Below are positions 1 through 64,000 of a DNA stretch of 64,000 nucleotides, piece by piece. The position numbers and the translations under genes were made by a program. How positions within the stretch are numbered: the first letter of the stretch is position 1; each line of letters opens with the position of its first letter. Location: assembly GCA_030740155.1 (NCBI GenBank), contig JASLXV010000025.1, forward strand, positions 1 through 64,000, read 5' to 3'. Below the pieces are notes generated by a model that worked only from the letters and a program-made list of their open reading frames with translations, was not told where the DNA came from and ran no database searches. Source of the DNA: Dehalococcoidia bacterium. Its GTDB lineage: Bacteria > Chloroflexota > Dehalococcoidia > Lucifugimonadales > UBA3495.

Positions 1-213
1 CCGCCCGCCGATGAAGCCCCCGCCGCAGTGGCCGACGAGCCGCCTGTCGATGAGGCCCCCGCCGCAGTGGCCGACGAGCCGCCTGTCGATGAAGCCCCCG
101 CCGCAGTGGCCGACGAGCCGCCTGTCGATGAAGCCCCCGCCGCAGTGGCCGACGAGCCGCCCGCCGATGAAGCCCCCGCCGAAGAAACACCTGACGAGGC
201 TTCTACCAAATGA
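1..213 (+). CDS. rpsP: 3' end of a gene with an acidic Ala/Pro repeat tail, probably ribosomal protein S16 (partial)
   Basis: Frame is open from base 1 (PPADEAPAAVADE...EASTK*) and its stop overlaps the khpA ATG. Identity is inferred only from the conserved rpsP-khpA-rimM order; the S16 domain lies outside the window. Confidence 0.55.
   Translation, partial: PPADEAPAAVADEPPVDEAPAAVADEPPVDEAPAAVADEPPVDEAPAAVADEPPADEAPAEETPDEASTK
10..180 (+). repeat. 39-nt coding tandem repeat (DEAPAAVADEPPV), about 4.4 copies
   Basis: Near-identical units start at 10, 49, 88 and 127, with a partial unit at 166. Confidence 0.95.
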
Positions 214-437
214 AAGAGCTGATTGAGTATATCGCCCGCTCGCTGGCAACCAATCCTGACGCGGTTGAGGTCACCGAAACCATGGAGGATGGGCGGCTGA
301 TATTCCGGCTGGAAGTGGCCCCCGAAGACAAGGGTAAGGTCATCGGCCGTCAAGGGCGAGTAGCCCAAGCCATGCGGGTCCTGTTGCGCGTGGCGGCGGT
401 GAAAGACGGCGCTCACGCCGTGCTGGAGATCGTCTAG
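210..437 (+). CDS. khpA: KH-domain RNA-binding protein KhpA
   Basis: 75 aa with GKVIGRQGR (GxxG) KH motif, upstream of rimM. Confidence 0.9.
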   Translation: MKELIEYIARSLATNPDAVEVTETMEDGRLIFRLEVAPEDKGKVIGRQGRVAQAMRVLLRVAAVKDGAHAVLEIV

Positions 438-478
438 AGCCCTCACCGCGTAAAATTTTCCGGCCTGAGGCCTGACAT

Positions 479-1006
479 TTGGGATACAATGGGACAGAGA
501 CCGCCGGGGACGAGGCTGAGCCCGTAACTGTAGGTCGAATTTTTGGTGTCCACGGCTTGTCGGGAGGCGTCAAGGCGAAAGTCTTGAGCGATGTTCCTCA
601 CCGGTTCGATGTTGGGCAGAACCTCTACATCGGCGACGAATCCTACTGCATTACCTCCTCAGTCCATATTCCCTCCGCTCAGGTCATCCTAAAGTTTCGT
701 GGCGTCGACTCTCCGGATGCCGCCCGGCCGTTGGTTGGCCAGCTTCTCACCGTCCCTCTGGCCGCGGTCCCTTCCCCACCCGAGGGTGAGTATTTCCACT
801 ATCAGCTTCTGGGATTAAGGGTGCTGACGGAAGAGGGCGAAGAACTGGGCCGGATCACCGAAATTCTGGAGACCGGGAGCAACGACGTGTACGTAGTTTC
901 CGGCGATGCGGGCCAGGTGCTGATACCGGCGCTGGCCGAGGTCATTCGGAAGGTCCAGGTGGACGAAGGGCAAATGGTGGTCCGGCTGCTCGATGGCCTC
1001 CGGTAG
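479..1006 (+). CDS. rimM: 16S rRNA processing protein RimM
   Basis: VGRIFGVHGLSG, EYFHYQLLGL, ETGSNDVYVV and LIPA motifs. Confidence 0.93.
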   Translation: MGYNGTETAGDEAEPVTVGRIFGVHGLSGGVKAKVLSDVPHRFDVGQNLYIGDESYCITSSVHIPSAQVILKFRGVDSPDAARPLVGQLLTVPLAAVPSPPEGEYFHYQLLGLRVLTEEGEELGRITEILETGSNDVYVVSGDAGQVLIPALAEVIRKVQVDEGQMVVRLLDGLR

Positions 1007-1070
1007 CAATTTTGACCCAGTAATCCCCCGGTGCTAAAATCGCATTACGTGGTTCACCCAAGAGTGGATT

Positions 1071-1128
1071 GACAAGCTCACCACGAACGGTGGAGGAACT
1101 CTCTGTCCCCTCCTACTGAGCCTGTCGA
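1071..1128. repeat. REP-like palindromic intergenic repeat
   Basis: GACAAGCTCACCACGAACGGTG is identical to 27152-27173; an inverted half TGAGCCTGTCGA lies at 1117-1128. Confidence 0.7.
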
Positions 1129-1308
1129 GGGACTTTCCGTTTTAAGTGGTGCCGTTTTGAGATAGTTACCGAGGGAGGGCCGGTCCCTGGCTCAGGTTCC
1201 CGGCTCTTTAGCTTCCTGCCGCCGGGCAGAGACGCTGCACCTCGCCGCCTGGGCCGGGACCCCCTTGATGAACCGAAGCATACCCGCCAACCTGAGGAGG
1301 TGTCCGAG

Positions 1309-2076
1309 ATGTCAGGGCACTCTAAGTGGTCAACCATCAAACACCAGAAAGGCGTGGCAGACGTCAAGCGCGGCGCGGCATTCACCAAGATTAGCCGCGA
1401 CATCGCCCTGGCGGTCCGGACCGGAGGCGGAGGCGACCCGGATATGAATTTCCGGCTCCGTCTGGCCATCGAGAAGGCCAAGAGCAGCAACATGCCCAAC
1501 GACAACATCACCCGGGCTATAAAGCGGGCTTCCGGTGAAGGTGGCGAAGCGGCCGAGAACCTGGAGGAGGTGGTCTACGAGGGGTACGGGCCCGGTGGCG
1601 GCGCCATCCTGGTCCAGGCCGTGACCACCAATCGCAACCGCACGGCGGCGGATATCCGGGCTGCCTTCAACCGGGGCGGCGGCAACTTGGGGGAAAGCGG
1701 CTGCGTGGCCTGGAACTTCGAGGCCGCGGGGCTGATAACCGTGGAGATGGCGGATGCCGAGCGAGGAGAAGAGGTGACTCTCCTGGCCATCGACGCCGGA
1801 GCCGACGACGTGAAACTCGAAGACGAATTGCTAGAGGTATTCACCGCTCCGGACCAGCTTTTTCAGGTCCGGCAGGCGATGGAATCCGAAGGCGTCTCCA
1901 CCCAATCGGCGGAAATCTCCATGGTCCCCAAAGCCACGGTCGCCCTGGGGGACCGGGAGGCCGAGCAGACGCTGAAGCTGCTGGATACCTTGGAAGACCT
2001 GGACGACGTGCTGAAGGCCTACACCAACGCCGACTTCCCAACCGAGGTACTCGAAAAGTACCAGGAAGCGCCATAG
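1309..2076 (+). CDS. yebC: YebC/PmpR family protein
   Basis: MSGHSKWSTIKHQKG N-terminus and YEGYGPGG motif; precedes ruvC. Confidence 0.95.
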   Translation: MSGHSKWSTIKHQKGVADVKRGAAFTKISRDIALAVRTGGGGDPDMNFRLRLAIEKAKSSNMPNDNITRAIKRASGEGGEAAENLEEVVYEGYGPGGGAILVQAVTTNRNRTAADIRAAFNRGGGNLGESGCVAWNFEAAGLITVEMADAERGEEVTLLAIDAGADDVKLEDELLEVFTAPDQLFQVRQAMESEGVSTQSAEISMVPKATVALGDREAEQTLKLLDTLEDLDDVLKAYTNADFPTEVLEKYQEAP

Positions 2077-2226
2077 TGCCCGGTCTCGGACATCTGTCGA
2101 TACCCCCGCCACCCTACGGGCCTCAAGGCTCTCCGGGGGCCTCGCCGCCTTCCCGGCCCCTGGGGACAAGCCGCGAGGCATTTGGAGAGTCAGGCGTCCA
2201 GACCTCGTCTATTGGGATGCAGGCCG

Positions 2227-2748
2227 ATGCGCGTACTTGGCATTGACCCCGGCACGCTCCGGATGGGATACGGTCTGGTGGAAGCGGACCCCCAACCGCT
2301 GGCCGAAGACTTTGGCGTGGTAGCCCTTCCAAAGTCCATGCCTCTGGAAAATCGCCTCTACCAGCTGTACACCCACGTTTTAAACCTGATCAGCGTCTTT
2401 CAGCCGGCTGCCATCGCGGTCGAGGACCCTTTCGTGGGAAAGGATGAAAGGCGCTTCGTGGGCCCGGCCATCGCCGTCGGGCAGGCCCAGGCCGTGGTGC
2501 TCATCGGCGCCGCCGGCCAGGGGATCCCGGTGTTTCATTACAGCCCCGCCCAGGTAAAGCTTTGTGTTACAGATTACGGCGCCGCCTCCAAAGAGCAGAT
2601 GCGCCAGACCATAGCCGCCACCCTGGGGCTGGCCGAGATACCCGAGCCCGACGCTGCGGACGCGCTTTCCGTGAGCCTGTGCCATTTGATACAAGCCCAG
2701 GCTACGGCAGCCTTGGGACGGGCGATAACTCCGGGGTCGGAGAGATAG
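2227..2748 (+). CDS. ruvC: Holliday junction resolvase RuvC
   Basis: MRVLGIDPG, AVE and DAADAL acidic motifs. Confidence 0.95.
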   Translation: MRVLGIDPGTLRMGYGLVEADPQPLAEDFGVVALPKSMPLENRLYQLYTHVLNLISVFQPAAIAVEDPFVGKDERRFVGPAIAVGQAQAVVLIGAAGQGIPVFHYSPAQVKLCVTDYGAASKEQMRQTIAATLGLAEIPEPDAADALSVSLCHLIQAQATAALGRAITPGSER

Positions 2749-2751
2749 CGG

Positions 2752-3336
2752 GTGATCGTAAGCGTTCGGGGTGTCATTGAAGCCGTTGGTCCGGATTGGG
2801 TGCATCTTCAGATGGGCGGCGTGACGTTACAGGTATTCGTGCCGGCAGCCGCTATCGGGGAGTTGGGTTCTGTCGGGACCGAAGCCCGCCTGCACACCCA
2901 CCTTCGGATGCAAAATGAGCAACCGGTGTTGTACGGATTTCCCAATTCGGCGTCTCTGGCCCTGTTCTTGTTGTTGACCGGCGTTTCCGGGGTCGGACCG
3001 CGGCTGGCCCTGGCCCTGCTCTCGGGACTCGGCGCGCCGCGATTGCAAGAGGCCATCGCCACGGGCGACGTCACAGCCCTGGTTTCAGCTCCCGGGGTGG
3101 GCCGCCGCACCGCCGGCCGGATTGTTCTGGAGTTGAAGGGAAAGCTGGAGGCGTCTGAAGCGGGCGTTGGACTGGCAACCGGAGGTGACGACTCCGAAGT
3201 CATCGCGGCGCTGACGGCCCTTGGTTACTCCCCCAACGAGGCCCGGCGGGCGGTCGGCAACTCGGAGCGGACCCCGGATTTGACTCTGGAAGACCGGGTC
3301 CGGCTAGCCCTGCAGCAGTTCGGAGGGAGTGGGTGA
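2752..3336 (+). CDS. ruvA: Holliday junction DNA-binding protein RuvA
   Basis: LYGF, VSGVGPRLA, PGVGRRTAGRIVLELKGK and ALTALGY motifs. Confidence 0.95.
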   Translation: MIVSVRGVIEAVGPDWVHLQMGGVTLQVFVPAAAIGELGSVGTEARLHTHLRMQNEQPVLYGFPNSASLALFLLLTGVSGVGPRLALALLSGLGAPRLQEAIATGDVTALVSAPGVGRRTAGRIVLELKGKLEASEAGVGLATGGDDSEVIAALTALGYSPNEARRAVGNSERTPDLTLEDRVRLALQQFGGSG

Positions 3337-3526
3337 GCTACTCGTAACGAGGGACTGGTGACCACACCTTCCCTCTAAACCCCAACAGCGACCGGTGATT
3401 TGGCTTGGCCGGCATCTCACGGTCAGGACCTGGGTGAAAGCGACTTCGGTCTCGGCTATAATTTATGAATGTCGGGCGATATTTTGCCTGGTCCCCATCG
3501 CCATCCAACAAGCTGCCGCGAAGGTC

Positions 3527-3578
3527 AAGAATGCCTGAGATTCAAATGGAATCCGATTCCAAGATGACGGGCGGCCAG
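3527..3578 (+). repeat. Decayed direct repeat of the uvrB 5' end
   Basis: 52 nt aligning without net length change to 4081-4132; translates MPEIQMESDSKMTGGQ versus Uvr[17 protein letters not shown]. Confidence 0.85.
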
Positions 3579-3646
3579 TGGCGGATAATAGCTAGAGCGT
3601 CTCGTCGTCAAGCCGAATTCAACTCAGAATCATTGAGAGGACAAAT

Positions 3647-3835
3647 ATGTCGAGCACCGGCGTAAAGCATGAAGCGCGTCGACTGATAGAGAACTTGCCG
3701 GACGATGCCACATGGGACGATTTGATGTATCGGATATACGTCCGGCAGGCGATTGAAGCCGGCCTCGAGGATAGTGCGGCTGGCCGAACGGTGGATGTAG
3801 CGGAGGTCCGGGCGAAGTTCGGTTTGCCCAAATGA
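3647..3835 (+). CDS. Putative type II antitoxin
   Basis: 62 aa acidic protein (LPDDATWDDLMYRIYVRQAIEAGL) coupled by ATGA overlap to a RelE/ParE toxin. Confidence 0.75.
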   Translation: MSSTGVKHEARRLIENLPDDATWDDLMYRIYVRQAIEAGLEDSAAGRTVDVAEVRAKFGLPK

Positions 3836-4092
3836 GAGTGCACTGGACGCATGGGGCCATAGAGCACCTGCTGGGAGTGCATGAGAGATTGGCCCAAGAC
3901 TCGCTACTCTACGCACGACGGGTGATTGATAGATTGATTCGGCGTTCGGAGCAAGTTGCGGATTTTCCTCTATCCGGGCGCGTGGTGCCGGAGTATGAAG
4001 CACCGGATATACGAGAGTTGATAGAAAGGCCGTACCGCATTATCTACCGGATTGGGACACAGCAGATAGACGTAATGTGTAAGAATGCCTGA
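3832..4092 (+). CDS. RelE/ParE family toxin, C-terminus probably truncated
   Basis: MRVHWT...[10 protein letters not shown]...[15 protein letters not shown]; the usual terminal strand with H-x-x-R is missing. Confidence 0.8.
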
Positions 4093-6088
4093 ATTCAAGC
4101 TAGAATCCGATTTCAAGATGACGGGCGATCAGCCGGGGGCGGTGGCCCGGCTGGCTTCCGGAGTGCTGGAAGGCATCTCCCGGCAGACCATGCTGGGCGT
4201 CACCGGCAGCGGCAAGACCTTCACCATGGCCAACATCATCCAGGAAGTGCAGCGGCCCACCCTGGTTATGGCTCACAACAAGACCCTGGCCGCTCAGCTG
4301 GCCTCCGAGTTCAAAGAGTTCTTTCCTCACAACGCCGTCGAGTACTTCGTCTCCTACTACGATTACTACCAGCCTGAAGCCTATATTCCCCGGTCGGATA
4401 CCTACATCGAGAAAGATTCCAGCCTGAACGAAGAGCTGGACAAGCTACGGCTGTCAGCCACCACCTCGCTCCTCACCCGCCGCGACGTGCTGATTGTTGC
4501 CTCGGTATCCTGTATCTACGGCCTCGGTGACCCGGAGTCCTATTTCAGCCTGGTGGCCCGGCTTCGGGTTGGTGACATTCGAAACCGCCGGCAGCTGGTG
4601 CGCCAGCTGGTCGACATGCAGTACGAACGAAACGACATGGATCTATCCCGGGGTAAGTTCCGAATACGCGGTGACACCGTGGAGATTATCCCCGCCTACG
4701 AAGAAGCGGCCGTGCGCATCCAGTTCTTTGGCGATGAAGTGGAGCGAATCGTGCAACTGGACCCGCTGACAGGAGAACTGCTGGCCGAGCAGGAAGAGAT
4801 GTTCATCTTCCCGGCGAAGCACTTCGTGACCTCCAAAGAGAAGATGGAGTTGGCCGTCGTCGACATCGAGGTAGAGCTGGGGGAGCGGCTCCAGGAGTTT
4901 CGGAACCAGGGCAAAGTGCTGGAGGCGGCCCGGCTGGAAAGCCGGACCCATTACGACCTGGAGATGCTCCAAGAAACGGGCTTTTGCTCCGGTGTTGAGA
5001 ACTACGCCCGCCATCTATCCCGGCGCGCGCCAGGAAGCGCTCCGTGGACGCTGCTGGACTACTTCCCGGAAGATTTCCTGATGTTCGTCGACGAGTCCCA
5101 CATGACTTTGCCCCAGGTCAGGGGCATGTATCACGGTGACCGTTCTCGGAAAGAGACCTTGGTGGAGTACGGCTTCCGCCTGCCCTCAGCCCTCGATAAC
5201 CGGCCCCTGAACTTCGAGGAGTACGCGTCGCACATCAACCAGGTTGTCTTCGTTTCGGCCACCCCTGGCCCCTACGAATTGGACCACAGCACCGCCGTGG
5301 TGGAGCAGGTGATCCGGCCCACGGGGCTCCTGGATCCCACGGTGGAAGTGAAGCCCACCGATGGCCAGATCGACGACCTGTTGCACGAGATAAAAGGGAG
5401 GGTCGACAAGGCCGAGCGTTGCCTGGTGACCACGCTGACCAAGCGAATGGCCGAGGAGCTGGCGGACTTTCTCTCCGAAATGGGTATCCGCAACCACTAC
5501 CTGCACTCCGACATTCAGACCCTGGAGCGCATCGAGATTCTCCGCGACCTGCGGTTGGGGGTATACGACGTCATCGTGGGCATCAACCTCCTGCGGGAGG
5601 GCTTGGACCTACCCGAGGTGAGCTTGGTGGCCATCCTGGACGCCGATAAAGAAGGGTATCTGAGGTCGGGCACCTCCCTGATCCAGACCATCGGCCGGGC
5701 AGCCCGCCATGCCAGCGGCCACGTTATCATGTACGCCGACCGGACCACCGATTCGATGAAACGGGCCATCGACGAGACCTACCGGAGGCGCGGCATCCAG
5801 CACGAGCATAACCAGGAGCACGGAATTCAGCCCCAGAGCATCCAAAAAGAGGTCCACGACATCACCGAAGGAATCAAGGGCATCTCCGACAACCGGGCCC
5901 GCTACCGAGTGGTGCGCCAGGAGATGTCCCGCACCGACATGTACCGGGTGGTCAAGGACCTGGAAGTTCAGATGAAAGAGGCGGCCCGGAGCCTCGAGTT
6001 CGAGAAGGCCGCCCAATTCCGCGACGAGATATTCGAGCTGCGCAGGCTGCTTGCCCTGGAAGAGAAAACCCTGGCCCCGGCGGAGTGA
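4085..6088 (+). CDS. uvrB: Excinuclease ABC subunit UvrB
   Basis: [30 protein letters not shown] and a C-terminal UVR domain. Confidence 0.98.
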
Positions 6089-6128
6089 CGGACCCCCCAG
6101 CACTCCCCACTTCGTATGGGGGAGGGGA

Positions 6129-6980
6129 TCAAGCCCCCTCCGCCACCGCCCGGTGCAACTGCTCCAGCACTTCACTGTTTACCTCGAGGCTGAAGTTGTC
6201 CACGGTGGGGATCGCTTCCCCGGTGGTGCCATCCACCACGCCGATCTCCACCATGCGCTTGATCAGCCGCGTCTCGTGGTCCACAGTCGGGAGCAGGTTC
6301 TTCCCCGCCAGGCGTGAAAGCGCGGCCACCAGGCCGTAGCCGCCCCAGTTGGAAACGCTGGTGATAACCAGCCGGTCCACCTTGGTCACCGCCGGGCTGT
6401 TGGGCAGGCTGTCCACGGTGGGTATTATCTCCACCAGGTTCCCCATGCCGATCTCGTTGCCGCCGTCGCCGATCCCCACGGAGGGGACCCCTGCTTCGAA
6501 CAGGTAGTCCACCCGGGCGGTGTAGGGCGAAATGTCGATGTCCCGCATGTTGGTGTAGATGTCGTCCTTGGTGCGGCTGCTGCGCTCGATGGAAATCAGG
6601 AGGCCCGGTTTGAGCCGGGCCAGCGTCTCGGAGGCCACTTGCTGGCTGGTGGGAACGTCGGCGATGGGAAACTCTTCCACCTCGGCCTCAGGGCCCAGCC
6701 AGTCCCGCAGCACCGGCGCTGTGTGCAAGTCGGTGACGTAGGTGACCCGGCGTCCCAGGGCCTGTAAGGCATTGCCGATGGCGATGGCTCCGGGCGGGCC
6801 GTCGGTCTCGGGCTTGTGCGACATCAAGGCGTAGTATCCGGTGACGATGATCGCGCCCCCGGGATGGTCCATGATGTAGCCCGCCGCTTGGGAGCAAAAG
6901 TCTGCCGGAAGGTGGGGGCGTAGCGCCGACATGCCCCGTTTGTCCTGTTGCAGGATGATGTCCTCTATCGTCTCGCTCAT
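6129..6980 (-). CDS. DUF4392 / D-glutamate cyclase C-terminal-like protein
   Basis: ETDGPPGA, GIGDGGNEIGMG and SNWGGY motifs. Confidence 0.85.
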   Translation of the reverse strand: MSETIEDIILQQDKRGMSALRPHLPADFCSQAAGYIMDHPGGAIIVTGYYALMSHKPETDGPPGAIAIGNALQALGRRVTYVTDLHTAPVLRDWLGPEAEVEEFPIADVPTSQQVASETLARLKPGLLISIERSSRTKDDIYTNMRDIDISPYTARVDYLFEAGVPSVGIGDGGNEIGMGNLVEIIPTVDSLPNSPAVTKVDRLVITSVSNWGGYGLVAALSRLAGKNLLPTVDHETRLIKRMVEIGVVDGTTGEAIPTVDNFSLEVNSEVLEQLHRAVAEGA

Positions 6981-7016
6981 TCCTTTCCCCCAACGCTGAC
7001 TGCTGATAGCTGACAG

Positions 7017-7811
7017 CTAAAGTATCGCGTAGTCGGCGTCCCGCCGGTCCGTGATGAACATCAAACCGGGGCCGTGGGCGATCAGAAGCGGAGGCTTGCA
7101 ATTGAGGGCCACCGCTTGGGGCGTGACGCCGCAGGCCCAGAACATCGGCTCCTCGCCGGGCATCAAGTCGACCGGGTCGCCGAAATCGGGATGGGCCAGG
7201 TCCCGGATGCCGATGGCCGCCGGGTCGCCGATGTGGACCGGCGCGCCGTGGGTCGCGGGAAACCTGGAGGTGACCTGAATCGCCCGCACGACCTGCTCTC
7301 GCTTGACGGGCCGCATGCTGACCACCATGGGCCCAGAGAAGACCCCCGCGGGGGTGGTGGCGATGTTGGTGATGTACATGGAGACGTTGCACCCCATTTC
7401 CTGGTTTCGCAACGGTATACCGGCATCGACCATGGCCGCCTCGAAAGAAAAACTGCAGCCCAGCAGGAAAGAGACCAGATCGTCGCGCCAATAGGGCAGC
7501 AGCGACTCCGGTTCGGCCGTGAGTTGGCCGTTTTCGTAGACCATGTAGCCGGGGACATCGGTGCGGATGTCCGCGCCCGGTGCGGTCACCTTCGGCTCGG
7601 TCTGGCCGGCCTCGATCACCTCCAGCAACGGACAGGGCTTGGGGTTGCGCTGGCAAAAAAGGAGGAAGTCTAAGGCAAGGTCCTGGGGCAGGATGGCCAG
7701 GTTGGCCTGCACGTATCCCGGGGCGACCCCGGAGGTCACGCCGCGCCACCGGCCGGAGCGAATCAACTCCCGCACCTCGCGAGCGGTCTTGGGCATGGTT
7801 TCCGTGCTCAT
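7017..7811 (-). CDS. DUF1445 putative hydro-lyase (D-glutamate cyclase N-terminal-like)
   Basis: QANL, FCQRNPKPCPLL, GCSFSFE and FWACGVTPQ motifs; GGAGG RBS. Confidence 0.9.
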   Translation of the reverse strand: MSTETMPKTAREVRELIRSGRWRGVTSGVAPGYVQANLAILPQDLALDFLLFCQRNPKPCPLLEVIEAGQTEPKVTAPGADIRTDVPGYMVYENGQLTAEPESLLPYWRDDLVSFLLGCSFSFEAAMVDAGIPLRNQEMGCNVSMYITNIATTPAGVFSGPMVVSMRPVKREQVVRAIQVTSRFPATHGAPVHIGDPAAIGIRDLAHPDFGDPVDLMPGEEPMFWACGVTPQAVALNCKPPLLIAHGPGLMFITDRRDADYAIL

Positions 7812-8002
7812 TGGCGTACCTCCTCGGGGCCGGCTTTGATCCCGGTTTTGAAAAATGTTCCAGGGCGGGCCGGAGCCCGGCCACGGCGTGCCGATCCGAC
7901 ACCGTCCGGCCCGTCGCTGATACAATAGCAGACGGGCGCCGCCGCGGCAAAGGGAGAGCCTTGTTTTCGCTCGAAGAAAGACGCGGTTAGAGTACGAATC
8001 GG

Positions 8003-8521
8003 TCAGAAAATGATGCTCAACGCGCCGTGGGCTTGCAGCGCCTCCATATCCAGGACAGCCCGCCGGCGCCGGATCCTCAAATCTCCATCGACCCGTTTTA
8101 GACGGAACTCGTAGTGCCCAACGTAAGGTGCTTCCTCTCCCATGCGGAAGCGATACACCAGGCAGGACGCCCTCACCGCGAGTTCATCCCCCACCGCCTC
8201 CACAATCATCACGTTGGTGATCAGCCTCCGGGTCGTGGACCAGGGGTACTCCCGGTGGGCGTGGCGGCTTTTCAACCGGTTGACCCGGCCTTGCAAACGC
8301 AGTCTATCGTCATCGATGAACACCAGGTCTTGCCGGGGATCGCCCTCCGGCAGGTCGGTGGTGGGCACCACATATCTTGCGTCGTCCGTGAAAAAGGTCA
8401 GCCACTCGTCCAGCCGCCATTCATCCAGCAGGGCCGCTTCGTGGTAGAGGAACTGCTCCACTTCATGGTGCAGCAGGAAGGCTTCCAGTTTTGTCTTGCT
8501 CCCATCAGTATCTTGGTTCAT
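8003..8521 (-). CDS. Ring-hydroxylating dioxygenase beta subunit
   Basis: FLYHEAALLDEWRLDEW and RRLITNV motifs; overlaps the alpha-subunit stop. Confidence 0.9.
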   Translation of the reverse strand: MNQDTDGSKTKLEAFLLHHEVEQFLYHEAALLDEWRLDEWLTFFTDDARYVVPTTDLPEGDPRQDLVFIDDDRLRLQGRVNRLKSRHAHREYPWSTTRRLITNVMIVEAVGDELAVRASCLVYRFRMGEEAPYVGHYEFRLKRVDGDLRIRRRRAVLDMEALQAHGALSIIF

Positions 8522-9840
8522 GCCTGACTCCACGCTTGGGTAAAGACGGCTTGTTGCTCTGCCATGGCCTGGCCTTCCTCCGGCTGTTCCGCCTCAGGGA
8601 GGCCGGTGAGCATGGCATGCCAGTGTCGCCAGAAGGCCCGCATCTGCAACTCGTCCGTCCCCTGGGGAGGGCGGTGCATGCCCCGTGAGATGTCCGACCA
8701 CTCAACCCCGCTCGCTCTGAAGCCAAGCTGGCAAGACTCCAGGGCTTCGGTATCGTCCGGGGTGGCGAAGCCGCCGGGTCCAAGGAAGGTGAGGAAGTTA
8801 TCCAGGCGTCTCGCCAGCAGGTGCCCCGTCTCCTCGCCGGTGGCAGCCTCCCACGCGGTCACCTCCATGTGGTCCGGGGCCGTTGGCCAGAACAGCCTGA
8901 TCGTGATGGAGGTGGTGTCGTTGATGACCAGATTGGGGAAGATCAACAGGTTTCGGCTCTTGTCGGCCATCCGGGCCGCCCGTTCCTCGCCGTACTTTTC
9001 CACCAGCTTGGCCCGGATTTGATCTATCTCCTCCTTGGCATCCTCGCCAAAAATGGGGTTCCAGAAGGCAATGGGCCGGCCATAGACCGAATCGTTTTCC
9101 ATCACCGCGTGCCCGTTGCCCAAGGCCCTCCCAATTCCCTTGCGCTCCTTGGGAACCTGTAGCCCCGCCAGCGCCATGTAATCCCAGTAGGTCTGGTGGG
9201 TGGGAAAGACGTGGTATCCGTCGAGACTGTTCTCCACCAGAAGCTTCCAGTTGGCCTTGATGTGATACTTGTTCGAGCCGCGGACCACCTTGAGGCCCAC
9301 CTCGGTCTGGTCGACAATCAGGTCCAGGTACTCCTTGGCTCCCGCCAGATAGCCGGCCAGGTCCTCAATCTGGGGATTGAAGCTGATGAAGTAGAAACCC
9401 CGGTAGCTATCCACCCGGGGCGGTGACAGCAGTCCCAGCGCCCCTTTGTCGAACCCGCTGCCATAGCCCGCTTCATCGGGCACCCCAACCAGCTCGCCCT
9501 TGATGTTGAAACTCCAGGCGTGATAGAAGCATTGGAAGACCTGGGCATTGCCTTCGTCGCGGCGGCAGATCAAAGCCCCCCGATGGGGGCAGGTATTCAA
9601 GAAGACCCGTATCTGTCCGTCCCGGTCCCTGTTGAAGAAGACGGGACGGCCCGCCACGGTGCGCCTCCGGTAATCGCCGGGGTTTGCCACCTCCGATTCA
9701 TGACCCAGGTACAGCCAACATTGGTCAAAGACGCGGTCCCGTTCTAGCTCGAATATCTGCTGAGAAGTCATGCTGGAGCGATGTACTCGGAATACCCCTT
9801 CTCTGGGCCGGTCGATAATCAGGCCGTTAACGTCTATCAA
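8518..9840 (-). CDS. Rieske ring-hydroxylating oxygenase alpha subunit
   Basis: Rieske motifs CPHRG and CFYHAW; mononuclear iron site ENSLDGYH..PTH and a distal Asp. Confidence 0.93.
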   Translation of the reverse strand: MIDVNGLIIDRPREGVFRVHRSSMTSQQIFELERDRVFDQCWLYLGHESEVANPGDYRRRTVAGRPVFFNRDRDGQIRVFLNTCPHRGALICRRDEGNAQVFQCFYHAWSFNIKGELVGVPDEAGYGSGFDKGALGLLSPPRVDSYRGFYFISFNPQIEDLAGYLAGAKEYLDLIVDQTEVGLKVVRGSNKYHIKANWKLLVENSLDGYHVFPTHQTYWDYMALAGLQVPKERKGIGRALGNGHAVMENDSVYGRPIAFWNPIFGEDAKEEIDQIRAKLVEKYGEERAARMADKSRNLLIFPNLVINDTTSITIRLFWPTAPDHMEVTAWEAATGEETGHLLARRLDNFLTFLGPGGFATPDDTEALESCQLGFRASGVEWSDISRGMHRPPQGTDELQMRAFWRHWHAMLTGLPEAEQPEEGQAMAEQQAVFTQAWSQA

Positions 9841-10224
9841 CGCTCTATCCTCCTTAACGAGGGAGTTCGCCCGTCAGCCGAAGTATCCGATACCAACCAG
9901 CCCGCGGCCAAATCAGGCGTCGACGGACGATAGCCGGTATTCCAATCCACACAGGCTTGTCCTCTGGTTCTATCTTATCAAATAATGATGCAATATCATC
10001 TATAATGCGCTCCCAACGTGGCCCCGCCGTCGGCGGCCAACTGGGGCGCGACGCAGCTTTTCAACACCCGTCGCCGCCGAAGCCGGCCCGCACCGCACCG
10101 AGCATGACGAGGAACCGGGCAACCGGCGGCCGCGCATTCGGCCGCCCATTCGATTGGAGGTCCTAGATGGTATACTTCCAGCAACTGAGATTGACTCTGC
10201 ATCCGGAGGCCTCGCGACCGGCTG

Positions 10225-10893
10225 GTGTATAACGTTTTCCTGCTGGCGAACCAAAACAATGGGGAGAGTCCCCTGGCCGACGCTATCAGCCGGGCCGGGC
10301 TATCCTGCCAGGTCGGGCCAGACCTGGCGCCGGTTGAGGAATCGGAGGCCTCCTCGCAACCGGACGTGGTCCTCTTGGACCTGGCCACGGTGGGCTGGGG
10401 CCAGGCAAGAGGGCTCGTTGACCGGTGCAAGAAGCTCCGGCTACCGGTGGTGGCGGTGCTGCCAAGGGAAGGCGTGGCCGAGTACGACCCCTCACTGAAC
10501 CCCGACGAACTAGTCTTGTGCCCGATCTTGGACGGCGAGCTGCTGGTCAGGATCAAGCAAGCCGTCTACCGGGTCATCGGCCCTTCTGGGTCCCAACTCC
10601 TGAGAGTTGGCGACCTGACCATCGATTTGGAACGCTACGACGTCACGGTGAAGGGGCGCCGGGTATCTTTGACCTACAAAGAGTTCCAGCTCCTCGTGCT
10701 GCTGGCGTCCAATCCCGGCCGGGTATATTCGCGGGAATCACTGCTGAGCCAGGTATGGGGATACGACTACTTGGGGGGCACCAGGACGGTCGATGTGCAT
10801 GTACGCCGGTTGCGTTCCAAGATAGAAGCCCCGGGGCGCACCTTCGTCGAGACCGTCTATCTGGTGGGCTATCGCTTCAAGATGCCTGCTTGA
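10225..10893 (+). CDS. OmpR-family (GlnR-like) regulator with an atypical receiver domain
   Basis: Winged helix LTYKEFQLL...GGTRTVDVHVRRLRSKI; the receiver has CP where KP is normal. Confidence 0.8.
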   Translation: MYNVFLLANQNNGESPLADAISRAGLSCQVGPDLAPVEESEASSQPDVVLLDLATVGWGQARGLVDRCKKLRLPVVAVLPREGVAEYDPSLNPDELVLCPILDGELLVRIKQAVYRVIGPSGSQLLRVGDLTIDLERYDVTVKGRRVSLTYKEFQLLVLLASNPGRVYSRESLLSQVWGYDYLGGTRTVDVHVRRLRSKIEAPGRTFVETVYLVGYRFKMPA

Positions 10894-10929
10894 AGGGGGT
10901 TGAGGGTTCTGGGACCGGGCACTGCCGCT

Positions 10930-13464
10930 CTAGCTGGCCTCGGTGCTTACAGTGTCCAGGAACCGCGCAACCTGGGCGGCCAGCGCCGCGTGTTTCTTGG
11001 ATTTAAGCTCCGGGTCCCGCTTCATCAGCCGCGACGCCTCATCCCGGGCCGACTCGAGCAGTTGCCGGTCCGAGAGGTGAGCCATCCGCAGGTTGGGCAG
11101 GCCGCTTTGCCGGGTGCCGAAGAAGTCCCCCGGTCCCCTCAGTTCCAGGTCCGCCTCCGCCAACCTGAATCCATCGTGAATCTGCACCATGGCCGACAGA
11201 CGCTCGTTGGGCACCTCCGAATTGCGCTCCGAAACCAGGATGCAGTAGCTCTTGTGTTCCCCTCGGCCGACGCGGCCCCGGAATTGGTGCAGTTGGGACA
11301 GGCCGAACCGCTCGGCCCCCTCGATCATCATCACGGTGGCGTTGGCCACGTCGATCCCCACTTCCACCACCGCGGTGGATACCAGGATATCCAGCTCCCC
11401 ATCCCGGAACCGGCGCATCACCCGGTCCTTGTCCTTAGATGACATCCGGCCGTGGAGAAGCCCCAGTTTCAAGTCCGGGAACACCTCCTGGGACAGCATC
11501 TCATACTCCTCGGTGGCCGCCTTGGCTTCGATGACCTCGGACTCCTCCACCAGCGGGCAGATCACGAATGCCTGGCGTCCGTCTTCGACCTGCTTGCGGA
11601 TAAAGCCGAAGGCTGCGGGGCGCCGGTCCGGTGTGAGGGTTCCGGTCGAGACCTGCTGGCGCCCCGCCGGCAGCTCGTCAAGGGTCGAAATGTCCAGGTC
11701 ACCGTAGAGGGTCAGGGTGAGGGTCCGGGGTATCGGCGTGGCGGACATGATCAGAGTGTGGGGTGTCCCGGTCCCCCTCTCCCGCAGGGCGGAGCGCTGC
11801 ATCACGCCGAACCGGTGCTGCTCGTCGGCGACGGCCAGCGCCAGCTTGGGAAGGGAAACACCTGACTGGATCAGGGCATGGGTGCCGATCACCAGGTCCA
11901 ACGACCCATCGCCGGCCATCTTGGTCAACTCCCTCTTCCGGGCCGTGCGGGTACTGCCGGTGAGCAGACCCAGCGACACCACTCTGCCCATGGACTCCAG
12001 GAACACCGACACCAGGCTGTCGTCGGCTTGGACCGGGCTGCCCATGCTGCTCAACAGGGCGCTCACGGTATGAAAATGTTGCTCCGCCAGCACCTCCGTG
12101 GGCACCATGACTGCCCCCTGGTAGCCGGTGGCGGCCACCGCCAGCAGGGCGGCCAGAGCGACCACCGTCTTGCCGCTGCCCACCTCGCCCTGGAGTAACC
12201 GGTTCATCGGCGGCGTGCCCCGCTCCAGGTCGGCGATGATCTCGTCGATGCTCCGCTGCTGGGCGGTGGTTAGCCGGAAGGGCAACGACTCGATGAACCC
12301 GTCCAGGACCTCTTTTTGGGCTACGACAGGTATCCCCTGGACATCCCGCTGCTGGTGCTGCCGGCGGCGTAGGACCGCCAGCTGCAATGCAAAAAGCTCG
12401 TCGAAAGCCAAGCGGCGCCGGGCCGCCTCCCAGGAACCCAGGTTGTCAGGGTAGTGGGCCTGCCGGATGGCGTCCCGCAGGGGCATGAACCCGGTTCGAT
12501 CCAACAGATCTTCCGGCAGCAGCTCGTCGACACCGTTCAGCCATTGCCCCAACACCTGCCAGGTGAGGCGTCGCAGGCTGCGACCCGATAGCCCCCCGGT
12601 CAGCGAGTAGACGGGCACCAGCCGGCCGGTGTGTATCGGCGCCTGGCCGGCATCCAGGAGTTCGTACTCCGGGGACACGAACACGAGCTGACCCCGGAAA
12701 GCCTCTACTTTGCCGCTGACGGCTATCCGCGCGTTGGGCTTCAGGGTGCGGGCCAGGTAGCGCTGTCCGAACCAGATGACCTTGATGTTCCCGGTTTCGT
12801 CGCTCAGGACCGCCTCGGTATCCTTGCGCTGGCCCTGTTGTCCCCCGATCACTTCCCGGGCATCCCAGATCGTGGCCATCAACGTATATTCCTGGCCCGG
12901 GGACAGCTCCGAAACCCTGGCGAACTTCGAGTAGTCCAGGTGGCGTCTGGGGAACAGGTAGATCAGATCGCGCACCGTTCGAACATCCAGGCGTTCCAGC
13001 CGGCCCGACAGCTTGGTGTCGACTCCCCGCAGGCGGTCGACGGGAACGTCGACGGAATGGCTTTCCGGCAGGGAAGGGGGGCCCTTGCCGGGTTTTGCCG
13101 CCCTGGCAGGCTTCGAGGAGCGGCTGGGGGCCGGGGCCGGAGGCGCAGCGCCGGGGCGTTTTGGCGGCGGGTCGGGGCGGCGGGTGGCGGCAGTCTGGCC
13201 CAGGCCCGCGTTTAGCGCGGCGCCCCACCGGCCGGCCCAGCGGCGGCGTTCCTCCGGGGACATGCCGGCGTAGGGAGTTTCCGCGACCTGCCGGAGCAGC
13301 TCAGGCCCCCTCGCTTGGGCGGCCATCGCCTCGGCCCAAATCTCGATAAACTTGTCAAGACCGCCCAGCACGGCGGTGTCGTCGAAACCCGTGGACTCTT
13401 CCATCCGCAGGATGCTCCGAAAGGGGCCCAGCCAGGAAGGAGGGGGTGGCTCTGGGGTTGCCAT
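10930..13464 (-). CDS. recG: ATP-dependent DNA helicase RecG
   Basis: QGEVGSGKT, DEQHRFG, MSATPIPRT, QFRGRVGRG and RGPGDFFGTRQSG motifs. Confidence 0.97.
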   Translation of the reverse strand: MATPEPPPPSWLGPFRSILRMEESTGFDDTAVLGGLDKFIEIWAEAMAAQARGPELLRQVAETPYAGMSPEERRRWAGRWGAALNAGLGQTAATRRPDPPPKRPGAAPPAPAPSRSSKPARAAKPGKGPPSLPESHSVDVPVDRLRGVDTKLSGRLERLDVRTVRDLIYLFPRRHLDYSKFARVSELSPGQEYTLMATIWDAREVIGGQQGQRKDTEAVLSDETGNIKVIWFGQRYLARTLKPNARIAVSGKVEAFRGQLVFVSPEYELLDAGQAPIHTGRLVPVYSLTGGLSGRSLRRLTWQVLGQWLNGVDELLPEDLLDRTGFMPLRDAIRQAHYPDNLGSWEAARRRLAFDELFALQLAVLRRRQHQQRDVQGIPVVAQKEVLDGFIESLPFRLTTAQQRSIDEIIADLERGTPPMNRLLQGEVGSGKTVVALAALLAVAATGYQGAVMVPTEVLAEQHFHTVSALLSSMGSPVQADDSLVSVFLESMGRVVSLGLLTGSTRTARKRELTKMAGDGSLDLVIGTHALIQSGVSLPKLALAVADEQHRFGVMQRSALRERGTGTPHTLIMSATPIPRTLTLTLYGDLDISTLDELPAGRQQVSTGTLTPDRRPAAFGFIRKQVEDGRQAFVICPLVEESEVIEAKAATEEYEMLSQEVFPDLKLGLLHGRMSSKDKDRVMRRFRDGELDILVSTAVVEVGIDVANATVMMIEGAERFGLSQLHQFRGRVGRGEHKSYCILVSERNSEVPNERLSAMVQIHDGFRLAEADLELRGPGDFFGTRQSGLPNLRMAHLSDRQLLESARDEASRLMKRDPELKSKKHAALAAQVARFLDTVSTEAS

Positions 13465-14330
13465 CAGGTGGTCGGCGCACCACCGGCGCGAATTAGGCCC
13501 ACGCCCAGGGCTCCGGGACCCACGTAGGTCCCCAGAGTCGGCCCGAAGCGGGAGATAATGATGTCGTTTTGGGGCGCCAGGCCGGACAGCCTGGCCCTCA
13601 GGTCCTCGGCCCGCTCCGGCTCGGTGCTGTAGATCACCGCCAGATGCCGGAGGGGAGCCTGTTGCTCGGTCAACTCCACCAGGCGGCGAAGGGCCCGGTC
13701 CCGGTTGCGCGGGCGCTCCATCGGGTGAGCCTCGCCGTCCTGTATCGTGAGAATCGGCTTGACTCCCAGGACCGAACCCAGAAAGGCGTGGGCTTTGCCG
13801 ATACGCCCGCCTCGCTGAAGATACTCCAGGGTGTCCAGAAGAAAGAAGCAGTGGGTCAAAGGTAAATCACCGCGCACCTGCTCGGCCACCTGCTGGTGGG
13901 AGGCCCCATCCGGGGCCAGTTGGGCCGCCGCCATCACCAGCAACCCCAAGGGAACGGACGCGAGCTGAGAGTCGACTATCTCGATGGACTCGCCCGCTTC
14001 AGCCCCCAATGAAGCTCTGGCCTGCTCCGCCGAATTCAGCGTGCCGCTCAGCTTTCTCGACAGGTGGATGGAAACGATCTGGTGGCCCTGAGCCAGCAGG
14101 TCCCGGTACACCGACTGGAAGTCGGCCGCCGATGGCTGGGCCGTGGTGGGCAGCCGGGGGTTCGAAACCAACTGCTCGTAAAACTGGTCGGGTAAGATGT
14201 CCACGCCGTCCCGGTAGGTAACGTCGTCGGATATGACGTAGCAGGGAACGACGGTGATGTTCCGTTGCTGGGACATCTCTGGCGGCAGGTCGGCCGCGCT
14301 GTCGGTCACTATTCGTATCGCCAATTTCAC
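13464..14330 (-). CDS. DegV/FakB family fatty acid-binding protein
   Basis: IVTDSAADL, PTTAQPS, SRKLSGT and LQRGGRIG motifs. Confidence 0.92.
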   Translation of the reverse strand: MKLAIRIVTDSAADLPPEMSQQRNITVVPCYVISDDVTYRDGVDILPDQFYEQLVSNPRLPTTAQPSAADFQSVYRDLLAQGHQIVSIHLSRKLSGTLNSAEQARASLGAEAGESIEIVDSQLASVPLGLLVMAAAQLAPDGASHQQVAEQVRGDLPLTHCFFLLDTLEYLQRGGRIGKAHAFLGSVLGVKPILTIQDGEAHPMERPRNRDRALRRLVELTEQQAPLRHLAVIYSTEPERAEDLRARLSGLAPQNDIIISRFGPTLGTYVGPGALGVGLIRAGGAPTT

Positions 14331-14393
14331 CCCCTTGGTTTACAGGCGAAATCCGGACCTCCGTGCCCCTGTGTCTCTTTGGCGAATACCGTC

Positions 14394-16055
14394 TCACTCC
14401 ACCGAGGCCAGATAGTGATAGTGGGGCTGGCCGCCGGGAACCAGGTCCACCTGAATGCCCGGGGTCTGCGCCTCCAACTGGCGGCGCAGCTCATCGGCGC
14501 CGGCCGGAGAAGCATCCGCCCCCTGATACAAGGTGATGATCTGGTCTTCGGAGTGAACTATCCGGTCCAGAGCGGCCTTGAGGGCCGTCTCCGGGGATTC
14601 GCCCGAGGTGGCCAGCTTGCCCTCCAGGAGGCCGATGTAGCGGCCGGCCTCGACCACATTGCCGTCGACGGTGGCGGCCCGCACCGCCTGGGTCACCTCG
14701 ACGGTGACCACGGTCTCCAGGGCGCGGCACATCTTCTCCAGGTTGCGTTCCAGTGGGTCCTCCGGGTTGAACGCCAGCATTGCGGCGACGCCCTGGGGCA
14801 CTGTGCGAGAAGGGACCACGTGAACCCGCGGATTGGCGCCAGCCGACTGCTCCGCGGTTGCCACGACGTTGGAGTTGTTGGGAAGGACTATGGTCTCCTC
14901 GCTTCCGGAAGCGCCGGCGGCATGAAGTAACTCCTCTACGCTGGGGTTCATAGTCTGGCCGCCGTCGATGATCGCGGCGCAACCGTGGTCCCGGAACAGG
15001 TGGGCCAGACCCTCGCCTTGGGCCACGGCCACCACGGCGATGCTGCCCGGCGCCGGCGCCTTAGAGCGATGCCCGGCAATAAACTCCACGGTTTGCGCGT
15101 TCATGTTTTCGATCTTGATCTGGTGCAAGCTGCCCAGGGAGGCGCCGTAGCTGAGAGGAGGCCCGGGGTCGGCGGCATGGACGTGGACCCTGGCGTAGCG
15201 GCCATCCCCCACCACCACCGCCGAGTCGGAGACTTCCTTCCCCAACCTCTCTCGAATCTGCTCCAGGGCGAGCCCCTCTTCTTCCCGGTCACTCTCAATG
15301 AGGAACTGGATGCAGTAACCCCATTGAGCGTCCGGCATGGCGTCCAGGAAGTCGCTTTCGATTTTCGTGCCGGAGCCGGCGACCGGAACGGGCTCAACGC
15401 AAGCCTCCGCCAAAGCCCGGTCCACCAGGTCCCGGTCACGGCCTGTCAGAAAGCAGAGTATCCCTCCGATGATCGCCACGATACCCATGGCGCCGGCATC
15501 CACCACTCCCGCCTCTTTGAGCACCGGCAGCTGGGAGGGCGTCCGGTACAGGGCCGCCACGGCGGCATGAAACGCGGTGTCCCAGAGGGCCGGGGTGTCT
15601 GGGTCCTCTCCTCGGTCCAGCTCTTCTTGCACCGCTATGGCCGTGGACCGGATGACGGTGAGCATGGTGCCCTCCACGGGATGGCCCACCGACCGGTAGG
15701 CGGCGTCCGCGGCCAGGTTCAAGGCTTGGGCCAGGCCGGGCCCGTCGCAGACCTCTTCACCGATGAGCGCCTCGGCGAATCCCCGGTAGAACTGGGATAG
15801 GATCACGCCGCTGTTGCCCCGAGCCCCCCAGAACGCGCCGTCGGCCAAGCCGGCCGTTACCTCGGCCGCCGATGCATCGGAGCTATCGGGACACCGCTCC
15901 ATCGCCGAGCGCATCGTCAAGAGCATGTTGGTGCCGGTGTCGCCGTCGGGCACCGGAAAGACGTTCAGGGCGTTGATGGCGTCCCGGTAGTGCTCCAGAC
16001 AGCGGGTCGCCGCGTCGAATGCCTGCCTGAAGTCGTTACCCCGGAGAACCGTCAT
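14394..16055 (-). CDS. DAK2-domain fatty acid kinase subunit (FakA/YloV-like)
   Basis: LNVFPVPDGDTGTNM, GARGNSG, VHVH, GGQTMNPS and GGQPHY motifs. Confidence 0.93.
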   Translation of the reverse strand: MTVLRGNDFRQAFDAATRCLEHYRDAINALNVFPVPDGDTGTNMLLTMRSAMERCPDSSDASAAEVTAGLADGAFWGARGNSGVILSQFYRGFAEALIGEEVCDGPGLAQALNLAADAAYRSVGHPVEGTMLTVIRSTAIAVQEELDRGEDPDTPALWDTAFHAAVAALYRTPSQLPVLKEAGVVDAGAMGIVAIIGGILCFLTGRDRDLVDRALAEACVEPVPVAGSGTKIESDFLDAMPDAQWGYCIQFLIESDREEEGLALEQIRERLGKEVSDSAVVVGDGRYARVHVHAADPGPPLSYGASLGSLHQIKIENMNAQTVEFIAGHRSKAPAPGSIAVVAVAQGEGLAHLFRDHGCAAIIDGGQTMNPSVEELLHAAGASGSEETIVLPNNSNVVATAEQSAGANPRVHVVPSRTVPQGVAAMLAFNPEDPLERNLEKMCRALETVVTVEVTQAVRAATVDGNVVEAGRYIGLLEGKLATSGESPETALKAALDRIVHSEDQIITLYQGADASPAGADELRRQLEAQTPGIQVDLVPGGQPHYHYLASVE

Positions 16056-16303
16056 GAAAAGGACCACCTGCCCGTTCCTAGGTCACACGTCGCAGCCCAT
16101 TATACCTTACGGCTCCACCGTCCCCTGTCACGAGACGGCACGTGGTGAGACCGCCGGCGGGCCCGGTTCTTTCCGGTCAACACCAACCCGCGCCGTTGCA
16201 CCCGGGGCATTCAGGGCCTTCAGGTAAGCCGTCTCCCTTCGCGAGGGTCACACTTTCTTGGTCGTTAAGTGGTATCATTCACTCCGGTCCACACGAAATC
16301 TTC

Positions 16304-16332
16304 TTGACAGTGCGAGGGCCCTGTCTTACCAT
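16304..16332 (+). promoter_or_regulatory. Sigma70-type promoter of rplU
   Basis: TTGACA-N17-TACCAT upstream of the ATG at 16351. Confidence 0.7.
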
Positions 16333-16350
16333 GGAATGTCGGGGGCACAA

Positions 16351-16737
16351 ATGGAATACGCAATCTTTAAGACCGGGGGAAAACAGTACCGTGTCAAGCC
16401 CGGTGACACACTGGACGTGGAACTGCTTACCCAGGAAGTAAACGGGGTAGCTGAATTCGGCGAGGTTCTCGCGGTTTCCGACGGCGGCGAGGTGACTTTC
16501 GGGTTTCCATTCATACCCGGCGCCAGGGTACTGGCCCAGGTTCAGTCGCACTACAAGGACCGGAAGATAATCGTCTACAAGTACAAGGCGAAGACTCGTT
16601 ACCGGCGCAAGAAGAGCCATCGTCAGACCTACACTCGTTTGCTGATTCAGGATATCCAGCTTAAAGCCGCAACCGCTTCGGCGGCTCGGAAACGAAGCAG
16701 GAAGAAACCCGCGGCGGCAAGCAAGGATAAGGAGTGA
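16351..16737 (+). CDS. rplU: 50S ribosomal protein L21
   Basis: YAIFKTGGKQYRV and HRQTYT motifs. Confidence 0.96.
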   Translation: MEYAIFKTGGKQYRVKPGDTLDVELLTQEVNGVAEFGEVLAVSDGGEVTFGFPFIPGARVLAQVQSHYKDRKIIVYKYKAKTRYRRKKSHRQTYTRLLIQDIQLKAATASAARKRSRKKPAAASKDKE

Positions 16738-16743
16738 CGAGTA

Positions 16744-17022
16744 ATGGCTCATAAGAAAGCCGGCGGCAGCAGTTCAAACGGTCGTGATAGCAACGCCAAA
16801 CGCCTTGGAGTCAAGCGGTACGGGGGCGAGCGGGTTACCAGCGGCTGCATCATCGTCCGGCAGCGGGGCACTAGGATTCACCCAGGGACCAACGTTGGGC
16901 TGGGCCGAGATTTCACCCTGTTCGCCAAGTCGGACGGCCTGGTCACATTCGAGTGGGCGGCCAAGGGCAGACGGCGAGTCAGCGTGTACCCGGCGCCGGA
17001 GTCTTCCCCGGCTGCCGCCTGA
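16744..17022 (+). CDS. rpmA: 50S ribosomal protein L27
   Basis: [16 protein letters not shown] and IIVRQRGT motifs. Confidence 0.97.
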
Positions 17023-17097
17023 AGGCAGTCCTCCGTGCCCTTCTGGGGCGCTTCTCCGATGAATCGCTAAACAAGAAGAAATGGATAACCTACAGTT

Positions 17098-17298
17098 ATG
17101 AAAGCCAACATTCATCCCCAATTCTCCCGGTCCGTGGTAACGTGCTCTTGCGGCAACGTGTTCAATACCGGGGGCACCAAACCAACCGTCAGGATCGAAG
17201 TCTGCAGCAAGTGTCATCCGTTCTACACCGGCGAGCAGCGGATCGTGGACACCCAGGGCCGCATCGAGCGGCTGCGGCGTCGCTTTAACTTGGAGTAG
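17098..17298 (+). CDS. rpmE: 50S ribosomal protein L31 (Zn-binding type)
   Basis: MKANIHP, CSCG and CSKCHPFYTG motifs. Confidence 0.97.
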   Translation: MKANIHPQFSRSVVTCSCGNVFNTGGTKPTVRIEVCSKCHPFYTGEQRIVDTQGRIERLRRRFNLE

Positions 17299-17303
17299 GC
17301 TGA

Positions 17304-17345
17304 ACAACTGTGAGCCGCGGGCCTCTGGCCTCGGCTCACAGTTGT
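17304..17345. terminator. Strong hairpin just after rpmE (possible terminator or stabiliser)
   Basis: 14-bp perfect inverted repeat ACAACTGTGAGCCG / CGGCTCACAGTTGT; no clear U-tract. Confidence 0.45.
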
Positions 17346-17511
17346 GGAAGACGCCTTCGAGGGTGCGGCCGTTGCGGGTGCCTCGGAATCTCTTGGATTC
17401 GAGCCACCCCACAGACGTGAGCTAGGCCAAACGGCCGCATGTTCCTCCCAAAGTCTTGCGGGTCCTACAGAACGTAGGACCCGCGTCGCGTGAGCAATCA
17501 AGGAGGAGGCG

Positions 17512-18474
17512 GTGCCCGAAGTACCCAGGTTCTCTTACGGCGGCCAGGCCGTTATCGAAGGCGTGATGATCCGAGGCCGGAGTCACTACAGCCTCGCGGT
17601 CCGCCGCCAAGACGGCACCATCAATCACCAGTCCCAGCGGCTGAGTGAAATCTTTACCGGGCGGGCGCGGCGGGTTCCTCTGGTGCGAGGCGTGGTGGCC
17701 CTGCTCGAAACCCTAGTGCTCGGGTCCCGGGCTCTCCACCTGTCGGCCAACATGGCGATACAAAGCCAAGATTCCGGCGACGCGGAGGAGATTCCCGGCT
17801 GGATGCTGGGTGCGACCCTGGCGGTAGCCCTCGTCTTTGGCATCGGGTTCTTCTTCCTTCTGCCCCAGCTGATCGTCTGGCTGCTGGACTCCGCGATCCC
17901 TTCGACCCTTCTCCGCGAAATCATTGATGGCGCGCTTCGTCTGGCCTTTCTGCTGGCCTATATCTGGGGGATCAGCCTAATCCGCGATGTCAAACGGGTG
18001 TTCGCCTACCATGGGGCGGAGCACATGGCGGTACATGCCTACGAAGCCGGTCTGACCCTCGACGTGGCCAACGTGCGAAAGTTCGGCATGCCCCATCCCC
18101 GCTGCGGTACCGCCTTCCTGCTGACCGTGATGCTCGTTTCGGTTGTCGTTTTTGCCGCCTTTGCTGGCCTGTCGGTGGAGTGGCGGATTCTTTCCAGGAT
18201 CGTGCTGATCCCGGTGATCGCCTCCGTGAGCTACGAGATCATCCGGTTTAGCGGCGCCCACCAAGATTCGTGGATCGGGCATCTGCTGGCGCGCCCCGGC
18301 CTCCTCCTCCAGCGTCTCACCACCCGCGTGCCTGACGACAGCCAAATCGAAGTCGCCATCTGCGCCATGGAAACGGCCATGGCCGCCGATGCCGGGCGGG
18401 AGTACACCCTGGCCTACGGCCAAGCGACGGCCGGGCAAGCCATCCCGGCGCCGGTGGATGAGGAAACCCGTTGA
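17512..18474 (+). CDS. DUF1385 (YqhQ-like) membrane protein
   Basis: YGGQAVIEGVMIR, YHGAEH and HPRCGTAF motifs; transmembrane segments. Confidence 0.9.
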   Translation: MPEVPRFSYGGQAVIEGVMIRGRSHYSLAVRRQDGTINHQSQRLSEIFTGRARRVPLVRGVVALLETLVLGSRALHLSANMAIQSQDSGDAEEIPGWMLGATLAVALVFGIGFFFLLPQLIVWLLDSAIPSTLLREIIDGALRLAFLLAYIWGISLIRDVKRVFAYHGAEHMAVHAYEAGLTLDVANVRKFGMPHPRCGTAFLLTVMLVSVVVFAAFAGLSVEWRILSRIVLIPVIASVSYEIIRFSGAHQDSWIGHLLARPGLLLQRLTTRVPDDSQIEVAICAMETAMAADAGREYTLAYGQATAGQAIPAPVDEETR

Positions 18475-18516
18475 ACCGCGGCGGCAGGTGCCGGTAGACT
18501 CTTAACGGTAGAGTCT

Positions 18517-18870
18517 TTAGAAGTTACCGTCCAGGCTCAGCAGCCGTCGAGCGCCATCGTCGGGATCGAGAAAATGGAAGCCGGCCTGGCCCGACACGTA
18601 CCGGTCAATCGCGGAGTCCCCGATATGATAGTATTCCTCAGCCTGAAACCGTGCCTTTAGGTCGGCCAGTTTCTGCTTCAATACGGTAAATGCCACGACA
18701 ATTCCGTGCTCTTTCCAGATCCTCTCCTGGTTGCTGATGGTGCGGTCGGAGCAGCTGCCGATCAGGTAGCCGGCGCTCTGGGCATTTCGCACCATGTCCA
18801 TCGTAACGGCGCCCGGCGGGTCGCCCACTTCCAGGGTGCCGTCAATGTCAAAGCTGATGAGTTTCGCCAA
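18517..18870 (-). CDS. Small HAD-family hydrolase
   Basis: FDIDGT motif I and IGDS motif IV; TTG start. Confidence 0.8.
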   Translation of the reverse strand: MAKLISFDIDGTLEVGDPPGAVTMDMVRNAQSAGYLIGSCSDRTISNQERIWKEHGIVVAFTVLKQKLADLKARFQAEEYYHIGDSAIDRYVSGQAGFHFLDPDDGARRLLSLDGNF

Positions 18871-18884
18871 ATAAGTGCCTCGCT

Positions 18885-19388
18885 CTAAGTTTGATACCGC
18901 CACAGTTGACCCTGTGGCGCTTCCCCGGATAGCTTGAACTGGGGCAGGAAGAAACCATCCTCCCCTTCCATGAAAACCACTTCCACCCGGCTGCCGATGG
19001 CCACGTTCTCCTCTTTCTCCGGGCTCAGGTGCTCGTCCAAAAGGTTTGCGGTGATGCGCAGCCCGTCTCCGGGGTTGGGCTTCCCGCTCTGCTCGTCCAG
19101 CTCCACCAGCACGATGGGAAAGGGGGCCCAGTCCCGGAACCCCGGGAGCACGGTATGGGCCACGACCTGGTAGCTGTAGATGGTTCCCTTTCCGCTCACC
19201 TGGCGCCATTCCCACTTTAGAGAGGTGCACCAGGGGCAGCCGGGCCCCGGCTCGCCCCGGAGCAGGCCGCAGTCCACGCACCGTTTCACCACCAGGCGTT
19301 GGTCCCTGGCGGCTTCGAAGTACCCCTTGTACTCGGTGTCATCGTCGGAAATGCTGATTCGTTGCCCGCGATATTCGTACACCGGCAT
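18885..19388 (-). CDS. DUF35 Zn-ribbon/OB-fold protein
   Basis: CVDC...CPWC, SGKGTIYSY and VELDE motifs; directly downstream of a thiolase-like gene. Confidence 0.9.
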   Translation of the reverse strand: MPVYEYRGQRISISDDDTEYKGYFEAARDQRLVVKRCVDCGLLRGEPGPGCPWCTSLKWEWRQVSGKGTIYSYQVVAHTVLPGFRDWAPFPIVLVELDEQSGKPNPGDGLRITANLLDEHLSPEKEENVAIGSRVEVVFMEGEDGFFLPQFKLSGEAPQGQLWRYQT

Positions 19389-19392
19389 TGGT

Positions 19393-20610
19393 CTACCTCC
19401 GCATGATGAGGGCGCTGCCGACGGCCGGAGTGCCCCAACCCATATTCATGCTGATCTCGGCGTCCTTCACCTGGCGGCATTTGCCTTCGGAGTAGTCGTA
19501 GGTGTGTACTCCGTCCTGACTCTGGAGGCAGTAGTCGTCCACCGTTCCCCGGAGTTGGCGGACGTTCTCAATGACCATGTTCATCCCGTGGGTGTATCCC
19601 TCGCAAAGGTGGCCGCCGCTGGTGTTGTTGGGCCGCTTGCCGCCCAAGTTGATGACGCCGCTGGAAACGAACTCGCCACCCTCTCCCTTCTTGCACCAGC
19701 CGTAGTCCTCGAACTGAAGCAAGGCGGTGTAGGTGAAGGCGTCGTAGCAGCCGGTCACGTCCACGTCGTCGTGGGTGATCCCGGCCAGCTCGAAGACCCG
19801 GGGGCCGACGTAGTAGCCCGCCACTCTGCTGATGGGGCCGTGCTGGTAATGGAAGTCGCCTCCCGGCTTGGTGCCCCGGCCCTGAACGCCCAGGATGTGA
19901 ACAGGCCGCTTGCGGAGGTCCTTGGCCCGGTCCGCCGACGTGACGATGATGCAGGTGGCGTTGTCGGTCTCCAGGCAGCAGTCCAGCAGGTGGGCGCAGG
20001 GCCGGATGATCCAGCGGGAGTTGAGCACGTCTTCGACGGTCACCCGCTGCTTCATGATCGCCTTGGGGTTGTTGCTGGCGTGGTTGCTGTGGGCCGCCTT
20101 GATGTGGGCCAGTTGCTCGCCGGTAATGCCGTACTCCATCATGTGCCGGACGAAGGTAAAGCCGAAACGCTGGACCGGGCTGATCATGCCGTAGGGGCGG
20201 ATCTCGACGTCGGACCCGCTGACCGGTGCCGCCGCCCGTGACCCGGTGCCGCCGACGCGGACTTGGGAGTAGCCGTTCATCGACCGGAAGATGGCCACGG
20301 TCTGGCACATCCCCACCTCGATGGCGCCCATGGCCAGGCCGATCAGCGCCTCGGAGCTGGAGCCGCCGCCCGAGCAATCCATGTAGAAGTTGAGGCGAAG
20401 CCCCAGGTCGTACATCACCGAGGTGCTGGGGATCGAGTCCCCGCTGTGGTAGCTCAGCATCCCGTCAACGTCCTGGGGCGAGAGCCCGGCGTCGTTCATG
20501 GCGTTGCGGATGGCTTCCGTGGCCATGGCCCGCGTGGTGCGCCCTGAGCCGCGGCTGTACTCGGTCTCGCCGACGCCGACGATGCAGTACTTGCGTCTCA
20601 TATCGCTCAA
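19393..20610 (-). CDS. Thiolase-fold protein (SCP2/Ltp2-like, probable aldolase)
   Basis: IVGVGET, GGGSS (no nucleophile Cys), YDAFT and NTSGGHLCEGYTHG motifs. Confidence 0.85.
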   Translation of the reverse strand: MSDMRRKYCIVGVGETEYSRGSGRTTRAMATEAIRNAMNDAGLSPQDVDGMLSYHSGDSIPSTSVMYDLGLRLNFYMDCSGGGSSSEALIGLAMGAIEVGMCQTVAIFRSMNGYSQVRVGGTGSRAAAPVSGSDVEIRPYGMISPVQRFGFTFVRHMMEYGITGEQLAHIKAAHSNHASNNPKAIMKQRVTVEDVLNSRWIIRPCAHLLDCCLETDNATCIIVTSADRAKDLRKRPVHILGVQGRGTKPGGDFHYQHGPISRVAGYYVGPRVFELAGITHDDVDVTGCYDAFTYTALLQFEDYGWCKKGEGGEFVSSGVINLGGKRPNNTSGGHLCEGYTHGMNMVIENVRQLRGTVDDYCLQSQDGVHTYDYSEGKCRQVKDAEISMNMGWGTPAVGSALIMRR

Positions 20611-20823
20611 CGAATCCCCTCCTCAGCTCCCAGTTCCTCACCTGCCGCCGGTACATGGACAGCTTGGCCTTGGTTAACCGGGCGGCACGTATCTACCGCA
20701 ATGTCGCGATTCTCGACCCCGGTTCGCCTGCGCCGGGTTTTGCTTTCCTGGTAAGTGAGCTAGATTCCCCATGACCCGAGCAGCCGGATTGGAGAACTCG
20801 GTCCGTTGTCAAAGCCACACCGG

Positions 20824-22110
20824 CTAAATCACGTTCCACCGGGGGTGGTGAGCCGCCTCGGCCTTGAGGTGGTCGACGATCCAGTCCCGCACCGGCTCCG
20901 CCAGGTAGAAAGTGGGCCGCAGCAAATCTCCTTCATCGGAGATCAGTCCCTCTTCCTGGGCCTGGGCTGCTATCAGGGAGCCGGGCAGCATGCGGACCCC
21001 AACCCTCAGGTTGGCGACCGCCGGGTTAACGGACCGCAAAAAAGCCAACTTCTCCTCCACGGTTTCTCGGGTCTCTCCTGGTTCGCCGAAAATCTGGGCC
21101 ATGGTGTAGTGAAGGTTCCCTTCCTCGCAGGTGTGGCAGACTTCCCGAAGGAGGTTCAGGTGCTTGCCCATTGCGGCCCCTTCGTGGCTGTCGCCGCCGG
21201 TCCCTCCCATGACCACCAGGGCGCAACCAGCCTGTTTCATCAGACCTATCAACTCCGAATCGCAGGTGTGAGGGGCAAAGCCCGTGTTCCAGTGGAGCTT
21301 CAGGCCGGCCTCGATGAGGGCATGGCAGAAAGATTTGGCGTGGGCCAAGGGGAGGTTGAACCCGTTGTCGATGAAGAAAATCTTGCGCAGCCCCAGGCGT
21401 TGCTCCAGATCTTTGACTTCCGCCACCACTTCGCTGATGGGTCGGATAACCCGCCAGGCGCCCTTCTCCTGGGCCGCCGGGGTGCCTGCGGAATTGTAAT
21501 GGCCCAGCTTGGTCAGCACCCCGATGCCAAACCCGGCTTGGCGGTACTTGGCCAGGTCCAGGTCTTCTAGGCGCGGGGGCTTGCTGAAACCGGAAGAGGA
21601 GCGCACGCCGTTGAAGGTGATCTCTCCGTTTTCCCGGTAGACCAGGCCGGGCAGGTCCTGGTAGGCTTCCGAGGCCTCCAGCCGGCCGGCCAACTCGGCG
21701 AAAGTCTCCCCGGCGTCGCCGACGATGCCCAGGTCCGGCTCAATGAAAGCGAAGCACTCCTTGGGCAGCACGCTGAATGCTGGGCCGCCGCAGATAATCG
21801 TCGCCTGGGTGACGGTCCGAATCCGTTCGGTGACCTCTTTGGCCACCGGCAGAATCCATTGGGGGTCCAGATAGCTTCCGTTGTCCAGGTTGCGAATCGA
21901 GAGCCCCACCACGTCAGGCTGGAACTCTTTCACCGTGGCCTCCACGTCGGCCAGATAGTTGTCGGAGAACATCAGGTCCAGCACCCTGGTGGAATGGCGG
22001 TCGGGGTCCAGGTGGCCGGCCACGTACGCCAGGCCGATGGGAAGTGGTTTCGCTTCCAGGCGGCTCATATACCGGCCGTGCCGGTTGGTTGCGATCAGCA
22101 GGACTCGCAT
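20824..22110 (-). CDS. Cobalamin-binding radical-SAM-like protein lacking CxxxCxxC
   Basis: B12-binding N-domain (PIGLAYVA, PDVVGLSIRN, GGPAFS) and barrel motifs (FFIDNGFN, GEPGETRET); TKLGHYNSAG stands where the cysteine triad should be. Confidence 0.8.
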   Translation of the reverse strand: MRVLLIATNRHGRYMSRLEAKPLPIGLAYVAGHLDPDRHSTRVLDLMFSDNYLADVEATVKEFQPDVVGLSIRNLDNGSYLDPQWILPVAKEVTERIRTVTQATIICGGPAFSVLPKECFAFIEPDLGIVGDAGETFAELAGRLEASEAYQDLPGLVYRENGEITFNGVRSSSGFSKPPRLEDLDLAKYRQAGFGIGVLTKLGHYNSAGTPAAQEKGAWRVIRPISEVVAEVKDLEQRLGLRKIFFIDNGFNLPLAHAKSFCHALIEAGLKLHWNTGFAPHTCDSELIGLMKQAGCALVVMGGTGGDSHEGAAMGKHLNLLREVCHTCEEGNLHYTMAQIFGEPGETRETVEEKLAFLRSVNPAVANLRVGVRMLPGSLIAAQAQEEGLISDEGDLLRPTFYLAEPVRDWIVDHLKAEAAHHPRWNVI

Positions 22111-22190
22111 ATCCCTCACCGATTAGAGGCTGGAGCCAAAACGCCATCATTATCGCCGATGGTTGGATATTTGACAAACGGGGCGCGTGC

Positions 22191-22255
22191 CCCTCACCCT
22201 CGTTCCCTCTCCCTCGGGAGAGGGATGCCCTGGCGCAGCCGGGGCTGGGTGAGGG
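22191..22255. repeat. Nested palindromic intergenic repeat
   Basis: CCCTCACCC...TCCCTCTCCC-TC-GGGAGAGGGA...GGGTGAGGG. Confidence 0.7.
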
Positions 22256-22311
22256 CCGCGTGCCTGCCAGCCGGCCGAGCTAAGAAACCCTGCCCCGGGC
22301 CCACGGAATTG

Positions 22312-22340
22312 TTGACATCCGGCAATGCCGGGCTTACAGT
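22312..22340 (+). promoter_or_regulatory. Sigma70-type promoter of the CoA-transferase operon
   Basis: TTGACA-N17-TACAGT. Confidence 0.65.
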
Positions 22341-22573
22341 GTCACTTGCCCGCTTCGAGCGCCCAGGGCGATGCCGCCAGTCTCGATTGCACTCTCTCGT
22401 GGCTTCTCATGCGGGAGTCCCCGGTCCCATAAACAGAATCCAGTTCCAGCGCCGCTTAGCCTGCTTCCCGGATCTTGGGCGCTTGAGACCCAGCAACGGA
22501 AGAGCGAGAGAGCGTTAAAGGGTATCCGGCGAGCAACAGAGTAGGGCGCTATTCACCTGAGCCGTGGAGCGCG

Positions 22574-23950
22574 ATGAGTGATGTTTCCCAAGAGCGAGAG
22601 GCGAAGGCTGAGCCCGAGGCGATGGGAAAGCCCCGCCCCCTGAACGGCATTAGGGTCATTGACTTTACCTGGGTCCGGGCCGGCCCCTGGGCAACCCGGT
22701 GGCTTGCCTCCATGGGCGCGGACGTGATCAAGGTCGAGTGGCCCAAGAACCTGGACATCCTGCGCCAAAACCGTTTCACCGTCCCCCGCGGGGTCGAACC
22801 CGGCCCCAACTCCACCGGCCAGTTCGCCGATACCAACGTCAACAAACGCGGCATCACCATCAACGTGCGCTCCCCCAAGGGACTGGAGTTGATCCAGCGC
22901 CTCATCTCCGTCTCCGACATCGTGATAGAGAATTTTAGCTCCCGGATCATGCAGCGATTTGGCCTGGGCTACGAGGAATTGAAGAAGCTCAAACCGGATA
23001 TTGTCTACGTGTCCATGGCCGGCTTCGGCCAGACGGGCCCGCAGCACGGTTACGGCACCATGGGACCCTCGGCCCAAGCACTCTCGGGTTTGACCTTTCT
23101 CTCCGGGCTGCCCGGCAAGCCGCCGGCGGGTTGGGGCTGGTCCTACCTCGACGATACGGGCGGCATGTACGGCGCCATGTGCGCCCTCACCGCCCTGAGG
23201 CACCGCAACGCCACGGGCCAGGGCCAGCACGTGGACCTGGCTCAGATGATAGTCGGGGTTACCCTGACCGGGTCCGCCTTCCTGGACCGCACGGTTAACG
23301 GCCGAGAATCCAGACGGAAAGGGTATCCTCCCGGCAACCGGACCGTCTGGCCGGGCGCGTCTAGCGTCAACAACTACCGCGGCCCCACCGTGGCGCCCCA
23401 CAACGCCTACCGCACCAAGGGTGGCGGCTACAACGACTGGTGCGCTATCGTTTGCGGCTCCGACCAGGAATGGCAGAGCCTGGTCCGGGTGATGGGTAGT
23501 CCCGGCTGGGCCACCGATGCGAAGCTTGACGAATTACCGGGGCGCATCGAACACCAGGAAGAGATGGACCAGGCCATCGAGAGGTGGACCCAAACCCTTG
23601 AGAAGTACGAGCTGATGGAAAAATGCCAGGCGGCGGGGGTCCGGGCCATGCCGGTGCAAAGCTCCGAAGACCGGGTGGAGCATGACCCCCAGCTTCGGGC
23701 TCGCCACGCTTACACGAAGATGGACCACCCTACCCTGGGACCCTGGAAATTTCAGAACGCCCCCTTCGACCTCTCCAAGTCACCGGCGGAAGTGTTCCGC
23801 CCGCCGCCGCTTATCGGCCAGCACAACCGGGAAGTATTCGAAGGGTTGCTGGGGCTCTCCCTCGAGGAAGTGCGGGAGGCCTACGACGACGGCACCTTCT
23901 GGCCCTCGGATATGCCAACGTACCCCTATGTTCAGAAGGCACTGCGGTGA
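22574..23950 (+). CDS. Family III (CaiB/BaiF) CoA-transferase, Asp-containing subunit
   Basis: RVIDFT..AGP, GADVIKVE, NKRGIT, ENFS, GFGQTGP and YLDDTGG motifs. Confidence 0.93.
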   Translation: MSDVSQEREAKAEPEAMGKPRPLNGIRVIDFTWVRAGPWATRWLASMGADVIKVEWPKNLDILRQNRFTVPRGVEPGPNSTGQFADTNVNKRGITINVRSPKGLELIQRLISVSDIVIENFSSRIMQRFGLGYEELKKLKPDIVYVSMAGFGQTGPQHGYGTMGPSAQALSGLTFLSGLPGKPPAGWGWSYLDDTGGMYGAMCALTALRHRNATGQGQHVDLAQMIVGVTLTGSAFLDRTVNGRESRRKGYPPGNRTVWPGASSVNNYRGPTVAPHNAYRTKGGGYNDWCAIVCGSDQEWQSLVRVMGSPGWATDAKLDELPGRIEHQEEMDQAIERWTQTLEKYELMEKCQAAGVRAMPVQSSEDRVEHDPQLRARHAYTKMDHPTLGPWKFQNAPFDLSKSPAEVFRPPPLIGQHNREVFEGLLGLSLEEVREAYDDGTFWPSDMPTYPYVQKALR

Positions 23951-25221
23951 CCGGCGGTACTCAGGCGGACCCCGGCGTCACTGCTGCCGGCCCCCTTTCC
24001 GGCTTGCGGGTGCTGGAGTTGGCCGACGAGAAGGGTCAGTTCTGCGGCAAGCTGATGGCCGACCTGGGGGCAGACGTGATCAAGGTCGAGCCTCCCGGCG
24101 GGCAGCACACCCGGTCGGTCGGTCCCTTCCTGGACGACATACCGCACCGGGAGCGCAGTCTCTCCTTCTGGCACTACAACACCTCCAAACGGGGCATCAC
24201 CCTGGACCTGGAAAGCCCCGGCGGCAGGAGCATTTTCCGCCGCTTGGTTCCCAGCATTGACATAATACTGGAGACGCATCCGCCGGGGTACCTTCCATCT
24301 TTGGGGCTCGGCTACGATGAGTTGGCATCCCTGAACCCCGGCCTCATCATGTGCTCCCTGACGCCCTTTGGGCAGGTGGGGCCGTGGCGGGACTACGCCA
24401 CCTCCGACTTGCTCCACCTGGCGGCGGGAGGCCAGATGGCGTCTTGTGGTTATGACCAGGAGGACGTGGCCGACGCTCCTCCCCTCGGGCCGGGAGGCGG
24501 CAACGCCTGGCACATCGCCAGCCACTACGCCTACATGGGTATCCTGGCGGCCCTCTACTACCGGGACATGTCCGGAGAAGGGCAGTATATCGACGCGTCG
24601 GTCCACGAGGCCTGCGCCTTGACCACCGAGGGAGCTATCGCCATCTACATCTCCACCGGCGAGGTGGTGCAGCGTCACACGGGGCGGGCCGCGGCGCCCG
24701 GTAAAACGCCCGCCACCCAGTTGCCGACGGGAGACGGGGGATGGGTCAACACCACCCGCTCGGGGAGTACGCCGCCCCGGCTGCGCCAGATGGCAGAGTG
24801 GATGGACGGCTATGGCCTGGCTCAGGACCTGCTGGACGAGACGTACAGGACCGTCCAGGGAATCGAGGACAACGCCGCCCATGTCAGCCAGGTGACGGCT
24901 GAGTTCTTCGCTCAACTCACTCAGGAGGAGCTGTGGCATGGGGGGCAGCAGCGAGACCTGCCCTGGGGCGCGATTCGGACCATGGACGAGATCGTGGACG
25001 ACCCCCACCTGGCGGACCGGGGGTTTTTCGTGGACGTGGAGCACCCGGAGCTAGAGCGGAGCTTCGTCTACCCAGGTTCGGCGGCCATCTACAACGGATC
25101 GCCCTGGCGAATCTCGCGCCGGGCGCCGCTGATCGGTGAACATAACCTGGAGGTCCTTTGCGGCGAACTGGGTATGAGCCGGGAGGAGTTGACGCTGCTG
25201 GCTGAATCGGGAATAATCTAG
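23947..25221 (+). CDS. Family III CoA-transferase, subunit lacking the catalytic Asp
   Basis: LADEKGQFCG, GADVIKVEPPGG, NTSKRGIT and APLIGEHN motifs; AWHIASH at the Asp position. Confidence 0.9.
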   Translation: MTGGTQADPGVTAAGPLSGLRVLELADEKGQFCGKLMADLGADVIKVEPPGGQHTRSVGPFLDDIPHRERSLSFWHYNTSKRGITLDLESPGGRSIFRRLVPSIDIILETHPPGYLPSLGLGYDELASLNPGLIMCSLTPFGQVGPWRDYATSDLLHLAAGGQMASCGYDQEDVADAPPLGPGGGNAWHIASHYAYMGILAALYYRDMSGEGQYIDASVHEACALTTEGAIAIYISTGEVVQRHTGRAAAPGKTPATQLPTGDGGWVNTTRSGSTPPRLRQMAEWMDGYGLAQDLLDETYRTVQGIEDNAAHVSQVTAEFFAQLTQEELWHGGQQRDLPWGAIRTMDEIVDDPHLADRGFFVDVEHPELERSFVYPGSAAIYNGSPWRISRRAPLIGEHNLEVLCGELGMSREELTLLAESGII

Positions 25222-25443
25222 GCGTCGAGAGGCCGGGTCAATCGGCGGGTCGACAGCACCTTTCCAAACTCGTCGAAGGAGTTACCGCGAGCCGGTGAAC
25301 GGTCTTCGTCACGGCGGCTGGGCTGGCCAGTCCAGCGGGCCGGCCATGGGGCGCCCCGGAATTGGGGTTGGCCCACCGAAGAACGGGTTTCGCTGGAGCG
25401 CGGCCTTTGAGATAGTTACTAATCAACAAGGAGGTGTCCTTTT

Positions 25444-26625
25444 ATGAGCTTGAGAGCCAAAGCAGCCATAGTGGGCTTCGGCGAGGTGCCTACCCGGAGG
25501 ACCTATCCGGGCAGATCCACCAACTCCCTTCTAGCCGAGTCGATCCGAATGGCAATAGCCGACGCCGGGCTGGTCAAGGGGCAGATCGACGGTCTGATCA
25601 CCCGGGGGACCGACGTCAGTGAGGTGGACCTGGCCGAGTACATGGGTCTGCCGGTGGAATTTTGCATGGGCATTACCCAGCACGGCGCCAGCGGCGCCCA
25701 CGCGGTGGCCATGGCCGCGTCGGCCGTCGCCTCCGGGCTGGCCAACACCATCGTGTGTGTTTTCGGCGGCACCAGGGACCCAGACCTGGGCGGGTTGGCC
25801 CCAGGATCCTACCATTCAGCGCCGGCGGCTACCAAGACCAGCGAGTGGGAGACTCCCTTCGGGATGGCTCCCGGCGCCTGCACGGGCTACGGCCTGATGA
25901 TGCGGCGCCACATGTACGAGTTTGGCACCACGGCGGAGCAGTTTGCCCAAATGGCGGTGAACCAGCGCTTCAACGCGCTGAAAAACCCCAACGCGGCCTT
26001 CGCCGGGCAGGCTATCACGGTGCAGGATGTCCTCAACTCCAGATTCGTCAACGACCCGCTGCACCTGTTCGAGTGCGTCATGCCCTGTGCTGGAGCGGCG
26101 GCCTGTATCGTCACCTCGGCCGAGCGGGCCAGGTCGCTGCCCAATCCCCCGGTTTACATTCTGGGGGCGGCGGCGAGCGCCAGCGACCACGACCTGATCT
26201 GGCAGGCAGAAAGGATTACCACCACTTCGGTGGCCCTCTCCTCTCGGCGCGCCTTCGAAATGGCGGGATACGGCCCCAAGGATATTGAGTTCGCCGAATT
26301 CTATGATTGATACACGATCCTTGAGGCCGTGTGCCTCGAAGACGCGGGCTTTTGTGAAAAGGGGGAAATCGGTCCCTTCTTTGAGTCGGTGGATACAACG
26401 TACAAAGGGAGCTTCCCCATCAATACCGACGGCGGCCAGCTATCTGCCGGACAACCGGTGGGAGGCGGCGGAGGCTTCAGGCACGTCATCGAGTCTGTCC
26501 GCCAGCTGATGGGCCGGGGTGACGAGAGGCAGGTGGCCAAGCACGACCTCTCCATGGTGAATGGTTGAGGCGGCACCGCGAGCGTGATGTGCACGCTCAT
26601 ACTCGGCACTGAAGCTGCGAAGTAG
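25444..26625 (+). CDS. Thiolase-fold selenoprotein candidate, 393 aa with two Sec (U289, U375)
   Basis: One frame continues through TGA 26308-26310 (FYD-U-YTI) and TGA 26566-26568 (VNG-U-GGT) to TAG 26623-26625. Thiolase motifs (LEDAGFC.KGE, INTDGGQLS, RQLMG, TLILG) follow the TGAs, and a SECIS-like hairpin follows each. Confidence 0.85.
26321..26340 (+). promoter_or_regulatory. Putative SECIS element for UGA 26308
   Basis: TTGAGGC-CGTGT-GCCTCGAA; the loop begins 17 nt after the UGA. Confidence 0.7.
26580..26598 (+). promoter_or_regulatory. Putative SECIS element for UGA 26566
   Basis: Perfect 7-bp stem GAGCGTG-ATGTG-CACGCTC; loop 18 nt after the UGA. Confidence 0.7.
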
Positions 26626-26636
26626 GGAAGCTGAAA

Positions 26637-27065
26637 ATGACTACAGAATACAAAAAACCTCTACCGAGGCCAATCCACGCGAAGCTCACCGCACCGTTCT
26701 GGGAGGGAGCCAAGCGGCATGAACTGATGATGCCCCGCTGCACCAATTGCGACAAGTTCCACTTCTATCCCAGGGAGGAATGTCCCCGGTGTTTCTCCCA
26801 GAAGATCGAATGGGCGAAGGTCAGCGGCCGGGGCAGGCTGCACTCGTACACCATCATCCACCAGACGGCCCAGCGTGTCTTCCAAGACGATGCTCCCCAC
26901 GTGTATGCCATTGTCCAGCTGGATGAAGGCCCCAGGATGATCTCCAACGTGGTGGATTCCAACATGAAGCCCATGCTGGAGGGGCTGGAGATGGACATGC
27001 CGGTGGTGGCGGTGTACGACGACGTCACTCCTGAAGTCACCCTCGTCAAGTTCGTAAAGGCCTAG
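26637..27065 (+). CDS. DUF35 Zn-ribbon/OB-fold protein
   Basis: PFWEG, CTNC...CPRC, SGRGRLHSYT and VQLDEGPR motifs; starts 11 nt after the extended thiolase stop. Confidence 0.92.
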   Translation: MTTEYKKPLPRPIHAKLTAPFWEGAKRHELMMPRCTNCDKFHFYPREECPRCFSQKIEWAKVSGRGRLHSYTIIHQTAQRVFQDDAPHVYAIVQLDEGPRMISNVVDSNMKPMLEGLEMDMPVVAVYDDVTPEVTLVKFVKA

Positions 27066-27117
27066 GCCCTAGCCCAGTACTTGAATCGAAAATTGCCGTC
27101 ATGAACACCCTTTAACC

Positions 27118-27173
27118 GTGAGCTTGCCGAAGGGCGCGAGGTCGGTGGTTCGACAAGCTCACCACGAACGGTG
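27118..27173. repeat. REP-like palindromic repeat
   Basis: GTGAGCTTGCCGAA / TTCGACAAGCTCAC inverted pair; 22 nt identical to 1071-1092. Confidence 0.75.
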
Positions 27174-27472
27174 CTTGTAACGCCGATTATCGAAAGTAAG
27201 TCTGGTTACCCGTGGCCGTGGTACGGCGGGCTGGACCTGAGGTTAACTGAACAGGTCCGGCTTCGTCGCGGCTCGGCTTCGAGCGCCGGGGTCTGGGTTG
27301 GAGCACGTCCCGGGTCGCTGGCCGACAAGTTGCTGGAAGTTCCCCCTGATGCCCCTTCGCGATAAAAGGGTGAAGGGGGATTTCTGCCCGGTAACCTGTT
27401 GTTTTCGCGATACGGGAGCTAGGCCCGGGCGTCAACTATCCAATACCGGAGCCCCATTAGAAGGAGATTATC

Positions 27473-28168
27473 ATGCCCTACGATGAACTTGCGGGACTGC
27501 TGGAGAGGCGGCTGCAACTGCAGTTTCAGCCCATTGCCATGACCTTTGTGCAGGAGCAGCCCCCGGAGATACCCAGAACGGGGATGGTGCTACCGTCTAG
27601 CTGTTCCTTCTGGCGGCAGGCGGAAACCGAGGTTTTCTTTGCCGCGGCAGAGGACCACTACCGCTGTCCCCTGGGCGCCATGGTCATGGGGTTTCCCTTG
27701 CCCGAGCAGCAGATGAAGGAGCTGATGGAAGAGGTGGGGCAGATGTGCGCCGCTTCCTATGTCCGGGAAGAGGAGGTGGAGCACGTTCCCAAGAACGAAA
27801 ATCCTTCCGCCGGCATCGTCTACGGGCCTTTGGGGCGCTTCCCTCTGGAGCCCGACGCCGTCCTCCTCTGGCTCACACCGCAGCAGGCAATGGTCATGAA
27901 CGAGGCCTGTGGACTCACTAACTGGGCCGAGCAAGCCGATGGTGTGTTTGGCCGCCCCGGCTGTTCCGCCATTCCCCTAGCCCTGTCCAAGGGGAAGCCC
28001 TCCCAATCCTGGGGGTGTGTTGGTATGCGCCTCAACACCGACATCCCCGGCGAGGTGTTCCTCATGGCGATTCCCGGGACCCGGCTGCAGAGCCTGGAAG
28101 TGGACCTGATATTCACCACGGAAGTGCACCAGAGGATGAAGGATTACTACTTGGCCCGGACCGGGTAG
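27473..28168 (+). CDS. DUF169 family protein
   Basis: Spaced Cys pattern (SSCSFW, CPLG, PGC, SWGCVGMR) and YGPL..FPLEPDAV. Confidence 0.75.
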   Translation: MPYDELAGLLERRLQLQFQPIAMTFVQEQPPEIPRTGMVLPSSCSFWRQAETEVFFAAAEDHYRCPLGAMVMGFPLPEQQMKELMEEVGQMCAASYVREEEVEHVPKNENPSAGIVYGPLGRFPLEPDAVLLWLTPQQAMVMNEACGLTNWAEQADGVFGRPGCSAIPLALSKGKPSQSWGCVGMRLNTDIPGEVFLMAIPGTRLQSLEVDLIFTTEVHQRMKDYYLARTG

Positions 28169-28227
28169 GGCGGCTTATCCAGGATAGCTCGATCCCAAGT
28201 GGGGCCGTGGCGGATGCCGGCGGACTG

Positions 28228-28806
28228 ATGCCCCGCAGAGTTGGCGAGGTGGTGGCTACCGCGTCCACATCCTTTGTTGCCCAGTGTTATCGGCTAGACG
28301 GCGCGCCGCCTCTGGGAAGCTTCGTCCGGACCGGCTCCTCCTGGGTCTACGGGGTTGTCTGCCGGGTTAGCACCGAGCCTCTGGACCCCAGCCGCCCGGT
28401 GCTGGCCCGGGGGGAGAGCGCCTCCTCCGAGGAGGAGGTGTTTCGCGACAATCCTCAGCTGGCCAGGCTGCTGACCACCCGGTTCGACGCACTCATCGCC
28501 GGACACCGGACGGGGGATGAGTGCCGGCATTTCCTGCCGCCCCTGCCGCCTCCGGTCCACTCATTCGTCTACGCCTGCTCCCCCGCCGAAACGGCCCAGT
28601 TCACCAACCGGCTGGATTTCATCCACTTGCTGCTCAACTCCGGAATACCCGTCGTCGACGAGGTCGTCGGGGCTTGTTTGCGGGCCGCCGCTGGGGCCCA
28701 GCCGGACGGGGCAGGGTTCCTGGTCCGTGCCGGCAGGGCTTTGGCCTCCAAGTTGGCGGGCGACGTTCCCAGACTGAACTCGATTTTGCGGAGGGTGGCG
28801 CCGTGA
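28228..28806 (+). CDS. HAS-barrel domain protein
   Basis: VGEVV...FVAQCY...PPLGSFV and LPPLPPPVH motifs; coupled to the HerA gene. Confidence 0.7.
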   Translation: MPRRVGEVVATASTSFVAQCYRLDGAPPLGSFVRTGSSWVYGVVCRVSTEPLDPSRPVLARGESASSEEEVFRDNPQLARLLTTRFDALIAGHRTGDECRHFLPPLPPPVHSFVYACSPAETAQFTNRLDFIHLLLNSGIPVVDEVVGACLRAAAGAQPDGAGFLVRAGRALASKLAGDVPRLNSILRRVAP

Positions 28807-30458
28807 CCGGCGGCTCCCAGGGCAGGTTTCTGGGGGTGGTGGTGGATGGGTCCCTGGCCCACGGTGTCGAGGTCCGGCTGGACGCGGGCACCTCGGTCGA
28901 GGAGGTCAAGGCCGGCGCCTTCGTCACCATTCAGGGGAGCGGCCATCGATTTTTCGGCGTGGTCACCGACATCGCCCTGGGCAGCACCGATCCCCGGCTG
29001 AAACACGCGCCGCCCGGCATGGACGACCCATTCATCACCCAGGTGTTGCAGGGCACCGTGGCCTATGGCACGGTATCCGTCCTGCCCAACCTGGTCATGC
29101 CGGTAGCCCTGGGCGACGCCGTGGAGACCCCGGTGGCGGCCAAGACCATCCCTCCCCACTTCGCCCGGACCCACGCGGCCTCGGAGCGGGACGTGGCTGC
29201 GGTTTTCGGCAACGAGGACGAGCGCCACTTCTGGATCGGGAACCCCCTGGATATGGAAGCCAAGGTCTGCCTGGACTTGGACGAGTTGGTGAAGCGGTCC
29301 ATCGGTGTGTTCGGCAAGAGCGGAACCGGCAAGACGTTCCTGACCCGGTTGCTCCTGGTCGGCATACTGCAGGGGGGCCAGGCCTCTTCCCTCATATTCG
29401 ACATGCACAGCGAGTACGGCTGGGGCGCCCACGATTCCGACGGCAAGAGGTTCGCCAAGGGCCTGAAGCAATTGTTCCCGTCCCGGTTGTCGACCTTCAC
29501 CCTGGACGAGGAGAGTTCCCGGCGGCGCGGCTCTTCAACCGACGACGTGGTCAGGATCGGCTATGGAGACATCGAGCCGGAGGATGTGGAGATGCTGCGG
29601 GAGACCCTGAACATGTCGGAGGTGGCTGCCTCCGCCGCTTTCAACTTGCAGCAGAAATTCGGCCAGCGGCATTGGATGAGCCAGTTCCTGAACATGGAAG
29701 GACGGGATGCGATCTTCGATCTGGCGGCTCAAATCCAGGTGCAGCCCCATGCCCTCGGTGCGCTGTACAACCGGCTGACCCGGCTCAAGCGGTTCGAGTT
29801 CCTGGCGGAAAAATCCGAGCGCAACGCGGCGGACCGAATCATCGAGCACCTGGAGCGCGGCCAGCACGTGGTCTTGGAGTTCGGGCGGTACGGCCGCAAC
29901 CTGACCGCCTACATGCTGGTCACGAACCTGCTGTCCCGGCGTATCCACGGCCGGTACGTGGAGCGGAAGGAGCAGGCGGAAGGCGGGCAGGGCCGCGATC
30001 CCAGGCCCCTGGTCATCGTCATCGAGGAGGCCCACAAGTTCCTCAGCCCGGCCATCGCGCCCCAGACCATCTTCGGGACCATCGCCCGGGAGATGAGGAA
30101 GTACAATGTAACCCTGATGGTCATCGACCAGCGGCCCAGCGGCATCGACTCAGAGGTCATGAGCCAGTTGGGGACCCGGCTGACCTGCCTGCTGGACAAC
30201 GAGCGTGACATCGAGGCGGTGCTGTCGGGGACACCCGGCGGCCGCCAGCTAAGGGGAGTGCTGGCCCGGCTGGAGTCCAAACAGCAGGCGCTGATCTTCG
30301 GCCATGCATTACCCATGCCGGTGGTCATCCATACCAGGGAGTACGGCTCTCTGGAGTCCTACGCCCAACTGGTCAAACGAGCGCCGGGACGCCAGCCCCA
30401 TCAAGGGACGGAAACCCCAGAGGAGCGGCTGGAGCGGGAGATAGCCGAGCTGTTCTGA
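28803..30458 (+). CDS. HerA/DUF87 family ATPase
   Basis: Walker A GKSGTGKT, FDMHSEY, Walker B IEEAH, REMRKY and DQRPS motifs; GTG start overlaps the upstream TGA. Confidence 0.9.
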   Translation: MTGGSQGRFLGVVVDGSLAHGVEVRLDAGTSVEEVKAGAFVTIQGSGHRFFGVVTDIALGSTDPRLKHAPPGMDDPFITQVLQGTVAYGTVSVLPNLVMPVALGDAVETPVAAKTIPPHFARTHAASERDVAAVFGNEDERHFWIGNPLDMEAKVCLDLDELVKRSIGVFGKSGTGKTFLTRLLLVGILQGGQASSLIFDMHSEYGWGAHDSDGKRFAKGLKQLFPSRLSTFTLDEESSRRRGSSTDDVVRIGYGDIEPEDVEMLRETLNMSEVAASAAFNLQQKFGQRHWMSQFLNMEGRDAIFDLAAQIQVQPHALGALYNRLTRLKRFEFLAEKSERNAADRIIEHLERGQHVVLEFGRYGRNLTAYMLVTNLLSRRIHGRYVERKEQAEGGQGRDPRPLVIVIEEAHKFLSPAIAPQTIFGTIAREMRKYNVTLMVIDQRPSGIDSEVMSQLGTRLTCLLDNERDIEAVLSGTPGGRQLRGVLARLESKQQALIFGHALPMPVVIHTREYGSLESYAQLVKRAPGRQPHQGTETPEERLEREIAELF

Positions 30459-30566
30459 GCTACGGCAGGTCCCCACCGCCGACCATTCCTTCCTGCCCCT
30501 CCGCCTCCGAAACCCACCGGCCCATCCACGACTTCTCAATCCCTGCGACGAGCCAATACCTCTCAG

Positions 30567-30599
30567 TCCCCCTTTGGTAAAGGGGGATTAGGGGGATTT
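30567..30599. repeat. Palindromic intergenic repeat
   Basis: TCCCCCTTT-GGT-AAAGGGGGA followed by TTAGGGGGATTT. Confidence 0.6.
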
Positions 30600-30663
30600 C
30601 GACCCGCCAATGCCCCAGATAGGCTCCGATCCTCGCCCTCGTGATAGCCCAGCGGCTCCGATT

Positions 30664-30691
30664 TTGACATCTCACGGCGCATGGCTATAAT
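30664..30691 (+). promoter_or_regulatory. Sigma70-type promoter
   Basis: TTGACA-N16-TATAAT. Confidence 0.75.
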
Positions 30692-30839
30692 TGCGTGGTG
30701 CGCCAAGGGCTTCGTTCGGCGAGTTCCCGGTAGGTCTGGCCTGTTTGAGAAAAAGTTCTGAGGAGGACGGGCCGGGACCCGCTCCAACGCCACTGGTGAA
30801 CGAAGCAATGGGCCGCAGAAATAAAACAAGAGGTGTGGA

Positions 30840-31811
30840 ATGGCCACGACTAAAATTGCTCTCCTGGCGGTAGCCAAGAAGCGGGCGGAGTACATCATAA
30901 GCCAGGCGCCACCGGGCTGGGAAGTGACCTTCGTGGACAATAGAATGTCCGCCGAGGAGAAAATCCCACTGTGCAAGGACGCCAACGCAATCATCGTCTT
31001 CCCCACCGACGTATCGGTGGACCTGCTCAAGCATTGCCCCAACGTGAAGCTGATACAGACCCTAAGCGCCGGGTACGACCGGCTGGACATGGAGGCCATC
31101 GGCGAGATGGGTGTCCCCGTGGCCAACAACGGCGGCGCCAACGCCATCGCCGTGTCCGAGCACACCATCGGCCTGATGATCTCCGTGGGCAAACGGCTGA
31201 TGACCCAGTGGGACACGGCAACACACCGGAAGAAGTGGCGGGACAGCCTGGAGCCGCTGGAGTTGTCCGAGATTACCGACAAGACGGTGGGTATCATCGG
31301 CCTGGGCCGCATCGGAAAGAACGTGGCCAAACGGCTGACGGGCTTCGACACCCGGACCATCTATTACGATGTCGTGGAGATCCCCGAGGACGTGCAAAAG
31401 GACCTCAAGGCCGAGCCCGTCTCCCTTGACTACCTGCTGCGGGAGTCGGACATCGTCACGCTTCACGTCCCCCTGAGCCGCCAGACCCGGGCCATGATCT
31501 CCGACCATGAGTTGGAGATCATGAAGCCGAGCGCGCTGTTGATCAACGCCTGCCGCGGCCCCGTAGTGGACGAAAAGGCCCTATACCGGGCGCTGACCAG
31601 CGGGCAAATCTTCGCGGCCGGCCTTGACGTGCTCGAAAAGGAGCCCACCCCCGAGGACAACCCGTTGTTCGGCTTGGACAACGTGGTGATTACCCCTCAC
31701 ATGGCGGGCAGCAGCGAGGAGACCAACGAGCGGGCATCCGCCTTCGCCTACGCCAACATCGGCCGCGCAATTGCGGGCGAGGAGTTGGAATCGCTGGTGT
31801 TCCCCGAGTAG
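30840..31811 (+). CDS. D-isomer-specific 2-hydroxyacid dehydrogenase
   Basis: GIIGLGRIG, LHVPL, INACRG, LDVLEKEP and TPHMAG motifs. Confidence 0.95.
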   Translation: MATTKIALLAVAKKRAEYIISQAPPGWEVTFVDNRMSAEEKIPLCKDANAIIVFPTDVSVDLLKHCPNVKLIQTLSAGYDRLDMEAIGEMGVPVANNGGANAIAVSEHTIGLMISVGKRLMTQWDTATHRKKWRDSLEPLELSEITDKTVGIIGLGRIGKNVAKRLTGFDTRTIYYDVVEIPEDVQKDLKAEPVSLDYLLRESDIVTLHVPLSRQTRAMISDHELEIMKPSALLINACRGPVVDEKALYRALTSGQIFAAGLDVLEKEPTPEDNPLFGLDNVVITPHMAGSSEETNERASAFAYANIGRAIAGEELESLVFPE

Positions 31812-31879
31812 AGGGAAACTGAGAACGGTGGGGTCGGCGTCTCACGGAACCATGTCTCGTTGAAGGCCGCCTCCCGTCC

Positions 31880-32998
31880 CTATCCCCCGATGACCTCCGT
31901 CGCCCGCTGGGTGGCGGACCAGGGAGACAGCCAGGAGGAGTGGCTTCCATCCCCTCCGGCCACCACCACCAGGTAGTGGTCAGGCGTAGCCGCCAGCGGC
32001 ACCAGGAAGCCCTCGTCCTGGTCCTCGAACTCATCCGGCCAGGACCGGCCCCCAAAGTGGTACCGGTTCCTCAACCGGCCCGCGGGTATCCGGACGTGCT
32101 CGAAGAGATGGTTGATTACGTCGGCCCTGCTGAACCCGGAGGCGGCGATTTGCGCGGCGTGCTCCGGCCCCAGCACCACGACGGTGGTGGGTTGCCGCGC
32201 CTGAAAGTAGTAGCCGGATATGCCGCCGGCGGTCATCGAGCCGACCAGGGTCTCTAGCACGCCCTCGCCGGTTTCCACGGTCCCTTCCACCATGGTATGG
32301 ATGCCCCTGGCGGCCACCACGGTGACGGTGCTGACCTCGGGCGGATAGCCCATTGCCACGTGTAGCGGCTCCCAGGGGTTGCGCTCCTGGTTCTCGGTGA
32401 AGCACATGGTGTACTTGCCAGGCCAGCCGTGGGTAGACTTCTCCATTGTTTCGGCGGTGGCCCCTCCGAGGTTTCGCATGGTCAGGCGAAGGGCCCGGCC
32501 GATGGTGGCGTTGGCCCGGTGGCCCGAGCCGAAGACGGCGGTGCCGCCGTGGATCCCCAGCTTCTGGGCAATGGGGCCGCTGACGATCACCGCCGGGGCC
32601 GCTCCCCCGGTAGTGGTGGTGATGGACCCCGCGTTGAACTGGGGCTGGAGCACGGCTTTCACCGCAGCCAGCACCACCGGGAAGTAGTCGGGCTTGCTGC
32701 CGGCCATCACGGCGTTGATGGCCACCTTCTCCACGGTGACCATGCCGTTCAGCGGCGGTATCCGGCCCAGCACCTGCTTTCCGGGCAGCGGGCACGCCTC
32801 CAGCATTTCCAGCACCAGGTCCTCGGTGGGTGGAATGACCGGCAGACCATCGGTCCAGCCTTTGTCGTAGAAGTAGTCGTTGATCTGGCTGACCGAGCCC
32901 TCCACCTGCAAGCGGGTGGACTCCTGGCCCAACTCCGGCGCACCGGGATTCCCGTCGACGCTCCGAGGGCCCTGGGAGCGGCTGGAAGAGCTAGCCAT
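31880..32998 (-). CDS. Conserved partner protein of UGSC-family proteins (function unknown)
   Basis: GWTDGLPVIPPT, AINAVMAG and RANATIGRALRL motifs; overlaps the end of the extended UGSC gene. Confidence 0.75.
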   Translation of the reverse strand: MASSSSRSQGPRSVDGNPGAPELGQESTRLQVEGSVSQINDYFYDKGWTDGLPVIPPTEDLVLEMLEACPLPGKQVLGRIPPLNGMVTVEKVAINAVMAGSKPDYFPVVLAAVKAVLQPQFNAGSITTTTGGAAPAVIVSGPIAQKLGIHGGTAVFGSGHRANATIGRALRLTMRNLGGATAETMEKSTHGWPGKYTMCFTENQERNPWEPLHVAMGYPPEVSTVTVVAARGIHTMVEGTVETGEGVLETLVGSMTAGGISGYYFQARQPTTVVVLGPEHAAQIAASGFSRADVINHLFEHVRIPAGRLRNRYHFGGRSWPDEFEDQDEGFLVPLAATPDHYLVVVAGGDGSHSSWLSPWSATQRATEVIGG

Positions 32999-33551
32999 TC
33001 TGGCGCTCCCAGGCTGGCAGTAGCAGGCTCTCGGTGATGCCCTCGATGCTGGTCTCGGCGATCTCCAGCATCTGGTCCGGTCTCATGCTGCCGGGAGTGC
33101 AGTTTAGCACCGCCACCGGGTGTTCCGGTAGGCCGAGGGCCCGGCCACGGAGTTCCGCTGCCTTGCTGAACACCTTGGTGATAACCGTAACCGCGGGCTT
33201 GCTTCGCTTTTCCGTTTCAATTCCGTCGTGGAGACCCCACGTTATGCAGGACCCTCAAAAAGCGATGGCGTGGATGATGGCGTCGCAGCTGGACGACATC
33301 TCATCCAATACCTCAGGGGGAGTGGGCAAACTCTGGCTGGCCTTTCGGTAGGTGACCAGCTTGGCCACACCGTAATCCTCCTGGAGCAGGCGGCCCAGCT
33401 CCATCAGGTAGGCGTCGACGTTCCGTTTCCGGTTGTCGATCAGGCCTATGGTCGAGCCTCGAAGCCCGGATAAGCGCGGCGCCAAACTGAGCTGCCGGGG
33501 TGCGCCTTCCGCCGCCGGGTGGAGTACCGTGGTCAGTTGTGTCGCCACCAT
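32991..33551 (-). CDS. UGSC-family selenoprotein, 186 aa, U99
   Basis: AIAF-TGA-GGG-TCC-TGC gives U-G-S-C; the frame continues (LHDGIETEKRSKPAV...) and joins the orphan ORF 32991-33173. Confidence 0.9.
33227..33241 (-). promoter_or_regulatory. Putative SECIS element for the UGSC UGA
   Basis: CGTGG-GGTCT-CCACG; loop 18 nt after the UGA. Confidence 0.75.
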
Positions 33552-33831
33552 CGTGCCTCACTCCTTTCTGGCCGTGGTCCGGCCATAGAAGGATTTGGTT
33601 TCCTGCCTTCGAGAGGCGAGTGTACCAACTGGGTAAGATGGGCGTCAATGGCGCCCAACCACTGGTATCGCGACTGGGGGCAACGGTGCGGGGGACACCG
33701 CGCGGCGTCAGGCTGCTCTGCATGGGGACCGCGCCCAGCCTGAGGTTTTTCCTGAGGTTCTTTAGGAGGGGTTCCCCTGACGCTTCGCCAAGAACTCCCC
33801 ACGACACTTGAGAGGATATTCAACCCCATTG

Positions 33832-35112
33832 CTACGCCGGATCGGTTGTGGCAGGAAGCGGCTCAGGGGCGGCATCTTCTTGTGGGAGCTTTCCAAAGAG
33901 GTCCATCTGGCCCGTGGCGGCTTCCGCCGGCGGCGGGGTTTGCGCCGGCGGCTGCGTGACCGCGACCGGCAACTCGCCCTGGTCAACCAGGGGCCGGAAA
34001 TGTTTGCTCAAGATCAACCCGCGGCCCTGGTACGATGATCCTCTCGACGTGCCGTACATCTTCTTGGGGGTCTCCAACATTCTCTCGAACGTGAGGGTGC
34101 AGATGGTCTGGCCGTGCTCGATCATGAACGGGACATCGTGGGCCCGGACTTCCATCACCGGTTGGACCCCGCGGGTGGCGCCGGTACCCACGAGTCCAAA
34201 GCCCGGGTCAAAGAAGCCCGCATAGTGGGTTCTCAATTCGCCGCTTGAAGGATCGATGGCAGTGAGTTCGGCCGCGTACTGGGGAGGAATGTTGATCCCT
34301 TCGGCGGAGGTTAGCAGGTAGAACTCTTCAGGCTCCAGTATCAAGCTACGAGTCGCGTCGGTGTGCACCGGCTCCCAATATTCACCGTGGTCATAATAGT
34401 GTTCCTGAGACAGATCCAGCAGGCTGCTGTTCTTCTTGGCCCGGTAACCGATGACGCCGTTGTGTCCCACAAGGTCCACGCCAAGGCTGACGGTGTTATC
34501 CATTCTCGGTTCACGGGGTTCCCCGGCGTGATCCGCATGGTGGAACAGAATGGGGTCCATGCGGTGCTTCCCAAGCAGCTCCCCACTTTCGCAGGCTGAA
34601 TCGCCTTTGAATAACCGCAACTGATTCAGCGACAATTCCGACCGAACCTTGATGGTAAAGGACCGCGACACGACCTCCAGATACAGCCGCCCGCTGTACC
34701 CCTCGGCGATGTCATCAAACCTATGGCTTCGGTCGGTAATCACGCGGGTGAATATGTCCAGCCGGCCCGTGGAGCTTTTGGGGTTGGCTTTGGCTCGAAT
34801 CCCCTTCGGAAGATTCAGTTCTTCGAGGAGAGGAATGAGGTACGGGCGGTTCTTCTCCAGAATGGCCCCATCGCGCAAGTCCAATGTTCCCATTTCGAGG
34901 CCGGGGAGCTTGTCTTCCACGCTCGTATCCGGGAGAAAACTACAACGCAAACGGTGTGCCGTCTCGCCCAACCTGAGGTCGAGGCTCGCCGGTTGGAAAT
35001 TCGTGTCGGGGATCTTGAAGCGCTCCGTATAGATCCAATCAGCGCCGACGGCTTGTCTAAGCAGCCGGTCGGACAATATCCCATCACGGGGGATCTTGTT
35101 TGTCTGGGCCAT
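33832..35112 (-). CDS. dcd: dCTP deaminase (long two-domain type)
   Basis: QPASLDLRLG, ANPKSSTGRLD, HYAGFFDPGFG and EVRAHDVPF motifs. Confidence 0.9.
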   Translation of the reverse strand: MAQTNKIPRDGILSDRLLRQAVGADWIYTERFKIPDTNFQPASLDLRLGETAHRLRCSFLPDTSVEDKLPGLEMGTLDLRDGAILEKNRPYLIPLLEELNLPKGIRAKANPKSSTGRLDIFTRVITDRSHRFDDIAEGYSGRLYLEVVSRSFTIKVRSELSLNQLRLFKGDSACESGELLGKHRMDPILFHHADHAGEPREPRMDNTVSLGVDLVGHNGVIGYRAKKNSSLLDLSQEHYYDHGEYWEPVHTDATRSLILEPEEFYLLTSAEGINIPPQYAAELTAIDPSSGELRTHYAGFFDPGFGLVGTGATRGVQPVMEVRAHDVPFMIEHGQTICTLTFERMLETPKKMYGTSRGSSYQGRGLILSKHFRPLVDQGELPVAVTQPPAQTPPPAEAATGQMDLFGKLPQEDAAPEPLPATTDPA

Positions 35113-35276
35113 AAGCGCCTCAATTGGACTGTGGTCTGCCAGGGTGGATAATGCGCGGCCCGAAGGTCGCGCGGCACCACCGGCTCTCTGATATTCAGAA
35201 GGTCTTCTGCCATAGGGCTAATCGGGCCCCGAGGATGGTGACGGCACAAGGGGCAATAACAAGAGGGGCCGTAGAA

Positions 35277-35312
35277 TGAAAAGACCCCGTCGCCGCAGGG
35301 CAAACGGGTTCT
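35277..35312 (-). terminator. Intrinsic terminator-like hairpin in the dcd leader
   Basis: Minus strand AGAACCCGTTTGCC-CTGC-GGCGACGGGGTCT followed by TTTCATT. Confidence 0.55.
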
Positions 35313-35350
35313 CTTGGTCTGGCAATGGCCGCCTCCCCGATTTAGTGGAA

Positions 35351-35379
35351 ATCGTACAGCCAAGGCCAGGCACTGTCAA
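35351..35379 (-). promoter_or_regulatory. Sigma70-type promoter upstream of dcd
   Basis: TTGACA-N17-TACGAT with an extended TG, on the minus strand. Confidence 0.7.
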
Positions 35380-35519
35380 GGGCGGGTTGTCGGCGACTGC
35401 CCGCCTCCGGTTTGGTGACCGGTTCACGGCCGGTAGCGGTGATCTCGATCCGTCCCGGTCAAGGCAGCGTGTATCTGAAACGCTACCGGACAATGACCAG
35501 TTGCTTGCCGAGGAGCCGC

Positions 35520-36128
35520 CTACTTCTCCCTGGCTAGATACACTTCCAGCCCCTTGCGTACGAGGATGCGGCCCCGGTGGAGCCGGGACTTGAAGGCGGT
35601 TATCGAAAGCCCCAGTGTCTCCGCCGATTCCTCGGTGCTCAGACCTTGGACATCCCGCATCACCACGGTGGCGCGCAGCTCGGGAGTGAGCTTGGCTAGC
35701 TCCGACTCCACGACATCCCGCAGCTCCCCGCTGATCGCTGCCTGCTCCGGGTCGGCGGTCCAATCGTGGGCAATGTCGTCGTTGTAGCCCGTCTGGATCA
35801 TGTACTTGGCTCGGGATTTTTCCTTGCGTATCTTCATCAAGCAGGAGTTGACCACGATGCGGTAGAGCCAGGTCGAGACTTTGGACTCACCTTTGAAACG
35901 TGGAAATGCGCGATAGGCGGAGATAAAGGCCTCTTGCACCGCGTCTTCAGCATCCTCGACGTTGTGGAGCATGCGGTAGGCCACGTTGTAGGCGAAGTCC
36001 GCGTAATCCTCCACCACCCGGGAGAAAGCGCTTTCCATTGCGCTCCGGTCCTGATCCAGCCGCGCGGCCACCTTAGATGGGCCCCAGGAAACGAGTGGGA
36101 GTGCCGTTGGTGCTATCGAACTCAACAT
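35520..36128 (-). CDS. ECF sigma-70 factor
   Basis: DAEDAVQEAF, STWLYRIVVN and region 4 KSRLHRGR; AAGGAG RBS. Confidence 0.92.
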   Translation of the reverse strand: MLSSIAPTALPLVSWGPSKVAARLDQDRSAMESAFSRVVEDYADFAYNVAYRMLHNVEDAEDAVQEAFISAYRAFPRFKGESKVSTWLYRIVVNSCLMKIRKEKSRAKYMIQTGYNDDIAHDWTADPEQAAISGELRDVVESELAKLTPELRATVVMRDVQGLSTEESAETLGLSITAFKSRLHRGRILVRKGLEVYLAREK

Positions 36129-36199
36129 CGTTGTTGACTCCTTGTGAAACTGTGCCAGCCTTTGGTGGGTGGGTGGGGTTTGGATAGCCGCGGCCAAAG

Positions 36200-36589
36200 T
36201 CAGCCGGCCGCTGGCATGCTTGAAGCCGATGGACGCGAGGCGATGCGCCGGATCTCGGCAAATAGCGTCATTGGCTCGCAGTCTTTGCACAGGTAGCCGT
36301 CGGACCCGGCGACTACGCCCGCCTCCAGGTACTCGGTGAACACGCTGAAAAACAGGACGCCGGCGTGGGGGTAGGCCTCTTTGAGAAGCCTGGTAGCCTC
36401 CACTCCGTCGAGCCGTGGCATCTGGGCATCCATGATAACCACGTCGGGATGAAGCTCCAATGCCCTCTCCAGCGCCTCCTGGCCGTCCTTGGCAGTGCCA
36501 ACCAAGTCAAAGTCGGATTGGGTCCGGATAAGACACGACAGGCCATCCATGACGTGGGGGCAATCTTCTGCGATTAGAACTCGGATCAT
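36200..36589 (-). CDS. Stand-alone receiver-domain response regulator
   Basis: VLIAED and PDVVIMDAQMPRLDG motifs; no output domain. Confidence 0.88.
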   Translation of the reverse strand: MIRVLIAEDCPHVMDGLSCLIRTQSDFDLVGTAKDGQEALERALELHPDVVIMDAQMPRLDGVEATRLLKEAYPHAGVLFFSVFTEYLEAGVVAGSDGYLCKDCEPMTLFAEIRRIASRPSASSMPAAG

Positions 36590-36761
36590 ATGATTTCCTT
36601 CCTCGGAACCCGGGCCTCGGAACCCCGTTGGTTGATCTCTACTATTCGATGTTACCTTCTCGCCCTTGGCCGGACATCCACCAGCCCATTGAATCCAAAC
36701 AGAAAAGAGGTTGATACATCGATCAACCTCTTGGTGGACAAAGCGTCGTCTCGGCGGCCGG

Positions 36762-37433
36762 TTACAACTCGATTATCTTCCTCTTCGCTCCTTCAGCCAC
36801 CGCTTCCGTCCGGCCGCTGACTCCCAGTTTGTTGAAGATGCGGACGATGTGGGTCTTGACGGTGCTCTGCCCGATGTTGAGACGGCTGGCTATCTCTTTG
36901 TTGGCGGCCCCGGTAGCCATTATCTGGAGTACTTCCACCTCGCGCGCCGAGAGGGACCCCTCCGAGGGAGCGGCGTTGCGGGAGAGCTGGCTCAGCCGGT
37001 CCAGGAGCCTGCTGGCCACCCGGGGCTGGATCAGCGACTCCCCCTGGTAAACCGCCCTGATGGCTTTTAGCACCTCTTCGGGAGGCGAGTCCTTGAGAAG
37101 ATAGCCCCTGGCGCCGGCCTCGATGCCGCGGAAGATGTAGTCATCCGTGTCGTAGGTCGTCAGGATGATGATGCCGGTTTCCAGGGCTGCATTCTTGATC
37201 TCGATAATGGCGGCGACGCCGTCCATCTCGGGCATCTGCAAGTCCATCAAGATAACGTCGGGCAAAAGTTCGAAGGCCTTGGCAACCGCTTCCCGGCCGT
37301 TGGCGGCCTGAGCGACTACTTCCAGGTCGGCTTCCTGGTCCAAGACGGCCGCCAGTCCCTGCCGAACGATGGGGTGGTCGTCCGCGATTAAGATTCTGAT
37401 GGGCTTTTCCCCAGTTGATTGATTCGTCATCAC
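36762..37433 (-). CDS. NarL/LuxR family response regulator
   Basis: ADDHPIVR and MDLQMP receiver motifs; LSAREVEVL...NKEIA HTH. Confidence 0.95.
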   Translation of the reverse strand: MMTNQSTGEKPIRILIADDHPIVRQGLAAVLDQEADLEVVAQAANGREAVAKAFELLPDVILMDLQMPEMDGVAAIIEIKNAALETGIIILTTYDTDDYIFRGIEAGARGYLLKDSPPEEVLKAIRAVYQGESLIQPRVASRLLDRLSQLSRNAAPSEGSLSAREVEVLQIMATGAANKEIASRLNIGQSTVKTHIVRIFNKLGVSGRTEAVAEGAKRKIIEL

Positions 37434-37436
37434 TCG

Positions 37437-38522
37437 CTATTTCAGCGGCAATTCCGCCCTCACCACGGTGCCCCGGCCGATGGCACTCTCCACTGTCAGT
37501 TCTCCCCCCAGCAGCTGGGCCCTCTCTCGCATGCTGACCAGCCCAAAGCCGCCGCTTTCCCGGTCCCACCGCTTCGGGATAACCGGATCGAAGCCGACAC
37601 CGTCGTCCTCCACTTTCAAATGCGCTCTGGCGTCAGCGAACCCAATTGTCACCGCCACCCGGCCGGCGTTGGCATGTTTGAGGATGTTGGCCAGTGCCTC
37701 CTGACAGATGCGGAGGAGGGATGCCTCCACCCCGCCGGGCAGTACCCGGCTCTTCCCCTCCACGTTGAAAGAGGTCTGGATACGGTCGCCGGCGGCCTTG
37801 TCGGTCTCCTGCCGGAGCGCTCCGACCAGGGACTGGCCCTTCAACGGGCCGCTTCGCAGGTCATACACCGACCGGCGGGCCTCCTGCAAGCTATCTCTGG
37901 CCAGGTCGCGGATTCGTTTCAAGCTCTCCAATGCTTGTTCCCCGCCGGCCTCGGCCTGTCCTTCCGCGGCGTTGAGCTGCCAGATTATCGCCGTGAGCCC
38001 CTGGGCCAGGGAATCGTGAATCTCGCGGACCAGACGGTTCCGTTCCTCCACCACCGCTAGCTGTCGCTGCGCCTGCTCCGCTTGCCTCCGTTCCGTGATG
38101 TCCTGGATCATGGCGATGATCCGCGTCTGTCCGGCAACTTCGATTGTCGAGGCGGAGATCTCCGAGGGCACCAGGTGCCCTCCCTTGGCAAGGCAGCTAA
38201 GCTCGTTGGTCCACCCACTCCCGTCCCGGAAAACCGACTCGGCGAAGGTCTGGAGTTTGGGCATTTCGTGGGGGTGAATCGCCGAAATGGCTAGGGACAG
38301 CAGTTCCTCTCTGGAATAACCCAGCATGGCGCAAGCCCTGGGATTCGCGTCGACGATAGAGTCCCGCACCGGGTCCATTACGAATATCGCGTCATTCGAG
38401 TGTTCGAAAATCTTGCGGTAGAGTTCTTCGGCCGGCCCGGGGGAATTTTCAGGCGCCTTCACCACCCGATTGGTTTTGCCCTCATTCGGGTCGGCCCGGC
38501 GCATCGGTGTAATTTGCTTCAT
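37437..38522 (-). CDS. Cytoplasmic PAS sensor histidine kinase (HisKA_3)
   Basis: PAS domain; EERNRLVREIHDSLAQ, QEALANILKHA and DDGVGF motifs. Confidence 0.92.
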   Translation of the reverse strand: MKQITPMRRADPNEGKTNRVVKAPENSPGPAEELYRKIFEHSNDAIFVMDPVRDSIVDANPRACAMLGYSREELLSLAISAIHPHEMPKLQTFAESVFRDGSGWTNELSCLAKGGHLVPSEISASTIEVAGQTRIIAMIQDITERRQAEQAQRQLAVVEERNRLVREIHDSLAQGLTAIIWQLNAAEGQAEAGGEQALESLKRIRDLARDSLQEARRSVYDLRSGPLKGQSLVGALRQETDKAAGDRIQTSFNVEGKSRVLPGGVEASLLRICQEALANILKHANAGRVAVTIGFADARAHLKVEDDGVGFDPVIPKRWDRESGGFGLVSMRERAQLLGGELTVESAIGRGTVVRAELPLK

Positions 38523-38785
38523 GGGCCTCTCGCGGATCCTTGTCCAGGTTGCGGTTTCGGGCCGGCGCCCAGCCGTCGTCATGGCTCCACCGGCTTGCAG
38601 GGCGCCCGCGCCAGCATGACCCGGCGTGTCCAACGGAAACATCCGGTGGGAATCGATATTGAATACAATATTATAGTTGACTTAGGGACAGGAAACAACG
38701 AACCATGTCCGATGGCGTCCGAGGCCCGTGCTTTGCTCCGGCCTTCCCGTGAAGGACCCGCTGCAGCGCCCCGTCCAGGCCATGT

Positions 38786-39541
38786 TTATTGGGCCGTGGT
38801 GCCCCCGTCGATTACCAACTCGGCGCCGGTGACGAACGACGACTCGTCGGAGGCCAGATAGAGGACCCCGTAGGCGATGTCTTCGGGCGTCCCCACCCTG
38901 CCCATGGGCAACCGCCGCATCCGTTGTTCCAATTTTTCAGGATCGTTAATGGTGTCCCGAATCATGGGCGTGTCGATCGGCCCGGGATGGACGGAGTTGC
39001 ACCTGATGTTGTCTTTGGCGTGCTGTATAGCAGTGGACTTGGTGAAGAGGCGGACCGCCCCCTTAGTGGCGGTGTAGCCGGCGCCGCCCTGGGGGCTGGC
39101 CACCAGCCCCGCGGTGGAAGAGATGTTGACGATGGAGCCCCCGCCGGCCTGTCGCATGGCGGGGATGGCTTCTTTGGTGCCCAGGAACACCCCCTTGGCG
39201 TTTACGGCCATAATGCGGTCCCATTCCTCTTCGGTGGTGTCCTCGATGCTCTTGCGGATGAGAATCCCGGCGTTGTTCACCAGGACATTCAGCTTGCCGT
39301 AGCGGCCGATCGCGGTTTCGACGGCCGCCCGCCAGTCGGCCGCACGGGTCACGTCCAGGTGAACGTAGATGGCTTCGTTGCCCGCCTCCAGAATCTCCGC
39401 CTCCACCCTCTTGCCTTCGTCGTCCAGCAAGTCTCCGAAGACCACCTTGGCGCCCTCTTTGGCCATCATCTTGGCTTCGACGGCCCCCTGCCCCCTGGCC
39501 CCGCCGCTGATCAGCACTACCTTTCCTTCCAGTCTGCCCAT
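38786..39541 (-). CDS. SDR family oxidoreductase
   Basis: SGGARGQG, NNAG and YTATK motifs. Confidence 0.95.
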   Translation of the reverse strand: MGRLEGKVVLISGGARGQGAVEAKMMAKEGAKVVFGDLLDDEGKRVEAEILEAGNEAIYVHLDVTRAADWRAAVETAIGRYGKLNVLVNNAGILIRKSIEDTTEEEWDRIMAVNAKGVFLGTKEAIPAMRQAGGGSIVNISSTAGLVASPQGGAGYTATKGAVRLFTKSTAIQHAKDNIRCNSVHPGPIDTPMIRDTINDPEKLEQRMRRLPMGRVGTPEDIAYGVLYLASDESSFVTGAELVIDGGTTAQ

Positions 39542-39817
39542 TCGTACCTCCGTCTCCGTGCGCCCCATCCACGTGGACGTGCCGCGCTACTTCCACACGT
39601 GTTACCGCCATTCCAGTTGGGAAAGGCGGATCGGTGCCCTGTCTACCCGACGGGGTTTGCCTTGCTCGCCCGGCCGGAGTGATTCTCCAAATGTTTCCAG
39701 CGTGGATAGGCTGGCGACGGTAGGCTTGCTATCGACAGCCGGCCGGACCGGCCTTTACCGGCAAGGTCCGATATATACAAGGGCCGCCGCCGGTCACCAC
39801 CGCGTAGACCGGCCCGG

Positions 39818-40246
39818 CTAGCCCGATGCCGCGGTCCCTCCAGTCTGTTGGCCGCCGAACCGGCGGCGATGCACCCGGAGGGTTCAATCGTCCATGACCA
39901 CCGGGATGCCGGCCCGCTCGGCTTTGGCCGCCCCTTCGTGATCGATGACGCCGTCTTGCAGCCAGATGTACTTGACGCCCACCTCAATGGCCTCGTCAAT
40001 CACCGGGGGCACAAGTTCGGACCGCCGGAAAACATCTACCATGTCGATGGGCACCGGGACCGATTTCAGGTCCGGGTAGCTCTTCTCACCGAGGGCCTCC
40101 TCGATCATGGGGTTCACCGGGATGATGCGGTACCCCTGGTCCTGCATGTACTTGGACACCCGGTAGCTGGTCCGCTCCGGGTTGCCGGACAGGCCCACGA
40201 CGGCGATGGTCTTGCTGTTGCGCAGCTGTTCCTCGACCAGATCCAT
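39818..40246 (-). CDS. YccU-like CoA-binding selenoprotein candidate, 142 aa, U121
   Basis: IAVVGLS, PVNP, DVFRRSE and WLQDG motifs; VVMDD-TGA-TLRVHRR matches the family's C-terminal VMDRC...H motif; the next stop is TAG 39818-39820. Confidence 0.82.
39851..39867 (-). promoter_or_regulatory. Putative SECIS element for the CoA-binding protein UGA
   Basis: GCCGCC-GGTTC-GGCGGC; loop 22 nt after the UGA. Confidence 0.7.
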
Positions 40247-40310
40247 GGCTACCTCCCTCTCAATGTGGTTTCCAGCGGCGTTCGCCGGCCGCCGGCATAG
40301 GGACTCCTGG

Positions 40311-41057
40311 CTAGCCGGTAACCGAGATGCCACCGAAATTCAAGGTTCCGGTGATGGTGAGCACACCCGTGGCTTCTCCCGGAGCGGGTTGTTGGCGCTT
40401 GAGCAGCGCCTCTCCAGCCACCGGGGACACTTCAAGGTTGACGGTCCAGCCGGGGGGCACTCGTATATCAAGTCCGCCGAAGAAAACGGTCACCTCGAGG
40501 GTCGCCTTATCCCCCGCGAGCCTGGCTCCGGTTAAGTCCAACTCGACACCGCCGAAAATGGCCGTTGCCTGTAGGAACTTGAACTCTTGGGACGTGACGC
40601 GCTCTTCGGCGCCCGAGAAGAAGGCCCTCACCGCATTATCCCCGGAACCATGGCTCCGGGCCCGTCGGCCCTCTGAAATGAGATTCGAGATTCTTCGGAC
40701 GCCGGTTCTCCGGCGCCACCCGCGGCGTCCGCCGGTGAACCCGCGGAGCAGCAATACCGCGCCCGGCACTATCACGAAGACGGGCCAAAACTCTCCAACA
40801 CTCCAGGAAACGGCGTCTAGCTCTATGAGCAAGAACAAGATTCCGAGGGTCAGGACGATCAGTGGCATTAGCCTGAACTGGAAGCCACGAGCGCCCAGCC
40901 GCCACAGCCCCGCCGCAATGAGCAGCACCGGCCAGTAGGTCCCGAAAACGGAGGTATCTTCACCCAGGGCGTCGGTGGTATCCATCAGGAGCATAACGCC
41001 GATGCTGAGCAGCATCAGGCCGATGAAGGCGCTACTGGAAAGCCATGGGTAGCTCAT
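40311..41057 (-). CDS. LiaF-like membrane protein
   Basis: Four transmembrane segments with repeated WPV motifs; C-terminal AIFGGVELDL / FFGGLDIRVP repeats. Confidence 0.75.
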   Translation of the reverse strand: MSYPWLSSSAFIGLMLLSIGVMLLMDTTDALGEDTSVFGTYWPVLLIAAGLWRLGARGFQFRLMPLIVLTLGILFLLIELDAVSWSVGEFWPVFVIVPGAVLLLRGFTGGRRGWRRRTGVRRISNLISEGRRARSHGSGDNAVRAFFSGAEERVTSQEFKFLQATAIFGGVELDLTGARLAGDKATLEVTVFFGGLDIRVPPGWTVNLEVSPVAGEALLKRQQPAPGEATGVLTITGTLNFGGISVTG

Positions 41058-41130
41058 TTCGGCACCCCCTGGGCACCCGCTGCCTCCCGGAGGGATGGCT
41101 TGCGGCGGGTTAAAGGCTCTCTTCTATTCT

Positions 41131-42057
41131 CTACCAGTCCCGGCCCTTGATGTATTTGAATGCGGCGGTGGCGGCGGTGGCGCCGTCTCCGGCCGAAGAC
41201 GCCAGCTTGGCTGCCGAGTACTGGCGGATGTCGCCGGCCGCGTATAACCCTGGCACCTCGGTCTCCATGGAGATGTTGACGGGGATGTGGCCGGCCCCGT
41301 CAACCCGGAGCAGGCCCTTGACCAGCTGCGAATTGGGCTCCAACCCCACGTAGACGAAGAGGCCCGTCACCTCCACCAGGTTCTCCAGGTTGGTCACCAC
41401 GTTGCGGACCTTGACCCCGGAAACCACGTCTCCTCCTTGCACTTCCTCGATCTGGGTATTCCAGACCACCTCAATCTTGCGGTTGGCTCTTACCCGGTCC
41501 TGCAAGACCTTCTGCGCCCGCAGCTGGTCTCGCCGGTGGAAGAGCAGCACCCGGTCGACGTATTCGGTGAGAGTCAGGGCCTCGTCGGCCGCCGCGTCGC
41601 CGCCGCCGGCGACGCCGACGACCTGGCCCATGTACATTGGACCATCGCAGGTCGCGCAGTGGGACACCCCGCGGCCGTAGTACTCGTCCTCGCCCGGTAT
41701 TCCCAGTTTGCGCGCGGTGGAGCCGGCGGCGACGATTACCGCCTTAGCCCGGTAGTCGCCCGAATCGGTGGAGACCACCTTGTACTGGCCGTCCATCGAG
41801 ACTCCGGAGGCCTCGCTCATAATCAACTCGGCGCCGGCGTCCATTGCCTGGACCTGAACCGTGGGACCCAACTCGGAACCGGAAATCCCATCTGGGAAAC
41901 CGGGGAAGTTTTCGATCTTCTCGATGTTGATGATCTGCGCACCACCCATCATCTGCTCAATCAACCCTGTGGACAGTCCGTACCGGGCGCCGAACATCGC
42001 CGCGGTCATTCCGGCCAGGCCGCCGCCGATCACCAGAACGTCGTAGTCTTTAGCCAA
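41131..42057 (-). CDS. trxB: Thioredoxin-disulfide reductase
   Basis: GGGLAG, ENFPGF, HCATCDG and AAGDIR motifs; TTG start with AAGGAGG. Confidence 0.9.
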   Translation of the reverse strand: MAKDYDVLVIGGGLAGMTAAMFGARYGLSTGLIEQMMGGAQIINIEKIENFPGFPDGISGSELGPTVQVQAMDAGAELIMSEASGVSMDGQYKVVSTDSGDYRAKAVIVAAGSTARKLGIPGEDEYYGRGVSHCATCDGPMYMGQVVGVAGGGDAAADEALTLTEYVDRVLLFHRRDQLRAQKVLQDRVRANRKIEVVWNTQIEEVQGGDVVSGVKVRNVVTNLENLVEVTGLFVYVGLEPNSQLVKGLLRVDGAGHIPVNISMETEVPGLYAAGDIRQYSAAKLASSAGDGATAATAAFKYIKGRDW

Positions 42058-42258
42058 GATGGGGACCTCCTTGATACTGCCGATTCTTGCCAATTCTACA
42101 GGGTTACTATATCGGCGGCCAGTTTTGAGTGTCAACCGGGCGTTGGGCGTTGCGCCTACGGTGGCAGGAGCCTAAAATGGTATCCAAATGGCCCGTGCAT
42201 GTCTTTCACCCACTGTGGGCCCTGTGGTGATTCGTAACGCTGTCTGGAAGGTTAGCTG

Positions 42259-44112
42259 ATGCGCCAAGGAGAGCCTGCTCCTGCGGGGGCTTACCAGGTC
42301 TACAGCGAACACAACACCATGGTGGCCATGCGCGACGAGGTACACCTGGCGGCGGACATTCACCGTCCTGCTCTGGACGGCCGGCCTCAGGACGGCCCTT
42401 TCCCCGTCCTGCTCTGCCGCACCCCCTACAACAAGTCGGCTGAGGTCAGGGCCCTGGAGGCCGGCTTCTTCACGGTCCGAGGATACGTTACCGTGCTCCA
42501 GGACTGCCGGGGAAGGTACGCATCAGGAGGGGGCTTCACCAAGTACGTGGACGAAGCCCGCGATGGCTTCGACACGCTGGATTGGCTGGCCCGGCAACCC
42601 TGGTGCAACGGCAAGATCGGCACCTACGGCCTTTCCTACAGCGCTCACACTCAGGCGGCGCTGGCCTGCCTGAATCCGCCGAACTTGACCTGCATGTGGC
42701 TGGAGTCAGGCGGGTTCTCGAACGCGTTCCTCAGCGGTTGCCGTTATGGCGGCGCCTTCGAGTTGAGACAGGTCACCTGGGCGTTCCGGGAAGCCAAGGA
42801 AAGCCAGGGGGTCCACGCCCACCCGCTGGTGGCCAAGGCCGCGATTGAAAACCAGAACATCCACGATTGGTTCCGGCGACTGCCCTGGAAAAAGGGCCAT
42901 TCCCCCTTGCGCTGGACGCCGGATTACGAGAACTACCTGATGGAAATCTGGAGCCGGGAGACCTTCGACGACTTCTGGCGGCAGACCGGCCTCTGCGCCG
43001 AAACGCATTACGCCGAGTTCGCCGGCGTGCCCCAAGTGCACATGGGAAGCTGGTACGACCCCTACGCCCGCAGTACCACTGACAACTACCTGGCCCTTTC
43101 TCGGGAAAAGCCGGGCCCGGTGAGCCTGATCATGGGACCCTGGACCCATGGCGCCCGGTCCGTGACCCACGCCGGCGATGCCGACCTGGGTCCGCTGTCA
43201 ATCCTGGACAACAACCTGGGCCGGGACTACAACCACCTGCGCCTCCGCTTCTTCGACCACTGGCTCAAGGGCATCGAAAATGGTTGGGAAGATGAGCCTC
43301 ACGTGAGAATCTTCGTTATGGGCGGCGGGTCCGGGCGGCGCAACTCCCACCGGCGGCTCGACCACGGGGGCAGCTGGCGGGCCGAACGGGAATGGCCCCT
43401 GGCCCGGGCCATAAACACCGCTTTCTACCTTCAGCCGGGTGGGGGTTTGTCCACCGAGTCCGCCCCAGGGTCTCATCCCCCCAGCAGGTACCTCTTTGAC
43501 CCGGATCGGCCCGTGCCCACTATCGGAGGAAACATCTCTTCGGGCACGCCGATCATGGAACCAGGCGGTTTCGACCAGAGGGAGGCGCCCGAGTTTCACG
43601 GCTGCAGTCCTCCGTACCTGCCGCTTGCGGCGCGTTCGGACGTGCTGCCGTTCCAGACCGATCTCCTGCCCGAAGACCTGGAGATTACCGGCCCCATCTC
43701 GGTGCATCTGTGGATCGAGTCTTCAGCGGTGGACACCGACTTTACCGCCAAGCTGGTGGACGTTTACCCTCCGTCCTCCGACTACCCCGAGGGCTACGCT
43801 CTGAACCTGTGCGACGGCATCCTGCGGACCAAGTTCCGGAACTCCTGGGAGAACCCCGATCTGATGGAGCCCGGAACGGTTTACCCGGTCACGGTACAGC
43901 TACTGCCCGTCAGCAACCTTTTTGTCCGGGGGCACCGCATCCGGGTGGACATTTCCTCCAGCAACTTTCCCCGCTTCGACGTCAACGGAAACACCGGGGA
44001 GAACCCGGCCACCTCTCCGGTCAGAATCCCTGCCCTGAACAGCGTGTACCACGATGCCGAACACCCCTCCCACGCTCTCTTGCCGGTGGTTCCGGCGGGC
44101 GGATCGCGGTAG
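42259..44112 (+). CDS. CocE/NonD family serine hydrolase
   Basis: RTPYNK, QDCRGR, GLSYS, GPWTH and SSSNFPRF motifs. Confidence 0.93.
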   Translation: MRQGEPAPAGAYQVYSEHNTMVAMRDEVHLAADIHRPALDGRPQDGPFPVLLCRTPYNKSAEVRALEAGFFTVRGYVTVLQDCRGRYASGGGFTKYVDEARDGFDTLDWLARQPWCNGKIGTYGLSYSAHTQAALACLNPPNLTCMWLESGGFSNAFLSGCRYGGAFELRQVTWAFREAKESQGVHAHPLVAKAAIENQNIHDWFRRLPWKKGHSPLRWTPDYENYLMEIWSRETFDDFWRQTGLCAETHYAEFAGVPQVHMGSWYDPYARSTTDNYLALSREKPGPVSLIMGPWTHGARSVTHAGDADLGPLSILDNNLGRDYNHLRLRFFDHWLKGIENGWEDEPHVRIFVMGGGSGRRNSHRRLDHGGSWRAEREWPLARAINTAFYLQPGGGLSTESAPGSHPPSRYLFDPDRPVPTIGGNISSGTPIMEPGGFDQREAPEFHGCSPPYLPLAARSDVLPFQTDLLPEDLEITGPISVHLWIESSAVDTDFTAKLVDVYPPSSDYPEGYALNLCDGILRTKFRNSWENPDLMEPGTVYPVTVQLLPVSNLFVRGHRIRVDISSSNFPRFDVNGNTGENPATSPVRIPALNSVYHDAEHPSHALLPVVPAGGSR

Positions 44113-44133
44113 CGTTTGCCGGCGTTTCGGCCC

Positions 44134-44724
44134 TCATCCACGGCGCAGCATCATCATGTACTGGTCGCCGTTCAGGTCGCGCCATCCTCGTGATCTGAAG
44201 CCCGCTTCGGCAGCCAGAGCTTCCAGGTCCGCCGGGTCTATCCGGCGTTCCAGAGGCGGTCCGTCTCCGGTTTCCTTGCGGTACCACTCCAAGATGGTGC
44301 ACCAACCCCGGGGATGAAGCAGTTCTCGCACGGCGCCCAGCAGCCGGGCCTGGTCCGGGCTGTGGTGGACCATGAAGGCCAGGAAGGCCCCATCCAAGGA
44401 GCCCTTCTCCAGCGGGAATTCAAACTCATCGCACTTTACTACCTCAACGTTGCCCAGTCGGGCCAGGGCTACGGTCTCCTGGCAAGCGGCCACCATTTCC
44501 TCGTCGATATCCAGCGCATAGAGCTTGCCGTTGACCAGGTACTTGGCCAGAGGCACCGTGAAGAAACCGGGCCCACAGCCGATGTCTGCTACCGTGTCGT
44601 GGAGGTTGATTCCGCTGAAGCTCAGAATGGGGAAGGGGTCCAGCCGTTCGCTTCGCTCCGGCGCCATAAGAGCACGGATGAACTCCTGAGTGGTCATGTG
44701 CTTGGACTCAAACTCGGACGACAT
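44134..44724 (-). CDS. Class I SAM-dependent methyltransferase
   Basis: VADIGCGPG and YALDID motifs. Confidence 0.88.
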   Translation of the reverse strand: MSSEFESKHMTTQEFIRALMAPERSERLDPFPILSFSGINLHDTVADIGCGPGFFTVPLAKYLVNGKLYALDIDEEMVAACQETVALARLGNVEVVKCDEFEFPLEKGSLDGAFLAFMVHHSPDQARLLGAVRELLHPRGWCTILEWYRKETGDGPPLERRIDPADLEALAAEAGFRSRGWRDLNGDQYMMMLRRG

Positions 44725-45053
44725 CGCTTCACCCCTCCTACTGATATTAATTTACATTAGGTGGTGCGGCGGCGCAATCGGCACAAGCCGCGAGGTTACG
44801 ACGGCCTCAGGTCCGGCGATGCTAGACGCCACGGCATGGCGCCCCGATGGGCCTGGAATTTTGGCCGGAGGGCCGTGGCGGTAAAGGCCGCGGCGGGTAC
44901 TGCTGGACTCCCGGTGGATGTGGGTTCCGCCCGGTGAAAGACCTTGGCCACAGGAGGAAATAGGGGTGCCCACCCTACCTCTCAGAGGGTTGGAGCAGTG
45001 ACAATTAGAGAAGACTTGCAAAGGCAAACCGAGAGGAGGCCGGGGGCCTGCAT

Positions 45054-45287
45054 ATGCAGAAGGCTGCAATCCTAATTGTAATCTTTATGGCGGTCGGGGC
45101 CGTAGGTCTGGCCACGATTATCTGGACCTCGTTCAACGGACGAGAAAACGCGACCGTATCGAGGGATATACTGGCAACCAAGACCGCTGAGCTACGGGAC
45201 CCGTCGAGCTTCAGCCAATATCCCGATTCTAGCAGCACCGAGCTGGAGAGCGCTTCGTCGGTTACCCCGACTTCAACGCCGGAGTAG
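45054..45287 (+). CDS. Small hypothetical membrane-anchored protein
   Basis: N-terminal hydrophobic helix, Ser/Thr-rich tail and an upstream GAGGAGG. Confidence 0.45.
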   Translation: MQKAAILIVIFMAVGAVGLATIIWTSFNGRENATVSRDILATKTAELRDPSSFSQYPDSSSTELESASSVTPTSTPE

Positions 45288-45552
45288 CAGAAACGGGGAC
45301 GGGCCAGCTGGGTTTGCCGTGAACAATTAGATCGTGAAACCCGGAAGAGCGGGACGTGGCGCCGGCCCTCACCAATGCTTCCAACCGCACTCGCTCCAGG
45401 ACGTGCGCTGGAGCCTCGAAGCCGAAGATGGACCGCATCAGTCGCTGTGATCCCGTGACGTGGATAAAAGGGCGACGGATACATTTCTGGCGCCGGGCTT
45501 TTCGGAAGCCGGTCCAGGTGAGTACTGGCACGCCTGCCGCCATCTCAATTCG

Positions 45553-45581
45553 TTGACAGCCCGATAGGCCGGGCGTACACT
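45553..45581 (+). promoter_or_regulatory. Sigma70-type promoter of glyA
   Basis: TTGACA-N17-TACACT. Confidence 0.7.
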
Positions 45582-45689
45582 ACGCACTGACTTGGGCTCA
45601 AGCTCCGCTGCCCACGGTAGGGTTTCTGTTGCCACTTGCAATGCCGCTGGCAAGACAGGAGCGTAGGAGGCCGTTGTCAGGAGATGGGG

Positions 45690-46934
45690 ATGTCCGCCAT
45701 TGCCGAACGAGACCCCGAGGTCGCCCGGGCTATTCAGCAGGAAGATGAACGCCAGCGTAACAGCATCGTGCTGATCGCGGCGGAAAACTACGCCAGCAAG
45801 GCGGTCCTGGAAGCCCAATCCGGGGTGATGAACAACAAATACGCCGAGGGATATCCGGGGAGACGTTACTACGGCGGCTGTCAGTACGTGGACGTGGTGG
45901 AAACCCTGGCGCTCCAACGGGCCAAGGCAATATTTGGACCCGAACACGTCAATGTGCAACCCCACAGCGGCGCTCAGGCTAACATGGCAGCCTACTTCGC
46001 CCTGCTTGAGCCCGGCGACAAAGTGATGGGGATGCAGTTGGACCACGGCGGCCACCTGACCCATGGGGCCTCGGTCAACTTTTCCGGAAAGCTCTACAAC
46101 TTCATTCCCTACGGAGTAGACCGGGACACCGAGACGATAAACTACGATGAGCTGGAGCGGATGGCTCTGGAGCATCGTCCCAAGCTGATCGTCGCCGGGT
46201 GCAGCGCCTATTCTCGAATCCTGGACTTCCCCCGGTTTCGCGCCATTGCCGACCGGGTGGACGCCAAACTGATGGTGGACATGGCCCACATTGCCGGTTT
46301 GGTGGCCGGCGGAGCGCATCCCTCGCCACTGCCGTACGCCCATGTCGTCACTTCCACCACCCAGAAGAGCCTTCGCGGCCCCAGGGGCGGGTTCATCCTC
46401 GCCACCGAGGAATTGGCGCGCAAGGTAAACTTTGCCGTGTTTCCCTACACCCAGGGCGGGCCCTTGATGCATGTTATCGCGGCCAAGGCCATCTGCTTTG
46501 GAGAAGCCTTGGACCCGGCATTCGCCCAGTATGCGTCCCAGGTGGTGGAGAACTCCCGCACCCTGGCCCAAGACCTCTCCGAGGCGGGATTCCGGTTGGT
46601 TTCCGGCGGTACCGACAACCACCTGTCGCTGATTGATCTGACGCCTTTGGGCATCACGGGGCAGGAGGCGGAAACCGCCCTGGAGAAGGTCGGAATAGTC
46701 GTCAACAAGAACGCCATCCCCTACGATGCCAAGCCGCCGAGGGTCGCCAGCGGCCTTCGTCTCGGCACCCCCGCCATCACCAGCAGGGGGTTCGATCAAA
46801 AGGCGGTCCGGAGGGTGGCCCGCATGATAGTCGACGTTCTCACCGCAATGGGGGACGAGAAAGTGCAACGCCGGGTCGCCGAGGAAGTACGCGATCTGGC
46901 TCCGCGATATCCGGTGCCCGGTTTGGACCTATAG
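45690..46934 (+). CDS. glyA: Serine hydroxymethyltransferase
   Basis: [28 protein letters not shown] and [12 protein letters not shown] motifs. Confidence 0.97.
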
Positions 46935-47007
46935 TTGAGCCGCCCAGGCTCCGATGCTATAATCTCTGTACTTATGAATTCCTTGTGGGTTCCTTGTGGG
47001 GTTTTTC

Positions 47008-47586
47008 TTGCGTCATTATGAACTTGTAGTCATCCTTAGCCCAATGCTGAATCAGGATCAGGCGTCCGATACTTGGGGACGTATCAAGTCATTTATCAGT
47101 GACCGGAGTGGGGATATTAACCATGAAGAAAAATGGGGCACCCGCCGGTTAGCCTATCCCATTCGCAAAGGGCAGTACCAATTCCTGGAGGGCAGCTACC
47201 ACCTGACCCGTTTCAGCACCGACCAGCCCTTCAACATAGAGTTGGAAAAGTTCCTCCGGCTCGATGATCAGGTGCTGCGCTCATTGGTGGTCGTCGCGCC
47301 ACCTCTGGGCGCCATTCCTCAACCGCCGCCCGTAGCGGTGGCGGCGGTGGCAGAGGCCACCCCGGCTGCTGCCGAAGAGGCCCCAGCCGAGGCGGCGGAG
47401 CCGGTGGCGGAAGTGGCGGTTGTCGAAGAAGAAGCTCCGGCGGAAGCTGTCGCTGAAGAGGCCCCGGCCGAAGTAGAGGAGCCGGTGGCGGAAGCTGCGG
47501 TTGTTGAAGAAGAAGCCCCGGCGGAAGCGGATGCGGCGGCCGAGGAACCGGCTGACGAGACCAAACCGGATGGCAGCCTGGGCTAA
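47008..47586 (+). CDS. rpsF: 30S ribosomal protein S6 with a long Ala/Glu tail
   Basis: RHYELVVILSP and WGTRRLAYPI motifs; start codon is uncertain. Confidence 0.93.
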   Translation: MRHYELVVILSPMLNQDQASDTWGRIKSFISDRSGDINHEEKWGTRRLAYPIRKGQYQFLEGSYHLTRFSTDQPFNIELEKFLRLDDQVLRSLVVVAPPLGAIPQPPPVAVAAVAEATPAAAEEAPAEAAEPVAEVAVVEEEAPAEAVAEEAPAEVEEPVAEAAVVEEEAPAEADAAAEEPADETKPDGSLG

Positions 47587-47595
47587 GGGGGGCGC

Positions 47596-48012
47596 TTGAA
47601 CAAGATAATCGTCATCGGCAACCTAGGCAGAGACCCGGAGATGCGGTACACTCCGTCGGGCCAGGCAGTTACGTCGTTTAGCGTGGCCTCCACGCGGCGC
47701 TATACCACCTCCTCAGGGGAGCGGCGAGACGAAACCGAGTGGTTCAACGTCAGCGCCTGGGGCAAGCTGGCCGAGTTGTGTAATCAATGGCTGACCAAGG
47801 GACGTCAGGTGTACGTGGAGGGGAGACTGCACAGCCGCAGCTTTGAAGGCCGTGACGGGCTGATGCGTTTTGTGAACGAGATCAACCTGACCGATGTACA
47901 GTTCTTGAGCCGCGGGGCGGGCGGTGGCGACGAGGCGTCCGCATACGGGGCAGATAACGATATTGAGGAGGCAAGTCCGGCAGGTGACGCCGTTGACGAC
48001 CTTCCGTTCTAA
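47596..48012 (+). CDS. ssb: Single-stranded DNA-binding protein
   Basis: NKIIVIGNLGRDPE motif and C-terminal DDLPF. Confidence 0.97.
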   Translation: MNKIIVIGNLGRDPEMRYTPSGQAVTSFSVASTRRYTTSSGERRDETEWFNVSAWGKLAELCNQWLTKGRQVYVEGRLHSRSFEGRDGLMRFVNEINLTDVQFLSRGAGGGDEASAYGADNDIEEASPAGDAVDDLPF

Positions 48013-48063
48013 CCTAACCTTTCAACTCCAACCTTCAAGTTCCGTCGGAGGATCGCAGCAAGT

Positions 48064-48396
48064 ATGACATCATATGCATCGCGAGGACCAGGTGGTCAAG
48101 GCGGCCGGCCAGGGGGCCGGCCAGGTGGGCGTCCGGGAGGGCGTCCCAGAGGCCGGTACGCTCCTCGCCGGCGGGTCTGCGCTTTTTGTGTCGAACACGT
48201 GAAGCTGATTGATTACAAGAACGTCGATCAAATGCGCCGGTACCTCTCGGACCGGGCCAAGATAGAACCGCGCCGCAAGACCGGCGTGTGCGCCAAGCAC
48301 CAACGGACACTGAGGCTCGCGATTCACAGGGCACGGTACCTAGCATTGGTTCCCTTCGTGGCGTTCCACTCCGGGGCCAGCGGACTCCGCCGCTAA
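48064..48396 (+). CDS. rpsR: 30S ribosomal protein S18
   Basis: CAFC, IDYKN and TGVCAKHQR motifs; N-terminal GGRP repeats. Confidence 0.96.
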   Translation: MTSYASRGPGGQGGRPGGRPGGRPGGRPRGRYAPRRRVCAFCVEHVKLIDYKNVDQMRRYLSDRAKIEPRRKTGVCAKHQRTLRLAIHRARYLALVPFVAFHSGASGLRR

Positions 48397-48505
48397 TACC
48401 TGCACCTCCGGGCCCACTGTGATCATCATATTGTCTGGCATGATCCAGCCACGCCGGTCCCTCGCGGTTGGATCTGCTCGTATCTGAAAACCCTGAGGCT
48501 TGATC

Positions 48506-49633
48506 ATGGCTTTCCCCAGGAACCCCAGTGATGCTGGGCAAATCCCTCCGTCCGAGAGCCGGCGCCGAGCGCGAGGGCGCCGAGCCCGCCAGGAGGAGAA
48601 CCCGCGCGCAAAAGCCCGATCTGGGAAAGAGTACACGCACCAGCGGCTGGCCTGGGCGATTGGGACCGCCCTGATACTGGTACTCGCAGGGATTCTCCTC
48701 GCAGGTTACTACCAGAAGTTCTACCACCCACCACGGGTTTGGGCCGGCGAAGTGCGGGACGTGGAGTTCACCATGGGAGATCTGGTGGACCGCATCCGGG
48801 TTCTTCAGGGCCTGAGTGGCAGCGTGGACCTGAGCGTGGTTCCGTTCGAGTATCTCCAGGAGCTGCTCAACGCCGAGATTCTTCGCCAGGCCGCTCCGGG
48901 CCTGGGCATCACAATCACCGATGAAGATATCGACGGGGCCCTGCGCAGCCGTTTCTACCCCCAAGTGCCCGAAGGGCAAGAGACAGACCCCGGCCAATTG
49001 GACCGGGAGTTTGACAACAACTATGAAATCTACTTGGCCCGTACCGGCCTGTCACGAAAGGTACACCGGGAGACGCTGGAAGAGCAGCTACAGCTAAGGT
49101 TCCTCTATGCTATCTTGGGGTTGGGCATCGAGGATACCCTTGAGCAGGTGGAAGTCGAGTGGATTCGTACGGAACTCACCAGCGAGATAGATGTCTCCGC
49201 GGTCAGGGAAAGGCTGAATTCCGAGAGCTTCGCCGCGGTAGCCGATGAGGTGGGCATGCCCGCTGGCTTCGCCGGCCCAGGTGGGTACGTTGGCTGGATA
49301 CCTATGGGTGCCTTCCCGAGTATGGACGGGATGCTTTTCGGAGATGAAGAGAGCGGCGAAGAGCCCCTGCCCGTGGGGGAAATTGCCAACCCCATATTCC
49401 TATCTGAGGGAGTGCACATTATCCACAAGCTTTCCGGCCCGGAGACGCGGGAGTTGAGCGATGTCATGCGGACAAAGCTCAACAACGAGTTGTTGGTCGA
49501 GTGGAAGAACAACCAACTCAAACGCGGGGCCAGTGAAGGCTGGCTGAAAATGAACTTCGACAGCGACCTTTACGCTTGGGTCGCCGACCAGGTTGCCGTC
49601 AGCGCGCCCCGCAACCAACCGGAAGAGAGGTAA
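48506..49633 (+). CDS. Membrane-anchored SurA/PpiC-like foldase
   Basis: One transmembrane helix, a SurA-N-like region and a degenerate parvulin motif (FAAVA, GGYVGW, GEIANPI). Confidence 0.6.
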   Translation: MAFPRNPSDAGQIPPSESRRRARGRRARQEENPRAKARSGKEYTHQRLAWAIGTALILVLAGILLAGYYQKFYHPPRVWAGEVRDVEFTMGDLVDRIRVLQGLSGSVDLSVVPFEYLQELLNAEILRQAAPGLGITITDEDIDGALRSRFYPQVPEGQETDPGQLDREFDNNYEIYLARTGLSRKVHRETLEEQLQLRFLYAILGLGIEDTLEQVEVEWIRTELTSEIDVSAVRERLNSESFAAVADEVGMPAGFAGPGGYVGWIPMGAFPSMDGMLFGDEESGEEPLPVGEIANPIFLSEGVHIIHKLSGPETRELSDVMRTKLNNELLVEWKNNQLKRGASEGWLKMNFDSDLYAWVADQVAVSAPRNQPEER

Positions 49634-49640
49634 CCGGCCG

Positions 49641-50987
49641 GTGGGCGTTCCAGGTGAAGTTAACGTCGGCCTGATGGGCCTGGGTGTGGTCGGGGGCGGG
49701 GTGGCGGCCGCACTGCTGGAGCGGCCGGAGACTTTATGCGGGAAAATCGGCCGTCCCGTGAAGCTGAAGAAGGTCTTGGTGAGAGACCTCGCCAAGCCCC
49801 GGAACTCCAATCTTCCCTCGAGCCTGCTCACCACCGATCCCGAAGAGATTCTCAGCGACCCGGACATCCATGTCTTGGTCGAGGTCATCGGCGGCACCCA
49901 GCCCGCGGCGGACTATCTCGAGGCCGGCCTTTCCGCCGGCAAACACGTCGTCACCGCGAACAAAGAGGTGATGGCCAAGAACGGCCCGGAGCTGCTCTCT
50001 CTGGCGCGCCGGAACCGGGTGAACCTGCTTTTCGAGGCGAGCGTCGGTGGTGGGATACCCATCATCGGCTGCTTGATGAACGAACTGGTGGCCAACGACA
50101 TCCACTCAGTCCGTGGCATCATCAACGGCACCACCAACTACATCCTCACTCGCATGGCCCACCATGGCACCGATTTCAGCCAAGCCCTCAAAGAAGCCCA
50201 GGAACGCGGCTACGCCGAAGCGGACCCGACCAACGATGTCGAAGGCATCGACGCGGTCTACAAGCTGGCGATTCTGGCGTCCCTGGCCTTTCACCACCCG
50301 TTCAACCCCGAGGACGTTTACCGGCAGGGCATATCGAGCCTGGAATCCCAGGATTTCCGCTACGCCCAGGAACTGGGGTACGCCATCAAGTCGCTGGCCA
50401 TCGCGACGTTGGAAGACGGCGTCATCCAGGCGAGGGTTTACCCGGCGCTGGTCCCCGTGGACAACATGCTCGCCAAGGTCGACGGAGTGTACAACGCGGT
50501 GGAAGTGGAAGGCAGCCTCTGCGGAAAAGTCCTTTTCCATGGCATGGGCGCGGGCCGGGAGCCGACGACGAGCGCGGTGGTGGGGGACGTGATCGAGGTT
50601 GCCCGGAGGCTGACCCTGCAGCCGGGTTCGCCCGCTGACGGGTCTCCGGGGACCGGGGAGGAAGCTTCGCTTCGCACGCCGGGCCCCACCGAGGATGGTG
50701 CGGCGCGGACTGTCGAGTCGATAGACGGCTTGATGCTCAAGTATTATCTCAGATTAAAGGTTGCCGACCAGCCCGGAGTGTTGGCCCAAATTGCCCACAT
50801 ACTGGGAGACGGAGAGATCAGCATGGCCTCCGTCATTCAGAAGGATACCAATCTTGCGGAGCAGACGGCTGAGATCGTTATCATCACTCATCCGGCCAGG
50901 GAAGCCTCGGTCCAGGCGTCCCTTCGGTCGATGGCGAACCTGGAAGTCGTTCGAGGGGTGAAAAGCCTTCTCCGGATCGAAGAATAA
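49641..50987 (+). CDS. hom: Homoserine dehydrogenase with ACT domain
   Basis: GLGVVGG, VVTANK, EASVGGGIP, INGTTNYIL and GYAEADP motifs. Confidence 0.96.
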   Translation: MGVPGEVNVGLMGLGVVGGGVAAALLERPETLCGKIGRPVKLKKVLVRDLAKPRNSNLPSSLLTTDPEEILSDPDIHVLVEVIGGTQPAADYLEAGLSAGKHVVTANKEVMAKNGPELLSLARRNRVNLLFEASVGGGIPIIGCLMNELVANDIHSVRGIINGTTNYILTRMAHHGTDFSQALKEAQERGYAEADPTNDVEGIDAVYKLAILASLAFHHPFNPEDVYRQGISSLESQDFRYAQELGYAIKSLAIATLEDGVIQARVYPALVPVDNMLAKVDGVYNAVEVEGSLCGKVLFHGMGAGREPTTSAVVGDVIEVARRLTLQPGSPADGSPGTGEEASLRTPGPTEDGAARTVESIDGLMLKYYLRLKVADQPGVLAQIAHILGDGEISMASVIQKDTNLAEQTAEIVIITHPAREASVQASLRSMANLEVVRGVKSLLRIEE

Positions 50988-51071
50988 CCAGCACGCCGTT
51001 CCCGATTGGCCGGGTCCATCCGCCCGGAATGGGGAAGAGGCGGCGGTGGGAACCTACCTGACGGGAAGCAT

Positions 51072-52133
51072 ATGGGTGTCGGGGTCCTACGGAACTACAG
51101 AGACCTCCTTCCGGTGACGGAGACCACCCCAATGATCACATTGGGGGAGGGGGATACTCCGCTGGTCAAGTCCAACCGGCTCGGGAGGGAGTTGGGCTGC
51201 TCCGACCTGTACTTCAAGCTGGAAGGGTGCAATCCCACTGGGTCTTTCAAAGATCGGGGCATGGTTGTCGCCATCGCCAAGGCGCTGGAAGAGGGGAGCA
51301 AGGCGGTAATGTGTGCTTCCACCGGGAACACCAGCGCGTCCGCCGCCGCCTATGCCGCGTATTGCGACCTTCCCGCGCTGGTGCTGATTCCCAAGGGAGA
51401 GGTGGCCATGGGCAAACTGGCCCAGGCCATGGCCTATGGCGCTCGGATCATCATGATCAGCGGGAACTTTGACGTGGCGCTGAAGCTGGTCCAGGCTTTT
51501 ACCAGCAAGCACCCGATGACCCTGGTCAACTCGGTCAACCCCCACCGGATCGAAGGACAGAAGACGGCCGCCTTCGAGGTGGCCGACACTTTGGGTGAAG
51601 CCCCGGATTACCTGTTTATCCCGGTGGGCAACGCCGGCAACATCACCGCCTACTGGAAGGGCTTCAAGGAGTATTACAAGCTCGGCCGGACCCGCCGGCT
51701 GCCTCGTATGATGGGCTTTCAGGCAGAAGGTGCGGCTCCCATCGTGCGCGGGGCGCCGGTGGCCAACCCGCAGACCATCGCGTCGGCCATCCGCATCGGC
51801 AACCCGGCCAGTTGGAACGGCGCTTTGGATGCCAGGGACGGCTCAGGGGGCGTGATCGACATGGTCAGCGACGACGAAATTCTGGATGCCTACCGGCTCC
51901 TTGCCTCCCGCGAGGGTGTCTTTTGCGAGCCGGCATCCGCGGCCTCCTTCGCCGGGCTGGTGAAAATGCACCGGAAGGGTCTGGACCTGGCGGGAAAGAC
52001 AGTAGTATGTATCTTCACCGGGACGGGCCTTAAAGACCCGGACCTGGCGGTCAGCAGCGTGGCCGCCCGCACCACCGAGGTGGAACCGACTATGGAAGCC
52101 GTGGAAGCGGTGGCGCTGGCCGCGGCTCAGTGA
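51072..52133 (+). CDS. thrC: Threonine synthase
   Basis: [17 protein letters not shown] and PVGNAGNI motifs. Confidence 0.96.
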
Positions 52134-52708
52134 TTCGAAGGGGTCTCGATATTCAAAGGCAGCGAATTGAGGAAGCAGTAACCACCCTGTTGGAGGCCAT
52201 CGGCGAGGACACGTCCCGAGAAGGATTGCGTCAGACCCCGCAACGGGTCGCGCGGATGTACGAGGACCTGTTTTCCGGAATCGGGTTGGACCCGTGCGCC
52301 GCGATCGACACGGTCTTCGAGGCCGACAGCCAGGACCCGGTGCTCCTGGGCAACATTCCCTTCTATTCGGTCTGTGAGCACCACCTGCTGCCCTTCTTCG
52401 GGCTGGCCCACCTGGCCTACATTCCCAATGGGAAGATCGCCGGCTTGAGCAAGTTGGCCCGGGCCCTGGAAGTAGCCTCGCACCGGCCCCAGGTCCAAGA
52501 GCGGCTGACCGGCCAGGTAGCCGATGCGATTCTCTCCGCCCTCAGCCCCGACGGGGTCGTGGTGGAAGTGGAAGCGGAACACCTCTGCATGGCGATGCGC
52601 GGAGTGCGAAAACCGGGCAGCCGGGTAGTTACCTCCGCCGTCCGAGGCCGGTTCGAGAACGGCGCTCTTGGCCGAGACGGACTTCTTGCCCTGTTGCGAA
52701 GGAGGTAA
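52130..52708 (+). CDS. folE: GTP cyclohydrolase I
   Basis: [22 protein letters not shown] and HLCM motifs. Confidence 0.96.
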
Positions 52709-52711
52709 CCA

Positions 52712-53689
52712 GTGGCCAGGACCCCCCTGACGTCTTTTGAGGACATCCGGGAAGAGTGGGAGGGCCTTCTATCCGGCTCACCGGTGAACACCCTGTTCTT
52801 GACTCCTCAATGGCAGGAGGTGTGGTGGGACACCTTTGCCAACGGCAAGAGAATGGCCGGGTTTTACGTCCGGACGGCGGATGGCGTGGCGGCCATTGCT
52901 TCGCTAGCTCGTTGCGGGGAGACCCTCTCATTCGTGGGCAACCAGGACACCTTCGATTACAACGACTTCCTGGTAAGCCCGGGTTATGAGGCCCAGTTTT
53001 TCGACAACCTGCTGGGTTCTTTCGAAGAACAAGGTTGCAACGTCTTGAAGCTCGACTCTTTGATAGAGACTTCGCCGACCCTCGCGCATCTGCCGGAGTT
53101 GGCCCGCCAGCGCGGCTATACGGTGGAGGTGGAACAGGAAGACGTGACGGCCGGAACAAAGCTTCCCCCCACCTGGGATGAGTATCTGTCCTCCCTGTCG
53201 AAGAAGGACCGGCACGAGCTGCGCCGTAAGTTTCGCCGCCTGGAAGAGGGGGCGAAATGGCGCTGGTATGTTGTGACCGGTCCGGAAGAGGTCGCCGGCC
53301 GGATCGAAGATTTCATCCGCTTGATGGGGCAGAGCCGGAAGGACAAAGAGGAATACCTGACCCCGGTGCGAGAGCGGTTTTTCCATCGCATCACCGAGCG
53401 GATGGCTCAACTGGGCCTGGTGAGGCTCTTTTTCCTGGAGGTGGACGGCCAGCCCGCGGCCACCAGCCTCTGCTTCGATTACGCTTATTCCCGGTTACTG
53501 TACAATAGCGGCTACAATCCGGAATACAGTTATTATAGCGTGGGCTTGTTGCTGAACGCCCTTTGCCTTCAGGAAGCCATTGAACGGGGACTCGGGTACT
53601 TCGACTTCCTGCGGGGCCCCGAGCCCTACAAGCGCCGTTTGGGCGGAGAGAGCCGAAACCTTTATCGGATGGTGCTGAGACGGAGTTGA
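52712..53689 (+). CDS. CelD/BcsL-like GNAT acetyltransferase
   Basis: WDEYLSSLSKKDR, YNSGYNP..SVG and FDFLRG.EPYK motifs. Confidence 0.8.
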   Translation: MARTPLTSFEDIREEWEGLLSGSPVNTLFLTPQWQEVWWDTFANGKRMAGFYVRTADGVAAIASLARCGETLSFVGNQDTFDYNDFLVSPGYEAQFFDNLLGSFEEQGCNVLKLDSLIETSPTLAHLPELARQRGYTVEVEQEDVTAGTKLPPTWDEYLSSLSKKDRHELRRKFRRLEEGAKWRWYVVTGPEEVAGRIEDFIRLMGQSRKDKEEYLTPVRERFFHRITERMAQLGLVRLFFLEVDGQPAATSLCFDYAYSRLLYNSGYNPEYSYYSVGLLLNALCLQEAIERGLGYFDFLRGPEPYKRRLGGESRNLYRMVLRRS

Positions 53690-54915
53690 ACGTCCAACGG
53701 GTAGCCTTCATCACCTTTCACGCCTGCCCCCTGGCGGCTCCCGGTGAGGGAAAGTCAGGGGGTATGAATGTCTACGTGCGCCAGTTGGCCCGAGCCCTGG
53801 GCGACCAGGGAGTGCAGGTAGACGTTTTCACCCGCAATCACTCGGCGGAGATTGAGCAGATACAGAGTATCTCGCCGAACGTGCGGGTGGTGCACTTGCC
53901 CGGAGGTGAGCCGGACGCGCCTCTGGAAAACCTATTCCGCTACCTCCCCTCCTTCCTGGAGGCCGTTGAAGAATTTCAGGGGAAGAACCGGCTGACTTAC
54001 CAGGTTGTCCATTCTCACTACTGGCTCTCCGGCTGGGTGGGCCGCGCCTTGGCCCGCCGGAAGATGATACCCCACGTGATAACCTTTCATACCATGGGAC
54101 TCATCAAGATGCAGTCCCGGGCCGGCGAAATGGAGCCGTTGGCGCGCCATCAAGTGGAACGGGAACTAGTGGAATCCGCCGATCGGATCGTCGCTTTCAG
54201 CGCGAACGAGCGCGACGCCATGGTCCGGCTCTACGGGGCGGATGCCCGCCGGATCGCGGTGGCCCCCTGCGGCGTGGACCTGTCCCTGTTCCGCCCGCTG
54301 GGCCAAAAGCAGGCCCGGGAGAAGCTGGGGCTCAACGGGGAGAACGTGTTCCTCTACGTTGGCCGGCTGGAACCGCTAAAAGGAGTGGAGTTGCTGCTGC
54401 ACACCGCCGCCCACCTGGAGACGTGCCGGCCGATACGCGTCCTTGTAGTTGGGGGCGACGCCAACGGAGACCGGCAGGTGGACCGGCTGCGCGGCCTGGC
54501 CCGGACCCTAAAGGTGGACGGCGTGATCGATTTCGTGGGCCGGGTCGACCAGGAAGAGTTGCCCCTGTACTACAACGCCGCCGACGTGTGCGTGGTGCCA
54601 TCATATTACGAAAGCTTTGGCCTGGCCGCCCTGGAATCCATGGCTTGCGGGACTCCGGTGGTGGCGGCCCGGGTGGGCGGCCTCTCCACGATAGTGCAGC
54701 ACGGGCGCACCGGGTACCTGAAGTCTTGGCGCTGCCCCGAGTCATTCGCCAGTTCCCTGGAGATGATCATATCCAATACCAAACTGCAGCATAGCATGGG
54801 TTTGGCGGCCCGGAGGCGGGCTGAAGGAATGGGCTGGCAGCATGTGGCCGCCCGATTGAGCCAGGAATACGAAACATTGACCGGGAACCTATGGGAAGGC
54901 GATAATAGCCAGTAG
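53686..54915 (+). CDS. GT4 glycosyltransferase, MshA-like
   Basis: GGMNVY, HSHYWLSG and ESFGLAALESMACGTPV motifs. Confidence 0.85.
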   Translation: MNVQRVAFITFHACPLAAPGEGKSGGMNVYVRQLARALGDQGVQVDVFTRNHSAEIEQIQSISPNVRVVHLPGGEPDAPLENLFRYLPSFLEAVEEFQGKNRLTYQVVHSHYWLSGWVGRALARRKMIPHVITFHTMGLIKMQSRAGEMEPLARHQVERELVESADRIVAFSANERDAMVRLYGADARRIAVAPCGVDLSLFRPLGQKQAREKLGLNGENVFLYVGRLEPLKGVELLLHTAAHLETCRPIRVLVVGGDANGDRQVDRLRGLARTLKVDGVIDFVGRVDQEELPLYYNAADVCVVPSYYESFGLAALESMACGTPVVAARVGGLSTIVQHGRTGYLKSWRCPESFASSLEMIISNTKLQHSMGLAARRRAEGMGWQHVAARLSQEYETLTGNLWEGDNSQ

Positions 54916-55048
54916 CAGGACTTGGCGTCGCCAATGGCCGGGCCAGCTATGACCGGCTGGCCGTCGCCCGGTTGAATGGTGCCTGGATTGCCGTCGTGCC
55001 GCCCTCCGCGGCCGTGAAAAGCCGCGGTGAGTCACCCGGAGGGACCCG

Positions 55049-55735
55049 TTGACCCCCGAACCCCAGGAATTTCAAAACACCCGCCGCCGCCGGCGAGGAC
55101 CGCTCCGTGGACCTCTGGTTCACATCGAACGGACCCTGGGGGCGGGAATCCTCGTCATACTGCCCATCGGCATCACTGTAGTGATCCTCAAGTTCTTCTT
55201 CGACTTGCTGGACCCGGTGCTCCAACCGGTGGTAGATCTCCTTCCCGGCCGCGACATCCCCGGCCTCGGCTTCATAACCTTGATGTTCATGATCTACCTG
55301 GCCGGCCTCATCACCTCTCACGTTTTGGGGCGGCGGGTGATCGGCCTGGGCCACCGGGTCCTCGAGGTAATCCCGGTGGTAAAGGGCATTTACGGCACCA
55401 CCCGCAGCGCCGTCGAAATGCTCTCCGGCAACAGCGATCACCGCTACAGCAGCGTGGTGCTCATCGACTTTCCCCGCCCGGGCACTCGAGCTATCGGGTT
55501 GGTGACCTCCCGCATGTTCGATACCAACGGGGAGGAAACCCTGGCCGTGTACATCCCCACGACCCCGATTCCATCTTCAGGCTTCCTGGTTATCGTCCCG
55601 GCTTCCGACGTTACGCCCACCGACATGAGCGTGGAGGATGCAATGCGGGTGGTGGTCTCCGGCGGGATTCTCACGGCCCAGGTATTTCAGCGGTTCGGAG
55701 TGGCGGCGGATGAGAGGCCCCATTCGAACCAGTGA
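55049..55735 (+). CDS. DUF502 membrane protein
   Basis: IPVVKGIY, VYIPTTP..SGF and VVSGG motifs. Confidence 0.85.
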   Translation: MTPEPQEFQNTRRRRRGPLRGPLVHIERTLGAGILVILPIGITVVILKFFFDLLDPVLQPVVDLLPGRDIPGLGFITLMFMIYLAGLITSHVLGRRVIGLGHRVLEVIPVVKGIYGTTRSAVEMLSGNSDHRYSSVVLIDFPRPGTRAIGLVTSRMFDTNGEETLAVYIPTTPIPSSGFLVIVPASDVTPTDMSVEDAMRVVVSGGILTAQVFQRFGVAADERPHSNQ

Positions 55736-56607
55736 CACTCTCCCGCCTTTTTGAAGCCAATCGAATTGTACAGGCGGATAGCCGGATCATTGGTCTCGTC
55801 CACTTCCAGTCCAATTGAGGCCACATCGAGGGACTGGAGGAATTCCATCCCCGCCAGCAGGATGTGGCGGCTGATGCCCCGGCCCCGGTACTCCGGCACC
55901 ACCCCGATCATGCCGATCACCCCTCGGATGGCGCCATCGACGGGAATCAGGCAGGTCCAGCAATAACCGGCGGTCTTCTCTCCATTGTGTAGGAACAGAA
56001 TACCCTGTGGGGGGGTATTAACCATCAGGCTCCGGTACTCTATCTGGTCCACCGTATTGGGACAGAACCCCCAACTGCCGTCAAAAGCAGCGTTTTGAGC
56101 CTCGGTCAACACGGCGGCATCCCCCGGCTGAAAGGTACGGACGGTGAATCCGTCGGGGAGCGCTGCGTTGGGCAGAGCGTCCCCACTCCAGACCAGGTCC
56201 CAATAGGTGCGGGCCAGGGAGAACCCTTCGGCTCTCAGAAGGTCAGATTGAGGCGATGGGTCCGGCAGGCACGCGTGAATCACCTGGGCTCCAAGTTCGA
56301 TGGCCCGGCCCACGGCGCGGTGCACCAGCTCCTGGTGATGGATGCCGCCAACCAGTTCGGGGGCCACCTCCAGTTCCAGAACAGCCCGGCCGATGGGCGT
56401 TTCCGGAACTACCTGGCAGAAGCCACCCACCCGGTCGCGGTCCTCGATGAGGAAGCAATTCTCCGTGGGGAACAGCCAGGGTTGGCCCAGCTTCTGTTCA
56501 AAGGTCTGCCGGCCCAGGGCGCGGCCCCGCTCACCCCACGTACTACCCTGCTCAACAAGATCCAACAGCGCCGACAAGCGGTCGCCGGAGAAGTTACTCA
56601 CTCGCAA
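55687..56607 (-). CDS. Tandem GNAT acetyltransferase, MshD-like
   Basis: QNAAF, GYCWT, IGVVPEYRGRG and N.PAIRLY..IGF motifs; start codon is uncertain. Confidence 0.78.
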   Translation of the reverse strand: MRVSNFSGDRLSALLDLVEQGSTWGERGRALGRQTFEQKLGQPWLFPTENCFLIEDRDRVGGFCQVVPETPIGRAVLELEVAPELVGGIHHQELVHRAVGRAIELGAQVIHACLPDPSPQSDLLRAEGFSLARTYWDLVWSGDALPNAALPDGFTVRTFQPGDAAVLTEAQNAAFDGSWGFCPNTVDQIEYRSLMVNTPPQGILFLHNGEKTAGYCWTCLIPVDGAIRGVIGMIGVVPEYRGRGISRHILLAGMEFLQSLDVASIGLEVDETNDPAIRLYNSIGFKKAGECHWFEWGLSSAATPNR

Positions 56608-56862
56608 TATAGAATCCTTATAATATGACGGTAATCGATAGTAAATAGGTGAATACTCGACGAACACATCCGTTAAACACCATGATAATGGTGTCGAACA
56701 ATGCATTCCGGCGGCGGGAAGGAGCCCTCAGTACCCTCGCCCGATTGTAGCAGAGTATATGGCGGCCCACAAGACAGGAAACCAGCTTCAGAACCGCCGC
56801 CGCCAGGCACGGGTGGGCCACCGGGCCGGTACTCCCGGAGACCTGGAAAACCCGTCTGAGAC

Positions 56863-57816
56863 TCAGATGCCCTCGAAGAACCGGCGCGGGTTCTCCACCA
56901 TGAGTTGCTGGATGTCCGCATCGGAGGCCCCCAACTCTTTCAGCCTCGGGAGCACCTTCCTGGGGATGAAATTGTAACCATCGGGATTGGCCCGGCGACG
57001 CTCCTCTTGGGCCTGCGCGCCGTTCCGTGCTTTGGGCACCGAGTAATCGTGGGATAACATGATCCGGTGGCAAAAACCGGCGTCGATCAGCTTCTTCGCG
57101 GTTTCGGTTCGTTGCTCCCATTTGGGTGTGCCGGGGACCCGTCCGCCGGGGTAGCGGTCCAGGCCCAACCAGACACCCTTTCCCAGAAGGCCCAGCAGGT
57201 AATCCAGGTCGGTGTCATCGTTGGAGTGGCCTATGTAGACCCGGGTCAAGTCCACGCCTTCTTCTTCCAAGATCCGGACCTGCTGCTCCCCGACCCGCTC
57301 CGGGGACCAGGTGTGGGTGGAGATCGGCGTACCCGTGCGCAGATGTGCCCGGGCCGCCGCCCGCAAGACCACCTCTTGAAGGGGCGTAATCCCTCCCTGG
57401 TCGCTGGCCACCTTGATGACGCTGGCCTTGATCCCGGTCTCCTCGATGCCCTGCTCAATCTCCTTGATGAAGAGTGGGGCAATGACATCCGGTGAGACGT
57501 CACCGAAGGGCCGGGGGACTGCCAGGTGGATGCCGGTTGCGGCAACGATCCGGACTCCGCTCTTGCGGGAGACCTCCTGCATCGCTCCGATATCCCGTCC
57601 CAGGTCAAAGGTGCTCACGTCCACCATGGTGCGGAGACCCTCATTGTAGGCCTCCTTCAAGGCGGCCGCCGACTCTTCGATGATACCTGAGCAGTCGATG
57701 AATTCCGGGTAGGTATGGCGAAGGCCGGCGGCATTGGTGCCCACGTGCTCGTGGATCAAGGTAAAGCCCAGGTCTTCTGATTGCACCGGTCCCAGGACGG
57801 TATTCACGGTTGTCAA
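56863..57816 (-). CDS. Phosphotriesterase-family amidohydrolase
   Basis: VNTVLG, LIHEH, IKVA, STHT, IGH and LSHD motifs. Confidence 0.93.
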   Translation of the reverse strand: MTTVNTVLGPVQSEDLGFTLIHEHVGTNAAGLRHTYPEFIDCSGIIEESAAALKEAYNEGLRTMVDVSTFDLGRDIGAMQEVSRKSGVRIVAATGIHLAVPRPFGDVSPDVIAPLFIKEIEQGIEETGIKASVIKVASDQGGITPLQEVVLRAAARAHLRTGTPISTHTWSPERVGEQQVRILEEEGVDLTRVYIGHSNDDTDLDYLLGLLGKGVWLGLDRYPGGRVPGTPKWEQRTETAKKLIDAGFCHRIMLSHDYSVPKARNGAQAQEERRRANPDGYNFIPRKVLPRLKELGASDADIQQLMVENPRRFFEGI

Positions 57817-58266
57817 AATCGTCGCCTCCTCCGATTCTATTCGACTCGAGTTGGCGGCGGCCTCAAGATTCCCCCGAAAACCGCCTGGAGCAAACGGTCC
57901 CCCGGCCAGACCGCATCACGAACGGCGCGGGAACCTACAGCGTCTGGAAAGCCCGGTGGCCGGGGCGCCTGGTTGGGCCAAGAACATTTTCTCCTCCGTG
58001 GCCCGCCGGCAACTTCCGGATCAGAGCGGCCGGGCTATATTATGGCGGCCTGGCCTCGGAGGGCGGTCTGCAAGACCTCCACATCCTCACTTACAAGCCA
58101 AAGAATACACCTCGATCAGGCCTCGGAGTCAATACCGGAGTGTAACGGCGGTCACAGACATTAACCCTCATCTGAAATAGAATAGTGACAGAGATGGCAA
58201 AAACTACACGGGGAGGGGTCATGGCACTGGCCCCATACCTGGGAAACAATCCGGCAGGACGATGAG

Positions 58267-59487
58267 ATGGCATCGGTGAAACGTATCCGCATACTCCTTG
58301 GAACCGGGCTGATCGCGGGATTGCTGCTAATAGCCGGCTGCGGGCTGGCGAGTAGCCCGTCGAGCGAATCAACCCCGGCGGCGGCCCGTAGGGCCCCCAC
58401 TGCCACCGCTGTTCCGGTGGCGAAGCCCACGGTGGCTCCTACCGAGCCAGCGCCGGCCATCACTCCGGCGACGACACCAGAGCCCAATCCGGCGCCGGCG
58501 TCTGGCCATGGGGTAACACCTCCCGCGACTCCTCTGTTAGTCGCTCCCCCGTCGAAACCGGCACCGTCGAAACCGGCACCGGCGCCCGCTTCGAAACCGA
58601 CGCCGGTACCGACGCCGGCGCCTACGCCGAAGCCTACGCCCATTCCGGAGCCGGAGCCCGCGCTGTCCTCCGGCATGGTTGGCCTGTTCCTGGCGATCAA
58701 CGGCGGTTCCAGCTCCAACCTGCTAAGGACCGTCTCGACCGACTCGAACAGCGGCGAGATGACCGGCAGCAAGTACATCACCATCGAGAAGAGCGCCAAA
58801 GCGGTGGTCCTCTACGTTCCTGAAAGGGGAGAAGCTACGCTGATCGACTCCTACACCTCGCCCAGCTACGCCCCCCATACCAAGAGGCCGCACACCTTCG
58901 ATGACCGCCTCTTCGTGGGCACCAAGTACAGCACTTCACTGAACTACGCGGAGTATGACCCTCAAACACTGCTGCCGGTGAGCAACGCGATGGCCAAGCA
59001 ACTGGTCCAGGCGAGCCAGAACCGGTTCGTGCTGAAGGGCGCTCGCCCGGAGGACCCGGTGACCTCGATCACCCGGGTGGACCCGTTAGATCCTGAAGCC
59101 TCCGAGATCGTGGCGTCCTTCGAGGTTAGCGGCGTGGAAGACTACGTGCCGTCGAACTGGTGGCAGATGGCCGAAGACAACGACGTGGTCTACTGGGCGG
59201 CGATGTCCTACCAGGGCGAGCGCCTGTTGGGAGAGGTCTGGTCGTTCCGGCTGGACGACCCGGAGTCGGACCCGCTAATGCACAGCTTCACCGTGCCCGG
59301 CGCGCCGGGAGAGATGTCGATGATCCTCAAGTTCGACGTGGACGACGGTCACGCCGTGATCCAGCCCCGGTTCACCGGCTACACCGATTCCCGCCTGATT
59401 CTGTACGACCTGAACACCGGCTCGGTGGACCTGGTCGACACGGGGCTGAGGATCTTCGACGTGCAAATCCTACACCTGGGCGAGTAA
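58267..59487 (+). CDS. Hypothetical lipoprotein with a Pro/Thr-rich linker
   Basis: Lipobox LIAGC, long P/T/A-rich linker and a beta-rich C-terminal domain. Confidence 0.7.
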   Translation: MASVKRIRILLGTGLIAGLLLIAGCGLASSPSSESTPAAARRAPTATAVPVAKPTVAPTEPAPAITPATTPEPNPAPASGHGVTPPATPLLVAPPSKPAPSKPAPAPASKPTPVPTPAPTPKPTPIPEPEPALSSGMVGLFLAINGGSSSNLLRTVSTDSNSGEMTGSKYITIEKSAKAVVLYVPERGEATLIDSYTSPSYAPHTKRPHTFDDRLFVGTKYSTSLNYAEYDPQTLLPVSNAMAKQLVQASQNRFVLKGARPEDPVTSITRVDPLDPEASEIVASFEVSGVEDYVPSNWWQMAEDNDVVYWAAMSYQGERLLGEVWSFRLDDPESDPLMHSFTVPGAPGEMSMILKFDVDDGHAVIQPRFTGYTDSRLILYDLNTGSVDLVDTGLRIFDVQILHLGE

Positions 59488-59531
59488 AGAACTGGCCTTC
59501 CCGTTCAAAAAGTTCTCGCGCGGGGGGCGGG

Positions 59532-60557
59532 TTAGCCGCCGAAGGCGTCCAGAATGTTGCGGTAGTTCTCCGTGATCTGCTCCCGGACCAGGCCGTAGGT
59601 GGGTCCGTGGAGGACCGCCAGGCCGGCCAAGCCTTCAAGCCCTTTCAGCTTGTCGCGGCATTCCCTCGCGGTGCCCGCCAGGGCAAGGGTGTCCAGCATC
59701 TCGTCGCTGACCGCCTGCTCCATTCCCTCGAGGTCTTGCCGCAGCGAAGCCTCCTGGATGGCCTGCCACTCGCGGCCAAAGCCGTCGCGTTCCAGGATCG
59801 GGCGGTAGACGGTGGAGGTGGCATAGAAGGCGAGCTGCCGGCGGGCCTGTCTCCGGGCCTTTCCCCGGTCATCCGATACGGCGCAGACCAGGAGCGTCAC
59901 GACCTCGATGGAAGCGGGGTCCCGGCCGGCTTTCCGCGCTCCCTCGGCCAGGTGGACCCCCAGCTCTTCGCGGAGGTAGCGAGGGGAGGCGAGAGGGTAC
60001 CCGACCACACCGTCGGCTACCGTACCAGCCAGGCGCAGCATTCGCGGCATGACGGCAGCCAGGTACACGGGGATATCGGGGCGCAACGGACGGAAGCCGG
60101 CTATGTACCCGGGGGTGTCCACGTTGTAGTACGGGCCCGCATGGTGCACGGGTTCGCCAGGGTGGTGGTACCAGGTACTCCACAGCCGGCGCACCACCTC
60201 AACGTGCTCCCGAAGGCCCTCCACCGGCTTGGGGTACTTATCGGGGGTCCACCCAAGATTCATGCGCAGCGTACCGGTGCCCACGCCGAAGACGAACCTC
60301 CCATTTGATAGCTCGTCCAGGTCCAGGGCGAATCGGGCGTGTAGAAAAGGACTGCGCGGGAAAGCCATGGACACCGCCGGAACCAGGCGCACCCTGCTCG
60401 TGGCGCCGGCCAGCGCGGCCAGGGGGACAAATGCGCTGCGCCAGAACTCCGGGCACAAGATGGAATCGAATCCAGCCGCCTCAGCGGCCACGCCCAGCTC
60501 CACCACATCTTTCAGAGGAGTGTTCTCACCACCGAGCAAAAGCCCCAGCTTCATCAC
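59532..60557 (-). CDS. LLM-class flavin-dependent oxidoreductase
   Basis: AEAAGFD, LDELSNGRFVFGVG and LAGTVADG motifs. Confidence 0.92.
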   Translation of the reverse strand: MMKLGLLLGGENTPLKDVVELGVAAEAAGFDSILCPEFWRSAFVPLAALAGATSRVRLVPAVSMAFPRSPFLHARFALDLDELSNGRFVFGVGTGTLRMNLGWTPDKYPKPVEGLREHVEVVRRLWSTWYHHPGEPVHHAGPYYNVDTPGYIAGFRPLRPDIPVYLAAVMPRMLRLAGTVADGVVGYPLASPRYLREELGVHLAEGARKAGRDPASIEVVTLLVCAVSDDRGKARRQARRQLAFYATSTVYRPILERDGFGREWQAIQEASLRQDLEGMEQAVSDEMLDTLALAGTARECRDKLKGLEGLAGLAVLHGPTYGLVREQITENYRNILDAFGG

Positions 60558-60614
60558 GTGCTCTCCGATAGGCCATTAGGCATGTGGGTCAAACCGTGGG
60601 GCCGTGACGTCCGC

Positions 60615-61244
60615 CTAGACCACCCGGTACGCGAATACCAGGTGCTTGATGTCGGGTTCACCGAGGGGCAGCGACACGAAGGGCCCCGCCGTCTCGATCA
60701 GGCTCCATTTTTTGTCTCGCTCCAGGCCGTCCTGGACTTCCTTGAACCCCTGGGCGTCGGCCCGGACGCTAAAGATGATGGGGCCTCCGGGCCGGGTGCA
60801 GCGGATCAGTTCGGCGAAGGACTCGGGGGGCGCGTGGGCCACGCTCAGGACGCCCACGGCGGTCGCGCCGGCGAAGGCGTTGTCCGGGAAGTCGAGCTGC
60901 TCTCCCATGACCATCTGCCGGAGTTCCCGGTAGATTCCCTTGCTGCGGGCAACTTCCAGCATGCCGGTGGAGAGGTCCATGGCAACCAACTCTCGGTAAC
61001 CGAGCAGGGCAAGCACCTCTCCCATGACACCGGTCCCGGCGCCGGCATCCAGAAGCGGACCGTCGGCGGGCTTCAGGTAGCGGCCCACGAACCCGGCCAC
61101 GATTCCCGGAATCTTGTATCCGTAACCGGCAACGTCTTCGTCGTATTTACCGGCCCAGGAGTCGTACCTTTCCTCCAGGTCGCGGTTCCCTTGGGAAGCG
61201 TAGATCCAATGCAGGCGTTCCTTCGGTGTCTCAGGTTGTGTCAC
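60615..61244 (-). CDS. Class I SAM-dependent methyltransferase
   Basis: YDSWA..YD, LDAGAGTG and DLSTGML motifs. Confidence 0.88.
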   Translation of the reverse strand: MTQPETPKERLHWIYASQGNRDLEERYDSWAGKYDEDVAGYGYKIPGIVAGFVGRYLKPADGPLLDAGAGTGVMGEVLALLGYRELVAMDLSTGMLEVARSKGIYRELRQMVMGEQLDFPDNAFAGATAVGVLSVAHAPPESFAELIRCTRPGGPIIFSVRADAQGFKEVQDGLERDKKWSLIETAGPFVSLPLGEPDIKHLVFAYRVV

Positions 61245-61352
61245 GATTTCCTCCTGTTGTGCCCATGGGCCAACGCTGGGGCAGCCCGGCCCGGGTGCGG
61301 CCCGGATTGCCGCGCCGCTATTGCATCGGTCCTTCCGTCCCCGGCGGAGGGC

Positions 61353-62150
61353 CTAGCTGGCTTCGTTCTTTTCCGCTTCAACCGGGTTGCTGAGCGTGCC
61401 GATGCCGGGGATCTCGACCTCAACCACGTCGCCCGGATGGAGCGCCTCGACGGCTCCGGGCGCCCCGGTCAGAATCAGGTCGCCGGAACGCAGGGTCACG
61501 AACTGGCTGATGCCGCTAACGATGGCGTAACAATCATGGGTCATCCCCGAGGTGCTGCCCCGGTCGTGCTCCTTCCCGTTCAGCCGCGTGATGATGTCCA
61601 GTCGATGGGGATCAACTTCGGTCTCGATCCAGGGACCTACGGGTCCGAAGGTGTCGGACCCCTTGCGGCGCCAGTTGGTCAAATCCTTCGACCAGGAGCC
61701 CTCGCCGCTGACGTCGTTGGCGCAAGTGTATCCCAGAATGAAGTGGCGTGCCTCGTCAGGCGTCACCCGGCGAGCGGGTCTGCCAATGACAATCACCAAT
61801 TCGCCCTCGTAGTGGACATAATCTGCCTCCGGGGGCAGCACGATGGGATCGGTATGGCCGATGATGCAGTTGACGCCCTTCTGCCAGGGCCGGAAAACCC
61901 CCGCCTCCCGGCGGATTCTTTCGGCGTCCAGTGCTCCTTCTTGGTGAGCGACATGGGCTGCGTAGTTGAGCCCTACGGCCCAAAAGCTGGCAGCTTGGGT
62001 GGGCGGAAGGAGTTTCACCCGATCCAACGGGTAGGTTGCCTCTGAGATCGAGTATTCCCGGAAGATGTCTCCCTGAATCGCCCGCACTTCCGCCCCTTCC
62101 ACCAGCCCGTAGCTCTCCCACCCGTTGATGCGAAACCTGGCCAGTTTCAT
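61353..62150 (-). CDS. Fumarylacetoacetate hydrolase family protein
   Basis: GLNYAAH, HYEGEL, GYTCANDVS, KGSDTFGPVGP and GDLILTG motifs. Confidence 0.93.
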   Translation of the reverse strand: MKLARFRINGWESYGLVEGAEVRAIQGDIFREYSISEATYPLDRVKLLPPTQAASFWAVGLNYAAHVAHQEGALDAERIRREAGVFRPWQKGVNCIIGHTDPIVLPPEADYVHYEGELVIVIGRPARRVTPDEARHFILGYTCANDVSGEGSWSKDLTNWRRKGSDTFGPVGPWIETEVDPHRLDIITRLNGKEHDRGSTSGMTHDCYAIVSGISQFVTLRSGDLILTGAPGAVEALHPGDVVEVEIPGIGTLSNPVEAEKNEAS

Positions 62151-62488
62151 GTAGCCTCCTCTCTCACGATCCGAGGTTGCCTCGGAGGCGCGCTGCCGGG
62201 AGCCAGGGGGTTCGCCGATCCAGGGCCCAGTGGACCCCTGAACGGCTCGGTGCACCTCGACATAATGAGTCGATCCATGTCTTGAACCCGGACAGGTAGC
62301 TTGGCATCAGATTTGGGGTCAAGGCCATGGCACACAAGGTCCGCGGTACTTGCCGTGCTGGAAACAAGGCAGGCCACCGCCAGGCGACGCACCGGCCCGA
62401 CCCACATGACCCTGGTTATCGCGGCGTCGCCGGCGTCGCGGTTTGCGACTAAATCCTCAGCCGCGAGGCCGGCGCAGAGTCCGCTGGT

Positions 62489-63343
62489 CTAGTTGCGGGC
62501 CAACTCCGGAGCGAGCACCGGCGGCTCACCCTTCACGCTCTCTACCAGTTGGTACGCGCGGGCTACCGTGTCCTCCGAACCTTCCATGGCAAGGATGACG
62601 GAACCTTCGCTTCCGCCGACTCCTCCGGAACTCACGTGCATGGCGCTGACACCGGTCAGGACCGTCAACGCCTCAATCTCCGTCACCACCAGCGAGGTTA
62701 CCACAGGAAGCAGGCCGCACGACTTCCCCATCACCGTGTCGAAGAGCGTGTTGCCGCACATGAAGTAGGCTTTGGTGACGGAGGGAATCAGCCGCTCCAA
62801 GCTCACGGGCTGGATGAGGTGTGACCCCCGGGAACTCAAGAGCGGCCATGAGAAGCCGATGGTCCCGCCCGAGGATCCAGCCACCAGAATGCCCGTGTTA
62901 CCCTCCGGGTCGAGGGCGTTGGCCCCTTTGATGGATACGTCGGTGGCCGTGAACTCCTCCATCACCGTTTCCGCGGGCTCGTCCACCAAGGCGCCGTCCC
63001 GGAAGACCCACGGCCCGATGCGCTGCCGCGGGATAGTGGTGGCCAGCTTCGCGTCGGCGATTATGCCCGCGGTGCAGATCTCTTTGGGCAAGGTGTCGCC
63101 CAGCAGTTCTTCAACGATGTATGCCGGGGTCACGCCCCGGGAGATTATCAGCAGGCCTTTTTCACGGACCCTTCGTACCTCCGGTAGCTCCAGCATCGCT
63201 TTCGCGATCAGCCGCTTGGACTCGGAGGGAGTGAGCACGACGATTGCGTGAGCGCGCTCATCTCTGGTCCCTGCCAGCTTTTCCCGGAACATTTCGATAT
63301 CGTAGAACATATGCGCCTCCTCTGGCTCGTAAATCAGGTTCAC
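62489..63343 (-). CDS. Conserved hypothetical protein
   Basis: Long ORF with typical composition (TPSESKRLIAKA, KGANALD, GGTIG, GGVGGSEGS); family not assigned. Confidence 0.65.
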   Translation of the reverse strand: MNLIYEPEEAHMFYDIEMFREKLAGTRDERAHAIVVLTPSESKRLIAKAMLELPEVRRVREKGLLIISRGVTPAYIVEELLGDTLPKEICTAGIIADAKLATTIPRQRIGPWVFRDGALVDEPAETVMEEFTATDVSIKGANALDPEGNTGILVAGSSGGTIGFSWPLLSSRGSHLIQPVSLERLIPSVTKAYFMCGNTLFDTVMGKSCGLLPVVTSLVVTEIEALTVLTGVSAMHVSSGGVGGSEGSVILAMEGSEDTVARAYQLVESVKGEPPVLAPELARN

Positions 63344-63894
63344 ATTGTAGCAGGGATGTCACGTCGCCACAGCGGTTTCCGTTTCCAACCTGGAAGAGCG
63401 ATGGCAGACAGCTCGATCGGGCAGTTATGATAGACCAGGCGGGGTGTCCTGCACGCGCTCGGTCGCACCGGCACCGAGGTGGCTCCGCCTGGTGTCCCAA
63501 TTCCTACTTCGCCGTCCACCTGCCAGGTCCGCGGGATCGCGTTCAAGAAAAGAGTGAGCGTTTCGACCCTCTCCGACGCTCCGTAGAACTAGCTCGATGG
63601 CCGAACTCGGGAGCCTTCCGAGCGGCCGCAATAGCGAAAACACATTATCGGACATGCTCAATTTCGAAGTTGACCCTGTACCTAACTTCCTGTACTATGG
63701 GGCACGGCCTACAATCCCTGAGGTCGATGACGACAACGGCCGGCAAACGGCCGTTCCTACATAGGTATCGGGTGCGGCAGCGAAAAGAATCGTCAGGCCC
63801 ACCGGACCGGAAGCGGTGAATGCGGCCCGGAGTTGGGCTGTCGTGGGGCGTCTCCGGCCTACCAGGGAAGGACCTTGCTGGAGGTAACCCCCGA

Positions 63895-64000
63895 ATGGAA
63901 GAAACACCGCAACGGGTGTTGGTAGTTATTCCTCACCCCGATGACGCTGAGTTCTGGTGCGCTGGGACCGTCGCTTGGTGGGTCAGCCAGGGAGCGTCGG
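63895..64000 (+). CDS. PIG-L family deacetylase, N-terminus only (partial)
   Basis: GGAGG RBS followed by MEETPQRVLVVIPHPDDAEFWCAGTVA (HPDD motif); runs off the window. Confidence 0.85.
   Translation, partial: MEETPQRVLVVIPHPDDAEFWCAGTVAWWVSQGAS

Follow-up and report, generated by a model that had tools for sequence, protein, structure and literature searches.

A thiolase-like protein together with a DUF35 protein is a textbook pair, and homologous complexes of such proteins have been solved. CtSal-CtShy(DUF35) of Comamonas testosteroni (9MYR) is a retro-aldolase of bile-acid side chains: according to the sections of PMC12329534 that describe its active site, Tyr302 and Cys304 of a YDCY motif are catalytic (C304A, C304S and C304H are inactive), the thiolate is supported by Gln347 and Gln352, the oxyanion hole consists of the nitrogen of Gly391 and the side chain of Gln161, and Gly89 occupies the position of the thiolase nucleophile. 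The other described system is the steroid C3 side-chain aldolase TcLtp2-ChsH2(DUF35) (6OK1), which has a thiolase fold without nucleophilic cysteine, the tyrosine of a Y-D-x-F motif and a DUF35 partner. Classical thiolases share the fold and, in the parts of PMC6790690 that deal with the C-beta4/C-beta5 loop, have their acid/base cysteine there, two residues before the oxyanion-hole glycine.

The DNA analysed here, a window of 64,000 nucleotides, comes from a marine SAR202-type bacterium and carries a Sal/Ltp2-like gene of the thiolase fold on the plus strand (25444..26625). The initial annotation had proposed that two open reading frames (25444-26310 and 26329-26568) are one frame of 393 amino acids, ending 11 nucleotides before a DUF35 gene and read through two UGA codons. 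Translation bears this out: 25444-26625 is a single frame in which 393 codons, all sense or TGA, precede a TAG stop and of which the two open reading frames are fragments, and the product has 393 residues if both TGAs encode selenocysteine (Sec). UGA 1 (26308..26310, plus strand) is codon 289 in the motif Y287-D288-U289-Y290 and UGA 2 (26566..26568, plus strand) is codon 375 in the motif N373-G374-U375-G376-G377; we refer to the two positions as site 1 and site 2. Read directly from the sequence, a Shine-Dalgarno-like AAGGAGG (25428..25434, plus strand) ends 9 nucleotides 5' of the ATG. We consider it likely that this is an intact gene for a selenoprotein, with UGAs that encode Sec and a Sal/Ltp2-like product that has a DUF35 partner.

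The DUF35 gene (26637..27065, plus strand) starts 11 nucleotides after the stop and encodes 142 amino acids with the Pfam domains zf-ChsH2 and OB_ChsH2_C, that is a zinc ribbon (C35-x2-C38-x10-C49-x2-C52) and an OB fold. Among 38 loci with a TGA at site 2 and sufficient flanking sequence, 37 have a DUF35 homologue immediately 3'; in the remaining one the homologue lies a few nucleotides inside the limit that was used. Two genes for family III CoA-transferases (22574-23950 and 23947-25221, both on the plus strand; Pfam CoA_transf_3, 1.5e-99 and 2.4e-79 for the two genes) immediately precede the thiolase-fold gene and probably belong to the same operon; the same arrangement of two CoA-transferase genes is found at one related locus (L041) and a single such gene at another (L072). 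Downstream, on the same strand, follows a DUF169 gene (27473..28168; Pfam DUF169, 3.5e-25) that is possibly co-transcribed.

The read-through product matches NCBIfam PRK06158 over residues 3-391 and Pfam Thiolase_C_1 over residues 244-389. A profile search of the PDB returned 9myr_A (9e-123) and 6ok1_A (3e-89), and Foldseek searches with an AF2 model of the product (pLDDT 88.9, with a strand at 381-388) found the same two structures as best matches (9myr: 1e-44, 39% identity). Judged by sequence and model, the nearest characterised relatives are the retro-aldolases CtSal and Ltp2, not true thiolases. The NCBIfam scores of the product lie below every curated cut-off, and both the CxS nucleophilic cysteine and the GHP histidine of classical thiolases are absent, with G81 and Q337 in their places, so that thiolytic cleavage via an acyl-Cys intermediate, as it is known, is not possible. 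G81 aligns with CtSal Gly89 in the profile alignment and with the cysteine of classical thiolases in hhalign. The thiolase fold without nucleophilic cysteine, as first described for this gene, stands, with the refinement that the closest characterised relatives are the two retro-aldolases.

Two further placements of the initial annotation agree with the alignments, that of U289 at the cysteine of the (H/Y)DC(F/Y) motif and that of U375 within a C-terminal G-x-G-G loop. In the alignment with 9myr, U289 falls on the catalytic Cys304 of CtSal, and U375 stands two residues before Gly377, the equivalent of the oxyanion-hole Gly391. With respect to classical thiolases, site 1 corresponds to the HDCF cysteine and is aligned with NEAF (hhalign; sections of PMC7682436 on these motifs). 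The loop of site 2 corresponds to the C-beta4/C-beta5 loop, and from spacing and secondary structure we infer that U375 would be the equivalent of the CxG cysteine, a loop outside the hhalign alignment, as the family profile aligned with the two classical thiolases of the genome only over residues 22-353; a match to TIGR01930 did not help in aligning it.

The active site resembles that of CtSal, as far as the latter's is described in the sections cited above, in the YDCY motif, both supporting glutamines, the oxyanion-hole glycine, the replacement of the nucleophile by glycine and the DUF35 partner. The Y-D-C-Y dyad and the two glutamines are present as Y287, D288, U289, Y290, Q332 and Q337. 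Equivalents of G81, Y287, D288, Y290, Q332, G376 and G377 are found in all 38 aligned sequences with Sec at site 2, and that of Q337 in 37, the 38th having an X that is caused by an N in the contig. The two proteins differ in that CtSal has Cys304 and Thr389 where Sec289 and Sec375 are found here, and in the oxyanion hole: all 38 Sec forms have Ala145 as the equivalent of Gln161. The Sal mechanism is for this reason not transferable unchanged, and we call the protein Sal-like rather than a Sal. Position 145 and site 2 show a raw association, with glutamine accompanied by threonine in 12 of 14 glutamine-containing sequences, but there are four independent pairs and only one of them is informative, too few to give the comparison any power. 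The DUF35 protein is stand-alone with a canonical C4 zinc ribbon, whereas CtSal has a C3H1-type DUF35 domain as part of a hydratase fusion. Genomic setting and presumably substrate differ too: the adjacent genes encode CoA-transferases, with no steroid genes seen at the locus. Ltp2 shares the thiolase fold without nucleophilic cysteine, the tyrosine of the Y-D-x-F motif and the DUF35 partner, but it has His at site 1 and, in the sections describing its mechanism, a second tyrosine (Tyr344) as the acid, where Gln337 is found here as in CtSal.

The initial annotation had made a Sec reading dependent on Sec machinery in the same genome, and selA, selB, selD and tRNA-Sec are all present: selA (548.6 bits) and selD (376.8 bits) score above the curated cut-offs, as does selB (322.8 bits, or 350.1 bits with its C-terminal piece), and tRNA-Sec was found by ARAGORN and by Rfam RF01852 (69.4 bits, threshold 47). 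The selD gene is itself interrupted by an in-frame TGA, at the ...CAG-U-AAK... site, and an 8-bp hairpin follows. No other tRNA with a UCA anticodon was found in the genome. A genome-wide reassignment of TGA (codes 4 or 25) is ruled out: TGA is an ordinary stop, terminating 986 of the 2463 open frames of at least 300 codons, and after a TGA the next in-frame stop comes no sooner or later than after TAG or TAA.

Both TGAs recur well beyond this gene. A paralogue in the same genome (C64:1943-3115, 54% identity) likewise carries both TGAs. TGA occupies site 2 in 34 of 46 genome-derived loci and site 1 in 12, with Cys codons at site 1 in most of the remaining loci; the corresponding numbers for 79 metagenome loci are 9 and 5. 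A survey of 301 sampled genomes of the class gave matches in 45, with up to four copies per genome; by hand count, the 103 matches comprise 44 with two TGAs, 44 with one, 14 with none and one with TAG, so that at least one TGA is present in 88. All 20 two-TGA genes retrieved from this survey have them at codons 289 and 375, and the site-2 TGA is conserved across a clade of 40 sequences. Among 120 protein clusters, the C-terminus is at residue 373/374 in 81 and at residue 288 in 34, as expected of gene callers that stop at the TGAs. The family also occurs in marine metagenomes and metatranscriptome libraries of several studies, and both TGAs are unchanged in contigs from DNA and RNA libraries of other studies; the possibility, raised at the outset, that the TGAs are unique to this assembly is thereby removed. 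The commonest natural form has Sec at site 2 alone; the form with two Sec is derived from it and has arisen recurrently.

The two sites differ in what replaces the TGA. The tabulation of TGA against Cys that had been proposed for both sites shows the alternation at site 1, while site 2 is essentially without Cys homologues: non-Sec homologues have Asn, Thr, Ser, His or Gln there, and Cys was found in 2 of 150 representatives, in none of the 79 metagenome loci and in none of the non-TGA genome loci. Two forms with Asn at site 2 (L055 and L078) are nested within the Sec clade; Sec375 may thus be replaceable, which counts against an indispensable nucleophilic or redox role.

Selection downstream of the TGAs was compared in pairs of sequences. 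Over the 40 codons past site 1, the count per pair is 12-21 for synonymous and 2-9 for non-synonymous changes. The 15 codons past site 2 carry 2-5 synonymous changes per pair, with 1-4 non-synonymous changes in six of seven pairs and 8 in the pair that includes the paralogue L024. By these counts selection past both TGAs is purifying, with mostly synonymous changes, and not relaxed as would be expected had the reading frame lost its function; full-length homologues with Asn or Ser retain the same C-terminal segment.

A GU-loop hairpin had been noted 3' of each UGA, and hairpins are indeed found there that track the TGA state. SECIS-like hairpin 1 (26321..26339, plus strand) has 7 bp (UUGAGGC / GCCUCGA, loop CGUGU) and begins 11 nucleotides past UGA 1; SECIS-like hairpin 2 (26580..26598, plus strand) also has 7 bp (GAGCGUG / CACGCUC, loop AUGUG) and begins 12 nucleotides past UGA 2. 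Folded as single sequences against 200 shuffles, they have z-scores of -1.06 (26/200 shuffles fold as well or better) and -0.69 (48/200), and the four hairpins folded in this way range from -0.7 to -1.6, which is ordinary for GC-rich sequence. An Rfam scan of 26250-26680 with E-values up to 10 gave three matches at chance level and no SECIS family. As single sequences are no better than chance, the weight of the hairpins lies in the comparison of homologues. The TGA-linked hairpin is centred about 20 nucleotides past the codon and is mostly absent in non-TGA homologues. At site 2, 41 of 49 unique TGA forms have a hairpin of at least 6 bp, against 8 of 80 non-TGA forms; the hairpins comprise 24 distinct stems, with changes on both sides in 4/7 and 6/8 pairs of two register groups that were picked after inspection of the sequences, and the covariation score is reached by none of 500 shuffles. 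At site 1, 90.2% of the cells are paired in 32 unique TGA forms versus 53.7% in 25 Cys forms; a perfect stem of at least 6 bp is found in just 10 of the 32, and the one compensatory pair comes from a single lineage. Sequence comparison gives hairpin 2 good support and hairpin 1 moderate support. Four Asn forms (L087, L090, L096 and L106) also have a hairpin of 9-10 bp at the corresponding position, and codon or amino-acid constraints could therefore yield part of the signal.

Taken with the machinery, TGA conservation, selection and hairpins, the original proposal of a genuine gene read through two Sec-UGAs is supported by sequence evidence: Sec insertion itself we infer, and it is very likely that both UGAs are decoded by SelB and tRNA-Sec with the short hairpins as guides. 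Read-through could also place a residue other than Sec at one or both sites, by near-cognate decoding or an unrecognised suppressor tRNA, and site 2 would be the likelier place, since its homologues have Asn, Ser or Thr and not Cys. TGA being a normal stop genome-wide, and tRNA-Sec the only UCA-anticodon tRNA found, both speak against such decoding, although a further tRNA could be missing from an assembly of 108 contigs with 93.7% completeness. The hairpins enter on both sides, as neither is significant singly or matches a SECIS family in Rfam, while the one at site 2 is position-specific, has compensatory changes and is mostly missing without a TGA. The near-absence of Cys homologues at site 2 favours this explanation, whereas site 1, the place of an essential catalytic cysteine, alternates between Sec and Cys in the classical way; we regard the explanation as quite improbable.

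Termination at the UGAs could yield the main functional forms, of 288 or 374 residues, with read-through a minor selenium-dependent regulatory switch. Such products are what gene callers predict (288 and about 370 residues). Sec insertion in bacteria is generally inefficient, and two UGAs per mRNA would multiply the losses. However, the 288-residue form would be without most of the C-terminal thiolase domain (Thiolase_C_1, 244-389) and the 374-residue form without the last beta-strand of the model (381-388) and the oxyanion-hole Gly377; together with the purifying selection on codons past each UGA and the same C-terminal segment in full-length Asn and Ser homologues, this makes termination as the main outcome improbable. 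Two in-frame stops in a MAG-type assembly of 108 contigs with 7.65% contamination might suggest a pseudogene, or TGAs that are sequencing or assembly errors. Both ideas are contradicted by purifying selection downstream and by the recurrence of these TGAs in a diverged paralogue as well as in dozens of genomes and metagenome contigs of independent origin, with other DNA and RNA library contigs identical at both sites; this reading we rejected as extremely improbable.

Decoding as Sec would place the protein beside known bacterial selenoproteins, with which it shares an in-frame UGA, a candidate SECIS hairpin downstream, a full Sec machinery and, at site 1, Sec/Cys alternation at a catalytic residue. 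It differs from them in having no Cys counterpart at site 2 and in its predicted activity, which on CoA esters would be that of a C-C lyase or of a transferase and not of an oxidoreductase; to our knowledge, nearly all known selenoenzymes are oxidoreductases. Hartmanis and Stadtman reportedly described in 1982 a thiolase of Clostridium kluyveri with selenium, which is said to be non-specifically incorporated selenomethionine and not UGA-encoded Sec. No thiolase-superfamily selenoprotein is found in the main text of PMC13188914, in PMC13326102 with its supplement, or in PMC12013277, PMC2398784, PMC9312934 and PMC9402790. Literature searches for selenocysteine with thiolase, DUF35 or SAR202 returned nothing on this family, and none was found for SAR202 with thiolase and CoA-transferase.

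By analogy to the relatives, we lean slightly towards an aldolase-type activity. The product would belong to a nucleophile-less branch of the thiolase fold and work with the adjacent DUF35 zinc-ribbon/OB protein, on a CoA ester probably produced by the two upstream family III CoA-transferases. As modelled on CtSal, Tyr287 would deprotonate the beta-hydroxyl group of a 3-hydroxyacyl-CoA, whereupon the C-C bond would cleave; the acyl-CoA enolate would be held by the backbone NH of Gly377 and protonated by residue 289, Sec here and Cys in many relatives. Sec375, with its position two residues before the oxyanion-hole glycine and the spacing of the C-x-G cysteine, would face the thioester/enolate end of the substrate and may tune or supplement acid-base chemistry there.

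Only tentatively do we suggest that Sec289 and Sec375 share one active site, giving selenium-dependent C-C chemistry on CoA esters that the abundant deep-ocean SAR202 bacteria would use on refractory organic acids. Possible versions are a Sec that serves as general acid/base in a non-redox lyase, a Sec375 that is a substitute nucleophile forming a selenoester, and a Sec pair that acts as Se-Se or Se-S switch. Were the two residues to share a site, the chemistry would have no parallel among known thiolase-superfamily enzymes.

If the Sec reading is true, the thiolase superfamily would gain its first selenoenzyme, and Sec would have evolved, as rarely happens, at a non-Cys position: Sec would replace the essential catalytic acid of a predicted C-C-cleaving aldolase-type enzyme, with a second Sec at a loop position otherwise held by Asn, Thr or Ser. 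With such a pair, one may ask what selenium brings to acid-base or carbanion chemistry. In 115 of the 120 listed clusters, gene callers have cut the protein short, either at residue 288 or near residue 374, and annotation and metabolic models of SAR202-type bacteria consequently misdescribe it. These abundant ocean bacteria probably need more selenium than has been assumed.

The thiolase-like gene at positions 25444-26625 (+) is by translation a single 393-codon frame closed by TAG, with in-frame TGAs at codon 289 (site 1; 26308-26310, +) and codon 375 (site 2; 26566-26568, +), and the two table-11 ORFs that the initial annotation had joined are both pieces of it. An AAGGAGG box lies upstream of its ATG. 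Thiolase-family models span the entire length of the read-through product: Pfam Thiolase_C_1 matches at 1.4e-44 and NCBIfam PRK06158 covers residues 3-391 with 289.5 bits, not reaching its curated cut-off of 421. The DUF35 gene starts 11 nt past the stop and encodes a protein of 142 residues (zf-ChsH2 and OB_ChsH2_C, zinc ribbon C-x2-C-x10-C-x2-C); translation and Pfam domains agree with the proposed 393-aa product and its DUF35 partner.

Two family III CoA-transferase genes lie immediately upstream of the thiolase-like gene, and a DUF169 gene and a HerA-like gene downstream. The DUF35 gene directly follows in 37 of 38 site-2-TGA loci with sufficient flank and lies just within the search-window limit in the remaining one. 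Other neighbours vary across loci (enoyl-CoA hydratase, acyl-CoA dehydrogenase, Rieske/LigXa, enolase-superfamily protein, HMGL-like, SnoaL), and this gene content fits a family of CoA-ester catabolic modules with diverse substrates. Downstream of the DUF35 gene is a palindromic element (27118-27162; GTGAGCTTG...CAAGCTCAC), of which a 14-mer has 53 copies in the genome and at which contig depth in DNA run X13 rises to 720-1300; it resembles dispersed REP-like repeats and may double as a terminator. Elsewhere in the window (19393-20610, -, and 20824-22119, -), a TGA-free thiolase-like paralog with YDAFT at site 1 adjoins a B12-binding-domain protein.

A second paralog of the same genome (G000:C64:1943-3115; locus L024:1501-2673) is 54% identical and likewise carries TGA at the two corresponding codons; a DUF35 gene of its own follows it, and an enoyl-CoA hydratase gene lies upstream in the opposite orientation. 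Among 46 tabulated loci of related genomes and MAGs, with record titles that are nearly all Dehalococcoidia, SAR202 or Chloroflexota, site 2 is TGA in 34 and site 1 in 12, most others having a Cys codon at site 1. The 79 metagenome loci include five C/TGA (site 1/site 2), four TGA/TGA and one partial locus with a site-1 TGA, the rest being C/N (37), C/T (14), C/H (5), C/Q (4) and rarer combinations. The initial annotation had asked for TGA versus Cys at both sites: site 1 does alternate between the two, but site 2 is Cys in none of these 79 loci. A sample of 301 genomes of the class, searched at E 1e-100 or better, gave 103 matches in 45 genomes; by hand count, 44 have two TGAs, 44 one, 14 none and one a TAG. 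One family has matches in 17 of 17 genomes, at three or four copies apiece, and in 16 fetched regions all 20 two-TGA genes have their TGAs exactly at codons 289 and 375. Gene callers stop at these codons, which accounts for the ends of the best 120 clusters in a large protein collection: 81 stop at residue 373/374, 34 at residue 288 and only five continue (site 1 Cys or Pro, site 2 Asn or Ser). Cluster P0069 (288 residues, 70% identical, ending at site 1) has one source named Candidatus Entotheonella sp.; either the family extends past Chloroflexota or the contig was misbinned. Thiolase-like and DUF35 genes occur as tandem pairs at L053:4255-5352 and 5459-5986 and in four further genomes (G221, G089, G181 and G063; loci L159, L163, L161 and L150), and several tandem loci have two double-TGA genes adjacent.

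Reassignment of TGA to a sense codon was rejected: across the 3.6 Mb assembly (108 contigs, 62.6% GC) TGA is a normal stop that closes 986 of 2463 open frames of at least 300 codons, and past it the next stop in frame comes no sooner or later than past the other two stops (medians of 31 codons for TGA, 34 for TAG and 28.5 for TAA). A broken gene was rejected too, because the TGAs are conserved in the L024 paralog and in relatives and downstream changes are mostly synonymous. Over the 40 codons after site 1, relatives differ by 12-21 synonymous and 2-9 non-synonymous changes; over the 15 codons after site 2 there are 2-5 synonymous changes, and 1-4 non-synonymous ones in six of seven pairs, the exception being the pair with the L024 paralog (8 non-synonymous changes). 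The pattern is the opposite of the relaxed selection after the first TGA that the initial annotation had considered. Nor are the TGAs unique to one assembly: the same codons recur in the paralog, other genomes and metagenome contigs, and contigs from independent DNA and RNA libraries span both sites with no listed difference. As these are contigs only and an RNA library may hold DNA, the RNA-library match speaks for presence, not translation.

The Sec machinery is found in the genome: selA (548.6 bits), selD (376.8 bits) and selB (322.8 bits, 350.1 with its C-terminal piece) all exceed curated cut-offs, and tRNA-Sec is predicted by ARAGORN and matches Rfam RF01852 with 69.4 bits (threshold 47). 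The selD gene (G000:C32:19124-20044, locus L013) also contains an in-frame TGA, at ...CAG-U-AAK..., with an 8-bp hairpin (loop GUC) beginning at +22, and is itself a predicted selenoprotein gene.

The SECIS-like hairpins reported after each UGA are present (26321-26339, +, 7 bp, loop CGUGU, z = -1.06; 26580-26598, +, 7 bp, loop AUGUG, z = -0.69) but singly unremarkable for GC-rich sequence, and Rfam has no match to the hairpin region; their support is therefore comparative. A perfect stem of at least 6 bp centred 17-23.5 nt past the site-2 codon occurs in 41 of 49 unique TGA forms, with 24 different stem sequences, versus 8 of 80 unique non-TGA forms. In two register groups, picked after the sequences had been seen, 94.9% and 95.8% of cells are paired and 4 of 7 and 6 of 8 pairs change on both sides; the observed score was reached in none of 500 shuffles, and slid controls were 18-60% paired. 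At site 1, only 10 of 32 unique TGA forms have a perfect stem of at least 6 bp, and 4 of 107 non-TGA forms do. Pairing nevertheless reaches 90.2% of cells in the TGA forms, where one pair is compensatory, against 53.7% in 25 same-clade Cys forms, no better than slid controls. Four metagenome Asn (AAC) forms of another clade (L087, L090, L096 and L106) form a hairpin of 9-10 bp equally far past site 2, which might be left over from an ancestral SECIS or might result from the Ser-Glu...Ser-Leu codons.

The AF2 model (pLDDT 88.9, pTM 0.89) and sequence profiles place the protein closest to 9MYR (CtSal-ShyDUF35 aldolase, 39% identity), 6OK1 (Ltp2-ChsH2DUF35 aldolase) and 4U4E, with DUF35-associated thiolases and SCP2-thiolases ranking below. 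According to PMC12329534, YDCY Tyr302 and Cys304 of CtSal are catalytic base and acid, C304A, C304S and C304H have no activity, Gln347 and Gln352 may stabilise the thiolate, the Gly391 backbone N and Gln161 side chain form the oxyanion hole, and Gly89 replaces the thiolase nucleophile. By profile alignment (CtSal numbering = chain index minus 24), Tyr302, Gln347, Gln352, Gly89 and Gly391 correspond to Y287, Q332, Q337, G81 and G377; unlike CtSal, the protein has predicted Sec at the Cys304 position (U289), predicted Sec at the Thr389 position (U375) and Ala at the Gln161 position (A145). U289 is the Cys of the (H/Y)DC(F/Y) motif, as initially suggested. Among 38 site-2-Sec rows, Y287, Q332, G81, G377 and Ala145 are kept in all and Q337 in 37, the remaining contig having an ambiguous base (N) at that codon. 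The neighbouring residue 146 (25879-25881) is Cys in this genus (GACTGYG) and Asn in most relatives (GANTGYG), and since it adjoins the Gln161 equivalent it may place an additional thiol close to the active site.

In hhalign comparisons with the genome's own classical thiolases, YDCY aligns with NEAF, GQP with GHP, and G81 with the nucleophile Cys, whose absence the initial annotation had noticed. Classical thiolases, as described in PMC6790690, carry their acid/base Cys at the second residue ahead of the Gly that contributes its NH to oxyanion hole 2. The spacing in U375-G376-G377 is identical, and the model puts this segment at the end of the corresponding strand; we infer from this that U375 takes the place of the C-x-G cysteine.

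A 103-row FastTree tree groups every site-2 Sec form in a single 40-row clade (support 93), and all but two of them in an inner 38-row clade (support 100). Two Asn forms nested within the site-2 Sec clade imply two changes at site 2, and site-1 Sec in three places inside the 40-row clade implies three at site 1. With root and direction of change not established, this placement suggests Cys289/Sec375 as the common state and double-Sec as a recurrent derivative.

In the proposed mechanism, the CoA-transferases would activate a carboxylic acid and, after hydration or oxidation elsewhere, the Sal-like enzyme and its DUF35 partner would cut the C-C bond beside the thioester, with Tyr287 as base, Sec289 protonating the enolate and the Gly377 NH stabilising the oxyanion. 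Sec375 would sit beside the oxyanion hole, where relatives have Asn, Thr or Ser. It might serve as a nucleophile, as an additional acid/base group or in a redox pair with residue 289; the reversions to Asn within the Sec clade speak against its being essential.

Search listings and term look-ups showed no thiolase-superfamily selenoprotein in the family table and text of a 2026 review (PMC13188914), the main text and supplement of BSepDB (PMC13326102), deep-Sep (PMC12013277), the GOS study (PMC2398784), PMC9312934 and PMC9402790, or the papers returned by full-text literature searches. On sequence evidence, the predicted selenoprotein family is real and widespread, and no description of it was found in the literature searched. 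In it, the catalytic Cys of a known aldolase would be replaced by Sec, and a second Sec would occupy a position in the active site where relatives have residues other than Cys.
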